Positions 1-64,000 of a DNA stretch of 64,000 nt are shown here, one piece after another. The notes beneath the pieces were generated by a model. The model was not told the DNA's origin. It did not search any database and saw nothing but the letters and a program-made list of their open reading frames with translations. Source of the DNA: Selaginella moellendorffii (taxonomy: Eukaryota; Plantae; Lycopodiophyta); NCBI RefSeq assembly GCF_000143415.4, contig NW_003314295.1, positions 1,659,950 through 1,723,949 on the forward strand, in the 5' to 3' direction. The first letter of the stretch is position 1, and each line of letters opens with the position of its first letter. A program made the position numbers and the translations under genes.

Positions 1-31
1 ACTCGTACAGATAGTTCTAAAGTTTGCACAG

Positions 32-259
32 GTTGAGTACTCGCCGGTTTCGTCGATCGAGAAAACACGGCAGATGATGCAAGAGTTCGTGGATCTCTGG
101 CAAGAGGCGATCTCAGCACAGTCCATGAGTGGACGTATCTCGCTCCTAGAACCAAATTTTGCCGAGTACGCGCTCTCAGATACTTATACTTGGCAGCACA
201 CTGCACTGCAGTACATTTTTTTGTTTGCTTACTTCCTGTCGCAATCCCAAAGAGCATGA
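32..259 (+). CDS. MED20: Mediator subunit 20, last exon (5' part lies outside window)
   Basis: AG acceptor at 30-31, then VEYSPVSSIEKTRQMMQEFVDLWQEA...EPNFAEYALSDTYTWQHTALQY*, matching the plant MED20 C-terminus (VEYxPISS...EF...NF.E..L.D.YT.QHTA). Confidence 0.8.
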   Translation, partial: VEYSPVSSIEKTRQMMQEFVDLWQEAISAQSMSGRISLLEPNFAEYALSDTYTWQHTALQYIFLFAYFLSQSQRA

Positions 260-299
260 TCGCAATCAACACATCTCTCTTCTAGTTCGAGGTGATTTT

Positions 300-3200
300 C
301 TTTCCTGCTGTCCAAGTATTAACATATATCGCTCCAGAACATGTATGTTAGTTAGAGGTTAGACAAAGCAATGTAAGGGGTATCATCTGATAGACTAGCT
401 AGACGCTACATCCACACACAAAGAGAAAGAATTCGCAACTGGTTAATGTTCTCAATGCATCCTGGAATCCTGATCATCTTAAACGGGAGTTCAAATCATT
501 TAAGGTTAGTGTTTGCAAAATTCTTGTTTGCTCCAGACCTGCTCACTAGATTACGACATTTTTTTAATACAATTATTGAAAATTTTATTATCAATGTCAC
601 ATTTAATAGACTTTCAAATGTTAAAATTTAACTTTGTGAGGGCCAAGTGTACGGCTACAATGCCATATATTAATATTAATGTAGTGGGATTTTGGTAGTT
701 GTCGGATTGATTTCAATTCAAACCACTTGCTTTTGTATATAAGTTAGGGTTTTTGGGCTAATTGATATGCACATTTTCTGTATTCCCTTTTCATATTCCA
801 AGCACTCACAATAGTTTTATTATAAAATAAATAAAAATTTAATTATAAATATAATTTATTAAATCATAACACATATAAAAATGTAAAAAGAAATTTTTTT
901 AGTTAAATACAGAATGCATTTTACCATATTGGCATTATAATCTCCTTGAAGAATCACTCATAGAAGCTACACACTATACAAACTCAAGCAAAAGTCGTGT
1001 TTGATATTAGGAAACTAGCATGAGATAGGTTAGATGCTAAGGGCACTCACTAAACCCTAAATACAAATTATATATATGTATCAAAAGAATATACTGATTT
1101 CCACATATAGTGCTCTCTATTGGGAAATTCATCTCAACATTAGTATAGATAGATAGTATAGATAGTATATGTCTAAAGGATAATAGGATGACCACAAGGA
1201 AACACTAGTGGTATAAGCATAGCCATAGTAAATTTATTTTCTAGCAATTTCAAGCACTCTAGAAAATCAATATTGAGCAAACAATCTTTAAATGGATCTA
1301 AGAATATATTATTGTGTTTTTTCTTGTGATATGTACTTTGTTTTCTATATTATAGAGCATTTTAGATAATGTGAAATTATACTAGGTATGTATTAGCAAA
1401 TTCTAATCATAGCTCATTTCTGGGATATCATGCTACAACTTTCATATATCTATTCTAAAGATTGGATATGAGTAAGCAATTTTAAAAACACTCAAAATAA
1501 CTAATGGATGCAAGATTTCTCAAAAAATTATGTACAAAACAAGAATAAGAAACATACATTTCCTTTTAACAACTAATGGACTATGTGATATTTAAATCTA
1601 AATATAACATATTTGATGATCATATAATTATTAATAGACACATGGGTTGATGAACTCAATACAGTGATGAGGCTCCATCCAAACCACTATCACCTTGAGC
1701 TTTAAAAAAAAACAAATCCAATAATATTAATAAAATAGAAAAAAAACCAATAAGGTTAGAGGCCTATTGATTTAATTTATGGCTACCTATATACCAATTA
1801 AAAATCCATACCTTTTGTTATGAAATCACTTGCTATTTTGTTTACTTTCAATTAAAGAATTGTCTATAAATCAGTTGTTATTCAATTGTAATTACCATTT
1901 TTTTTTTGTTATACAACTGTTTCACCAATATTGGCCTAGAATACACCACCAACTTTCATCTCTAGAAGATCAAATTTAGAGATACTATTAGTAAGATATT
2001 GGATATATGCTTCTCTTATATAAGACATTTGCAACTAAATATCTATAGCACATCATAAATTCTATGGTATTTGTTCTAAACTAGAGAATTATCTCCTTGT
2101 TTGGCATTTTTAACTCTAATCCTAGTCATTCTAAGCTCTTGCACCACTACAATAAATCCAGTCCTTTGACAATATAGTTAATCATCTATAATTTCCTTTA
2201 GATTGGCCCCTCCTTTTAGAAGAGCACGTATGATGCAATTCATATGCTGCCATAGCCCTCTCATCTTCTCAACGTGGGTGTGTTGCCCATGATCATGACT
2301 AACTTGATTAATAAATTGTTTAATGAGTGTTAAATTTCTCCTTGCCAAGAGGTTTGACCAAATAGCAATAGTAGAAACATTTGGATCAAGAAAAACCTAT
2401 TTGTATTACAAAATTTTGATGTTGCAAGAGATGAAATGGTTGCTTGAGCATTTAATAAAACTTTAGTAGAACTTTTGGTGGGATTATAACAATCTAAAAA
2501 GATGTGGAGTAGAAAAGCTTATTAAATACTTTCAATATCATTCCTCCTTATTAACTTGTTAAAGAATAAATATGGCATGTTAAAAACAAATATAAACTCA
2601 TTTTAAAATTTTTTTCCCTCTTTTAGGATCTTGTATTCGCATTTTGGTTCTTTTTCCCTTTTTTAATCAAATCCTTTATCATGGGAAAGTCAATCTAAAA
2701 AGCCCCAAAATAGCCTAGTAAATGAAGGTTTATTAAGGCTATTGCTAAAATGGTTTTCTATACATGATTTGGGCTTATAAAGATATCAAGAGAGCAATAT
2801 TGATAATTATGCCTTACTAAGCCTCCTCCATAGGTATTTGAGATAAAGCATTAAGAGTGTAGATTAAGTTGTTCTATTTATAATAGTCTCATCAATTAGG
2901 TGCCAAACCCACAAAATATATTATATTCAAGAGTTCTACATATTGACTTTAGACATGCAACTTACTTAATCTTTACTTCTTTAAAGATATTGTGATGTTT
3001 GATATGGTTCTCACAACTTTATTAAAAAAAGTTGGTAATCTTTATCATACTATAAAATCTAAAGGGTATAACACAACTTTGTAAAATTAAATGCATTAGC
3101 AAATTTATGCCTTAACCATTTGCATACTATCAAACATTGTGTAATATATTATATATCATCCACTTTTAAAAAGATGAACTATGTTTTTGCTTTTAAAAAA

Positions 3201-3470
3201 AAGTAAAAATTTAAATTTTTTAAAAAAGTAACTTTCAATAAAAATTTTTTTTTATACCTTTTATATGAAATAAAAAAGTAAAATACATAATTTCATATAT
3301 TGTTTTATATAATACATGCATATATATTTCTATACATATAAAAGAATATTCCTGACTATTTTAAATGCTTAGTGGGGAAGGAGATTGGGGAAAAAAATAT
3401 TATCTTTGTCCATTATACTATTAGTAAAATGGTATTTTAGTGAAAGAGTTACTATTGTAAAAAGAAAAAA
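300..3470. mobile_element. Highly degenerate AT-rich transposon-derived sequence
   Basis: Very AT-rich and CpG-poor with no intact ORFs. Faint minus-strand RNase H-like words (LDGAS ~1670-1683; IPRNE...FAN ~1393-1428). Confidence 0.35.
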
Positions 3471-3480
3471 AAAAAGGCTC

Positions 3481-4398
3481 CTATAAATAGTTATATTTGT
3501 TTTATCCACAAGATATTTACCACCACTTTGATAATCATCAATCCTTTGATATAAATGTTTGTTATATATATGGTACATAAGTTGGTATATTTCATCCCAC
3601 AAGAGATAAAGACTGCTTAAGATCATATAAGTCCACCAGTCATGAACACTAACAAGTGGTCCTTTTAAAATTGTAGCAATGGCAACTTATTACTTTGTGA
3701 AGAGATGAATTTCACAAATCTTAGTTTCATCAAAATTTGGGGCATGCAAGTTGCAAGGAGCTGTCTTCACTTGGTTAATTTTGGTTAGTGTCATAGCATC
3801 TTTGTAATTCACATATGGAAAATATAGTGGGTGATGTTTGTAGAGAACAAGCTTTGTTGGTTTGGTGCTTGTCTTCTGCTTGACTACCAAATAAACATTA
3901 TAACCCTTTAAGCCCAAAAGTTGATTGGAGTGGAGAATATCACTAACACCTATGCTCAATATAATAGTCATAGCCTTGTTTGTTCCCACAAGTAGTGCAC
4001 CACCCCCATATATTTTTGTAAACCAAAGAAGAATATATAAAAACTAAATGAATTATAAACAAGAGGCAATGGAGGGAGGAGAGTATGCACCTTGCAATTT
4101 ATAACTTTATTGCTATGACTCCCCTATATTAAGTTGTTGTGAGGCTCTACTTCTTTTTGAAAAGACCTATAGGGAACTAAAGCTCTTAAGTTCTCTTTCT
4201 CATTTGATAATCAAAGGAAAAGTTTATAGTTGCGGCAAAAGGAAAGTCTGGGTTGTGAATAAATATTATAATGACATATAGGAAATAACCATGGATGAGA
4301 AGTTTGAGCTTGATGCATACAAGACATCTACTACTCTGGGTAAATCTCTTGAGACTACTATTATTCCATGAATAATATAAATAGAGAAATATGTGTAT
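3481..4398 (+). repeat. Copy 1 of a duplicated segment; carries an internal inversion at 3735-4105 relative to copy 2
   Basis: 3481-3734 aligns directly with 5341-5560. 3735-4105 is the reverse complement of 5561-5928. 4106-4228 aligns with 5929-6052, and 4230-4398 with ~11543-11708. Confidence 0.85.
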
Positions 4399-5340
4399 GG
4401 TGTTTATTCTGCCAAGAGTGCTACATAATAACTATATAAATGTCTGGGTTCTTACAATATCAAAATAAAAGCATTGGTATTTGTGCCAAATCATTTTATC
4501 TTTTGTTTTAGTCTAAACTTTTATTAATTGATGTTGTGCTCATATATGATGGATTCAGTCAATGCTTCAAGGCCTTCTTTTCCTTTTTCTGCCTCTTGTG
4601 CTTGATTTTGAGCCTCCAGTATTTGTTTTTTTACTAATGGAATTTCTTGTAAAGTTCATAAAAGAGAGAGGGAGAGAGAGCATCACAAGTACATATGGTA
4701 GCTATTGTTGTTAATGGTTGTTTCAATTAAATAAGTTTTTTTTTTCACTTTTATACTATGTAATTAGATTTGTAGAAAATGCCTCTTATGGGCTTATCTC
4801 TTGTATATAGCCCACTACAAAGAGTATCCTTTTGTGATGCAAAGTATTTACAAAATTAACAAAGTTTCAAACAATTTATCCTTTATTTTATTCATGTGTG
4901 TAGGGAGAAGAAGAATTTGGTTTTAAGTGTAAGGGATTTTTTCAATAAGGAGATATACATGGTGTATAAGTTTATTTTATGGATTCGTGGAACATAATGA
5001 TTAGGCATATCAAGAATGGCTTCCTAGAATTCTATACTATCACTATTTGCAAAGTTGATAATGCAAAGGTGTTTTTGAATGTGGACTCACATGATTACTG
5101 TATGCAAGCTAGTAACCATAAGAAGTGTGTCCAATCCTTTTACGGAATTTAATTATAAATCTTAATAATGTTAGCAACATGCCTTAAGAGTTTAAATGAA
5201 GTACTAGAATGCATACTCCAAACTTAAGTAGGCAAAGATGAGGTTTGAAAAAATCTAAAAGAATAAAGTTTTAACTTGAAATTGAACTATGAAAACAAGA
5301 AAAAAAATTAACAAATTCTTTTAGCTATGGGTTCTCAACC

Positions 5341-6052
5341 CTATAAATGGTCACGTTTAATTATCCATGCACCACCCTCTGATATAAATGTTGGTTGTGC
5401 ATATCATATTGGCATATCTCATCCCATAAAAGATAAAGAGAGCGTGAAATAATGCAAGGCCACTTGGTCACAAATGCAAGTAAGTGATCCTCTTGAAACT
5501 GTAGTAATGGCAACTCATTACTTTGTGAAAATAAATTTTACAAATCTTAGTTTCACCAAAGCTATAAATTGTAGGGTGTATGCTCTTCCCCCCACCACCT
5601 CTTACTTGTAGTTCTCTTGATTTTTATATATTCCTCTTCGGTCTGCAAAAATGTATGGGGTGGTGCATTGCATATGAGAGTAAGCAAAGTTATAACTATT
5701 GTGTTGAACATAAGTGTTAGTAATGTTCTTAACTCTAATTAGCTCATGGGCTCAAAGGGTTATGACTTTTATTTGGTGGTCAAGTTGAAGACAAGCACCA
5801 AGTCAACAAAGCTTGTTCTCTACAAAGGTCACCCACCATATCCTCTATAAGTGAATTACAAGGATGCCATGACACTAATTGAAATTAGCCAAGTGAAGAC
5901 AATTCTTTACAGCCTACGTGCCCCAAATCCTTGTTGCTATAACTCCCACACTAGGTTGTTGTGAGGCTTTGCTTCTTTTTGAGATGATTTATGAAGAACC
6001 AAAGCCCCCTCAAGTTCTTTTTATCATTTGATAATCAAAGAAGAAGCTTGTG
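5341..6052 (+). repeat. Copy 2 of the duplicated segment, 5' part (interrupted by the Gypsy element)
   Basis: Shares e.g. ctataaat, atggcaact.attactttgtgaa, caaatcttagtttca, gttgttgtgaggct and catttgataatcaaag with copy 1. Confidence 0.85.
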
Positions 6053-6173
6053 TGTTATGTGCCAGCTTGAAAAGCTTAAGGGTATATTAAGGCATGTTAG
6101 AGTAAAAAACTTAACCTACCTTAGGGCTCATAAAGAGACTAGATCTTTGTCTTTTTGTACAAGATTATAATAT

Positions 6174-6185
6174 TGGTATCAAAGG
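6174..6185 (+). other. Primer-binding site (initiator tRNA-Met type)
   Basis: tggtatcaaagg versus canonical TGGTATCAGAGC, immediately after the 5' LTR. Confidence 0.7.
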
Positions 6186-8850
6186 AGTTGGTTGCAATGG
6201 CTAACCAAGCTAAATGTTAGAATCCTATTGTTGATGGTGGTGTGGATAATGGTGTTGATTGAGTTGTAGAGGTTTAGACCATTCAAGATGCAAAAGGGAC
6301 AAAGAAGTAGAAGTTTTTTGTGAAAAATTATAGACAAGGTCGTCATCATTGTAATGAGTTTGGACACTATAAAACTGATTGTGTACAGTTGAAAAACAAG
6401 TAATAAAGCAAAAAGATTGTCCAATCTTCTACTGACGGTAAGTTAGATATTAAACAGTTGCAAACTTTGTAGCGTGAGGATGATAAGGAAGACCATTCTG
6501 ATCAAAAGAAGAGGCTTTTGATCATTTTTTGTCAATTTAATTGTATGTAGAATAAAATGAAGCTCGATGACACTTGTGTATCAGTTTTAATGCTAGAAGG
6601 CATTTTCTGTGGCAGTCTAGTGTCAATTTTACTAAATAATGGGAGTGATGACAACTTTTTTTCAGCAAAGTTTGTTCAGGAGTATGGCCTAGTAGTACGA
6701 GGTGTTCTTCCATACACAATGGAAGGTGCAGCTAACTCTACTTAGCATTTCAATGCTTATGTAAAAGGGTTGAAAGTATTTGTTAGTAAAACTACACTTG
6801 TGGAGACTTTTTATCTCATAGATATTCATTGTGTGGATCTCATTTTTATGATGCCATAGTTGGTGAAAGTGAATACAGAGATAAAATGGAATATTAAGCA
6901 TATCTCACTAAAGTACAGTAGCATTAAAGATGTGTAGTTTGGAGAGGGAACCTCCAGTTGTTATGCTCTCTACTATATTTTGTAAGTGGATTTGTCGTAA
7001 TGGAAAAGCATTTTCAAGTTACTTGTTGTTTATTCATGATTTAGGGGATTAAGACACTTGTGGGGGAGAGGTAGCAATATAGGTTGTATTCGAAAAGTTT
7101 TCTAATGTTTTTCCATTTGAACTTCCTTATATGTTACCTTTATTATGAGGTATGGAGTATAGGATTACGTTGGAGCTAGAGATATGGCCAATTTACTAGC
7201 ATCCATTTAAGTTGAGTATGAGGAGCAAAAATTTCAACAATAAGTTAATGAGTTATTTAAGTTTGGATTTATTCAGCTAAGTAAGTTTTTGTTTCGTGCT
7301 TCAATCTTGCTCATGAAAAAAAAGGACAGTTCAATATGGATGTATATTAATTATTATACCTTAAACAAAAAGACAGTGAAGGATAAGATGTCGATGCTGT
7401 ATATGGATGGTATCTTAGACAAGATTAGTGAAACACGAGTGTTTACCAAGATTTATTTGAAAGTGGATATCATCAAATTGCAATAAATGATGCATCTATC
7501 TCCAAGATGGCATTCAACATAAGCTTCACGCGTTTTGAGTTTATAGTTATATTATTTGATTTGATGAAAGTACTAGCCACATTTACTCGGTTGATAATGG
7601 AGGTATTTGGGTGTTATCATCATGAGTTTGTGGAGATTTTCTTAGAGAATATTTTTGTTCTTAGCAAGAATATAAAGTATAAAATGCATTTGCACAAGGT
7701 TCTTTTGTTAGTATGTGATAACAAACTTTATGCAAAGAAGAGCAAATATAAATTTGCAAAGTCAAAGGTGAAATTTTTATGCCATATTGTGATATCTAAA
7801 GGTGTCAAGATAGATCCAAGGAAGGTGGATATGGTGGAGAACTAGCCTACACTGACTTCAATGATTAAGTTATACAGCTTCTTAGTTATTACTGATGTTT
7901 CTAGCATAAATTTGCAAAGGTGGCTATTTCCTTTGACATGGTTGTTACGCAAGAATATGCCATTCAAATGGAAGAAGCCATATGAGGATAGTTTTGTGGC
8001 ATTAAAATGGTTGTTGAGCAAGGCTTTTACATTATTGATCCATCAAAACTTTAGAAAGTGACATGTGATGCGAATGGTTGTTGAGTAAGGCTCTAGTGCT
8101 TTGTATTGTTGATCTATCAAAACTTTACAAAGTGACATATGATGTGAGTGGTTATGCATTAAGAGGAATTTTCATACAAGAGGGATAACCTATTGCATAT
8201 GAGAGTCGAACTTTGAATCCTATGGACCAATGCTATTCCACATATGAGCAAGAGTTACTCTCCATTGTTTATGTTTTGTGGATATCGCAACACTATCTTT
8301 ATAGTGTTGACAAATCACAAACTTTTTGTGTATCTTTTCATACAAAAAGAGTTAATTACTAGATAAGCTCATTGGATGGTCAAACTTATGGAGTTTTGGG
8401 AGTTTCTTATTAAGCTTTATTTGGGAAAATCAAATGTGGTGGCAAATACTTTATCTCATATTCATTATGTGATGACATTATAAACACAATCTTTTCATCA
8501 TTTAAGTAAAGTGGTTAGCAAGTTTGGGAAATTGGTTGAGCATGCTCAGGCTTAAAGTGGTTTCTTTGCGAACCTAGATAGAAGCCCCTTTCTCATTGGT
8601 GAATAGGATTCTTTTATAATAATCATATATATTTGCCACAAGTGGATGTATTGATTACTCAAGTTTTATTCCATTATCATGATTGTTTAGAGGGTAGTCA
8701 TTTTGGGGGGAAGAAGACATATAAACTGATTAACTACAAATTTTATTAAAGGAATATAAAGGCTAATATCCTCAAGTATTATAAATCATGCAAGCTCTGT
8801 CAATGAGTAAAGGTGCTACAAGAAAAGCCTAAAGGACTTTTGCAACCTTT

Positions 8851-10394
8851 TGTGAGATATAAATCCTAAGCCCTAAAGTGGAGCTGAAAGGGTGTCATAT
8901 GGTAGTGGTTGAAATGGAAGTCCAAGAAGCATAATATATTTGAACCAAAAGCTCTAACTTGGAAAGTCGAGAATATAAGTGGAACTTTGAACAAAGTGCT
9001 TAAAGAATGAGTACGAAGTAATTAGTGAATGAGTCTTTAAAAAGGGACATAAGAAGGATTAACACATGGCAAGTGTTATGATACACGGAAGTGTCAGAAA
9101 CGAGCCAAAAAAGAGTCCAAGATGGACCCGAGATGGAGTCCAAGATAGACCCAAGATAGAGTTTGATATGGATCCGAGATAAATTGAAGATGGAATTTGA
9201 GATGGACACGAGATAGACCTAAGATGGAGTCCGAGGTCAAATCTAAGGTTGAGGTGGAGACCGAGTCTAAGACCGAGACCAAGACCGAGACCGAGACCAA
9301 AGCTAAAACTGAGACCAAAATTGGGACTGAGATCGAGATTAAGTCCGAGTCCAAGTCTAAATCCCAGTGTAAGTTCAAGTCCAAGTCTGAGTTTGAGGGT
9401 GAAAGCCTAAAGTGATTGTCTCTCAAACCTTAAGGGGTTTGGTGAGCTCTAAAAATATAGTAGGGGGAGAATTCTAGTGGAGCCAGTTTGATCAGGAAAG
9501 GTTAATATGACCAAGGAAAACTATACCCATGTGTTAGGTGATGATATAACCATTGAAAAGTCTAAGGCTAGAGTGAATATAAATATATAAATGAGGTAGC
9601 TTAGTAAAGTGTTCAAAAACCGACTCTAGTTCCTTCGGGAAATCAAATAGTCAATGCTCCCAATCTAAGTGTGGGTGGCACTATTTACTTGGATACTTGG
9701 CATGGCTCATCGAAACCTCGCTCTAGCCACATGGCTAGGGCACCTAAATGTAGAAGATGGGGAGAGTACCCACGAGACTCGCGTAGGGCCATGGTGTTTT
9801 AAAATGTTATCCCAAACTCTTAGACTATAGAAAGGAAGAGGATTAATCCTCTAGTGTAGTGACCAAGGATACGGTCATATGGTGAGGAAGTTTTAGAAGT
9901 CAATAAGACTTAATGGTTGGGCTTTTGGGTCTTGACCTAGTAGTGGTATTGTTGAGTAAAGCCATAGATGGAGAAAAACTTGGTGGGAATGAAAGAAGGA
10001 ACATTGAGGAAGGGTGTTCCTTATGTCTCCGGGCATCCTAAGGGTGCTAAGGTGTGGTCAAAGGATGACCACTCATAAATGGATGGCCCAGTCTTTGAAA
10101 AATGGGATTGTGATGAAGGTGGTCTTAGAGTACCAATGTGACAAAAGGGTAAATGGGCATGGCCTTAGCATAATGGATTGATATGTCAGTGGTACCTTTA
10201 GGTGTCAGTCATGGGGTTGGACATGTGGAGCACTTGGACCAAGTGCAAAAGTTAAGTGGCATAGATGCTATTCATGGGGCTAGCATGTCCCCAAGTAAAG
10301 AATAAAGCTTATGGAATTCATAAGCAAGGTTGCTCTAAATGGTTAAATGTGTGGTTAAGTGAATAAAGTAGAATGGAAAAATTAATTTCTTACA
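8851..10394. mobile_element. Nested solo-LTR-like insertion inside the Gypsy integrase
   Basis: Begins TGTGAGA and ends TCTTACA. Flanked by a perfect 5-bp direct repeat CCTTT (8846-8850 and 10395-10399). Removing it restores the GLLQPLPIP codons. Confidence 0.88.
9100..9400 (+). repeat. Degenerate hexamer tandem array (ccgaga/ccaaga/ccgagt/ccaagt)
   Basis: e.g. gaccgagaccaagaccgagaccgagaccaa; generates the spurious ETKTKTETETK ORF. Confidence 0.8.
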
Positions 10395-11542
10395 CCTTTA
10401 CCTATTCCTTAGAGCTATTGGTGTAGTATCTCTATGGACTTCATCACTTATTTGGCACAAACATAAGGTCAAAAGGAGTAAGTATGGATTATTTGATGAA
10501 GTATGTGTGGTTGTTGGCTTTTCAAAAGACTATTATTATCTCATACTTGGTTGTGATCTACTTGAAGAAAGTTTTTCTTGATTTTGGTTTGCTGAAGGAT
10601 ATTGTTAATAATCAAAACTCAAAGTTCACTAATGGAATTTGGAAGAGCTTTACAAAGGTTATGCAAGTGATATTTGAAACTCTTGGATGAAGATCATCTT
10701 TAGACAAATGGGCAAATTGAGTGTGTGAATCATGTGGTGGAGGATATACTACATTGTAGCATTAGTCAAAGGTAGTTTGTTAGTGCAATTTTCTTGTAAT
10801 AATAGCCAATATAGTGGAACCAAGTTAAATCCTTACTTTACCATATTTGGAAAGCATGTGGAGTTATGATTGTATTTGAGTAAGGATATTCAAGATAAAC
10901 TTGATTTCAAGGCAACTAATCTGGCCACAAAACTTGATGAGATTTTGGTGGTGCGTAAATGAAATTTGCAAATGCTTAGGATAGAGTAGAGAAGATTGTT
11001 AATGAGTATTGCAAATTCTAGGAATATAAAGTGGGTGATCTCATATTTGTGTAAGTGATCTTTCCGTCAAATGAGTGGTAAAACACCTTGGTACCTTTAT
11101 AGAATGAGAAGAGTGATAAACTTTCTCATTAATATGTTGGTCCATATGAAGTGCTAGAGTGGGTAAAACAACTTATCGAGTGCAATTGCCAATTGGGGTG
11201 AAAATTCATCTAGTATCTTATATTAGCCAATTAAATCTCAGAGTGAAAGGCCTCTTTATGGACCAAGAGCTTAAATAAGGTTCCCTACAAAGGGTGATCA
11301 CCAGTATAATTTGTCCTTGGGATAAAGACTTTGTTGAGGGGGAAGAATTGTTAGATGCCAGCTTAACCATATGGTCATCGTGGGTCAAAAGGAATATTAA
11401 GGTATATTAGGGTAAAGAATTTAACCGCAGCAGCTTTTGAAGTAGATTAAGGGTGGTTAGGTGGTGAGGAACCTTAAGAGGAAGCATAGTATAGTATAGG
11501 GAGACTAGATCTTTATCTTTTTAGCTGAATCATAAGATTATG

Positions 11543-11708
11543 GTAGCGAGGGAAAGTCTAAGTTGTGGATAAGTACTGCAATGAGGTATAGAAAATCACC
11601 GTGGATGAAAAATTTAACCCTAATGCACAAAAGACATTTACTACTTTAGGTAAATCTCTTGACACTACTACTATTCCATGAATAATATAAATAAGAAAAT
11701 GTGTGTAT
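11543..11708 (+). repeat. Copy 2 of the duplicated segment, 3' part
   Basis: ggaaagtct...ggtaaatctcttga.actacta.tattccatgaataatataaata matches 4241-4385. Confidence 0.85.
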
Positions 11709-12208
11709 AGAATGAACTTTTGTAAATATGGTCTGCTTGGATGAGTGTTGCCACCAGACTCTCACCAATGGCTTCCACCTCTTCCACCTCTTTGACTACT
11801 GTCCTCTGCAATCAACATTTCAAGGCAGACATAGCAAGTTCCTTGTCTCAAAGACCTCATTGTTTGCCCACTATTTCTGAGGTAGTAGGTTCCAATCTTT
11901 TGTTTGATAAGTCCTCTTCATGCTAGTGATGTTTGCCCACCTTTTTTTTGCATCCATGGTTGCCAAGCTTCAAAGCGAGTGGCTTGTTCCAGCTTCTGGC
12001 AAGGCTCACAAATTCACATGTCTCCTTGGCCAGATAAATTCTAGATTAAAGGGATTTCATCTTGTGGGATTGAAAATGTTACAGGCTCTAGGTGGTGCTG
12101 AACCCCCAAGTTGAGATGGAAGCTATGGGCTACTAGCTTGTACATGCCGGTCCTCTCACACTTCTGTATCTTGCACAGCAATTTGGTGAGGACCAATGGT
12201 GTGGGGTT

Positions 12209-12595
12209 TTGCATAGTGCTTTAAAACACTCCAGATATATGGGAGCTTTCACAGCAGCAAGATCTTCAAGGAGCCTTTTAATAAATTATCTCCATTCAGG
12301 AGCCTGCAAAGTCGCTTTCATTTTGCCCACTGCATTGCTCGAGGCACTTCTAGCAGCATGCCCAAGGCTGGAGATTCTCATCACCAAATGCGCCCATGGT
12401 ATGCCTGTTCTTAGAGTCTTGCAGAGTGCAAGCCTCACAGTATTCGCGTTTGTTGGGAAGCATATGTCTGAAGTGATTGTGGATGCTCCAAACCTCATTG
12501 TGGGACATTGGCCGATAACCAGCAGGTTGAGCACGCTCATAGAACTTGCGTGCCCTCGTCTTATATGGTCCATGCAGTCTAAACAAATGTTGTGA
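12209..12595 (+). pseudogene. Possible F-box/LRR(FBD)-type gene remnant
   Basis: LEALLAACPRLEIL..C..G...LRV..SASL.......VIVDAPNL resembles the LRR of plant F-box/FBD proteins. No recognisable F-box or complete gene. Confidence 0.4.
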
Positions 12596-14595
12596 CAAAG
12601 CTATATGTGGACAATGGAGCCCAGATGAGCTGATTAAGTGTGCAAGCTCACACAAGCAATCACAAAACTACACCTTTATGCTAGAACCAACGAGGATATG
12701 AGCCTAGCATGCTAGCACCACTAGTCAACGCTAGAATTGGGTCAGTTTTCCTTGAAATGAAATTGTATGTAACATCTTATAATCTTTTTGCACCTTAACC
12801 GTGCCATGCACACGTCAAGGATGAGGGACTTACCATCTATTTAAGAGAAAACACGTCTGAGGCACCTTATACTCCGGTCAAAAGTTTACTTCAAGATCGT
12901 CAAGCTTGTGGTGAACTTAAATGATTTACACAAGATTTACAGATGTTTGAAATCTTGGAGGCTCGTGGTTTGGCCATTAAAATTTTCTATAAAGGTTGAA
13001 ATTTTTTCTTTTATATTACATCTTTCTTCACTGTTTTGTCCGAGACAAACTTCGTCGCGAATTTCGTCAACATCTTCACTACAGAACTGACGTAAGCCGC
13101 CGAGTCTCAGCTGGAGCGCGCTTCTTATCCAAGGCTTGCCTCGAGGAATGTCATCTCTTGCGGAGTGAGAAGTACGGCTGGGCTTCGAAGCGGGGGTGCA
13201 ACAGGTGATCGTGCTGGGGATGGGGATGGGAATGGCAAGCCGGGTGGTATGCAGGAATGATTTATTCTGTGCATGGAACGGAGGATCGGGTGTTAAACCG
13301 CGCAATTGGTGAGGATTGCTCCAAGTGCTGGGATTGTGGGCCACACGCTAGAGGATCTGGGCCCTGGACATGCTCGCCTGGAGTTTTGACATTCGAGCAT
13401 GGGTTAGGGTTCTTATCACAGGGCGGGATCTCGACCGGCCGGAGAGAATGGTAGTAAACCAGGAACTAGTCCAAATTCCGCGGGCATTTTTCTTCTTTAT
13501 GAGCAATTCCACATGATGAGCAATTTGCAAAACTCAGCAGCAGTTCTGGAGTGTGTAGCTCCATGATCAAAGTCCAACGTTGCCAATGGAGACTAAAGCA
13601 GTTGCACGGCTCTAGCAAGCACATTTGTTCATAGCTTTTCTGTATCCAATTTGAGTGGAGATGGCCCAACGAGATTAAAAGCAAGGGTGGGAATCATGTG
13701 GCTATGGGTTTTGTAAACACTTAGCTATAGATGGCTGTTGTGATACCACTTGTCAATGCGTACTTCTGCTTCTGGACGTTATAACTCAAGAGTGCTAAGC
13801 CAATCATCAATAGAGGTTTAACGTAAGCTTACATGTGCCACTGCACAAGCCCAATCCACAGAGTCGATGAAAAGTCGACAAGCTCAGCGCTCCTTGCTTC
13901 TGCTGCAGTTTTTGATCCAGCCAAGAACGATCTGGGGTGGAATATATGCAATATTAAGCTAACAAATGATGTTTACAAAAGGGAATTAATAGTAGTTTGT
14001 ATTATTTGAGTAAAAAATAATTCTAAACGTGGGTCTCATGAGGATGCCAGGAATGTCATTTTGGAGCAACCCACGAATTCACAAAGGTTTAGGCGAAGCC
14101 ACTTAAGGATCTTCCTTTCGATCTCTATGTGTCTGCTAGGAAGTAAGCTTTGCACTTAGTGTTTATGCTATATGATGTTCTGCTGCGGCCTGTGCATGAC
14201 AGGGTCCAAATACAAACCCTGTAAGGAAAAAGAGAAGAAATTCTATACAAACAACAAAAACAACCAATTGCTCACCAAGTCGTCCAAGGAAGAAAGAGTG
14301 GCAAGCAATAGAAACACGCTGGGAATGGTCATGGGGAACTTTGAGCATGGTGAGGCGCTGGATGCTTCCTTTGAATTTTTTGGTCTTGCCTAACGTAGCC
14401 AGATTTAAACTTTGAGAACTTCTATTAAGCCTGCCAGCATTTTCCTTGGCAATTTCTCATTAAGTATGATAAAAAACATTTTTTGCAAGCAAGAAAAAGT
14501 AGAGAGTGTTTTGTGAGGTAAGCATTCTGTTCCATCACGTCTCCTCTAGTCCATGTCTTTATAAGAGCAACACGTATGCACCGAAGAATCGCAAA

Positions 14596-15297
14596 ATGGC
14601 AGCAGTCGTGGGAGATCAGTTTCGCTCTGCTCAAGAACAGCTACAGCTCGTGTATGAAAGAAATACTTGGAGCAGTGATACTGTGACAGATCTCAATGGG
14701 AGGCTTTTGCTCAAAGTGAAGCGCCCGACCTTCAGTGCAACGGATGTGCTCATCACAGATCCGAGCTCTCGTCCCATCGTTGTAATCTATCATGAGGTAC
14801 TTGATTAAATTTGGCTTCTCTAGAATTGTGATCAATATCTTTCGGCATTCTCACAGTTAAAGAACTTTCGCACTAACTGGAAAGTTTTCCGCGAGCAAAG
14901 CAGGGACACTCCGTTGCTTTGCACAGTCAGGAAATCATCTCGGATTCAATTCAGCCTTTCTCTTGATGTATTTCTGGCCTCCAACAATCCAGATTCCGAT
15001 TCGAGTGAGCCTGATTTTCAGGTAAAGAAGGAAGTGCTTGGCAGTAGCATTGAGGTTTCTCGTGGACGAGGAGGAGCAGTGGTTGCCAGGGTAAGTCTAT
15101 CAGCAACTAATCATAAGAAATTATATGCATACATATATATTTCTTACCAGGCTGAGGCGATATCTCTCCTTTCCAACACAAGGTACCAGATCAGCGTGGC
15201 TCCTGGAGTTGATTATGTGTTTGTGCTGTCGCTGATTCTGATCGTAAAAGAGAAAGAAGAAGCTAGACAAACAGCCCCTTCATCCAATCTACGATGA
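14596..15297 (+). CDS. LURP-one-related (LOR/DUF567, tubby C-terminal-like) protein, 3 exons (14596-14796, 14857-15090, 15151-15297)
   Basis: VVGDQF...VTDLNGRLLLKV...W.VF...LCTVRKSS..QF..LDVFLA...PDF.V...Y.ISVAPGVDYVFVLSLILI; GT-AG introns. Confidence 0.85.
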
Positions 15298-15764
15298 AAG
15301 AAGTTCCTATGACACAATTATATTAATATTTAAGAAGAAAATCTGGTATGAAATGTCTGGACTTGCTAACTTGTTAATTAAAGACAAAGCTCTTCTCCTT
15401 GAGATCTTGGGTTCAATTCTATGCTTCCAGGTGGTCGCCAGAAGATTTAAAACATGCCATAATATGGCACTGTTGAGAGTGGCGATTTCTGCAGAATTTT
15501 GTGTATGTTTTTTTGTTACAATATAATAAACGAGAAACCTTTTTATTTTTTCTTATTATTATTTATTTTTATTCAAATAATTATTTATTAAACTGGCTGT
15601 TAAGTTAACCAGCATTCTATGATGTGAAATGTTTTTTGAAGTGGTGAAATTCTTGTTGAATATTTGCATAATTTTCTGGTATAGCATTGTTACTTGCGTT
15701 GTATAAACTTGGACAGTAAAGTGATCTTCTATACGTTTTTGTTTCAAAGTCAAGGAAGGCAGGC

Positions 15765-16466
15765 ATGGCGCAAGAGGTTGTAGGCGGCCAGTTTTGCAGG
15801 GCGGAGCGAGATCAGCATCTGGTGTACGCAGAGCATTGTTTGAGCAGCCACAATGTGAAGGATGTCTCCACGGGCAATCTCGTATTCAAGGTGAAACACC
15901 CCACTTTCGGCAAAGCGGACATTCTTGTCAAGGATCGAAACTCCGCCACGGTTCTCCGCCTCTGCCAGAAGGTAACTGATGCTTGATTCACAAAACTTTC
16001 TCTCGAGGCCATCTTACCAATTTCCTCTCAAGATATGGCACCTCCACGCGACCTGGCAAGTCTTTCCGGGAGACAAATCCAGCGAGATGCTCTTCCTCGT
16101 CAAGGAGTCATCGCTGCTCGAATTCAATCTTTCCATGCATGTTTTCCTCGGCCCAAATAAGTCCCCGAAGGAGCATCCAGATTTCAAGGTAAGGAGGAAG
16201 GCAAGCAGCAGCAGCATCAAGATTTACAACAGAAACGATCAGATAATTGCCAAAGTAGCACGCTCTCATTGAGATCATTTGAGTAACTTTAACGTTTTTT
16301 TTCCTAGATCAAGCCAAGCTGTGGCTGCTGCTTATTGGGAGGACATGACATACATGTCAACGCAGGGACAGACTCCGCGTTTGTGCTGTCCTTGTTTTTG
16401 ATTGTCCATGCCAAAGATCAAGAAATCGCGGACACCATGGAGCAGGTAATGGCGACTGTAAGATGA
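15765..16466 (+). CDS. LURP-one-related protein paralog 2, 3 exons (15765-15971, 16033-16254, 16308-16466)
   Basis: VVGGQFC...VKDVSTGNLVFKV...WQVFPG...LFLVKESS..F...VFL...PDFKV...IHVNAGTDSAFVLSLFLI; same intron positions as paralog 1. Confidence 0.85.
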
Positions 16467-16599
16467 CGATACATTGTAAAACCGTGAAAGCATCCATGAA
16501 CATCTAAAGTAGGACGCTATCAAGTTCAAAGTAGCAATTTGTGCGAAAGACTCGATTAGCTTCCATCTATACAAAGCGAAAGAATTCTCTATATCATTC

Positions 16600-18302
16600 T
16601 CACTGTCTGTAAGCCTCCTTCTCCAAAGTCGCTGAAACAGCGGCCAAGGAGAAGGCAGTGGAGGCCCCTTTGGCAGCCTTGACTTTGGCAACCAAGAGGT
16701 TCCACCGTGACTCCTCTTTCTTCGTTTGCTGGCCGATCCGGTCCTTGAAATGCCTGTCGAAGAAAGAGCTGAAGAAACTAGCAGCGAAAAACTACAAACT
16801 CTTACCTGCAAAGTGGGACTTTGCATCGCTCGGCATCGCCACACATTCTCGAGTGTAGCTCCAGGAGCTCCCACATCCGCTTGCAATGAAGGCAGCCACC
16901 CGAGACCTTGGTCCGGCACCCGGCAAAGTGTCGGACCAGAGACTCGAGTCCCTTGCACGCTGGAAAGCCGCACGAAGAAGAAGACGAGGAAGAAGAAGAG
17001 AAAGAATTCTGCCTGTTGATACCGTCGGGCGGCCTTTCGTGCGGCCCGATGGTGCGGCATCCGTCGCGGCATATGTGAACCAGCGCCTCCATCGCGTCGT
17101 GGAGCTGCTTGTACACCTTGTCTTCCTCGGATTTTCTCAGCTTCTCTTGCTTTCTCTGCGAACAAAGAACGTAAGTTCAATGAAGCTATGGAAAGAATGC
17201 TTGGGAGAACTAGAACTTACGGCGTCGGCCTCGATGACGTGACCAACGAGCTCCTGCTCGAGCGTTTGATCGGACTCGCGCATCACTCGCCAGCCTTCGG
17301 ACTTTACCACCGTCTTGAAGCTGGCGACGATGAGACGCAGGCACAAGAGGTTTAGCCGGCTCGCATCGCACAGTCGTGCGAGCTGGAGCACGTCCACGAC
17401 GTTTTCGGTCGTGAGCAGGCCCCGCTCCAGCGCCTCGGTGCATTTCTTCTTGAGGAGCGGGATCGAGTACGAGTGGGAGAGCGCGAGCAAATGTAGCACG
17501 TACTTCTCCATCTCTTTTTCCTCGTATCTAGAGCAATGGTGACGATCAAGGAAAGAGAAAACATCCTTGGCTTACCGCGACGAATACACAAACCGAGTGA
17601 AAACTCTCGCAGCATCGTATGGAACTCCCAAAATGTGGATGGATCGCCGGTGGTGCTTTCCGGACGGTTGCTGCTCTTGGAGCAAGCGTAAGAAAACCGG
17701 AGAGCTTGCGGCCTGTTCGAGAAAAAAGAAAACTTTGCTTGCGTATACTAGATTTTCAAGCTTACCAGCACGAACGAGTGAGCAGCAGTCATCCCTCCAT
17801 CCTCGGTGACGATGCAAACGTCCGTATGGAGGCCCTCGCAAAACAACTTGTCCCAATTGTCGACGATCTCTCTCGGCACCAGAACTCCCCCAGTGCTCGC
17901 CCTGCTGCTGGAAGAACTCGCCGACAACTTCGCCCTTCTAACATTCCACGATGGAAGCAGAGGTGGTGGCGGTGCTGAAGAACTTGTCGTAGAACTCGTG
18001 AGCTCGGAGGAGTCGTGGAAAGGAGAAGAATTGATGGAGCCGCTACTACTGCTACTGTCCTGTGGTGTGGAGTTAAGACTAATCTCCTGCGAACTCGTCC
18101 GGCTGTGCAAAATGCCGGCTGTGTCTAGCGACGCCGATCTGTGGATGAGTGAATGGTTGTCTACCAGACCTGGCTTGTTTGACGAGGCATTACTGTCCTG
18201 TGATGATATTGATCGCTGGAGCGGAGGCCTGTACAGTGGTGGCTTCATTGCTCGGAAAGATGCTCGATCTTCATTGACTTGCTGATGGATTGTCAATGCC
18301 AT
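16600..18302 (-). CDS. BTB/POZ and TAZ zinc-finger domain protein (BT family)
   Basis: BTB (DVCIVTEDGG..AHSFVL|AASPVF; LLALSHSYSIPLLKKKC; ENVVDVLQLARLCD), TAZ (LVHICRDGC; GLESLVRHFAGC; CLHCKRMWELLELHSRMC; CKVPLC) and C-terminal calmodulin-binding-type WNLLVAKVKAAK. Multi-exon. Confidence 0.92.
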
Positions 18303-18752
18303 CTCTTCTCCACCATTTTCCAAGCAGGAAAGCAAACAGAACAGAGTCGAGAGAGAAAACTCTTGACGAGACCTCGAAAGGGGAATTCTATGGAACGCAA
18401 GCAAGAAAAAGAGAAACTTACAATGAAAGAGGGCCTCCTTGAAAGTTCTCTCCTTTTTGCTTTATCGAGCAAGATCCCAAGACCCACTAAGAATTCGATC
18501 GGTGCTCCGGTCTCGCAGCGTCAATCCAGGGTAGAATCGACCCCAGCAGCTCAAAGTCTTCGCAGAGATCGAGGGAGACAGCTCCGAAAAGTCCCGACTC
18601 TGGTCGCTGCTCGACACCATTATCGATCCTAGAGCTAAAGCCAGTAGAATCGCCACAGCCACCAAGACGAAAACAGTACTACTTTCGCTCGCCCTCCACA
18701 CAAACGCTCACACGCGCTCGCGAGAGGAAAAAACGCTGCCTGGGACATAAGA

Positions 18753-18781
18753 GAATATGCCACGCGGGTGCAAGAATATGC
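18753..18781. promoter_or_regulatory. Pair of P1BS elements upstream of the BT gene
   Basis: GAATATGC at 18753-18760 and 18774-18781. Confidence 0.5.
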
Positions 18782-19785
18782 CTGTCTCGTCTGCTGGACG
18801 AACAGAGCCCGTTGCGTGCAGCCAATGTAAATGCATAACGTATTTGTTCTAAGCTCGCGATTTATCATCCATTTAACGAACAAACACAGCTTCATTAGTG
18901 TGGCTGGACATGCAGCCTACGTACCTCCCCCAAGATTTGCCATGCAACGCACATTTCTACAACGCAGCCTTTGGAAAGTTGGTGGTTGCAACTTCGTTGT
19001 TTTTGGGAAGATCGTGACTTGAAAGCTCCGGAAGAAAATTTTCACCAACAAAACAAAAATAAAAATCGAAAAAAAGAGAGAGAGAGAAATGATGCCCAGC
19101 ATGAAACTTCTTTTGTGTTTGTCTTGTTATATGACACAAGAAAACACAAGACACCAAGTCCAAAAAACCATGCATCCAAACCGGCGCTGATGAATGAATG
19201 GCCATCTCGAATCGCTATAGAACTTGTCCTTGAGCAAACAGAGATGTCGATGAGGCGCAGGCGCAAGTGGATTCCCAAACTCCATACCTTGACATTGTCT
19301 TCAAATCTTTCTTTGATAGAATAGAAAATCCATACATTCCCATGGTTGGGAAGTGATCTCTTCCCTGACAAGGCAAAGTTGACCATAAATGCCCAATTGG
19401 GCCCAGCGCGTAGCCTGCATGGACACGACCTCTCCTCCCAAATTTTCCCTGGCACACATTAATTCATACACAAGGAAACTTCGCTCGCGAGCTGGAAAGA
19501 AATTCGTTTTAAATGCCCTGGAGTTTGATCTGATCATCGCAGAGCTCGCTGCTAGCGCGATCTTCCAAAATCCGAGCTCGCCACAGTCCAAACTGTGCGT
19601 CGCCACCACAGATAGGATTGAAAGAGAACACCAAGAATAAGATCGAGAGAAACAAAAACAAAGTGAGCTTATCATTGATGATCTTGGTTCTTACTTTCTT
19701 ATTCTCGGACCAAATTCCTCCTCCTTGTCGATCCAAAATGCGGAGAGAAAACTTCCACCCCCAAAAAACCCTGTTCGTTCTGTCT

Positions 19786-20031
19786 CTAATCTGCTCGGCC
19801 CAACAATCCCAGCGATGAATTGGAGTCTTTGAGGATCCTGGAGCAATCTGTGTAGCCGGAGCCCAATCCCACGCCCGCGCCAAATGCCATGGTCGCCCAT
19901 CGCGCCGATGGCGAGCGGAAGAACAGCAGCCCCGCGAACACTCCCACCGCCGACGAATACACGAACCTGCGCAGCATCACGTCGTAGCAGGCATCCATCT
20001 TCTCATCGTGCACTCGATCCGAGCCCGGCAT
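19786..20031 (-). CDS. MIC10: MICOS complex subunit MIC10 (DUF543)
   Basis: K.DAC.D..LRRFVYSS..G.F.GLLFFRSP..RWA..AFGAGVGLGSGYTDCS, with glycine-rich TM motifs. Confidence 0.9.
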   Translation of the reverse strand: MPGSDRVHDEKMDACYDVMLRRFVYSSAVGVFAGLLFFRSPSARWATMAFGAGVGLGSGYTDCSRILKDSNSSLGLLGRAD

Positions 20032-20066
20032 AGCTCCGATTCCTGCCTTCTCTCCTCCGCGTCCTC

Positions 20067-20110
20067 AAACCCTAGCTCCCTCTCAAACCCCAGCCCTAAA
20101 TTTCCACGTG
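20067..20110. promoter_or_regulatory. Telo-box and G-box upstream of MIC10
   Basis: AAACCCTA at 20067-20074; CACGTG at 20105-20110. Confidence 0.45.
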
Positions 20111-20256
20111 GCTCTCTTTTTCTTTTTTAAAAATAAAACAGTACATCTTATCGCACGGCCTAGTTTCGACGCGCCACATCAGACGGTCCAGTTCAAATAT
20201 CTAATCGGACGGCCGATATTCAAATAGCCGCATCGGACGGTCCGGGGCCATCGTCC

Positions 20257-22674
20257 TCACCAGTAATCCCCGCAAGAGCACGCCCCATCCTTGAAATGGT
20301 GGAACCTCCTCACGTCCCTCACCACGATCTCCCTGCCAAACACCTTGGAGATGAATTTCGAGGCGTTGTGGCAATCCACGCACACCCGCAAGTTCTTGAT
20401 CACGCGTAGCGTGGATCCCTGCGGCGTGCTCATCATCCCAAACGCGATGGCGAGCTTCTCGCTGTGGAATCGCAGCAGCTGCTCCTTCTGCTCCTCCTCC
20501 ACGTCGTGGAGCACCTCGCCCGTGACCGCCCGGTACCCCGCGCGCTCGATCGCGCCCATCACGCGCTCCAGCTCCGCGTAGATCGCCTCCGACTGTGGGT
20601 GCGATCGATCGCGCACCACAAACTCGTGCACCTTGCTCCGGATCTCGATCGAGCTCACGCCCGGGATCTTCCGGAGCCCCAGATCGGCCATGATCTTCCT
20701 CACCGCCGCAGCATCGTCCCACCGCCCGGCCGCCGAGTAGATGTTGCAAAGCGCGACATAGGCCGCGGTGTGATCCGCCCTGAGCTCCAAGACCCTCTCG
20801 GCGGCAAATCTCCCGCGCTCGGTATCGCCGTAGATCCGGCACGCGCCCATCAGGGCCATCCACGTGGCGGCATCGGGCGGCACAGGCATCGCCTGGACGA
20901 TTCCGTGCGCATCCGCGAGCCGGCCCTTCCGCCCCAGAAGATCCACCATGCATCCGTAGTGCTCGGTCGCGGGAACCACGCCGTGATCCCCGGTCATCGC
21001 CGAGAAGTGCTCGCATCCGGCTTTCACGAGCCCGGCGTGCGCGCACGCCGAGAGGAGATTCAAGAAGGCGATCCTCTCGGCATCAAATCCCTCCTGGAGC
21101 ATCGCCCGGAAGAGATCGCAGCAATCCTCGACGCGGCCGTGCTGCGCGCTCGCGGAGAGCATCGCATTCCAGGAGATCTCGTCCCTGGCGGGCATTCCAT
21201 CGAAAGCGTCCCTGGCGTCGCGCAGGCTGCCGCATTGCCCATACATGCTCACGATCGCGTTCCCGAGCGTGACATCGCGATCGAGGCGCCGATCCGCGGC
21301 GACGCAGGCGTGGATTTGCCTACCCTCGCTCAGCGCCGCCAGGCTCGCGCACGCATCCAGCGCGGTGATGTAGAGGATCCTGTCGGGCGAGATCCCGCGC
21401 TCGATGGCTGCGCCCCAGAGCTTGAACGTCGACCGGCGATCCCGGCACTGCGCGTATACTGCGATCATCGCAGTGACGAGCGCGGCATCCCATTCGCCCT
21501 CCTCGCGCGCCGAGAAGACCCTGATCGCATCCTCTTGGCCATCACATCTCGCGTAGGCCATCACAAGATCCGTGACGATGGCTACGTCCGTGACGACGCC
21601 GATCTCTTGGGCGATGGCCTCGACGAGCCGCGCGACGCGAAGATCCTCGCATCCTTCCAGCGCCGCAAAGAGAGTGGATCGCGTTGGAACCACGCCCTCG
21701 AGAAGCATCGCGTGGAACGTCTCCACGGCTAGCAGATGGCCGATCTGGGTAAATGCTGCGATCATCGATGTCCACGACACGGCATTCCTCTCGGGCATCT
21801 CCGCAAAGAATTTCCTGGCACAATCGATCTCTCCGCAGCGCGCGTACGCATTCACCAGAGCAGTAGCCACGACGACGTCAGATCCAAGCCCTGTTTCATC
21901 GAGGCAGGCGTGGAATCCCTTCACCTGGGAAGCGCGAAGTGATGGCGACGAAGAACACGCCTTGAAGACCGAGACAAATGTGACGAGATCCGGCGGGATC
22001 CCGAGCTGGAGCATCCGATAGAAGATCTCCAACGCCTCTCTCGGCGATCCATTCTGCGAATTCGCGGTGATCATCGCGTTCCACAGCACCACATCCAGAT
22101 GCCTCTCCAGATGCCCAAACAGGGCATTTGCGTCGCGCAGGCTCCCACACCGGCCATACATGCTCACCAGCGCGCTCGCAACGATCTCCTGGAGCCCCAA
22201 TCCAGCCTCGACCGCGCAGCGATGGATCAATCGTCCCGCCGCGAGGAATTCCTCGCTCGAGCACGCACTAAGCACCGACACAAACACAATAGCATCTAGC
22301 GCGATGCCCTCTTGCAAGATTCGATGGAACAAAGCTATGGCGGCCGCCGAATGGCCGCGCGACACGTAAGCGGATATCAGGACCGTCCAAAGCACGATGC
22401 TCTTGTGGGCGATCTTGTGGAAGACGTCTATCGCGCTCTCGAGGCTGCCACACCTGAGATACATGTAAACGAGGCTCGAGGCCAAATACCCATCGCGAGA
22501 CAAGCTCGGGCTACTCGAGATTTTGGAGTGAAGAAGTTTGCCTCTAGCAATCGAGTTACATTCCCGGACGAGACGAACAGCCGCGGCAGAGTCAAAACTC
22601 GAAAGATCCTGCTGCTGCTGCTGGATCCAAAATTGTTGCTGTTGCTCCAATCCTACTAGCTGGGATGATCGCAT
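20257..22674 (-). CDS. PLS-class PPR protein with E/E+/DYW domain (organellar C-to-U RNA-editing factor)
   Basis: Intronless 805-aa ORF with PLS repeats, HYGCMVDLLGRKG, PG box, HSEKLAIAFG, KNLRVCVDCH and terminal CSCGDYW. Confidence 0.96.
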   Translation of the reverse strand: MRSSQLVGLEQQQQFWIQQQQQDLSSFDSAAAVRLVRECNSIARGKLLHSKISSSPSLSRDGYLASSLVYMYLRCGSLESAIDVFHKIAHKSIVLWTVLISAYVSRGHSAAAIALFHRILQEGIALDAIVFVSVLSACSSEEFLAAGRLIHRCAVEAGLGLQEIVASALVSMYGRCGSLRDANALFGHLERHLDVVLWNAMITANSQNGSPREALEIFYRMLQLGIPPDLVTFVSVFKACSSSPSLRASQVKGFHACLDETGLGSDVVVATALVNAYARCGEIDCARKFFAEMPERNAVSWTSMIAAFTQIGHLLAVETFHAMLLEGVVPTRSTLFAALEGCEDLRVARLVEAIAQEIGVVTDVAIVTDLVMAYARCDGQEDAIRVFSAREEGEWDAALVTAMIAVYAQCRDRRSTFKLWGAAIERGISPDRILYITALDACASLAALSEGRQIHACVAADRRLDRDVTLGNAIVSMYGQCGSLRDARDAFDGMPARDEISWNAMLSASAQHGRVEDCCDLFRAMLQEGFDAERIAFLNLLSACAHAGLVKAGCEHFSAMTGDHGVVPATEHYGCMVDLLGRKGRLADAHGIVQAMPVPPDAATWMALMGACRIYGDTERGRFAAERVLELRADHTAAYVALCNIYSAAGRWDDAAAVRKIMADLGLRKIPGVSSIEIRSKVHEFVVRDRSHPQSEAIYAELERVMGAIERAGYRAVTGEVLHDVEEEQKEQLLRFHSEKLAIAFGMMSTPQGSTLRVIKNLRVCVDCHNASKFISKVFGREIVVRDVRRFHHFKDGACSCGDYW

Positions 22675-22762
22675 TCTAGAGTCACCCGAAGAATATCTTT
22701 ATCTCCGCCTTGCCAAAAGTTTCGTCGTCGTCCTCACAATCAAAACTGGAGTTTTCGTGGAG

Positions 22763-25463
22763 CTAGTACTTGCGGCCCCCTCTTCCACCGCCACTGTAGC
22801 CTCCACGACCTCTTCCACTGCTAAATCCTCCTCTGTTACCTCTTCCACCGCTGTATCCACCTCTGCTGCTTCCACCACCTCCATAGCCACCACCGCCATA
22901 TCCACCCCTGTGGAAACGAAACACGAACACGTCAGCGAAAACCAGCGCATGAAGGAATGTAAAATGCAGTACGTTCTCTCGGGCTTGGCCGTCAGCTCTG
23001 GAAGAGACTCAGGAATCGAGATGGTGAAGTTATCCGCGCCGTCGTTTCCTGATCACGCAGCAGACTTAGGAACATACGGCAATGAGGTGAATTTGTTTTA
23101 CCGATCAAAAACTCGTCCACCATTGCGCTGGGAACGTCAAAGACCGCTGCTTTACCGTCCGCAGTAAGGTTCATGCGCCGAATCGAGGAACTACATTCCT
23201 CGCTTAAAAAACCTCGCAACGCATTGAAGATATATCTGTGTTGCAGCGTATTAGAGAAAAGAATCGACTTTGGAAATTGCAAACGTACCCCACGGAATGT
23301 ATCGGCTTGGACACTTCGAAAAGTAAAGTTGTAGCGTCGTCATGCGATGTCTGCAATGATCTCCTCTTCACTTCAGTGCACCCCTGTCAGAATTTCAAAG
23401 CATCAGATATAACATTCGTGGCTTAAGAATATAAACGCTTACGGCAATCTTCGCTAGAGCCTTAGCCAGAAGTTCCACGGCCGGACGCTTGCAATCGCTG
23501 ACAAGTTGCTCTGCTGCTTCTTTGAAGAAGGGTACTACGCTGAAAGAGTACGATACATTTTAGAAATAAATCAAGAGAAGGTTGAGATGTACCTGTCTGA
23601 AACTGCTGAAACGGCCTTAATAGCGGTGAATGATGATTCCTTAGCGATTGTAGAGGGCTGAGGAGGTGTGATCTTTTCGAACTTAAATCCTGCCTTCGCT
23701 TCAATCATAGGTATCATATATTCCTTCTTCCGATCGAACATCATCACGGCAATTCCCGTATTTCCTGAAAATCGAAGTGGATCATCAGCAAGTTATACTA
23801 TAAAAGGATACTGAACAACATACCCGCTCGCCCCGTCCGACCTGATCGGTGAATGTAAGTCTCTACATCCTTTGGTGGCTCACACTGCTCATCGAAACTT
23901 TACAACCCGTTATGATGCAATAGAGGAAGCAAACCTGGATAATGAGTTGGACGTCATTGATATCCAAACCTCGAGCAGCAACATCGGTGGCAACTAAGAC
24001 AAGGAACTTTGCAGACCGAAATCCAGCTAGAGTGTGCTGTAAAAGAAACGATGTAACGCACTGCTGACTATGTAATCCATTCGTTACCTCTCGCTGTGCT
24101 TGTGGAATGTCTCCGTGTAATGGCCTGGCGACGTTTGTCCCTAACGAACCAGCAAGCTCGGAAGCATCATTTTTCGTCTCCGTGAAAACTATAACTCTTC
24201 CACCACTGGAAAGAAAGAAAAGAAAAGAACAGATGAGAGCAACCTCCCCTAGGAAATGAAATGCTTTACCTGCCATAAACCTTAATCACATCTGCTATCA
24301 TCTGAGACCTCGCAGAATAAGCGCATTGAAGCAGCAAGTGCTTGACATTGTTACTGGCCTTCATTTTCTCATCTCCAACAAGGTCCACGGTTTTCTTATT
24401 TGGTTTAAGAAACCTCGTTGCTATCTGAAGATAAAAAAAAGTTCATATGAACAGAAAGATTCATTTTTATTCCGTCACGCACCTCTTTCACCCAGCTGGG
24501 CATAGTAGCACTGAACAAAAGTGTCTGCACGGAGGAGGTATCTTCGACAGCGCCTAAAATAGCTTCAACAGCCTCCACAAATCCCATGTTAAGCATCTCA
24601 TCGGCCTCATCAAGGACTCGGAACTTCAAAGTTTTCAAGTTCAAGTCACCGCGGTCCAGGAAATCCTGCAAAACCGAAGCCTGGTAAGGATGTCCAGAAC
24701 AACAAAATCCATTACCTTAATACGTCCAGGAGTCCCAACAACAATGTCCACACCACGACGCATAGCATTCTGCTGGGGACCATACTGACTTCCACCATAA
24801 ACACAAATAGTGCTCAAGCCAGCAGCACCTCCGTAGCACTCAAAGTCTGCATGAACCTATAGAGAAGAAAGCTTTACTCGCGAGTCATGAAGTTTCCACT
24901 TACTTGTTTCGCCAATTCACGCGTTGGAGCAAGAACTAGAACCGTGGGAGCACGTCCATAACCTTTTTTCCCCGAAGAAGACTTTCGCAGCGATTCAATG
25001 ATAGGCAACACAAAAGCTAGCGTTTTTCCCTGGAAAAACAAGAACTTTAGGCGCTCTAAAGCTACAACGAAGGACTTACTTGGCCAGTGCGCGCTCTTCC
25101 AACCAGATCATCGCCATCTAGGACGATGTCAAAGCTCTGAGCTTGAATTTGGAACAAGGCCTTGATCCCTTTCTCCCTGAGCATCCCCTTGACAGCGTCC
25201 GAGATCCGGAAATTCTCCAGCGCGTAGGGATTCTCGACATCAATGTCGCTCTTCTCCGGGCTCGACGGCACCTCGGATTTCTTGCGCTTCTTCTCTGGCT
25301 CCTCCGCATTGCCACTCTCGCCCTCTTTCTTCTTCCTCTTCTTCTCCTTCTTCTCGGACGAATCCATCTCCTTCTTCTTATCCGCCAAATCCTCCGCCGC
25401 AGCTGCCTTGAGCTTCTTCGGCTTCTGCTTCACGATCTCTGGCTCAACCTCCACTCCCGGCAT
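22763..25463 (-). CDS. RH7: DEAD-box RNA helicase RH7 (DDX21/DDX50 family) with GUCT domain and RGG tail
   Basis: Lys-rich N-terminus, ARTGQ|[59 protein letters not shown]; last exon GGYGGG...RGGRKY* (stop 22763-22765). Confidence 0.93.
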
Positions 25464-25981
25464 CGTAGCAGCGATGCCAAAGACCTAGAACAAACCTCTA
25501 GAACCCTAATTCCTCTCTTTTGGCGGCTAAAAGGGCAAAAGCGCGACGACACGTCAGCCCTATGATTTAGAAGTATTAAGTTAGTACAAAGTTAAACAAA
25601 CTGGTTAAACTGAAATTAACAAATAACTTATTCTTCTCACTGGGCTGTGCTTCGTCGCCTGGGAACGTTACAACCGGGGCAGCGGGAGGAGAGGTTCCAA
25701 ATTGTACACCAAAACTCGTCGCAAGAGAGAATTTTTTTTTGTTGTTCTTCCGCCATTAAAGTCCATCCCTGCCCCTAGAAACTTTTTTTTTCCTTCTTCC
25801 TCCTGTTGTCAGGACCAAGCAGCACTAAAAACGAGAAATCTCTCCAAAGAACGAACAAAGGATCCAATCCAACCAACGATGAAGCTCTCTCTGTCGCCCC
25901 CTTGATGAAAAGCTCAGTCCAGAGATATCTACACGGAGCAGCATCCATTCTTCCTCCTCCTCCTCCTCCACCCCGGGAAGC

Positions 25982-27004
25982 TCAATCGTCTACAAGTCTC
26001 CACCCCGGCACTGGGATCTCTAGCAACTGTTGCTCCGTCAATCCGCCAGGGCCGGCCTTTGCCACGGCCTTGGCAACCGCGGCGGTGGCTTTTACCTGTG
26101 CCTTCTTAGGCTCCTTCGAAGCCTTTGAAACTTTGAGCTTTGTGGTGGCGACAAGTACCTCGTCGGCGGGCTCCTCCGTGCCATTGGTGGTGGTCTCGCT
26201 CGGGTCCCTCTTGATCGCTACCACCGCGTCCGCTACCACCGCAGTGCTCGTCGTTACCAGCGCGTTGCTCATCGTGTTCGTTTTGTTGTCGTGCCTCTCC
26301 TCGTCTGGCATGTCTGTGTTCTCGGCGGAACTAGAGCTAGTAAGCTCTGCTTTTTCGTCGGTCTCTTTGGAGGGAGACCTCGAGAGAGACCTATTAAACT
26401 CCCCCGAGTTAGTGAAAAAGAAAGAAGAAAGAAAAATCTTAACTGGTAGTGGAACGGACAGCTTCTACCTCCATATCCAACACGCTTTATCATTTTCCTC
26501 TTGAGCAGTCTGCGAGTTCTCAGGCAAGAAAAACAATGTTAATACACCAGACTGCAAAGAACGCACATTTTCTAGTCCTTACAGTCTGAGAGCTTTGCTC
26601 GTGTCTGGATTGTTTCCCAGTGCCTCACGGATCACCTTCTCGGTAAGGGTCGCATTTCCAATAAGTTGAAGCACGCGGTAAGAACAGCGCAGCACGCGAC
26701 TTTGTTTCCAGCCCTCCTCGTCAAGATCTGCCTTAAGGAAATCTCCATTGCTACTGGAAGGGCTCACAGTCATTTCGGACTTCCCCTGGTTCTTCTGCAA
26801 GGAAGACAAAGAAAAAAGAGAGTCAACAGAGCGCCAAATGCACCTCTAGATCATCACACCACACAGAAACCAAGCCCTATGGTCGTCTAGATCCCTATCT
26901 ACTGTAGAAAAGCCGCGCAAGAAGGCCACAAAACCTCACATTCTCCCGGATTTACAGACCTTACGGACGCCCAGTCGATTCCTCGGCGCAAACCGCGATG
27001 GCAT
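25982..27004 (-). CDS. Uncharacterised plant protein with a small HTH-like domain, 4 exons
   Basis: Spliced: MPSRFAPRNRLGVRK|KNQG...TEKVIREALGNNPDTSKALR|LLKRKMIKRVGYGGRSCPFHY|... This matches the recalled plant motif IR..LG..PDTSKALR.LL....VKR.G.GGR..P..Y. Confidence 0.7.
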
Positions 27005-27620
27005 TTGAAGCTTTTCTCAGGCGCTGCAGCGAATTCCCAGCCGGCACACCATGCGACATCCACAATCTAGGGCCGCGACGCGCCGAGCTAGAACCCTACC
27101 GCTGGAAGAAGAAATTTCGGAATGGAATCACAAACCCTAGCTGCGGCAAAGCGCATTATATACCTGGAGGGAAACCTGGAGATAGACTGGGGATGAAATG
27201 GCTTAGGGTTTAGGGTTCTGTACAGGCCATACGCCATGGACGATCCGACTGCAGAGTTTGCAACCAACGGTCCAGATCGATCGCATCTGTGGCGAATATG
27301 CTACCGGATTGGCACGGCTCGAATCGTCCTGTGAGGGGAAAACATTCTGTCTTATCAGAGGCTGACACGCGTCTCGTGCTGGGCTGTCAAATGTTCCACA
27401 CGCACAGCTCTTTCTTCTTTGCTGGTAAAAGGAGTGCTTAAATCCTTTGTTCTAGGGTTTGGGGCTCGAGGGGGGCCAAGCGCGTCGTGGAGTAGCGACG
27501 AGGTCAAGCAACGCCTCCAATCGGTATGATCAGTCCCTCAGCTCGGAATCCACGGATTATCTGAGCTACATTGCGATCGCTGTCGCGAGAGGCTGTGATT
27601 TCGGGTAGATCTTGGTGAGA

Positions 27621-30600
27621 ATGAATCGATTTCTCTCCAAATCCAAGAGTATGGAGACTGGTAGCAGGAGATCGACGGAAATTGGGCCCGGGTTGCCACC
27701 GCTGGATGTGAACTTGTCCGAGAGCGCTCTCAAGGAAGCCGCGTATGAAATTATCCTGGTAGCATCGGGTTCCATCGCCGCCAGGGCGCTGGTTTACACA
27801 GGGATCAAGAAGAGCACGAGTTTGAACAAGCCTGCCGAGAAATCAGCCACGGCTATGGCTGCCAGTCGAATGAAGAAAGCTCTGGGGCTTAGATCTAAAC
27901 GCGACAGTGACAGTCAAGGAAAAGCCAAGCAGCCGATAGAGCGTCTGAGAATTCAATTAGGTGTATCGGAGAAAGTGGATGCCAGAGTGAGACGAGCACT
28001 GACGAGAGCTACAGCAGGACAGGTATGGAAATCCCGTTCCAAGCTTTTACTCCTTTGCTTAAGCTGTTTAAGCCCACCTTTCCTCTTTTTGTTGATGCAG
28101 ACTGGAAAGTCTCTCGTTGTTCCCGTGGAGCTTCTCCAGAACATTGGCTCCACCGATTTTTTTGAGAGCGAGGAATACAACCAGTGGCGAAGTTCTCAGC
28201 TAGACGTTCTGGAGGCCGGTTTGCTTTGCCATCCTAAGATCGATTTGGACAAACGTGAGATTGGAGCGCAGCGCTTGAAGCAGGTGCTGTTTGAAGCCAG
28301 GCAAACTCCGTTTGAGACCGGTCGGAATAGCGAACGCATGCAAGCGTTGAGAAGCGCAGCTATGGCCTTAGCAAGCAGGGGAGACGATGGTATCCATTGG
28401 GCAGATGGCTATCCTTTCAACGTCCACCTTTACCAGGTGTTACTGCAGTGCTGCTTCGACACACAGGATCCGAGTGCTGTCATCGACGAGATGGATGAGT
28501 TGGTGGACTTGCTCAAAAATGGCTGGAGTATACTTGGCATCGATCAGAAAGTTCACAACATCTGCTTCCTGTGGGTTTTGTTCCGACAGTTCTTCGTCAC
28601 GGGCGAGACTGAGCTGGAACTTCTAGGTGCTGCTCAGACTCAGTTGAATGAAGTTTCTAAGGATGCCAAGAACGAACGGGATCCCATTTATATCCAGCTT
28701 CTGAGCTCGGCTTTGTCGGGGATGCAACAGTCAGTTGAGAAGAGGCTCTTTTCGTACCACGACGCGTTTCCAGTTGGAGGTGCCGGACTCATGGACAAGC
28801 TGATCCCGTACGCCCTCGCTGCTGCTCAGATCTTGCACGAGGACATCTCTCAAGAGTATCGCCGAAGACGGACGGAGCAAGTGAACGTGGCGGCCACCAG
28901 GATTGATGCCTACATACGTTCCTCGGTTAGGAGTGCTTTCGCAATGGTAAGTTCTGTCAGTTCTGCGGTACTGTTTGTTTAGCTAACTACTGTTAATTGG
29001 ACGCAGATGATGGAGCCAGTTGATTCCAAGAGAAAGTTGGCCAAAACTCAGACTCCGGCGCTTGCTGTCCTTGCAAAAGATACTATGGATCTTCTCCGAA
29101 ATGAGAAGGCAAAGTACAGTCCAATCTTCAGTCAGTGGCATCCCAATCCTGGGGGTGTGGCAGCTGCGACTCTCCACGCGTGCTACCACAGGGAACTTAA
29201 ACAGTACTTGACTGGACTCAAAATTCTCACTCCCGAATCCGTAGAGGTTCTGAAGTCGGCAGACCAGCTGGAGAAAGAGCTCGTTCAGGCCGTCGTCGAG
29301 GACGCGGTTGACTGTGACGACGGAGGAAAGGGCCTCATTCGAGAAATGCCTCCTTTTGAAGGTGATTCCACTGTAGCGGCCTTGACAAAACAGTGGGTGC
29401 AATCGAGCATCGAACGCCTCGGGGAGTGGGCGGAAAGAAACATGGCAAAAGAGGTTTTGTTTCTGAAGCGTGTCTCCACTTTGGCTGACGTTTTGTGGCC
29501 TGTCTGTAGGACTGGAATCCAAATGCAATGCGTGAGCATTATGCGCCATCAGTGGTGGAGCTGTTGCGGCTGATCGAAGAGACCTTGGACGCTTTCTACG
29601 TGCTCCCCATCTCGCCTCCAAAGGACGTAGTCCAGGACCTTGCTTCCGGGGTGGACCGAGTTTTGTATCGATATGTTGCTCACGCCGTCTCCAACTGCGG
29701 TAAGCTATTATTTTGCGGGCCAACCAAGGAAACTTTCGGACTGATATCTTATGTTTCTTTGTGGTTTTCGTAGAATCCAAGACAAATCCCCGTTTGCCGC
29801 CTTTAACGCGATGGAACAAAGATCTCCATGCAAAGAGCAGCTTATCCTGGTTCAAAAAGGACAAAAGGAAGGGACAGGTAGAGCCCAGGAATGGCGTCCA
29901 GCACGTCGACACGACCGAGCTGCAGCACCTCTGCGTCCGCATAAATACGCTGTATCATCTGGAGTCTGAGCTCGAGTTTATGGACAAGCGCATACGAGCC
30001 GGGTGGCAGGACAACAGCGTGAAGCGAGACTCGGAGCCACAATCCAAAAAGCAGCCGGGCAAATCTCCAGACGCCAGCGGCGATCAGGCAAAGTTTGAAA
30101 GAGCACGGTCGAGCTGTAAAGAAGGCATCCAGAAGCTGACCGAGGCCGGCGTCCACCGCGCCGTTTTCCAAGACATGAGGGCGGTGCTGTGGGACGGACT
30201 GTACGCCGGGGGCGTGGCAAACGCCCGGGTGGACCAGGTGATCCATCAGCTGGACGCGCAGCTGGAAGTCATCGCGTCGACCGTTTCGGGGCGGCTCCGG
30301 AACAAGCTCGTGACGGCGCTCATGAGGTGCTGCTTCGACGCATTCTCGCTGGTGATCCTTGGCGGCGGGCCGTCAAGAGCGTTCCAAGCCGCGGACGCGG
30401 CGATGCTGGAGGAGGACCTGGCGGCGCTACGGGAGCTGTTCAAGGCCGATGGCGACGGGCTCCCGGCGGAGGTGGTGGACAGGTACTCGTCGTGCGCAGC
30501 GCAAGTCCTCCCGCTCTTCGCCATGGAGACTGGCGAGCTCATCGACAGGCTCAAGTCGCTCGACGGCGGCGGCAGATCGAGGGGCTCCTCCTCCGCGCCC

Positions 30601-30729
30601 GTGCCCCCCAATCCCAAGAGCTGGAGCCCATCGGATCCAAACACGGTGCTGCGAGTTCTCTGCCACCGCGCGGACGAGACGGCCTCCAAGTTCCTCAAGA
30701 AGGCGTACGGCCTTCCCAAGAGAGTGTGA
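27621..30729 (+). CDS. Protein unc-13 homolog (DUF810, MHD1/MHD2; PATROL1-related family)
   Basis: LKEAAYEI; QLDVLEAGL; HWADGYPFNVHLY; DAYIRSSVRSAF; LCVRINTL; WSPSDPNTVLRVLCHRAD..ASKFLKK. Introns at 28023-28100, ~28948-29007, ~29454-29509, ~29700-29773. Confidence 0.92.
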
Positions 30730-30762
30730 TCTCCCGTACTAGCCCGATTTTTTGTATATAGA

Positions 30763-30856
30763 GGATATTCCTTAGAATGTTGCTTGACGGAATATGCGTC
30801 AACGCTGGCGGTATATTCTGCGCGGGTTTTTCGCGCCGTATATACCCCGCATATGC
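30763..30856. promoter_or_regulatory. Cluster of five P1BS (GNATATNC) elements
   Basis: GGATATTC 30763, GAATATGC 30790, GTATATTC 30811, GTATATAC 30838, GCATATGC 30849. Confidence 0.75.
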
Positions 30857-31118
30857 CCTAGCTCTCGTCGCTCTCTCCGTGTTGCGTGTCCGATCGTTTT
30901 CTTATTTCTTCGCTCCCCGGTCTTCGCTGCGCCTTCCTTTGTGTGTCGGCTATTTGCCAGGGAGGGTTAGATCTGGATTGTCAATCCCTCGCCGCGGCAC
31001 TGTAGAAATCTGCGATCCACGGCGCACTAGAAATTCTAATCTTCGCCAGAGCTGATTGGCTGGTTGCTTGATTCGAGCGTTCTTGCGCGATCTTTTCGAT
31101 TCTTTCTTGCTCGGGGGA

Positions 31119-31629
31119 ATGGCGGAGGATCCCAAATATGCCTATCCCGCGCAGCCGGCGTATGGCTATCCCCCCCAACAAGGTATGCGTAATCTTCCCT
31201 CTTGTCTCTCTTGTTCTTCCAGCATTTCCATTCGCCGCTAGAAATCTTTTTCTTGGAGTTTGTGGCTTTCGATTCCTACGATCTTGAAATTTACTCTCTT
31301 GCGGATTTGTCTCCAGGGTATCCGCCACAGGGCTATCCCCCGCAAGGCTACCCGAATCAAGCGCAGGGAGGATACTACCAGCAGCCACCGCCAGTAGTTC
31401 CACCGCCGCAGTATCAACAGCAAGCTCCTCCGCGCAAGAACAACAGCAATTTCTTGACTGGATGGTAAGCTTTCGGTCGATCGCTCGAGCTTTTCCATTT
31501 TCTCATCTGGATTGGATGGAGCCTGACACCATCGATTTTTAATTTCTTCCCTGTAGCTTGGCCGCGATGTGCTGCTGCTGCCTCTTGGATGACTGCTGTT
31601 GCGACCCCACTCTCTTGATCATCGACTGA
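31119..31629 (+). CDS. CYSTM (cysteine-rich transmembrane module) protein, 3 exons
   Basis: MAEDPKYAYP..., GYPPQ repeats, and C-terminal FLTGC|LAAMCCCCLLDDCCCDP. Confidence 0.9.
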
Positions 31630-31714
31630 GAAGAAGTCGAAGATGAAATAACGCGAGATGTGATCCATCCATCTATCCGTGTGTAATTTATTTGGAAATT
31701 TATCAAATCGCTCT

Positions 31715-31767
31715 TTTAGGGTTCTTGGGCAAAGTTTAGGGCTCTTGGGTGAAGTTTTAGGGTTTTA
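31715..31767. promoter_or_regulatory. Three telo-box-like units just upstream of PDRG1
   Basis: tttagggttcttggg / tttagggctcttggg / tttagggtttt. Confidence 0.55.
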
Positions 31768-31770
31768 TGC

Positions 31771-32332
31771 ATGGAGCTCTCGTCCGAGCAGCTCCAGCGC
31801 AAGGTCGAGGCAGTCGAATTCGCCGCCGAGGAGCTCCTGATCGCCAGGCGCCAGGTAAATCTCCGAGAATGCGGCCGCGGAGAAGTTGATACCTCGATCG
31901 CAGCTTGTGGAGAGCGACAAATCGCGGAATGGGACGCGGGAGGCGCTCACGGCGCTGCGCAGGCAGGCGCGGACGTCCAAGAGCAGCGTCCTGAGCAGTG
32001 AGAGCGACGAGAAGATCTGCCGGACCTGTGGTGATTCCGATGGATCGCGCCCCGTCTGGAGCTTGTGCCCGGGGGCCGACGTCTTCGTACGCCTGCCCTT
32101 TCATCAAGTGCATTGCAATCTGGAAAGAGGTGGGACACTACTTTTTGGTATCCTTGATTGTTTTCTCATTTTTTTAGTGTTTCCAGCGCAAGTGGAGCTC
32201 GAGACAGACGTGAATCGATTGCAGAGCACTGTCAAGGAGAAGACGTTTCTTTTGTCTGAGAAAGGAGCCATCGCGGATGTGGTCAGCCCGAGCTTAGTGG
32301 AGAGCTTTGTCAAGCTCAAGGATCGGCATTGA
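31771..32332 (+). CDS. PDRG1: p53 and DNA damage-regulated protein 1 (prefoldin-like), 3 exons
   Basis: E..AEELL.AR.Q|LVE.DK.RNG.REALTALRRQARTSKSSV...C.TCG...DVF..LPFH.VH..LE...LQS.VKEKT..LSEKGA.AD...PS. Confidence 0.82.
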
Positions 32333-32408
32333 GTTAAGTTCTTCGCAATGCACAATAGTTATAGCGATCTCGTTTTGCGAGATTTACACTTACATTGTTT
32401 GATGGATC

Positions 32409-33350
32409 TCACTGGTCCGGGAAGAAGCCCAGTATCCACTCGTGATCGAAAAACTGCTCCAGCGTGAAGCGCTCCTCGGGCGACCTTGCGATCATGCACC
32501 GGATCAAGTCCGCCGCCAGGGGTGGTATGCAGTCCCACTTGAGCTCCCTCTGGATCTTATCGTCGCTCCTCGCAAACACCTCCATCATCCGCCGGTAGCT
32601 CAAGTTGTAGAACGGAGTCATCCCGGAGAGGCAAGTGTAGAGAACCATCCCGAGCCCGAAGACATCACTGGCGGTGGAGTATGATCCAGCGATGACAGAC
32701 TCGGGAGCCATGAATCCGGGGGTCCCGATTCCATCGCTGCTCCACGGCCAGCACGATCCAAAGTCGCCAAGTTTGATCTCGTACTTGTTGGTGGCGGCGG
32801 CGACGGCCGCGCCCGGAGTTGATGATCCAGCGCTCGCGGGCTTGACGAGAACGTTTCCCGGTTTGATATCGCAGTGGATCATCCCGCGGTCGTGGACTTG
32901 ATCCAGCGCGACGGCGACGTTGTAGACGACGGTGGCGGCCTCCTTCTCGCCCAGCCGCGTCTTGAGCTTGATCATGTCGGTGAGGCTGCAAGAGCACAGC
33001 TCCAGGACCAAGTGGCAGACCTCGTCGTCCATCTCGCCCACTACCATCTCGAAAATCTCCTCCTCGAGCTTGATCACGCCGGCGATGGCGCTCGCCATGG
33101 TTAAGGCCCGCGCTTCTTCCCTCCCGCGGCCATGGGCGATGGTCTTGACCGCGAAGGCCGCTCCATCGGATCTTCGCAGGGCTTGGAAGACGCCCTGGGA
33201 TCCATCACCGATGCGCAACTGGAGGGTGTATCTTTCGACCAGGCGCGGGTATTTGTGCCAGAGCTCGTCGTCTAGCTGCGAATTTCGGGGCCAGTGATCG
33301 ATGATCTTGCTCGCCCGCTCCAGATCCGTGTCACAAGCTCGCTTCGTCAT
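32409..33350 (-). CDS. Intronless divergent Ser/Thr protein kinase (CAMK-like, non-RD)
   Basis: IGDGSQG, FAVK, HCDIKPGN, DFG, GTPGFMAPE, DVFGLG, PEERFT..HEW. Confidence 0.88.
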   Translation of the reverse strand: MTKRACDTDLERASKIIDHWPRNSQLDDELWHKYPRLVERYTLQLRIGDGSQGVFQALRRSDGAAFAVKTIAHGRGREEARALTMASAIAGVIKLEEEIFEMVVGEMDDEVCHLVLELCSCSLTDMIKLKTRLGEKEAATVVYNVAVALDQVHDRGMIHCDIKPGNVLVKPASAGSSTPGAAVAAATNKYEIKLGDFGSCWPWSSDGIGTPGFMAPESVIAGSYSTASDVFGLGMVLYTCLSGMTPFYNLSYRRMMEVFARSDDKIQRELKWDCIPPLAADLIRCMIARSPEERFTLEQFFDHEWILGFFPDQ

Positions 33351-33941
33351 GAAATTAGGGTTAAGCTATCGAAAAATTAGGGTTAGGGCGGTAGGAAGTA
33401 AAAGATTTTTTAACAAAAGGAAAGTTAGTTTGGGTTAGGGTTAGGGTAGAGGTAAAAGGTGAAGATTTTGTGGGATATTTTCTTATTATGAATTATCAAA
33501 CGTGTTTCATGTTTCCCACTGAGAAGGGCATATGCTCCCACGAGATTCTCCGTCGCGACACTGCCACGTCCGTCCCTCAAACGGAGCACATGTCATTTGG
33601 CCTCGTGGATTTCAAGGCGAGGCGAGCGAGTGCGTGCGAGTGCGTTTATATTCTTTCGTGTCCACCATTTCATCGCATCCATCCATCCATCCCCACCCCA
33701 TTTAGGTCTAGCGCTACCTTTCTTCCATCGCTTTCTTGGGTCGATCTATTGGAAGGCGGCCGCTCTCACAACCGGATCGATCGACCGGCGCCTGGAATTT
33801 TACTTTTGGGGCTTTCTCTGAGGTAAGATCTTTTTCTTGTTCTCTCTCTCTCTCTTTCTCTGTCGTTCTCTCTCGGGGCTTTGGCTTTTGGAACTTTTGC
33901 TTAATGCTGCTTGCTACTGGCTCCTCTAGGGAAATGCGAAG

Positions 33942-34922
33942 ATGGTCCTCGAGGCAAGGGAGTTGCAATTCAGGAAATTGCTAACGGGGGATGCTGGTTT
34001 CAACGATTCGGCCACACTCTCGCTTCTTCCGCCCAGCCAAGTGAGTTCTCCTCAGCTGGAAGTTCCTCTGGAGAGACCTTTGACTCATGCTGCTCCACTT
34101 GTAAATGGCGCAAGGTAGAGAACGTTTTTTTTTTCTTTCTTTGTTTCTTTTCCTTTCATGGATGATGGATTGGAGCTCATATTTGTTTGACTTTGTAGGC
34201 CGAAGCACCAGCTTACGATCTTCTACGCGGGTTGTGTCAACGTTTATGACGATATCCCTGAAGATAAGGTGTGTTCCACTTGTGAAACTTCTCTCGTGTC
34301 TTACACGAGTTTTTCTTCAGGCTCATGCGATCATGCTCCTGGCTGGGAATTCAGCCACTGGAAACGCGAGTCAGATTCTGGGATCCTTGGCATCCTTGCA
34401 AGCCCCGTCTGCAAACCATGCCGGCTTTCCCGAGCCGGCTCACAAAGTTCGTAAGTTACAGCAGGGATTGGCAGCTCCATCGCAGGCCGGTTTGCTTCTA
34501 AGCCTCAACTTTGGCGGCCGCGCAAGTGGAGGAAACTTTAACCCCGGCATTCCCAAGATCTCGTGTCCTCCAGTTCCAGCTCAAGGTACACACAGCTTTT
34601 CTTTTTCCTTGTTCATGTTCTAATTTGTTTCTATCTTTTACTTTGTCGCAGTGCTTCCACAAGCGAGGAAGGCTTCTCTAACTCGGTTCCTCCAGAGGCG
34701 TAAAGAGAGGTAAAAACGTAGAGCAGTGATTTGCTTTTTGCGAGCATTTGCTTATGCGTGAAGGGAGAAATTCTTTGCAGAGTTCTCCAGCAGTCTATGG
34801 AGTCCGTCAAGGATGACAAAACCAGCAGCGAGTTTTCCGTGAAGAATCAGGACTGCGCGTCCGCTCAGGAAGAAAATTCCGCCCTCAAGAAAGAAACCTC
34901 GGTGGGATCTATCGAAGCTTGA
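33942..34922 (+). CDS. JAZ: TIFY/JAZ transcriptional repressor
   Basis: Spliced: QLTIFYAGCVNVYDDIPEDK|AHAIMLLAG (ZIM/TIFY domain) and LPQARKASLTRFLQRRKER (Jas motif, exon 34652-34709). 5'-UTR intron at 33823-33929. Confidence 0.9.
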
Positions 34923-35647
34923 ACCTCTAAACTTTATACTACGTATATACTTTTTCTAACTCCCAACTTAATTTCTGTAAAAACAAAGCTTAAAGAGAAA
35001 AGTTGAAAAAAATGAAGAAAAGGTAGAAAAAAAACTTAAAAAGAAATAGATTTAGGTGACTTTGTGTATCGTCAATTTTTTGGTTCTCGACTTAGAAATC
35101 ATGGGAACTTCAAAGTTATTGTTTGATCGATTGCAGGCCATGGTATTTGCTTAGCTTGCAAGACATGGTTTGGTTTGTATTGTTCGTTTGTTTGCCTTTG
35201 ATTAGAAGATACATACAAAGGAGAAAGAACAAACCAGTGGGCAGTGGGCAGCCGTACGCTCTGACTGATTGGCCGCCTGGCCCAGAATGGCTGAGCCGTG
35301 GGCGTACGGTCGCGAAAGCCAATCACTTTGGCTTTGGAATTTTAGTGTTTTTATCCAGTCTGGCGATGGTGGCTTTGCTGCCTGCCAGGGGACTGCGCCA
35401 AAGATTTGTGCGCGCAGCGATTTCAATGCGCGATTTCTTCCTCCAGTGATCGATGCTCGCTCCTCTGACCGGCGGCGCCGCGAAGAACAGGCTCTCTGGC
35501 GCGGTCGTGCGACGGGAACAGGGGATTCGGGGATTCGCGGTCGCGATTTTGGTAGGGTTTGTGTTCTGTGCATGCGGTGGTTCCCACGAGCGAAATTTCG
35601 GAGATTTGGCTCCGGATTGCTCGGATTTGTAGCCTAGCTCGCGAGCG

Positions 35648-38368
35648 ATGGAGGCGCCGCATCCTTCAGCTCATCACAGCAATCGGCATGAAGGGAAGCG
35701 GGACTGGTTTGGATTGTTCTCGAGCTTCCGGCACGTCTCCAAGGTAAATCTTGCTGCTAGCCTTGCATTGCAATGCGAGACTATTCTTCTTTATTTTCGC
35801 TGTAGCATCATGAGGACTCTCTCAGCCTCTCCAGCACTCCTTCCCCTGACGGAGGCCTACAATGCCTTGGAAATCGTGGCGGAGACGAGAAGCTCGAAGA
35901 CATCGTGGAGAATAGGAATTGGACGGCGATCCAGCCGTCTGGATTCCGGCCTCAAGCTCGCCGTAACGTAAGTTTGAGCTACATTTTGGCGAGAGGAATC
36001 ACTCACGGTGGTTTCTTGGTTCTTCTTCTTTAGCACGCAACGACAGTGATAGGAAGGAAGATGATCGTTGTTGGTGGTGAAACGGATAATAGAAAGCTCA
36101 ACGATGTACACGTAAGTTGGAAACACACTTTCGGATGATGATAAATATTTCCTTGCTGGCTGTGTTTTAGATGCTTCACCTGGGAAAATTGACATGGTCC
36201 GAGCTTGGATCATCTGTAATAACAAAACCTTCGCAACAGCTTCCACCGTGTAGCGGCCACAGCCTGGTACAAACACTTGAGATATTCTTCCTTGATCTAT
36301 CATTTATTTACAGATTGCGTGGGGGAAAACTGTTCTCTTGGTTGGAGGAGATATGGACCTTGACACTGACAAAGTCACAGGTTCGATAGCTACGTTCTCG
36401 AAGAATTCTATGACCTTTCCCTTGTTACAGTTTGGTCGTTTGACCTCGAGACAGAACACTGGACTAAAGTCCATGCGAAAGGCGACGTTCCCGTAAGTTA
36501 AGTGAGCTGTCTCACACAGCACTGACGAAACTGTGCAGGCAGCACGGAGTGGTCAAACTGTAAGTCGTGCCGGCTCTATTTTGGTCATGTTTGGAGGCCA
36601 AGATGCAAGAGGCCGCATGCTAAATGATCTTCACGTTTTGGATCTCAAGTCACTCATATGGCTTCCCTTGCTTACAAGGTAGGCTACATGTTTTACGCAT
36701 ATGCTGCTACCACTTTTTTGCTGTTTCTCTCAGTGGCAAAGGACCATCACCACGGGCCCGACATGTTGCTGGCATGTATGATGATCGTTACCTTCTTGTG
36801 TTTGGCGGTTCGACGAAGACAAAAGTCTCAAATGATCTCTATGCACTTGACTTTGAAACTGTACGTATGTCATACGGCATTCCCATCCTCTGATATCCGT
36901 TTTGCAGATGGTGTGGTCTCGCCTAAAGCCAGGAGGATGTAGTCCATCTCCTAGGACGGGCAGCTCTGGCGTCCTTGTGAATAACAAATGGTACATTACG
37001 GGCGGAGCTCAGCGTGGAACCAGTACGGTTTTTTTGTGGCTTTTCATCCGGTCTAATATTATGTCTCAGGAGTTGCTGAAACTATAGCACTTGATATTCC
37101 CAAAATGTCATGGATGAACGCTATGAGGAGTTCGCTGGATTCTGTTGCCAGTAATCAGGTACAGGGTTTTGTATTTGTCTCTGTAGTAAAGTTCTTTTTG
37201 TTTTCCTGCATGCACAGGGACTGAGCCTTGTTGTAGTTCAAAAAAAAGACAGGACTTTTCTTGTTACCTTTGGCGGAAGCGGTGCGAAATCTAGGAGCAA
37301 CGAGGTTCGTGCTTATTATAATCACCTTCCGTCCTCTCGTGACATTAGAAATCGTAGGTGCAAGTGTTGTACATTGCATCAGGGGAGCAAAGGGAAGACA
37401 ATGACATTTTTCATGGCAGCAACGGACGTACGTCACCGAGAGATCCGCTTGTACCTTCTGCAGCTCACAATGCTGTGAGCCCCACGAATCAGCGCCCGAC
37501 CGTCCTCTCTCGGCTTCTAGACTCTCCCTCCCCGGAAGCTGTTCCTGGTCTTGTTCCGCTGCGCCAGATACACTCTCAGGCTCATCAAAGTTACAAGGCA
37601 GGCGAGAAGGTTCTTAACGACAACGTAAGCACCGAAAAGATGGTCTTCATGTTCTTCAGTAATACCGATGCAGGCTTTTGTGTCAGGTTTCGTATGGCGA
37701 AGAAGAACCCGAGTCGCCGGATGCACACGACACCGTGACTAAGGAACCTCAGTCGCCACGCCCCGTGGAGCAGCACGAGACTTCCGTGGACGCCGACGTG
37801 AAGTGCGATTCCGATTCTCAGTCGGACGAGATCGAAGATGTTGGCTCGGAAGAGATACTCAAAGAAAAGCTTGCATTGGCGGTGAAGAAGAATCTCCTGA
37901 CCGAGGCAGAGCTCGAAGCAGTGCAGCAAGAAAAGGACGAGCTGGAGAAGAAGCTGAACCTTGCAACCAGGAGCCAGCAATCCGCCGAAGCAAAGCTCGG
38001 CCTGGTAACGAGGGAGGTGGAAGGGCTGAGAAGAAAGCTCGAGGCGTCGGAGCTCGTCCAAGAAGAGTCCAACAGCCTTTCCAACATCGTCCACTCTGAG
38101 AATTTAAGGCTGGAACACGACCTCTCGTTTCTAAAGGCGGTGCTCGAGGAGACTCAAAAGGTAACTTTCATTGCGGCATAGCTGAGCTTTCTCTTTATGA
38201 TCACGTTGTAGGAGTTACATTCCACTCGAGGAGTCCTGGCCAGCGAGCGCACAAGAGCCTTTCAACTACAGGTTCGTTCGTTTTCTCACATTTTTGTTGT
38301 CACTCATTCATACGGGGACTGCCTGTCAGGTTGAATTGTTCGAGTTGAAACAGACGCTACAATCATGA
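35648..38368 (+). CDS. Kelch-repeat + coiled-coil protein (ACBP4/5-like, no ACB domain), many exons
   Basis: VIGRKMIVVGG, WGKTVLLVGG, ARSGQTV..G..LVMFGG, LNDLHVLDLKS, NDLYALDFET, KWYITGG; C-terminal SNIVHSENLRLEHDLSFLKAVLEETQK|ELHSTRGVLASER..AFQLQ|VE.FELKQ. Confidence 0.9.
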
Positions 38369-38462
38369 GCGCGACTAAACCAATTTGTACATATGGTTTT
38401 TTTGACGTATGGAAGGTTCTCTTCGGCATTTATAGACAAGTACTACGGTTGTTGTTTACAGT

Positions 38463-39875
38463 TCACGCTCTCACCTTCCTAGAGAAGACGACGTACATTG
38501 GATCCGTTCTTCCGGGATTTGGCGATATATCCAAGGCCTGAAAGAAAACTCTGGCAACGTTGACGAGAAGAAAGGCAGGCTTGGTTTTTCAAGTACCTCG
38601 GCTGGTTCGTATCGTCCAGCGTAATGGAAGTAAGCACCAACAATCCAGACGTGATCCACGTCCCCAGTTGCCGTCCACACGGAGACTGCCTTCGTCCAGA
38701 AGCATCGATTCGAGAAACTAGAGGCAGCGGCGAGAGTTATCTTATCCGAAAGCAGGCGAGGCACGTACCTCAAGCAGGCTAAACCTCCGGGCTTAAGTAC
38801 GCGATTCATCTCCTTGAAGACATCAATGGGCTTGCTCAAGTAGTCCACACTGACCTGTGAAGGAAAAGAGAGATGGAATAAAGCGAGGAGCCAGGCACAC
38901 GGAGAAAGAACGAAGGAAAAGCAACCTGGAAAAGAGGCCAAGCAGCTTTACCGTGTTTGTAATCACGTCGAAGGAATTGTCCTCATAAGGTAGGCGAGGA
39001 TTCTGGTTTAGATCTTGCACCAAGTACTCTGTTAGCACCTGCGAAAGAAAAGAGAATATATATATATATAAGCTCTCGAGAAACGAGGTGAAAGATTTTT
39101 CTATTCTAAAGGAGCTGGAAAGGAGCGAACGGAAGAACGAACAAAAAAATAAAGCCTGGACCTTACTGGGTTCCGTTTGAGCTCTTCCTCGTTTAGTCCT
39201 TGTCCGGCGATGCGTTGCTGTGCGTAGTTCTTGGGATAGTGGCTAACCTGTGAGTCAGATCGTCATGGCCTAGCGAAACAAAAAGAAACGAAAAAAAATT
39301 CGAAAGAAAGCGAAGAAAATCTCGCGTACCCAGCTGCTACACATGTCTAGCAACGCCACGCCGGGAGTGTTGCTTGGTGGGAACACTGTTGCGTAGTATT
39401 TAGTGAGCGCCTGGATCGCAGCGTCGTCAATGTGAGTGACGAATCTGGGCGTGGAGTAGAAGAGCGTGTCTGGTGATCTTGAGAAACAAAGAACGTCTTC
39501 CATGTTAGCGAGAGCATTAGCTATCAATGTGGAGCTTACTCGTCATAACGCTGGAAATCTTCCTTCTTGAAGGGGAATTCCTCCGGCCACACCACGTTTC
39601 TTAGAATCTGGCGAGAAGGGGGAGAAATCCTGTGGAGATCGATCGAAATATCCGGGAATTCTTACCTCCTCTGCCTCGGATCTCTTCTTGGACCTGGCGG
39701 CAAACGCTGGATCCCCGCCCTGCGGCTCCATGATTCCAGCCGCCGCCGCTGCGGCGCCGAGCAGCGCCCGGCGCAGGAATCTCGGCGCTAGAGACGCGCT
39801 AGCTCGAGAGGATGGCGTCGGCGACCTAGAACAAACGCTGCGCCACCGGTAGCTCGCAGTCACAGCTGCCGCCAT
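38463..39875 (-). CDS. SAM-dependent methyltransferase (type 11), probable organellar transit peptide
   Basis: FYSTPRFVTHID, LDMCSSW|VSH, GLNEEEL, VQDLN..P.LP, VSVDYL, RVLKPGG, SFSNRCFWTKA, DPMYVV. Confidence 0.9.
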
Positions 39876-41772
39876 AGCTCCCTGACCTGATACGTGGCAG
39901 GGATTATTCGATGCCCGGAATATGCTTCCGGTTTGAAAAATCAAGGCCAACAGTTTGATTTTTTAACTGTCATGCCCCGTTAGATATTGTACTCATTTCG
40001 AGAATAGAAGATCAAGTTCTAAATTTTCTGGTGAGCTGTGCCGACCAATGCCAACGTGCTTGATCATAAATTTAGTCATTTTCATAGTATTAGTAATATG
40101 TTTTAAGAGCACCAAATGCCTGGTGGTGAGTGTGAAGAAAGTTTCCGCCGGAATTCTAAGGAGTGGTGGTTTTAAAACTTGCAATCTTCTCATATTCTTC
40201 TCGTTCTGTGATCGCCTCATCTTCATCTCGTCTAGTTCAATGAATGCAAAGCTTGACAAATTCAGATTGACTTAGCATAGTTAACGTGTTCCTTGGGAAG
40301 ATTTAGGAGCAAGCCAAAAAATGGTGGTCGTGCTGATGGTGATAAAGCGACCACCGCATGAAGAAACATTGGAATTGCATTTGTCAAAGAGGGCGCAACT
40401 TAGGGCCCCCCAAACTCAAACAAAAAGGGTGGTTTTGTCAAAGGAGATTGAATTGAAACGCTTTTGTTTTTGCAAAGAAGGAGAAGTAGCTGTTCTTCTG
40501 CTGTGCTCCCCAAAAAAGGCATTGAATGGAGACAATGACATATATAATGGCTAGAATTACAAAATCTGCTGCACTCACTTGCCAATGCCACCCACCCCAA
40601 GCCAACCAGAGGAGAGGAAAAACCAACACATTGGGGCCAGCCCCAAAAAGAGAGAAGCCCTAGAAACCTGCAGCAACAAAAGGCCATCCTCCCATAAAGA
40701 TCATTCAACTCCCCTTTGCAACAAACTCTGTACTCTTGTGTGCTCCTTTCTTGTGTGTGCTGTAGGGTGGCATGGGTGCAACATGTAAGTGGGACATGCA
40801 TTACAGAATCTTGTTCCCCACTGTTGATCAAGGATTAAGGCGAGTGTAACAAAATTCCATGGAATCTATGACGAGCTCGTGAGGTGTGTGTATACACGCA
40901 CACGACACGCTAGAATGAAGGGTATATTTGTACACGACATAGTTGCTTCCAGGGAGGATGTCAATCTTCGTGGAGCCCGCGAGAACACAAAAAGTAGGAA
41001 AGAAAAAAGTGAGGAAAGAGAAAAGGTGGCGAGGTTTCACCGGGCCAAATCGCCAAAAGCTGGGAAGGCGAGAATAAAAAAAACAAGATTACCTCTCCAT
41101 AATTCCCGCTAGTTCAAACACGTACGGAGAGCCCGGCCTGCCGTACACCTGGCCACCCAGTTTAACTCTTCACGGCTATGGCGGCTCTCTTTGTTCCGGG
41201 GGGTGTGTGTGATATTTTGGCGAGCGCAGCGCTTGGAGAGCGCGCCCTGGCTCCTGGAGCCCATGCCGCGCGCTAGGGTTTGATGGCGGATGGATGCGCG
41301 CTGTGGCGATCGGCGGTGGCAGGAGTGGCAGCAGCGGCGCGGCATCGTCTAGGTTTGCGAGCTGCCAGATTTTGGCACATTGCAGGGAGCTGGGGCTGGG
41401 AATCGCGGCGCGCGGTCGCGAATCGCGAGCGCTAGAGCGGGGATCGAGCGAGGTCAAACAATGGAGGAGCATTCTTGGTTTTACTTGTCGGGGTAGGATT
41501 CCAATGCGGCACGGGTCAACGCATCGCAAGTGGATTTTGGGGGCGATCCGGGGCCCGGATCGGGGATAGGACCGGGATTACCGTGTGCCGTGCTCGCGGG
41601 GTGATGAAATCCCCCGGGAGTCGGCGATCGATCGAGGCAGCGGCAGTGGCAGAGTGGTGTAGCTCTTCTTCGTAGCTGATAGCGCGACTCACGAGGCAAT
41701 GGGATCACAGATCTAGCAGGACAGGTGCCCGGACGGGGAATGTGCGCAATTCTGGGGAGATAGGGGGCTATC

Positions 41773-44710
41773 ATGTCACTGGGGCTGGCATGGGCGATTC
41801 TCGCGCTTCTCGGCGTCGTCACGATCCTACCGGCGGAGTCGCAGACCCTGCTGGCATCCGAGGCCTACGCGATGCGGCACCTCAGGTACTCGCTGAGAAT
41901 TCGGGACTTTTACTGGCCCAAGACGCGGGATCCATGCCTGAATTGGAGAGGAGTTCTTTGCGAGAATGGACAGGTGGTGAGCATCTATCTCTCCGGGTTG
42001 AAGAGGACGCTGGTGGGGATGGCGCGGCCGACGCTGGCGCTGGACAATCTCCAGGGACTTCCCGCGCTGCGGCTGCTCAATGCCACGGGATTCGTGATGC
42101 TGGGGACGCTCCCGGATTGGATTGGCCAGCTCTCGGCATTGCAAGTGTTGGATTTCTCGGCGTGCTCGATCAATGGGTCGGTTCCAGGGGGAATTGGTCA
42201 GCTGGGCAGCTTGCGGAGGCTGTCGCTCGCAAGGAACAATCTCATGGGTGGAATCCCGGCCAGCGTCGGGAATCTCTCCCGCCTCGAGCTGCTCGACCTC
42301 AGTGGAAACATGCTCAGCGGGGTGCTGCCGCCGGAGCTCGGGAGGATGGCATCGTTGAGAGATCTCGACTTGAGCGGCAACATCTTCTCGGGTCCCATTC
42401 CAGCTTCTCTGGCAGTGAGCTCCTCGTCGAGCTTGCGGAGCGTGAGGCTGTCCGATAACAGGCTTGACGGGTCGGTCCCCGAGAATCTCACGGGGTGGTC
42501 GACGCTCCAGGAGCTGGTTCTCGGGAAGAATTTGCTCGCGGGAGAGCTGCCTGGAGCTCTGCAAGATCTTCGCAACTTGACGCTCTTGGACCTCTCGCTC
42601 AACAATTTCACGGGGACGATACCGCCGGGGCTGGCAAGTCTTTCGAGTTTGCAGTCTCTGGACCTCTCCAACAATACGTTTTACGGGCCGCTGCCTGCGG
42701 CGGTGTCGTCTCTGCGAGGACTGCTCGTCTTGAACGTCTCGGACAACTTTCTCAACGACACAGTGCCGGCAGGGACCGTGGCCGGCGCCATACTTAGCGA
42801 GAACTGTTTCGTGAATGCGAGCGGGCAGCGGTCCTTGAGCGACTGCCAGGCGTTCTACGCTGCCAGGGGCCTGGTTTTCCAAAACGCTTCGTCTTTCAAC
42901 TTGCCGACGCCAATGCCGACGAGAAGATCAAAGTCCAAGCCCCGCCACCTTGCCGTTATACTGGGGGGAACTTTTGGTGGTCTTGGGCTGGTTCTCCTGG
43001 TGGCTGCGCTGGTTCTTCTTATACGAAAGCGCGAGAGGCGGCCGGCTCGAGAGCCTCCAAAGAAATCGGACGAGGCGATGGCTGGTGGCGCCGCCGCGGG
43101 TGCTGGCGCTGGTGCAGCGACGACGAGCGGGACGGGCCAACCCGTCGTGCCTCCCGCCGTTGCTGTCAAGATGTCGAGTATCGGAGAGTCGTTCACGTTT
43201 AGTCAGCTAGTCCGGGCAACTCAGGAGTTTTCTTCGTCCAACTTCATCAAGGCCGGGCACTCGGGCGACTTGTATCGAGGTGTTCTAGACGGGGGCGTGC
43301 TCGTCGTCGTCAAGAGGATCGAAGTTGCCAAGATGAAGAAGGATTTGCTCACTTTGGAGCTCGAAGTTTTCGGCAAGGCGTCTCACACCAGGCTGGTTCC
43401 TCTCCTCGGGCACTGCCTGGAAATGGACGAGCTCAAGTTTTTGGTGTACAAGTACATGCCCAACGGTGATCTGGGACAAGCACTACACAAAAAGGTTGTT
43501 CCAAGCCCACCCGCGGATATATTGCAGTCCTTGGACTGGATCACAAGATTGAAAATCGCGATTGGAGTGGCAGAAGGCCTGAGCTACTTGCATCACGAGT
43601 GCGTCCCTCCACTTGTACATAGGTACGTTCTTGCAGTTTAAAGGTTGCTGTTACGTAAAAGCTGATGGCGCATTTTCCTTCTTCCTTGCCATGGCAGGGA
43701 TGTACAAGCGAGCAGCATTCTTCTCGATGACAAGTTTGAGGTACGGCTGGGAAGTCTGAGCGAAACGCGGGAGCAAGGAGGCGAAGCGCAGCCTGGGTTG
43801 ATAACTCGGCTGCTGAGATTGTCACAGTAAGTTTTTTTAACGCTTTTCGTTGCATTCTTTCTTTAACTGTCGTTCTAAGTTTTCTCGTTTGTCGCTGCAG
43901 GACGACCGAGCAAGGCGATCAAGGTGAGAAAACATTTAATGTTTCCAAAGGTCTCCAGCTGCTCATGCTTCTTTCTTGTTTACAGCAGGCTCCGCGGTGG
44001 CATCATGTGCATACGATGTTTATTGCTTCGGGAAGGTGCTGCTGGAGCTGGTGACGGGAAAGCTCGACATCAGTGGCACCTCGGATCCAAACGCCGACGC
44101 CTGGCTGGAGTGGGCTCTTCCACTCATCGACCGGCACAACAAAGAGGGAATAATGAAGCTGGTGGACCCGTCGCTGATAGTGGACGAGGACCTGCTCGAG
44201 GAGGTGTGGGCGATGGCCATCGTCGCCAAGCTGTGCCTCCACGGCCGGGCGTCCAAGCGGCCGCAGATCCGCCACGTCCTCAAGGCGCTGGAGAACCCGC
44301 AGCGGGTGACGAGGGAGGAGAACTTTAGCTCGTCGCTGCGCTCCCGGACGTCGTCTCACAGCTCGTGGAATGCGTCGCTGTTTGGGAGCTGGCGGCACAG
44401 CTCGTCGGAGAACGTGATCGCGTCCGGGGTGCTGAGGGAAGAATACGTGGGTGGTGGCGGAGGTGGCGGTGGTGGCGGTGGTGGCGATCCCAGCAGGAAG
44501 CACTCGGGAACGTCGCACTCGCAGGGGTCGATCACAGGGGAGCAGTCGTTCCACCGGAGGCCCGGGTCGAGCGAGATCTTTCCCGAGCCGGTGGAGGACG
44601 TTCCAGTCAAGGCGTCGAGCTTGGGATCTGGGGACAACAATGGCAGTAGCAACAACAACAGTGTGAAGCTCCGGCAGTATCAACAGCAGCAGCAGCAACA
44701 GCAGGTATGA
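41773..44710 (+). CDS. LRR receptor-like kinase, atypical (At2g16250-like)
   Basis: Signal peptide, DPCLNWRGV.C, LxxLxLxxN LRRs, TM segment, kinase with GHSGDLY, HR|DVQASSILLDDKFEVRLGSL, YDVYCFGKVLLELVTGK, EEVWAMAIVAK. Confidence 0.93.
44450..44485 (+). repeat. GGN tract encoding 12 Gly in the RLK tail (a poly-Gln CAG/CAA tract follows at ~44680-44705)
   Basis: ggtggtggcggaggtggcggtggtggcggtggtggc. Confidence 0.8.
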
Positions 44711-45354
44711 GAATGATTGACACACACACGAGATTCACGAGGAGAGGCTTGCTTTATATTCTTTCGCAATAAGATCCCCCGAGAACTTTGGAAGAACACG
44801 AAGAAGAAAACACACACACACACACACCCAAGGTTGGTCTGTTCGTTCGTTTTGTTCCCCCGAATTGGTGGAGCAACAAAGAAATCCCTGTAGCATAAAC
44901 TTTCTTTTTTTCTTCTCCTGCTCCATCATAAGCTAGTCTTTTTCTCTGTATTTTTTCTTCCTTTTGGATCCAAGTTTTGATGATAAAAAAAAAAGAGATT
45001 TTTTTTGCTCTGGTTTCTCCGCCGAGAAGAAGAAAAAAAAAGAAAAAAAGAAATCTTTCAGGAGAGAAAGAACTTAGCTTAGCTTTTGATGCATCGATTT
45101 CATCCAGTCCAACAACGAGCGAGACTTTTTTGCCTCCACGTCGTTCGTGGTGGTGATGGAATTGAAGTTGTTTCTTCCACCTTGATTGATTATTTATGCC
45201 ATGCGCAGTCCTAGTACCTGAATCCTGATAGATAGATAGACGAGTCACTTCTTCCGTCAGGAAACACATTAAAGAGACTGGCAGTAGAATTGATTGGTAC
45301 CTGAGAGGAAAGTGTGAGCTTGCCACGCCTCGCTCGCTCGCTCACTACGTTTTC

Positions 45355-46392
45355 TTACTCGGACGACTTCTTGAGGAAACCGGCCTCTTCATCCTCCTCC
45401 TCCTCGGCCTCCTCTTCCTTGTCCCCCAAACTCTCCATCGGCTTGGACACCACCACCTCGGATGGCTGGCTACTCGGCTTCGGCATGGCCGTCGACTGCT
45501 GGTACAAAACCCCGCCAACAATCGTGAGCAGCAAGAACAAGATCCCGACGGTGCTGGCGTGCTTGTCCCAGATGAGCACGTTGATAATCACCGTGAGCAG
45601 CTTGTTCACCACCCCGGTGACTGTAAATGCGGTGGCCGAGATGGCCTTCCTGGCCGCGAAGCCGAAGAAGCTGATGGCCAGGCCAAAAACGCACGAGAGC
45701 GCCACCGAGAAGACGGCCTGGAACTGGAACAGGCTCTCCCAACTCGCCCGGGCCACCTCCGAGTACTCGCCAGTGACGATCCAGAAGAATGGAGCCATGG
45801 CGAGCGAGAGGAGATTGTTGTAGTAGACGAAGCCCCAGGTGTTGAGTCCCAGGTTGGTGACCATATGCTTGATGTACACCATCTCGGTGGTGATGGTGAC
45901 GAGGTAGGCGGCGGCCCACGAGTAGGCGGTGACCGAGAAGGCCGAGTCGGTGAGCACGTAGCCGATGGCGCCGCCGAGGATGACGAGCAGCGCCGCGAGC
46001 GTGTAGCGCGAGGGGAACTGCTGGCGGCGGAAGAAGGTGTCGGCGATGGCGACGAGCAGCGGCGTGGAGGAGCGGAAGACGATGAAGGTGTCGACGTTGG
46101 CGTGCTTGAGGAGGTGCGTGTTGGTGAAGATGGCGAGGTAGAAGACGAGCGCGGCGGGGAGGAAGCGCTTGACGGTGTCCCAGGCGAGGGCGTCGTGGTG
46201 GAGGAGGCCGGCCAGGCCCAGGAGGTGGACGCCGCCGGCGCTGGTGAGGTACTGGAGCGCCGTGAGGAGGCTAGGGTATGGGAAGTAGGTCACGGCGTAC
46301 TTGTTGATCACCGCCAGGAGGCTCGAGCACAGCGCGTAGCCCAGCACCAGCAGCGCCGTCGTCGACAGGACCGCGCCGCTGTTCTTCATCAT
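45355..46392 (-). CDS. GONST4: Golgi GDP-fucose transporter (GONST4/GFT1-like), intronless
   Basis: GYALCSSLLAVINK, LTALQY, NVDTFIVFRS, AYLVTITTEMVYIKHMV, YNNLLSL, ISATAFTVTGVVNK. Confidence 0.9.
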   Translation of the reverse strand: MMKNSGAVLSTTALLVLGYALCSSLLAVINKYAVTYFPYPSLLTALQYLTSAGGVHLLGLAGLLHHDALAWDTVKRFLPAALVFYLAIFTNTHLLKHANVDTFIVFRSSTPLLVAIADTFFRRQQFPSRYTLAALLVILGGAIGYVLTDSAFSVTAYSWAAAYLVTITTEMVYIKHMVTNLGLNTWGFVYYNNLLSLAMAPFFWIVTGEYSEVARASWESLFQFQAVFSVALSCVFGLAISFFGFAARKAISATAFTVTGVVNKLLTVIINVLIWDKHASTVGILFLLLTIVGGVLYQQSTAMPKPSSQPSEVVVSKPMESLGDKEEEAEEEEDEEAGFLKKSSE

Positions 46393-46671
46393 CGCGCCGC
46401 GCCTCTCCTCTCGCCGCCGCCCCTACCTAGTGCCGTGTGACCTCCACCAAGCGCGCGCGCGAGATCCGCCGATCCGGAAGAGCTGAAAGAGATCGAATCG
46501 ATCGCCTAGCCCCGCCGCCGGTCGCGAATCCGGAGGGAAATCTCTAGATCCCGGTGCCGCGCCGTGAGCGTCGTGCGCGCGAGGAGCTCGCGGCCAACAA
46601 GAAATCGCTGCTACTTTCAAACTGATAGACAATGTAGGTCTTCTTACTTTTTTGATTTTCTCGTTGGCGGA

Positions 46672-46814
46672 GAATATGCTCCAAGCCGCCATGGCATATT
46701 CCTATAGCGGTAGAATATCCTATAATGCGTCAGAATATACCAGAATATACCCCCTCGAGAGTATATTCTAGGTGCGGTAGAATATCTTAAATAATATTCC
46801 TCTGGAGTATATTC
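46672..46814. promoter_or_regulatory. Cluster of seven perfect P1BS (GNATATNC) elements plus two 1-mismatch copies
   Basis: GAATATGC 46672, GCATATTC 46694, GAATATCC 46713, GAATATAC 46733, GAATATAC 46743, GTATATTC 46761, GTATATTC 46807. Near matches GAATATCT 46780 and TAATATTC 46792. Confidence 0.8.
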
Positions 46815-46860
46815 TTCGAAATGAAGATGATCATCCTTTTTGGAGCCCTTTGGCGTGTGG

Positions 46861-48271
46861 ATGACGCAATTTCTGGAATCGTTCGAGGTGTTCGATCTCG
46901 CGCTGGGTAAGCCGCCGCTCCACTGCCTCCCCTGCAATGCGAGCGTCGGGGACGCCATTGCGATGGCGCGGGAGCTGGGAGTGGCGGAGATTAGCGTGTG
47001 GGACGCCAATCTCGCCAATTGCCTGGGCGTGGTCAACAATCTCGACGTCCTCTGCTTCCTCGCCGCGGATCACACCCTGCTGTGCGATCTGGAGGCCGCG
47101 CTCGCGCGTCCAATCGCCGGGCTGGTGCACAGGAGCTGGATCCAGCGCGTGGATCTCCACGAAAGGTACTTTTATCTATTTGGTAGATAGATTATTCCTT
47201 CTTCTACATGAATTGGATGTTCCACTATCGTGTAGACTGTCCAAGGCGCTGGAGCTCGTGATCAAGGGCGTGCAGTACCTCATTGTCCCTCTCCCCAAGA
47301 GATCTCGATCCACTCGCGCGATGGAGTTCGAGAGGAACAGTAGCAGCGGATCCTCGCGCTGGCCTCGCAAGGAAGTGTGCTGGATCAGCCAGGAGGCCGT
47401 GATGCGCTTCCTCATGAGCTGCATAGCCGCGTTTTGCCCGCTTCCACTCTTCACCATCGAGGAGCTCGGGATCATCAACCGCAGCTTTGCCTCCATCCAG
47501 CACGAGGACCCTGCGATCGAGGCGATCCAGATCATCCACCAGGCCTCCCAGGCGATGAGCGCAGTAGCAATCGTCGTCCCGGCAACTCCATCACCATCTC
47601 CTTCATCGGCGTCTTCCACTACCGAGAACCAGAGGAAGCTCAAGCTGGTGGGCGATATCTCGTCGTCCACGCTCCGCCGCCACGACGAGAATTTCGCCGC
47701 CGTCGCCGCGGCTCTCGCCACACTCTCCGCCGCCGACTTCCTCTCGTACGTCCGCGGAAGCAACAAGCGTAGCTCCAAGATCCTGGGAAAGTTGATCGAA
47801 ACTCGTCTCGCTCAAAAGGTGGCGGCGGCGGCGGCGGCGGCGGTGGCGGACGAAGATCAAGTTGCAGGAAAACCCCCGACGCCGCTGGATTCCTGCGAGG
47901 AGTCCTCGGACTCGGAGCAGGACTCCCATAGATCTGGAGGACTGACTTCGAGCTTCCAAAACTCTGGGAGCCGCGGCTGCTTGACGTGCCGGCCGTGGAG
48001 CTCGCTGGCGGCGGTCATGGCGCAAGCACTGTCGCACCAATGCGGCTACATCTGGGTGACGGAGTCAGAGAGCGAGAACACGGTGGTGGGGATTGTGACT
48101 TACGTTGATATGATCCGTGTGCTCGTCAAGAAGCTGGAAAAGGTGGGGCGCCTTGGATCCAGCCAGAAATTGTTCTCGTCGACGCCAAAGCTGGTCACGC
48201 GGCCGGATCAAAGCAGCCAGCAGCCACCACTCGTTCTGCCCGCCGACCACTTGAAGAGCAAGCATTCGTGA
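46861..48271 (+). CDS. CBS domain protein, CBSX5-like, 2 exons (46861-47165, 47237-48271)
   Basis: EV.DL.LGKP.L, ISVWD, DVLCFLA, GVQYLIVP, CWISQE.V.RF, LVGDIS, LATLSA.D, C..WSSL.AVMAQAL.H...Y.WV, VGIVT. Confidence 0.88.
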
Positions 48272-48647
48272 AAAAGAGGAGCTGTATACATTTGTGCGTG
48301 TGTATATCTTGTTCGTTCGCTATAAATTTGACAAAGTTTTCAGTAATATCTGGAGGAACTATGTATACCTGTGTCGACTGTCAAAATGTCGGCGATACAA
48401 TTGCCAAAAGGCCTGTGCATACGAAAATGGAAATTGATAATATCGGGAAAAGAGAAAAATAGAGAGAGGGAAAAGGCTAACCTGGTATTGTCCTGCGAAG
48501 AGACTAGCTGTGCCTTGTACCTACGCATGTGGGCAAGTTCCTTTCGGCTAAGAACTGACAAGCATCGAGAAGCTTGACTTTGTCTTCTTCTTCTTCTTCC
48601 ACAAATCGACCAACTTTGAGCTCTCTGTCTCGTTTTTCATTTTACAG

Positions 48648-51600
48648 CTATGATGCCGAGTGTTGCATCAACTCGAACCACTGTCAATTCCAAGAGTTAA
48701 GAGTATATTTGCCGTACAAAGAGGCGTACCTGTCTTAACAAATCTGCCAGTGTCCGGGGGAGTGCCTCAATATCCTTTAGAATGACGTAGTAGGGGAATG
48801 GGAAGGTGTCCAGGTATTTTGAGAACATCGGTGCTCCATTTGCGAACGTAACAGACTGCATCACAATTGTGGTCATTGTATTGAAAGGACTCGTATCAGA
48901 GGAGAAGCGTACCTGCATGTCCAAGAGAGATTCTTCGGGATTATCCAGGACCAGGAAAGCTAACAGCTGCCTTCTGCTCAGCGCGTCGCGGACACATCGC
49001 CTGAGACTTTCCTGCAGAAAACACGAGAGTGAGCTGAGGCAACACGTTCGGTGGAATTGACGGACCTTTTCGTGAAACCGGCCATCAGCTATGACCAGAA
49101 CCAGCTGCTGCAAATCCCTTTGCCCAGCCGGTGCATACCGAGTCGCCACCACGTTCAAGAAACGTGTAAGGTACTGTAGCAAATCGACCATTGGCTCATC
49201 TGATATTGTATTGTCCTGGCGAAACGAAAACTCCGATATAATCTGGTCCAAAAAGCCAACACCAAAACATTAGACCATGAGAAAACCATAAGATTGTACA
49301 AAAAGTACCTTGACTGCTGCTTCAGTTGAGAAAGGCTGATCCAAATCATGCAAAAGACGAACATTTCCTTTCTTCCCGAAGCTGGCCACGGCCATTTGGC
49401 CGACTTCCAGTTGCGTCATTCCTCTGCATATTGTAAGCAGCGCCTCCAGAGCCATGTGTCCGCAGTGGCTCTCCGACATGCTCCGAGAGTCATCTAGAGC
49501 AACGACGACCTGGTACTGCCGCTTGTTGGGCTTTGTTCGTCGCAGCCATATCTTATCTTTCCTGAACTCACTTGCTACAAACGGTATAATCTGAAAAATC
49601 AAGTATTCAAGGTTTAGTACAGGATCAAGACAATCTGTCACTCACCTTCTTCATGTTTAAGCGTTTGCCCGATTTGTAGTCACCCTGGAGTCTTGAGGCC
49701 AGCGTCGGCTCCAGTATCAAGCGGAGCTGCTCAGCCAGATCTTGAGACAGTCGGCCCGTCAGTTGCTCGTATTTTTGCCAAACTTTTCTTGCACTCTCCA
49801 CGTCATTGATGCCTGCTATCACTTCCGTCTCCAACTCTTGCCGAATGACTTGAGTATCGTCGTTCCACATCGAATTCTTTTGAAAGTTTTCGGGCCTTTC
49901 AAAAGAGATGAAACTTCCATCAGCGTGGAATCCTTCTTCGTCACGTGCTGCCGCCATCACCTCCTCTGATTCAGGAGCCTCTTGTCGTTCTGATGGTTTC
50001 TTCGTTGTATACGCTGTTTTGTCGTCCACGTCCATCATCTCCGTCAGTGTCTGCTGAGGTTGCTTGGAAGGACGGGACTCGTCGAGGGGAATGTTCTCTT
50101 CTTCCATGATCTCGTCGCTCTCATGCATCATTTTGCTGAAGTCGTCAGAGAGCTTCATCTGTTCGTCGGTTGCCGCACCCATTGCTTGTGCATTGCTCTT
50201 CTCGTCGTTTGAAACGTACTTGTAGGTGTCATCCTCACAGGTCTCCTTTGGTACGTCCATTTGGAGAGAATTATCAGCTTCTTTATCTTGTTCGTCTTCC
50301 ACCATCCTGGCCCTCTGCTGCCATTTCTTTAGAGCATTGCCAAGACTTCTGTAGGGATTAGCATCGAGCCTACTGAGGTCTTCATTTTTTTCGGACTCTG
50401 TCGGCAAGCTGGAAGAAGAAGCATAGTTTTCACTGCTGGCTGCCCCGGCACTTGGAGCTGCTTCGTTTTGCTGCTCGTGATTGTTGTCCCCTGCAGAAGG
50501 TTCCTCCCTCTTTGTACCATCCTCGAGGCTTTTTGACAAAGGATTATTTTTCGCCTTTGTCGCAATGCCGTATGGCATGGCACTTTTGTTGTCGGCGGCA
50601 GCATTTTCCGCATCGTCCATGTTTGTGTCCAGGTTCTCAAGTTGAGAATCATGTTGCTTTTCCTCGGCACTGGAAGGCTCCGCTTGCTTGCTTTCGTCTG
50701 TTCCAGCGGGTTCCTCAGTTTTGTCAACTTCTGCTTCTTTAGCTCCATCGTTTCCTGTTCCATTCTCGTCATCGTCGGACTCTTCTTCTACTTTATCCAG
50801 GTCCATGTCCTCTGGTAAGGAATTGTTGACGCCATTATTCGTTTGCTCTTCCTCCATGCTTGGAGCACATTCCTCATGGTTAGCATCTTGTTCCTGTTCG
50901 GCCGGGATTTCCTCTTCCATAACATCTATTTCTGCAGGTGATGGTTGTATGCCACTGGGATCTTCAAATGCGCTGTCTTCCGGAAAGTCTTCTTTATCCT
51001 CGGTGTGATTCTCCTTGTCCTCGGACTCAACCCGTGATTCCTTGTCTATCGGCTTCTTTTCGTCCAAGTCTTCCTCCTTGTCTTCTGACGAATCTTCGTT
51101 CTTACCCCGTAACTCCAAATCGTCATAACCTGCGTCTTTAACAGACTGTCCCTGCTCAACTGACTCCGTTCCCTCCCGAGACTCGTCTTCCTTGTCCCAC
51201 ATCTTCTCATCAACCACCTCTTCATTTTCACCTTGTTCTCCCATTTTTGATTCCAGCTTTTCATCACCATCTTCATCTCCGTCGCTTTCGTTTGACTCGT
51301 CTTCACTAACGTCAAACATTTCTCCGTTGAAGTCTTCCTCCATTTCGATTCCTTTGTCAAGCTTCTCATTATCCTTGCGATCCGTGGGAGCATCCTGCCC
51401 AAATAGAAAAACGTTGAAACAACACTCAGTAAAAAAAAGACTTCACCTCGCTTCCAAGGAGTTGTTGCTCGTCTTCTATTTGTTCACTGACGTCTTTTGT
51501 TCCTTGGCCTTCTCCCATACCGGTCCCTTCAGCGGCCTGAAACTTGTCTGATTCTTCGCCATCTTCCTCACGAGCTCCACAAAACCCTTCACGATTCAGT

Positions 51601-54600
51601 TGACTGAGCACACTTAAAATTATGTAGCCCAGCTTTGCAGTCTGCATGAAGCATTGATTAACCCACAACCAAGAAAAATCTTTTAGACGTACCGCTTTAT
51701 GTAACTCGATATAATCACACAGCACTGTTGCACCCGCGGGAACCAGTAAGTTCAGAAGTAAGGACAAGGAGCGTACAAAATTTACGAAAGGAAGCCCCAA
51801 CTCATCTAGTCCATCGTCCAAAAGCTTCACCTGTAAAAAGAAATAGTAACAAGTTCCAAATACTTGAAGCTTACCACATGATTAATCGTGCCCACCGAAG
51901 ATTTATATATTTGATCAAGGCGTAGAGCTGCCACCGATTCTTCCAGTAGCGATTCAAACGTATGGACGGTATTCTCGGCTGGCAATGAAGCATCTGCCAG
52001 GCTTTGAACCTTTTGGCCCGCAAGCCGAACTTGAGAAAGAGCTTCATCATATCGTGATGCAATGCTGGCTAGTCCATTTTCGGAGGGTGAGCATGTTTTA
52101 GCAGCAGGACGCACCTTGGACACTTCCACGCCCTGCAAAAAGATTGTTGGATTAAGAAATAAAACTCGAAATGCTTACTTTCTGAAGCAGCTGTTGAGCT
52201 GGTGTGAGCAAAATATTGACAGGACCATCTCCATGAGAATTCTCCGATATCAGCATGCTGATTGTACGCTCCGTTTCATCAATAACCTTAAAGTTATTAT
52301 GAACGATTTCAGACATGTCTCTGGTAATAATAAGAAGACTATCATCTCCTTTCGCCACATAAGTTCCAAGAACAAGTTGTTTATCGAGTACAGCCTGAGC
52401 ATTTACAATGTTAATAACTTTCAAGTAGATCAGATGAGAGGCTACCTTGCAAGTTTGAAGTTTTTCCAAACAAGCTTTGAGCTTGACACTGAGAACATCT
52501 GCTTCAGGTTTCGCTGCGGATTCAACCTTTTGTACAGTATCAAAGAAAAGCTTTAATTCTGCAAACTGCTGACAAATTTCATCAAGTAAACTCTGCAACA
52601 AAAAGACAATGTCAGAAACAGATGGAGAGAACGTAATCCACCTTTTGCTGCCACATAAGGTGGCGTGTAGATCCCTGCTTTGGTAATGGCTCGGCATCTA
52701 AGCATTAAAAAAATGAGATGGATTTCAAGACTGTAAAATTTGAATGCATACCAAGAATTTCCAGTTGTCTGGTAAGTTCAGCGACTGCAGCTAGGCTAGA
52801 AGAGAACTCATGTATTTTCCGCCGCTGTTTTTGTTGCAAATAAAGCGTATACTCCATGTAACGAATGAATTTATCAACCTAGTGAATGCAATTTATAAAG
52901 GATATCATCAACATAGAAACAAACGTACCTCTGCGTGGTCAAGGTCTTCGTGGCATTTTGAGCTTTTGATCGCCAGTAACAGAGCAATATTATCAAAGTA
53001 GTAATCCTTTGCTCGCTCCCAAACTGGCAACGAACTTTGTCTCAAAAGTGACGCAATATTACACCGGTCCGCAGCTTCTAAACTGTCACGTGTTAGCGTG
53101 CTAAGCTCGGCTACGGGCTGTTGAAACCAGTTTTCAATCCCACGCATATCCTGCGAGCACAGAAGATTAGCACGGAAAATGAGCCAAAAAGATTACCTTT
53201 GGCACTTCAGACTTATACTGAGATATGCCTAAGTCCTTGAGGCTTTTTCGAAGATCAACAAGCGCCTTCTTCTTCAGAGCACGGCTTTTATTCTCCTGAC
53301 TCAATTCCGTGGATCGAGATATAACTGCGACGGCTAACGCATCCAGTAACGCCGGTCCGGTTTGCCTCATTTCACGTGCTGAATTTTCAAAAAAGCAGCT
53401 GGACAACAGTGGCCCGAGTTTTCGAGCAGTATTTAGCATCTTTGTCTCGAATACACCATCACCTACAAAAACGATTAAGGTAACGGTGATGAATGTCATA
53501 GGACTACCTTTCGAAATGGACATCATGGTGCCAACAGTGCTTGAGCAAAATTGCGTCCAGTTTTTCTCCAGAGAGAACCTACGGCAGCGATCATTTTGAG
53601 TGCTTTAGAAATTGTAAAACTTACGGCTCTGATAAAGCATCCTCGTTAATTTTCCTACTAGATCGATCCTCTACACGCTTGCTCTTGCATAAATCAATAA
53701 CAGGGCGTTTAAGAAAATCCTGTCACAGGAAAATGTTAATCGAGCTTAAATGAAACAGACTTCAAACCTCGTATTTTCGAATGATCTTATGCAGCTTCCT
53801 GTGAGACCTTTCTGCCGTGGAAACTACTGAATGGTAATTGTAGTCTTCCCACTTCGCGAGTCGAGCAAAGTCGGCCAGTTCTTTTGAAAACGGCTCTTTT
53901 CCAGAGCTCAGTGCATCTTGAACTCTGAATAACCACTGTAAGCGAAACCAAATGTCAAAAAGTTCTTACGCTGGTATCCATCGCGAATAATAATGTAGCA
54001 AATTGTACAAAGTAAATGACAGCCTTTCGTGGATATAACTGAACAAAAGAGATATCTATAAAGAAACAGAAACACAAGAAAAGTACCTGATGCGAGAAAA
54101 GAACCCAAATTCAAGATAAAACGCCTCAATGAGCCCCAAGCGACATTGAAACTCGCCTATCGGGCAGGATAGCAAAAACTCTTCGCAGCTGAAATATTGC
54201 ATGTAAGAAAGCGTTCACGAAACTAGAAAACAGACCTTTCAATAATAGTTTTCACCTGTAAGCCTTCACCTTGATGAAGTAAATCGTAAAAAGAAAACCA
54301 CATCTGCACAACGAAGAATTAAGTATTTACAAGTTTAAAGCTACGAAACTTAATCACCTGCTTCGCATTTGCTTCCTGCTGCCGATCCACATTTTCTAAT
54401 AACTGCGGCCAGCTTTCAAGCTCCATTCGTCTCCATTGCAATACAAGCTTGGAAACTTGTGTCAACACCTCTACAAGAAGATTTTACAAGAGGGTTACGA
54501 CCTTAAGGCAGGAAAATTTACCAGCCAAAGAAAACTGCTTTGAAGCACTCTGCTCCCAAACTTGAGATTTGGCAAGGACCAGTTCCAACCCTGAAACCGC

Positions 54601-57600
54601 CTGATAAAGACGAAACAATTAATTGGTTTGGGAATGGAAAAAACGAAGGCGTACCTTGACAATTGGAGAAGACGCAGGAATGGAAAGCAGCGACTCCACG
54701 AATTGCATAACTTGAAGTAGCACTGGATGCTCAGGCCATTCTTCCAATAGAATATGGATTCGCCGTGCTAGATTTTCAATCGGTCCAAGCATTTTCGAAA
54801 GCTCAGAGGGAAATGCGTCCTGTAAAACTCGTCGAGATTGAAAAGAAGAAACCATCGTAGGCAAGTTACCTTGTAAATATTAAATTTGTCGATCGTTTTA
54901 TTCGAGAAGTTCCCGTGTTCCAGGCTTAATTTTACCAAATGAGCTGGATACAGAAGCGTATCGAGGAACTGAGGTACAGCATGTCCGATTCCTGTTACAC
55001 ACACATTATGCGAGCGTCAAAAAAGGCATGTACAAAAACTGCAAACTAACCTTCTAAAATGCATCTGCCACTGTTGTAGGAGATTAAAAACTCTGTCATC
55101 CGATCGTCATCAGAAACACTTTTATTTATCTGCACAAGAAAAATATCAAACAAAGGATTATGAATAAACCCGATTCAAACCTCCAGTTTGGAAAAAATAC
55201 GCTGGTACATCCAGAGAACTTTTTTCAACATTTCGTCTTGGAGGTAGGCTAGCTTTGCTTTAAAAGCCGCATCGGATTCATGGTCATTAGTAGGAACCAG
55301 TTTCTGGACCTATAAGTGAAATTTGTTAAAACACAAACTGTCACAACCTGTAGCTTACCTCATATCCATCCGAAACTTCATCCAAGTTTTCCACAGACCA
55401 ATACGATGGAAAGAGCTCCTTAAATGTTGCTTCATCCTCCTCCGGCTCTCCACCTAAACTTACGAAGCGAATTTGGTCCGAATCCTCCGTATCATTCGCT
55501 TTGCGAAATGCACGTATTTGTTTCCATATTCCTATGATTGAGTTTACCAAATCTTGAAGAAGCTGAAAGCGAACAATTCAGTAACGTAGGTTCTGACAAA
55601 GAAACTGACCTTCATATGGCTGTCTGTAATAGTCTTCGAATGCACGAACTCACGTGTAAGACGTGAGAGTGCACACACGAGGACAGAAACTTTAAGTTCT
55701 AGCTCCGAAGACTGTAACAGAAACATGAATAACGTTGCGACATAAGAACAGCTACAAACCTTAGGATCAGACTTGAAACGGATCGCCTTCTCAATCAATT
55801 TCTCCACGGAATGATCCGTTAGCTCGCCTACAACGTCCAGAGCAGGCACCAAACTGTCTAGCCGCGGGATAGACGGAAAGCACATAAGAGAGCATACAGC
55901 GTTCTGCAAACACAGTTTTAGCAACAAAAGAAAGAGAGAATTTTTTACGTACAGTGCAAGTGTCCAAGTCTCCACGCTTTTCAAATACACGACCATTCTC
56001 ATAAGCTACACTGTGAAGGGATAGACCATATTTCAACTCGTATATGCCCAGCTGAAATGGTTGAATAACGTCTCGGTAAGAGTTGAACCGAGTTGAGAGC
56101 TGCCGAATAAAACTTGTGGCATTGTCCTGCCAGGCAGTGATTCCCTTCACCGCCATTTCTGCATCCATGCCATGAGCCAGCGCCTCAACAAACATGTTAA
56201 TTCTGGCGAGACTTCCGACTGACTGCATAAAGTGCCCAGCCTCTTTGATGAACTCATAAAATTGAGGAGGCGATGGACGAGAAACGAGCTGTAAAAAACA
56301 TGATGTTAGACTCAAATAGCAAGAAAAGCTAGGAATTTTCAGACCTTGGACTTTAGTTTCTCCACGTTCTCCTCGATATTCTTTTGCTTGTTGACCAACA
56401 TTTTCATTGTCGCTCCGTTGTCTTTGCCGCCTCTGACATATAAGTTGCTCTCGTTCCTCACCTGCATTAGTATATATGAATTACCATCCCAGTCTTTCGT
56501 AAATGACAGACCTGTATTTCAATGTTGACGATCTTCAGTTTGTCAGACAAAACTTGATGTTTGTATAAGTATTTCGCCATGGGATCGACTCCGTAACCAA
56601 GCATTAACAACTCCAATCGCATTCTTCCGACAAGTAGCCACACTTGACCGAGTCTGACCAAACGGTCTGAAACACAAACATGTAAGTCGCAAATGCATGT
56701 TTTTTGAAATACTACCGTAATAAGCCAGTTGATGCCAATGAGTGGAATACATCTGCTTGATGCATGGTACCATTAGCTCTTGTACGAGATTATGCAGCTC
56801 TGGATCCTGTGGGATCTGAAGCAGCTTCATTAAGTCGTTCGTATTATCTGTAGGAGGTTCGTGATTCTGTAAAGCTGAAATGAATACTTGACATTGTCTA
56901 GAAGGTTTTTACCTCTTGGATGTGAGCATGAAGAGCGGAAAGAAGCGGAAAAATCAAGTCCATTTGTGGAAATAACTTCTTATGGGAATACATAACCTGA
57001 AAGTTTACTGTGGATATAGTACTGCAAACAATTTTCATATACCTGTTGTATAACAGCGCTAAGGTATGATATATCAGCGGTTACGGGGTCTGAAATAGAA
57101 GAATATGAAGAAAACCAGGACCTTTCTAGCCCAATTTTCAATTGATGCAATTTAGCATGATACTCTTTCACTTTTGCATAACCATCACTACACAAAATAC
57201 AAACGTGAGCACCTATCAAGAGCAATGCAAAAGCGCTTACGTTACAGAAGCAGCAAAAATTGTTTCTGAAGGCCGAAAACGGAGGGACGCGCCAGCTTTT
57301 AAGGATGAATCGTTCCATAAGTTTGTGTGCCAGTTGAAAACCATCTCGTGCGTATAATGACTAACACTCGCCGCTGTGGTCTAACGTAAGAGTCGCGAAA
57401 ATATTAAACAAGATAATACCAGATGCATTCGAAGGATCAGAATCCAGCAGCCACATAACGTGCTGGTGTGGAACAAAGTCCACAGAAGGTCTTGACAAGA
57501 CTTTCATGGAAAACGATACGACATGATGTAGAAGCTTGCTCTGTAGCCCCTGAAAATGAGAAGGCCCAATAAAAACGTTGAGTTGTGTACAGAAACTTAC

Positions 57601-60600
57601 CATTCTTTCGAACAACTCCATATAGTTTTCATTATACGTAAACTCCGCAACTGAGGGTAAAAACTTTGAGATAAGGCTTCCATCCAGCAATAAAGCCCGA
57701 TGGCGAGAAAGAGGATGCAACTTTTGCCAAAAATCTTGGCCAGTTGACCAGAAAAGAAGACTTCTCGAGAACTTTTCAATTTTGTGACACCCAGAACTGC
57801 AAAAGCTTTGCGGTGTGTGATGCATGTCCGATTTGATGAACGGTATAAGCTGCTTTTCGGAAGATGGTAGTTTTGCACGTTCAGAGTTTAGCCTCTTCGA
57901 GACCGCCTGTAAGGAAGTATGATAGAAATAAGCAATACAGTATAGACAATTTGGTAGATTACCTCCCCCATCTCCACAGCGGTGTTAAAACCATAGGCTC
58001 CACCAGAACGACCAATGCAAGATATCATGCTCAATCCTGTCAGCAGATCGAGAATTGCGATAGCGAGTATTGACAACGAAACTCTTACCTTCCAGAATCA
58101 TCAGCCACAATTTTGAGTCCGAACGCAGATAAAGCTTCTCTTGGCTCTCTGGAAAATCCTATTATAACCAGAAATTAAATACCGCAACATCATACCTCCG
58201 ATCCATAAGCTTTCAGATAAAGCTAACATGCTGCGTTCCAATTCGAAAAACTCAACGGAATGAGGGACCTGTGGATGTCCACCATACTTCCATAAATATG
58301 GCTTTGCACATCCTGCATTTCCAACGTTTAAGGCCGCATCCATCGCTGGCACAAGGTTGAAGGCACCCTGGACTGCGTCCCGGAGATTATTCTGGTAAAA
58401 TCAGAACGTTCAGACAAGCAAAGACATAAAACAAAGTAGAAAGAACCTTCTTGTTGAGCTCTAAGATGCTGTGCTTCATCGTTTTCCAGCAGAACCGAAC
58501 AAAGTCCAGTTCGGCATTTGGATCCTGTATGGCTCCCCAGAGTGACTCATGAGAGTCAAACAATACGAGCTCAATAGATGAGCCGCTTTCGAGCACCACA
58601 AGTGCTTCCTCAACCCTTCTGATAGAGAGCAATAGCGGATATAGCCACGTAAACTTCCCGCTACAAACATTAGCAGCGGCTCCCAGCGATGGCATATGAC
58701 GGAGATATGACTGCATTATGGGACTTGCCGTCTGATGAGCGCTCAAAGCTGACTGGAGAAACTGATCTTCCGTCTTCCACTGGAGATACCATCGCCTTAA
58801 CGATGTCACCTTGCTCGCTGTCGCTATAAGCCGCCTCCATAATACTTTCCCATCCTCTCGCATGCCCTCCAATCGAGCGTCACTCTCGATAAGGCAGTTC
58901 TGGTTCACGAAGGACAAGCCTGTTCCCTCTGAATCCATCATACCCTTGAAGCTATTCCATGTGTCTCTTAGCTCCTTCACCAGAGTTATTACTTTGTTGT
59001 CGAGGTGGCCGCCAAGCTCGGTGGTACCGAGGCCTTTTTCTAGCACCATCAAGCAGTTGACTATCCTTGGAAGCTTGACTGCTAGCTTTCCAATAAGGTT
59101 CTGGAGCCACTGAACCCGGCGTTGAGTATCAAAGACCGGTGCCTGCTCCAAAGCCCATGAGATCGCAAATTCAAGCTGCTTCTCCATTTCTGCAAAGTTG
59201 ACGCTGGTAGTAAGCGGTAAATCAACCCCGTGTTCTGAAGTCTGCAAGTATCTCAGTAACTTCTGAGGGAAATGTACACTGACATCCTTGATGCTCCATA
59301 GCCACTCGCGCAGAGCAGACGTTCCGGACGGAGACCGCAACAGTGCGCGGCTTTGAAACATAATCTCCAACGCCTGCATTTTGGATGCGATGTACTCGAC
59401 ATATCTGCAGTCCCGCTTGACAACAGCTTCCTGCGACCTTGAGCAATAGTCTCGAAGAGACAGTGGTGATGGCCATCCCCCGGGAACATAAAAGGATGCT
59501 TCATATGTAAGCTCTAGAGAGCATATCTGGCGCTGAAATATAACCCTGGCACTCGACTGTAGCTCCGCAGTGATACAAGCCAAATATGACTGCTCCCAGC
59601 TATATACCATGCTCGAATAGAAGTTCCCACCCCGTTCAAGTAGAACCTGAAGCAAGCTTAACCACTGGCCCAGCTCCCGGTAAGTAATACCGAAAGGATG
59701 ACCCTTCGTAAGCGACCTTACTTCCAAATGTAGCCTGGTTATTGCATCAACAAGCTGCAGCCCGGGGACTCCGAAAGACTCTACCACGCGTTTGGTATCG
59801 TGATATTCAGTTTCGGGTTCGATGTCTCGTATCATGTATAGTTCCACACCACGATTACGCATTGCTCTCGAGACTTCGCCATTTGCCGGATCCAGTGTCA
59901 GGAAAAGACGAAAGTTGGGGTGAGCCTTAACCACCATAGCCTGGCCGTGGACAAGACCCCGCTCGTTAACCATGAGACTGCCGCTCGACTCAAGAAGTGA
60001 ATTTAGCCGGTCCAGCACCTGCAAAACAAAAACTCGAATGAAAATTTTAAAATAAAACGCATAATGCATACCGTGGGATTGCAGAGGTTGGCATTTTCTA
60101 GAAGAACCCATGCTCCGCATTCCACTGCTCTCAAAAGGTCTCCGTCAATCCATTCGAAACGACCAACGTTGCCTTCCCGCTTAATATCCAGTGCACTTAA
60201 CAATGTCCGGAGCTTTCCGAGGCCGAAATCCGATGTCCCACTAGTACTCGGAAGAGCTGTTTGAAGCTGCTCCAAAAACTGCTTCAGCATACTTACGGTG
60301 GATTTTCTTGCGCCATCGACTTGAAACACCTGAGTCTTTTGAAGTGTAGACCAGCTGGCCAGAATATTTTTAACTATACCGATCCTTCTGTCTGGTGAGT
60401 AATCCCCAACGGCCTGAGATAAAAAGAAACTACAAACCGCTTGAGCTGAAACATTTGCAGCAGCGATAGCTTCCCGTATGCAGCGAGATGTGTCATGCTG
60501 TTCGAAGCAGCCAAGAAGCTCTGTAGTGTCTGTAGAACCCGACATGTTGTACTCGAAGAGAGAATTCCCGGTAAGCTCCGCCAGCGTGCGAACCATCGTA

Positions 60601-63600
60601 GTTTTACCTGACTTGGGAGGACCAACCAGCAAACACATCCACCCCTTCCCTATGCAATGCATGATCGACTCCAATGTACTTCCAGTACCAGAGAGGACCT
60701 GAAGGTGCTTCAAGCTATCCTTTCTAGAACTCCCGAGATCCATCCGCTTCAAGTGTGCCAGTCCAACTGTGATATTCTTCGCGGACATTATGATGTCTGG
60801 TAGTGCGTATCTAGCAGAAGGATTCCCAAAAACACGCTTAAAAAGGTTTGCCGCGGCATCTCGATCTTCTAGAGTTCGCAACCGTTGAATATAGACGAGC
60901 TGAACGAAATGCGACATTATCTCGTACTCGGTCCGAAAACAGAAAGGAGAACCTGCAAGAGTATATTTACTTTCAACCCCGAAACGTTAAAACAAGCAAA
61001 CCTTCTATAAGAGTGCACCACCGCAAAATGTCGCGCAGATTAAACTCCCAAGGTGCGCCTAAGTGACCGTAATTGTGCAAAATCATGGTTTCATAGTACA
61101 GCTGTCTGTTGAACTCTATCATTTTTAAGAGAATGTCCTCTGGGATTGATGGATGCAGTGCTCGAGCAATAAAAAAATAATCGTCGGATGTCAAAGGCTC
61201 GGTGTACACCTGAATAGCAAATCGGGTTCAGTGTACTACTAAACTAGAAGTGCTTACCCTTGTAAAACGATTGAGAAACGATTTCGGAAGCCCTTTCCTG
61301 CCACCACCCTCGTGCAGAGGGTTCTGACAAGCAAACAATCGAAAGGTTGGCGGGCACTCAAATGTCAAGCCCAGCTCGGGTATGAAGACCTCACCACGAT
61401 GGTCCAAACACGAATTCAACCCCTGCGTAGAGCAACAATGTTAAAAAAAACTCAACAAATACCCTGAGTTTGATACCTCGAGGACAGATTGAGAAGCAAG
61501 ATTAAGCTCGTCAAGAAGCACCCAATTCCCAGCTTTCAGGGCCTAGAAACTTAAGCATTAATACAGAGTTGGTAAGTAGAAGAGTAAACACCTGTAGAAA
61601 TACTCCATCTGACCACTGAAATTCACCAGCTTTGCCACCTTCAACAGGTAAATCCGAGCCAAATAGATCAAGGATGTCCGTCTGTATTCAGTATAACACA
61701 GCATGTTACTAGAAACGCACGAACAGAAGCTAACGAACCTGCTCAGAAAGGTTAATTCGAACAACTGTATGTCCAGAGGCAGCCGCTAGCGCAGACACTA
61801 AACTTGTCTTCCCGACACCGGGACTTCCTTCAAGCAAGACTGCACTCCCACACCCAAAATGAGAAATAACGTCAACGTCAAAAAAGATTCACCTGGTTTT
61901 TTCAATTGCATTGCTCGTAAAATTCTCATGACATTCCGTCTTGTTGTCGGTGCGTTGAACTCAAATTTAGTGTTTTGACTGTCAATGTTGCCCTTTGATA
62001 TATAGAACGGATGAATCCCAAAAGAATTTGAACGACTGGTATCAGCTTCTATATAAAAACCTTTGTCAAGAGCGCATGCATTCTCTGCCTCGGATTTGAA
62101 TTCCTGAACAACTTCGAGATCAAAAGCCTGTCAAAAAGGGTATCTAGCATACCTCAGGAAGCAGAGTTAAAAGAAAGTCGACGCACTTTTCTTTCAAATT
62201 CTTTGGAGCTGTGCTTGATAGAGCAGATGCTGTAGTGAAACAATAACATAAGAAACATACATATAAAACGTAATTCCGATCGTACCCAATCCAACACCAT
62301 CAAGGAGGACTAGAAACGCTCCATGAATAAAAGCAGCGTACTTGCCAATCTGAGGGGCGGCATTGTTGATGTACGTTATCCACGAAAGAAGGTCTCTCAC
62401 GGACAATGTTTTCGAGATTTCTTGACGCTGCTGAAACCACTGATCAAAGAGTTTTAGAATACAAGATTAACGCTGCAGACAAACATTTACCTGCCAGAAC
62501 TGAATAAGCGGTTCTACCAGGCACTCCACTTCCGATCCGCTTAGCCTGTGACACAGAATGTCAGTATAGCAAACAACAGGAAAACATATGCCAACCTTTC
62601 CAAAATTATACTTCTTAAATCATCCAAGTCGCAAATTGGTGGCACCCAGACCTCAGTGAACCTGTTTCTTAGTGCCGGAGACAGCTCCTTCTTGCCAAAA
62701 TCTCCACCAGGATTCATTGTTGCCATCAACCTGAATTTCGGGTGTGCTATAATTTCTTCAACGTCGGAACCACCTTTCTCCGCAAGTACGAGAGTGCCGT
62801 TTGGCTCCAGAACACTGTTAAGCCTCTCTAGCACGCTGTCGTCTGCTAGGCTGATCTCATCGACGAGAAATAAATCCCCATTCCGCATGGCATCTACAAG
62901 AGGACCATCATGCCAAACGAAGAGCGACTGCCATTCCTTCCGTAGCTTTTGAAGGGTTGTCACTGTTGAATGGAGAACAGCCTTCTCCTCAGAGCTTATG
63001 AGCACTTCTTCGGACTTCAATACACGCCTAGCAATGTCGATAGTCGCCCCGGAGTCTTCTATCTTCGAGGACAACTGCAAAACAAGTATCAGCTCAAAGT
63101 ATAACAAAACATTCCAGCGATGCTTACGTTATTAGAGAAGCATCCCATCGAATTTAGCGTACATACTGCATCATCATAACGCATTGCGATCTTCTCCCTA
63201 CCCCGAACTGGTCTAAACCCCTGCGTAAATAGAAAGTGAGCACAATGGAAATTCATTAGACAACAGCATACGCCAATAAAATCAGATGTCTCTGTGTGTT
63301 GATGGCAATTTAGAATGTGAAGCTTTTGTTTCAACAGCTGCGCGAGTAGCTGGCAAACAGTAGTTTTTCCACATCCAGTTTCACCGACGAGGAGAAGAGG
63401 TTCATTATGCTCGTTGCACTGCTGCGTGAGATAGAACAATCGCCGCATGCTTTTCATCCAGACGATTCTGTAAGAATTTCACACGTTGAAGGCGAAGAAC
63501 GACACTACAATGACGATCGATACCTTCCTAAGACTGCGGCTTTGCCATCTTGAGTTTGTTGTACGCTCGAAGCTCCAGTAAACTACAACACAGACTGTCT

Positions 63601-64000
63601 GAGTGAGAAAGTACGTAAAAGGAAGTACCTCGTGAACTCTATCAGGATTTATCTTCACTCGTAATTGCTTCTCCAAACTTGTCTGCACTACCACCTTTTC
63701 TTTTGAATCCCGAATTCTTTCTGCGAGCAGAACGTAGCCGTTCCAAGCAAGATCTTCGTATGAGATGCCACTCTGACGATGTCGTTCAGCCCAACGAAAG
63801 AGATCTCGTGGAGTTATGTAGCCGTGCTTCCCAGCAAACACCTTACTACCCTGTCGTTGCCGCTGCAAATCTTTCATGACTTCCACCATCTTCCCGGCAT
63901 AGCTTGCAGCCACGTCGCATCTCTTCTCAAGTATCGTAACAAGCTCGTCCGCTGGGATGTCGTCGACATGGAGCTCAATAAATCTGTTGCGAAATGCACG
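48648..64000 (-). CDS. MDN1: Midasin (MDN1/REA1) AAA-ATPase, 3' portion; 5' end lies beyond the window
   Basis: AAA modules (LVGETGCGKT, DEISLADDSVLERLNSVLE, KELSPALRNRF, GGGRKGLPKSFLNRF, ANLCNPT|VLDRLNSLLE), D/E-rich acidic tail, MIDAS domain (DDSRSM, LQGDYKSGKRLNMKK), and end FPFPYY...LADLLRQ|WFELMQHSAS*. Confidence 0.96.

What the first reader, a model, noticed from the sequence alone, without database searches (positions are those of the whole stretch)
46672..46814. Exceptional P1BS array (7 perfect + 2 near) in the divergent GDP-fucose transporter / CBS promoter
Seen: about half of this 143-bp stretch consists of GNATATNC motifs, with starts spaced 22, 19, 20, 10, 18, 19, 12 and 15 bp, mostly near helical multiples. 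Local duplications are visible (cagaatatac x2, gcggtagaatatc x2, gagtatattct x2), but the variable positions differ between copies, suggesting selection on the motif rather than simple repeat expansion. The array ends 46 bp before the CBS ATG and ~280 bp from the transporter ATG. Established: PHR1-type MYB-CC dimers bind P1BS, and CBS domains bind adenylates. Inference: a high-avidity phosphate-starvation switch driving a putative adenylate-sensing protein, and perhaps Golgi fucosylation; I know of no description of such a link.
Basis: partly seen in the sequence, partly recalled or inferred. Interest (0 to 1): 0.8.

Follow-up and report, generated by a model that had tools for sequence, protein, structure and literature searches.

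The report
Dense P1BS array in shared promoter
In the spike moss Selaginella moellendorffii, nine closely packed copies of the known phosphate-starvation DNA motif fill the short promoter shared by a GDP-fucose transporter gene and a CBS-domain gene; the array is real and far beyond chance, but it is specific to this lineage and its response to phosphate is untested.

Summary
There are 7 perfect GNATATNC sites plus 2 one-mismatch sites in 143 bp (46672-46814). Local shuffles give a mean of 0.19 and a maximum of 3 in 20,000. The window is Selaginella moellendorffii.

RNA contigs from four studies place the GFT1 mRNA 5' end at about 46612-46625 (- strand) and the CBSX5-like mRNA 5' end at about 46807-46840 (+ strand). 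The array therefore fills nearly all of the ~180-bp space between the two transcript starts.

All nine sites share GAATAT, and 7 of 9 carry the palindromic C at position 8, against 7 of 43 elsewhere. This fits a dimeric PHR/MYB-CC site. None is GAATATTC, the NIGT1 site.

- Helical phasing is not significant.
- Part of the array arose by local duplication.
- The other haplotype has lost one site and shows no extra conservation.
- Eight related promoters (the Selaginella paralog, four CBSX5-like genes, three GFT1 orthologs) have 0-1 P1BS.
- Both genes are expressed in ordinary RNA runs.
- No paper links either gene to phosphate.
- Two smaller P1BS clusters lie in the same window.

The scan had already noted this gene pair on another piece (s1-375028).

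Verdict: a probable PHR-type bidirectional promoter, a new member of a known kind. Phosphate control is inferred, not shown.

The parts
46672..46814 (.). Array of 9 P1BS-type sites. Seven are perfect GNATATNC, at 46672, 46694, 46713, 46733, 46743, 46761 and 46807. Two are near-sites, at 46780 and 46792. The GAATAT half-site points +,-,+,+,+,-,+,-,-.
46731..46751 (.). 10-bp tandem repeat CAGAATATAC, 2.1 copies, carrying sites 4 and 5. In the other haplotype a 10-bp indel leaves site 4 as TCATATAC.
46707..46793 (.). Local duplicated units. These are GCGGTAGAATATC twice, a 20-nt family of 3 copies at 75-80% identity, and a 27-nt family at 78%.
45355..46392 (-). GFT1/GONST4-type GDP-fucose transporter CDS: single exon, 345 aa, Pfam TPT.
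46393..46625 (-). GFT1 5'UTR of about 220-233 nt. RNA contigs end at 46612, 46619 and 46625. It has no upstream ATG.
45224..45299 (-). Intron in the GFT1 3'UTR. The joint 45223 to 45300 appears in RNA contigs of two runs.
46807..46860 (+). CBS gene 5'UTR. RNA contigs begin at 46807, 46812, 46830 and 46840.
46821..46910 (+). Upstream ORF of 29 codons in the CBS leader. It is out of frame with the main ATG and overlaps it. It is kept in the other haplotype.
46861..47165 (+). CBS-domain (CBSX5-like) gene, CDS exon 1.
47166..47235 (+). 70-nt GT..AG intron, spliced out in the RNA contigs of all four runs.
47236..48271 (+). CBS-domain gene, CDS exon 2 with the stop codon. The 446-aa product is identical to SELMODRAFT_443590 (P0001).

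Best explanation
The array is the upstream activating region of a ~180-bp bidirectional promoter in Selaginella moellendorffii. It is a homotypic cluster of up to nine palindromic P1BS sites, most likely bound by dimers of PHR1-subfamily MYB-CC (GARP) factors. Because the sites are palindromic and lie between the two transcript starts, occupancy would activate both GFT1 (- strand) and the CBSX5-like gene (+ strand).

In the canonical pathway, InsP8-SPX blocks PHR binding when phosphate is sufficient, and starvation releases it. The array would then give low or basal expression in Pi-replete tissue and strong joint induction under starvation.

Shown here: the motifs, their excess over chance, their dimer-type form, their position between the two mRNA 5' ends, and the identity of the genes.

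Inferred: which factor binds, and any response to phosphate.

The array grew partly by local duplication and is specific to this lineage.
For: - Motif excess: 7 perfect and 2 near sites in 143 bp, against a maximum of 3 in 20,000 local shuffles.
- Dimer-type form: all nine sites share GAATAT, and 7 of 9 have C at position 8 against 7 of 43 GAATAT hexamers elsewhere in the window. This points to a palindromic dimer site rather than a monomer half-site.
- Not the NIGT1 variant: none of the nine is GAATATTC. PMC11082045 gives GNATATNC for PHR1 dimers and GAATATTC or GAATC for NIGT1. The same paper shows PHR1- and NIGT1-subfamily proteins with conserved domain structure in S. moellendorffii.
- Position: RNA contigs of four runs from four studies put the GFT1 5' end at 46612-46625 and the CBS 5' end at 46807-46840.
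- Allelic copy: the array is present at the allelic locus L001 with 8 of 9 sites identical.
- Precedent: a synthetic promoter with three copies of the two-P1BS EZ2 enhancer works bidirectionally and responds to Pi, and its strength rises with copy number (PMC5398999).
Against: - No binding or Pi-response data exist for Selaginella.
- No paper links CBSX5 or GFT1 to Pi starvation.
- Both genes give RNA contigs in ordinary runs of several studies, so the promoter is active without known starvation.
- Related promoters have 0-1 P1BS. These are the Selaginella CBS paralog, the CBSX5-like genes of Diphasiastrum, Sphagnum, Chenopodium and rice, and GFT1 of Marchantia paleacea, Ceratodon and Populus.
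- The haplotypes differ as much inside the array (5 substitutions in 143 bp) as across the whole promoter stretch compared (16 in about 490 bp), and one site is degraded in the other haplotype.
- PMC5398999 itself states that presence of P1BS is not enough for Pi responsiveness.
- The MYB-CC family also has members with roles outside phosphate signalling (own knowledge).
Confidence: 0.5

Rival explanations
1. The array is a constitutive promoter-proximal element. The same sites are bound by MYB-CC or other GARP factors that phosphate does not control, and P1BS-type clusters are a common way of building promoters in this genome. The array then sets the basal, shared expression of two housekeeping-type genes and is not a starvation switch.
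For: - Both genes are transcribed in RNA runs of several studies.
- The array occupies nearly all the space between the two transcript starts, leaving little room for other upstream elements.
- Three separate P1BS clusters lie in promoter-side positions in this one 64-kb window. They stand next to unrelated genes: a BTB/BACK gene, a CYSTM gene and this pair.
- An unchecked note of the scan (s1-388241) says such clusters mark many unrelated housekeeping promoters in this genome.
Against: - Only 19 of 9369 notes on this genome mention P1BS. Several name typical Pi-response genes (PHR-like, G3P permease, inositol-pyrophosphatase-type Nudix), which fits a specialised regulon (unchecked leads).
- The sample of promoters I could examine is small, about 11 genes.
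- Basal expression is also expected for PHR targets.
Confidence: 0.27
2. The array is mostly a neutral by-product of local duplication. One to three founder P1BS sites were multiplied by slippage or unequal exchange of units of 10-67 bp. The extra copies add little function.
For: - There is a 10-bp tandem repeat.
- Families of 13-27 nt with 75-88% identity, flanks included, are present.
- The halves 46695-46726 and 46762-46792 align with each other.
- The haplotypes differ by a 10-bp indel that removes one site, and there is no excess conservation between haplotypes.
Against: - The N positions and orientations differ among copies, and four different 8-mers occur in both orientations.
- The four clean substitutions inside the array all fall outside the 8-mers, although p is only about 0.06.
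- The second cluster in the window (30763-30856) shows no obvious duplication yet also has five sites.
Confidence: 0.12
3. The sites serve other readers of AT-rich cores. Candidates are NIGT1/HHO repressors, KANADI-type GARP monomers (GNATA[A/T]), evening-element MYB-related factors, or TBP at TATA-like sequences.
For: - All sites contain GAATAT, which fits the KANADI-type half-site (own knowledge).
- Site 7 (AGAATATCT) is one mismatch from the evening element.
- TTAAATAATATT at 46787-46798 and site 9 lie about 10-33 bp upstream of the observed CBS contig starts, so they could act as a TATA box.
Against: - None of the nine sites is GAATATTC, and no GAATC lies in the array (PMC11082045).
- The C at position 8 in 7 of 9 sites, against 16% elsewhere, is not needed by a monomer or by TBP.
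- Only one site resembles the evening element.
Confidence: 0.08

Closest known systems
P1BS (GNATATNC) elements in promoters of PHR1 target genes in Arabidopsis and rice
   Same: The 8-bp palindromic motif is the same. The sites are promoter-proximal. Multiple copies are known to strengthen the response (PMC11082045, PMC5398999).
   Different: Nine sites in 143 bp is well above the two sites of the natural PLDZ2 EZ2 enhancer described in PMC5398999. The organism is a lycophyte with no binding or expression data. Neither target gene is a known Pi-starvation gene.
Synthetic 3xM-EZ2 bidirectional Pi-responsive promoter (Oropeza-Aburto et al. 2017, PMC5398999)
   Same: A tandem set of P1BS sites (6) sits between two divergent minimal promoters and drives both directions. 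Strength rises with copy number.
   Different: That promoter is engineered and tested in Arabidopsis. This one is natural, has 7+2 sites with varied N positions and orientations, and is untested.
NIGT1/HHO binding sites (GAATATTC, GAATC)
   Same: The GARP-type core GAATAT is shared. PHR1 and NIGT1 can share GAATATTC sites (PMC11082045).
   Different: No site in the array is GAATATTC, and no GAATC lies within it.

Membership tests
P1BS / PHR1-regulated promoter | Presence of the GNATATNC palindrome | tested here: met
   There are 7 perfect and 2 one-mismatch sites. 7 of 9 GAATAT hexamers have C at position 8, against 7 of 43 elsewhere.
P1BS / PHR1-regulated promoter | Sites lie in the promoter, upstream of the transcription start | tested here: met
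   RNA contigs end at 46612-46625 (GFT1) and begin at 46807-46840 (CBS). The array lies between them. Contig ends only approximate the true 5' ends.
P1BS / PHR1-regulated promoter | Bound by a PHR1-subfamily MYB-CC dimer | not testable with these tools
   Only indirect support: PHR1-subfamily proteins exist in S. moellendorffii (PMC11082045).
P1BS / PHR1-regulated promoter | Transcript induced by phosphate starvation in a PHR-dependent way | not testable with these tools
   No Selaginella Pi-starvation data were found. The run conditions are coded.
GFT1/GONST4 GDP-fucose transporter | Close full-length similarity to characterised GFT1 and a TPT-type nucleotide-sugar transporter domain | tested here: met
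   Pfam TPT at 6.4e-15. 66-74% identity over 86-100% of the length to proteins named GDP-fucose transporter 1 or GONST4. Substrate was not tested.
CBSX5-like CBS-domain protein | CBS domain above the Pfam threshold and best similarity to CBSX5-like proteins | tested here: met
   Pfam CBS at 30.1 bits, above the cut-off of 24. NCBI names it CBSX5. Hits include CBSX5-like proteins. Adenylate binding was not tested, and there is no solved relative.
Dispersed repeat / transposon fragment | Further copies at unrelated positions | tested here: inconclusive
   No copy other than the allelic one was found in about 93 kb of Selaginella DNA held. The whole genome could not be searched.

The most novel reading that the evidence does not exclude
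Dense homotypic P1BS arrays are a lineage-specific way of building promoters in Selaginella. MYB-CC factors would have been recruited as general promoter-proximal activators of many unrelated genes, including essential ones such as GFT1. Phosphate (InsP8-SPX) status would then tune a broad part of the transcriptome directly at core promoters, rather than a specialised starvation regulon.
Probability: 0.15. Interest if true: 0.6.

Novelty: new member of a known kind. Interest (0 to 1): 0.33.

Why it matters
If the array is a working PHR target, it would be a natural counterpart of engineered multi-P1BS bidirectional promoters. It would also tie Golgi GDP-fucose import and an uncharacterised CBS-domain protein to phosphate status in a lycophyte. 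That offers a simple test of how site number sets the strength of the response. Because the link is absent from the eight related promoters checked in this and seven other plant species, it is more likely a local rewiring than a conserved pathway.

Tried and rejected
- Helical phasing: rejected.
- Conservation in orthologous or paralogous promoters: none found in eight promoters. The Taxus locus gave no DNA.
- Footprinting between haplotypes: the two are 95% identical, which is too close. The array is no better conserved than its flanks.
- MITE or dispersed repeat: the 31-nt inverted arms are only 71% complementary and consist largely of the motif itself. No other copy lies in the DNA held.
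- Heat-shock element reading (GAAnnTTC): each site has only one GAA or TTC half, so it was rejected by inspection.
- NIGT1 reading: there is no GAATATTC or GAATC in the array.
- Literature searches for CBSX5 or GFT1 with phosphate starvation, and for Selaginella Pi-starvation data, found nothing usable.
- A solved-structure relative of the CBS protein: none.
- I could not fetch canonical Selaginella Pi-starvation genes (SPX, PHT1, PHR) for comparison, because no tool-given query sequence was at hand.

Full report
**Observation.** The stretch 46672-46814 holds seven perfect GNATATNC sites, starting at 46672, 46694, 46713, 46733, 46743, 46761 and 46807. It also holds two one-mismatch sites, GAATATCT at 46780 and TAATATTC at 46792. 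The whole window has 26 perfect sites against 11.4 expected, and none of 100 shuffles reached 26. In 20,000 dinucleotide-preserving shuffles of the 143 bp alone the mean was 0.19 and the maximum 3. Local AT-richness (39% GC) therefore does not explain the count. The distances to the two ATGs are right.

**Organism and genes.**
- The spliced CBS gene has its ATG at 46861, a 70-nt GT..AG intron at 47166-47235 and its stop codon ending at 48271. It encodes 446 aa identical to SELMODRAFT_443590 of Selaginella moellendorffii, which NCBI names CBSX5.
- The full protein passes the Pfam CBS threshold, 30.1 bits against a cut-off of 24. No solved relative was found.
- The divergent single-exon ORF 45355-46392 (- strand, 345 aa) has a TPT domain. 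It is 66-74% identical to proteins named GDP-fucose transporter 1 or GONST4 from liverworts to angiosperms.
Substrate and adenylate binding remain untested.

**Position relative to the transcripts.** I laid contigs of four runs from four studies on 45000-48600.
- The runs are listed only as probable RNA. All four splice out the 70-nt intron, so they hold RNA.
- GFT1 contigs end at 46612, 46619 and 46625, giving a 5'UTR of about 220-233 nt with no upstream ATG.
- CBS contigs begin at 46807, 46812, 46830 and 46840.
- The array therefore fills almost all of the roughly 180 bp between the two mRNA 5' ends. It spans about -47 to -190 for GFT1 and about -135 to +8 for the longest CBS contig.
- Contig ends only approximate true starts.
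- Both genes are represented in ordinary runs, so the promoter is active without any known starvation. The run conditions are hidden from me.

**Nature of the sites.**
- When oriented on the stronger half, all nine sites read (A/G)GAATAT-N-C. Seven have A before the G, and seven have C at position 8.
- Among 43 other GAATAT hexamers in the window, outside the three clusters, only seven have C at position 8.
- The full palindrome is thus favoured. This fits a dimeric reader such as PHR1-subfamily MYB-CC proteins rather than a monomeric GARP half-site.
- PMC11082045 gives GNATATNC for PHR1 dimers and GAATATTC or GAATC for NIGT1. None of the nine sites is GAATATTC and no GAATC lies in the array.
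- The same review shows PHR1- and NIGT1-subfamily proteins with conserved domain structure in S. moellendorffii.

**Claims that did not hold.**
- Helical phasing is not supported. The best period is 9.75 bp with R 0.66, which 57% of random arrays of the same span reach.
- The argument for selection on the motif is weak. Families of 13-27 nt are repeated with 75-88% identity including their flanks, and the two halves of the array align. Part of the array therefore grew by local duplication.

**Comparison of the two haplotypes.**
- The allelic locus on scaffold GL377591.1 (L001) has the same gene pair and a promoter about 95% identical.
- The promoter stretch compared, about 490 bp including the array, shows 16 substitutions. 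Five of them lie in the 143-bp array, so the array is no better conserved than its flanks.
- Four clean substitutions inside the array fall outside the 8-mers (p about 0.06).
- A 10-bp indel plus one substitution turns site 4 into TCATATAC in that haplotype.
- Eight of the nine sites are identical in both haplotypes.

**Conservation elsewhere.** P1BS counts in the region upstream of related genes were as follows.

| Gene | Species / locus | P1BS upstream | Region checked |
|---|---|---|---|
| CBS paralog (P0007) | Selaginella, both haplotypes (L002, L003) | 0 | 1.5 kb |
| CBSX5-like | Diphasiastrum (L004) | 0 | 1.5 kb |
| CBSX5-like | Sphagnum fallax (L005) | 1, at -1126 | 1.5 kb |
| CBSX5-like | Chenopodium quinoa (L006) | 0 | 1.5 kb |
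| CBSX5-like | Oryza sativa (L007) | 0 | 1.5 kb |
| GFT1 ortholog | Marchantia paleacea (L008) | 0 | 3 kb |
| GFT1 ortholog | Ceratodon (L009) | 0 | 3 kb |
| GFT1 ortholog | Populus (L010) | 0 | 3 kb |

The divergent pairing of the two genes was not seen at the other species' loci. The array is therefore a Selaginella-lineage feature. No copy of the array other than the allelic one occurs in the roughly 93 kb of Selaginella DNA I held. The whole genome could not be searched.

**Context in this genome.**
- The same window has two further clusters. One has five sites in 94 bp (30763-30856), upstream of a CYSTM-type gene with its ATG near 31123. The other is a pair of AGAATATGCC at 18753 and 18774, upstream of a BTB/BACK gene on the - strand.
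- Outside the three clusters the window has 12 sites, which is what chance gives.
- Earlier notes of the scan, unchecked, list P1BS clusters at PHR-like genes, a G3P permease neighbour and a Nudix gene. One note says clusters mark many housekeeping promoters.
- Note s1-375028 describes this same gene pair on another piece, probably the other haplotype that I aligned here.
- These leads point both ways, towards a Pi regulon and towards a general promoter element. Only a genome-wide count can decide.

**Literature.**
- No paper in the library links CBSX5 or GFT1 to phosphate starvation.
- No Selaginella Pi-starvation data set turned up.
- The closest known system is the engineered 3xM-EZ2 promoter (PMC5398999). 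It places six P1BS sites between two divergent minimal promoters and gives Pi-dependent expression in both directions, with strength rising with copy number.
- The same paper warns that presence of P1BS alone does not ensure Pi responsiveness.

**Verdict.**
- The best reading (confidence 0.5) is a PHR-type MYB-CC binding array that forms the shared upstream region of a bidirectional promoter for GFT1 and a CBSX5-like gene, with Pi control inferred.
- The main rival (0.27) is a constitutive promoter element not controlled by Pi.
- Lesser rivals are neutral duplication (0.12) and other readers of the AT-rich core (0.08).
- It is a new member of a known kind. It is notable for its density and for filling the whole space between the two transcript starts, but it is lineage-specific and untested.

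Noticed in passing
window 30763-30856: A second P1BS cluster of five perfect sites in 94 bp (GGATATTC, GAATATGC, GTATATTC, GTATATAC, GCATATGC). It starts 34 bp after the stop codon of the upstream gene (30729) and lies about 270-360 bp before the ATG of a CYSTM-type gene (about 31123).
   Followed up: partly
window 18753-18781: Two identical AGAATATGCC sites 21 bp apart, upstream of a BTB/BACK (probably BTB-TAZ) gene on the - strand.
   Followed up: partly
window 46821-46910: A 29-codon upstream ORF in the CBS gene leader, out of frame with the main ATG and overlapping it. It is kept in the other haplotype with one residue changed. Only transcripts starting near 46807-46812 would contain it. 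Contigs starting at 46830 and 46840 would not.
   Followed up: partly
window 45224-45299: A 76-nt intron in the 3'UTR of the otherwise intronless GFT1 gene, seen as a joint in RNA contigs of two runs.
   Followed up: no
window 48104-48319: RNA contigs that carry the splice joints of the - strand midasin (MDN1) gene reach back to 48104. That is about 170 nt inside the 3' end of the CBS coding region (stop codon ends at 48271). Convergent overlapping transcripts are possible, but contigs cannot prove it.
   Followed up: no
window 1-12000: The first 12 kb are much more AT-rich (27-42% GC) than the gene-dense remainder (45-63% GC), and no ORF of 170 aa or more lies there.
   Followed up: no
L002 5859-5877 versus L003: A pair of P1BS sites lies just downstream of the CBS paralog in one haplotype scaffold and is absent from the other. 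The other scaffold also has different called genes downstream, so the haplotypes differ in structure there.
   Followed up: no
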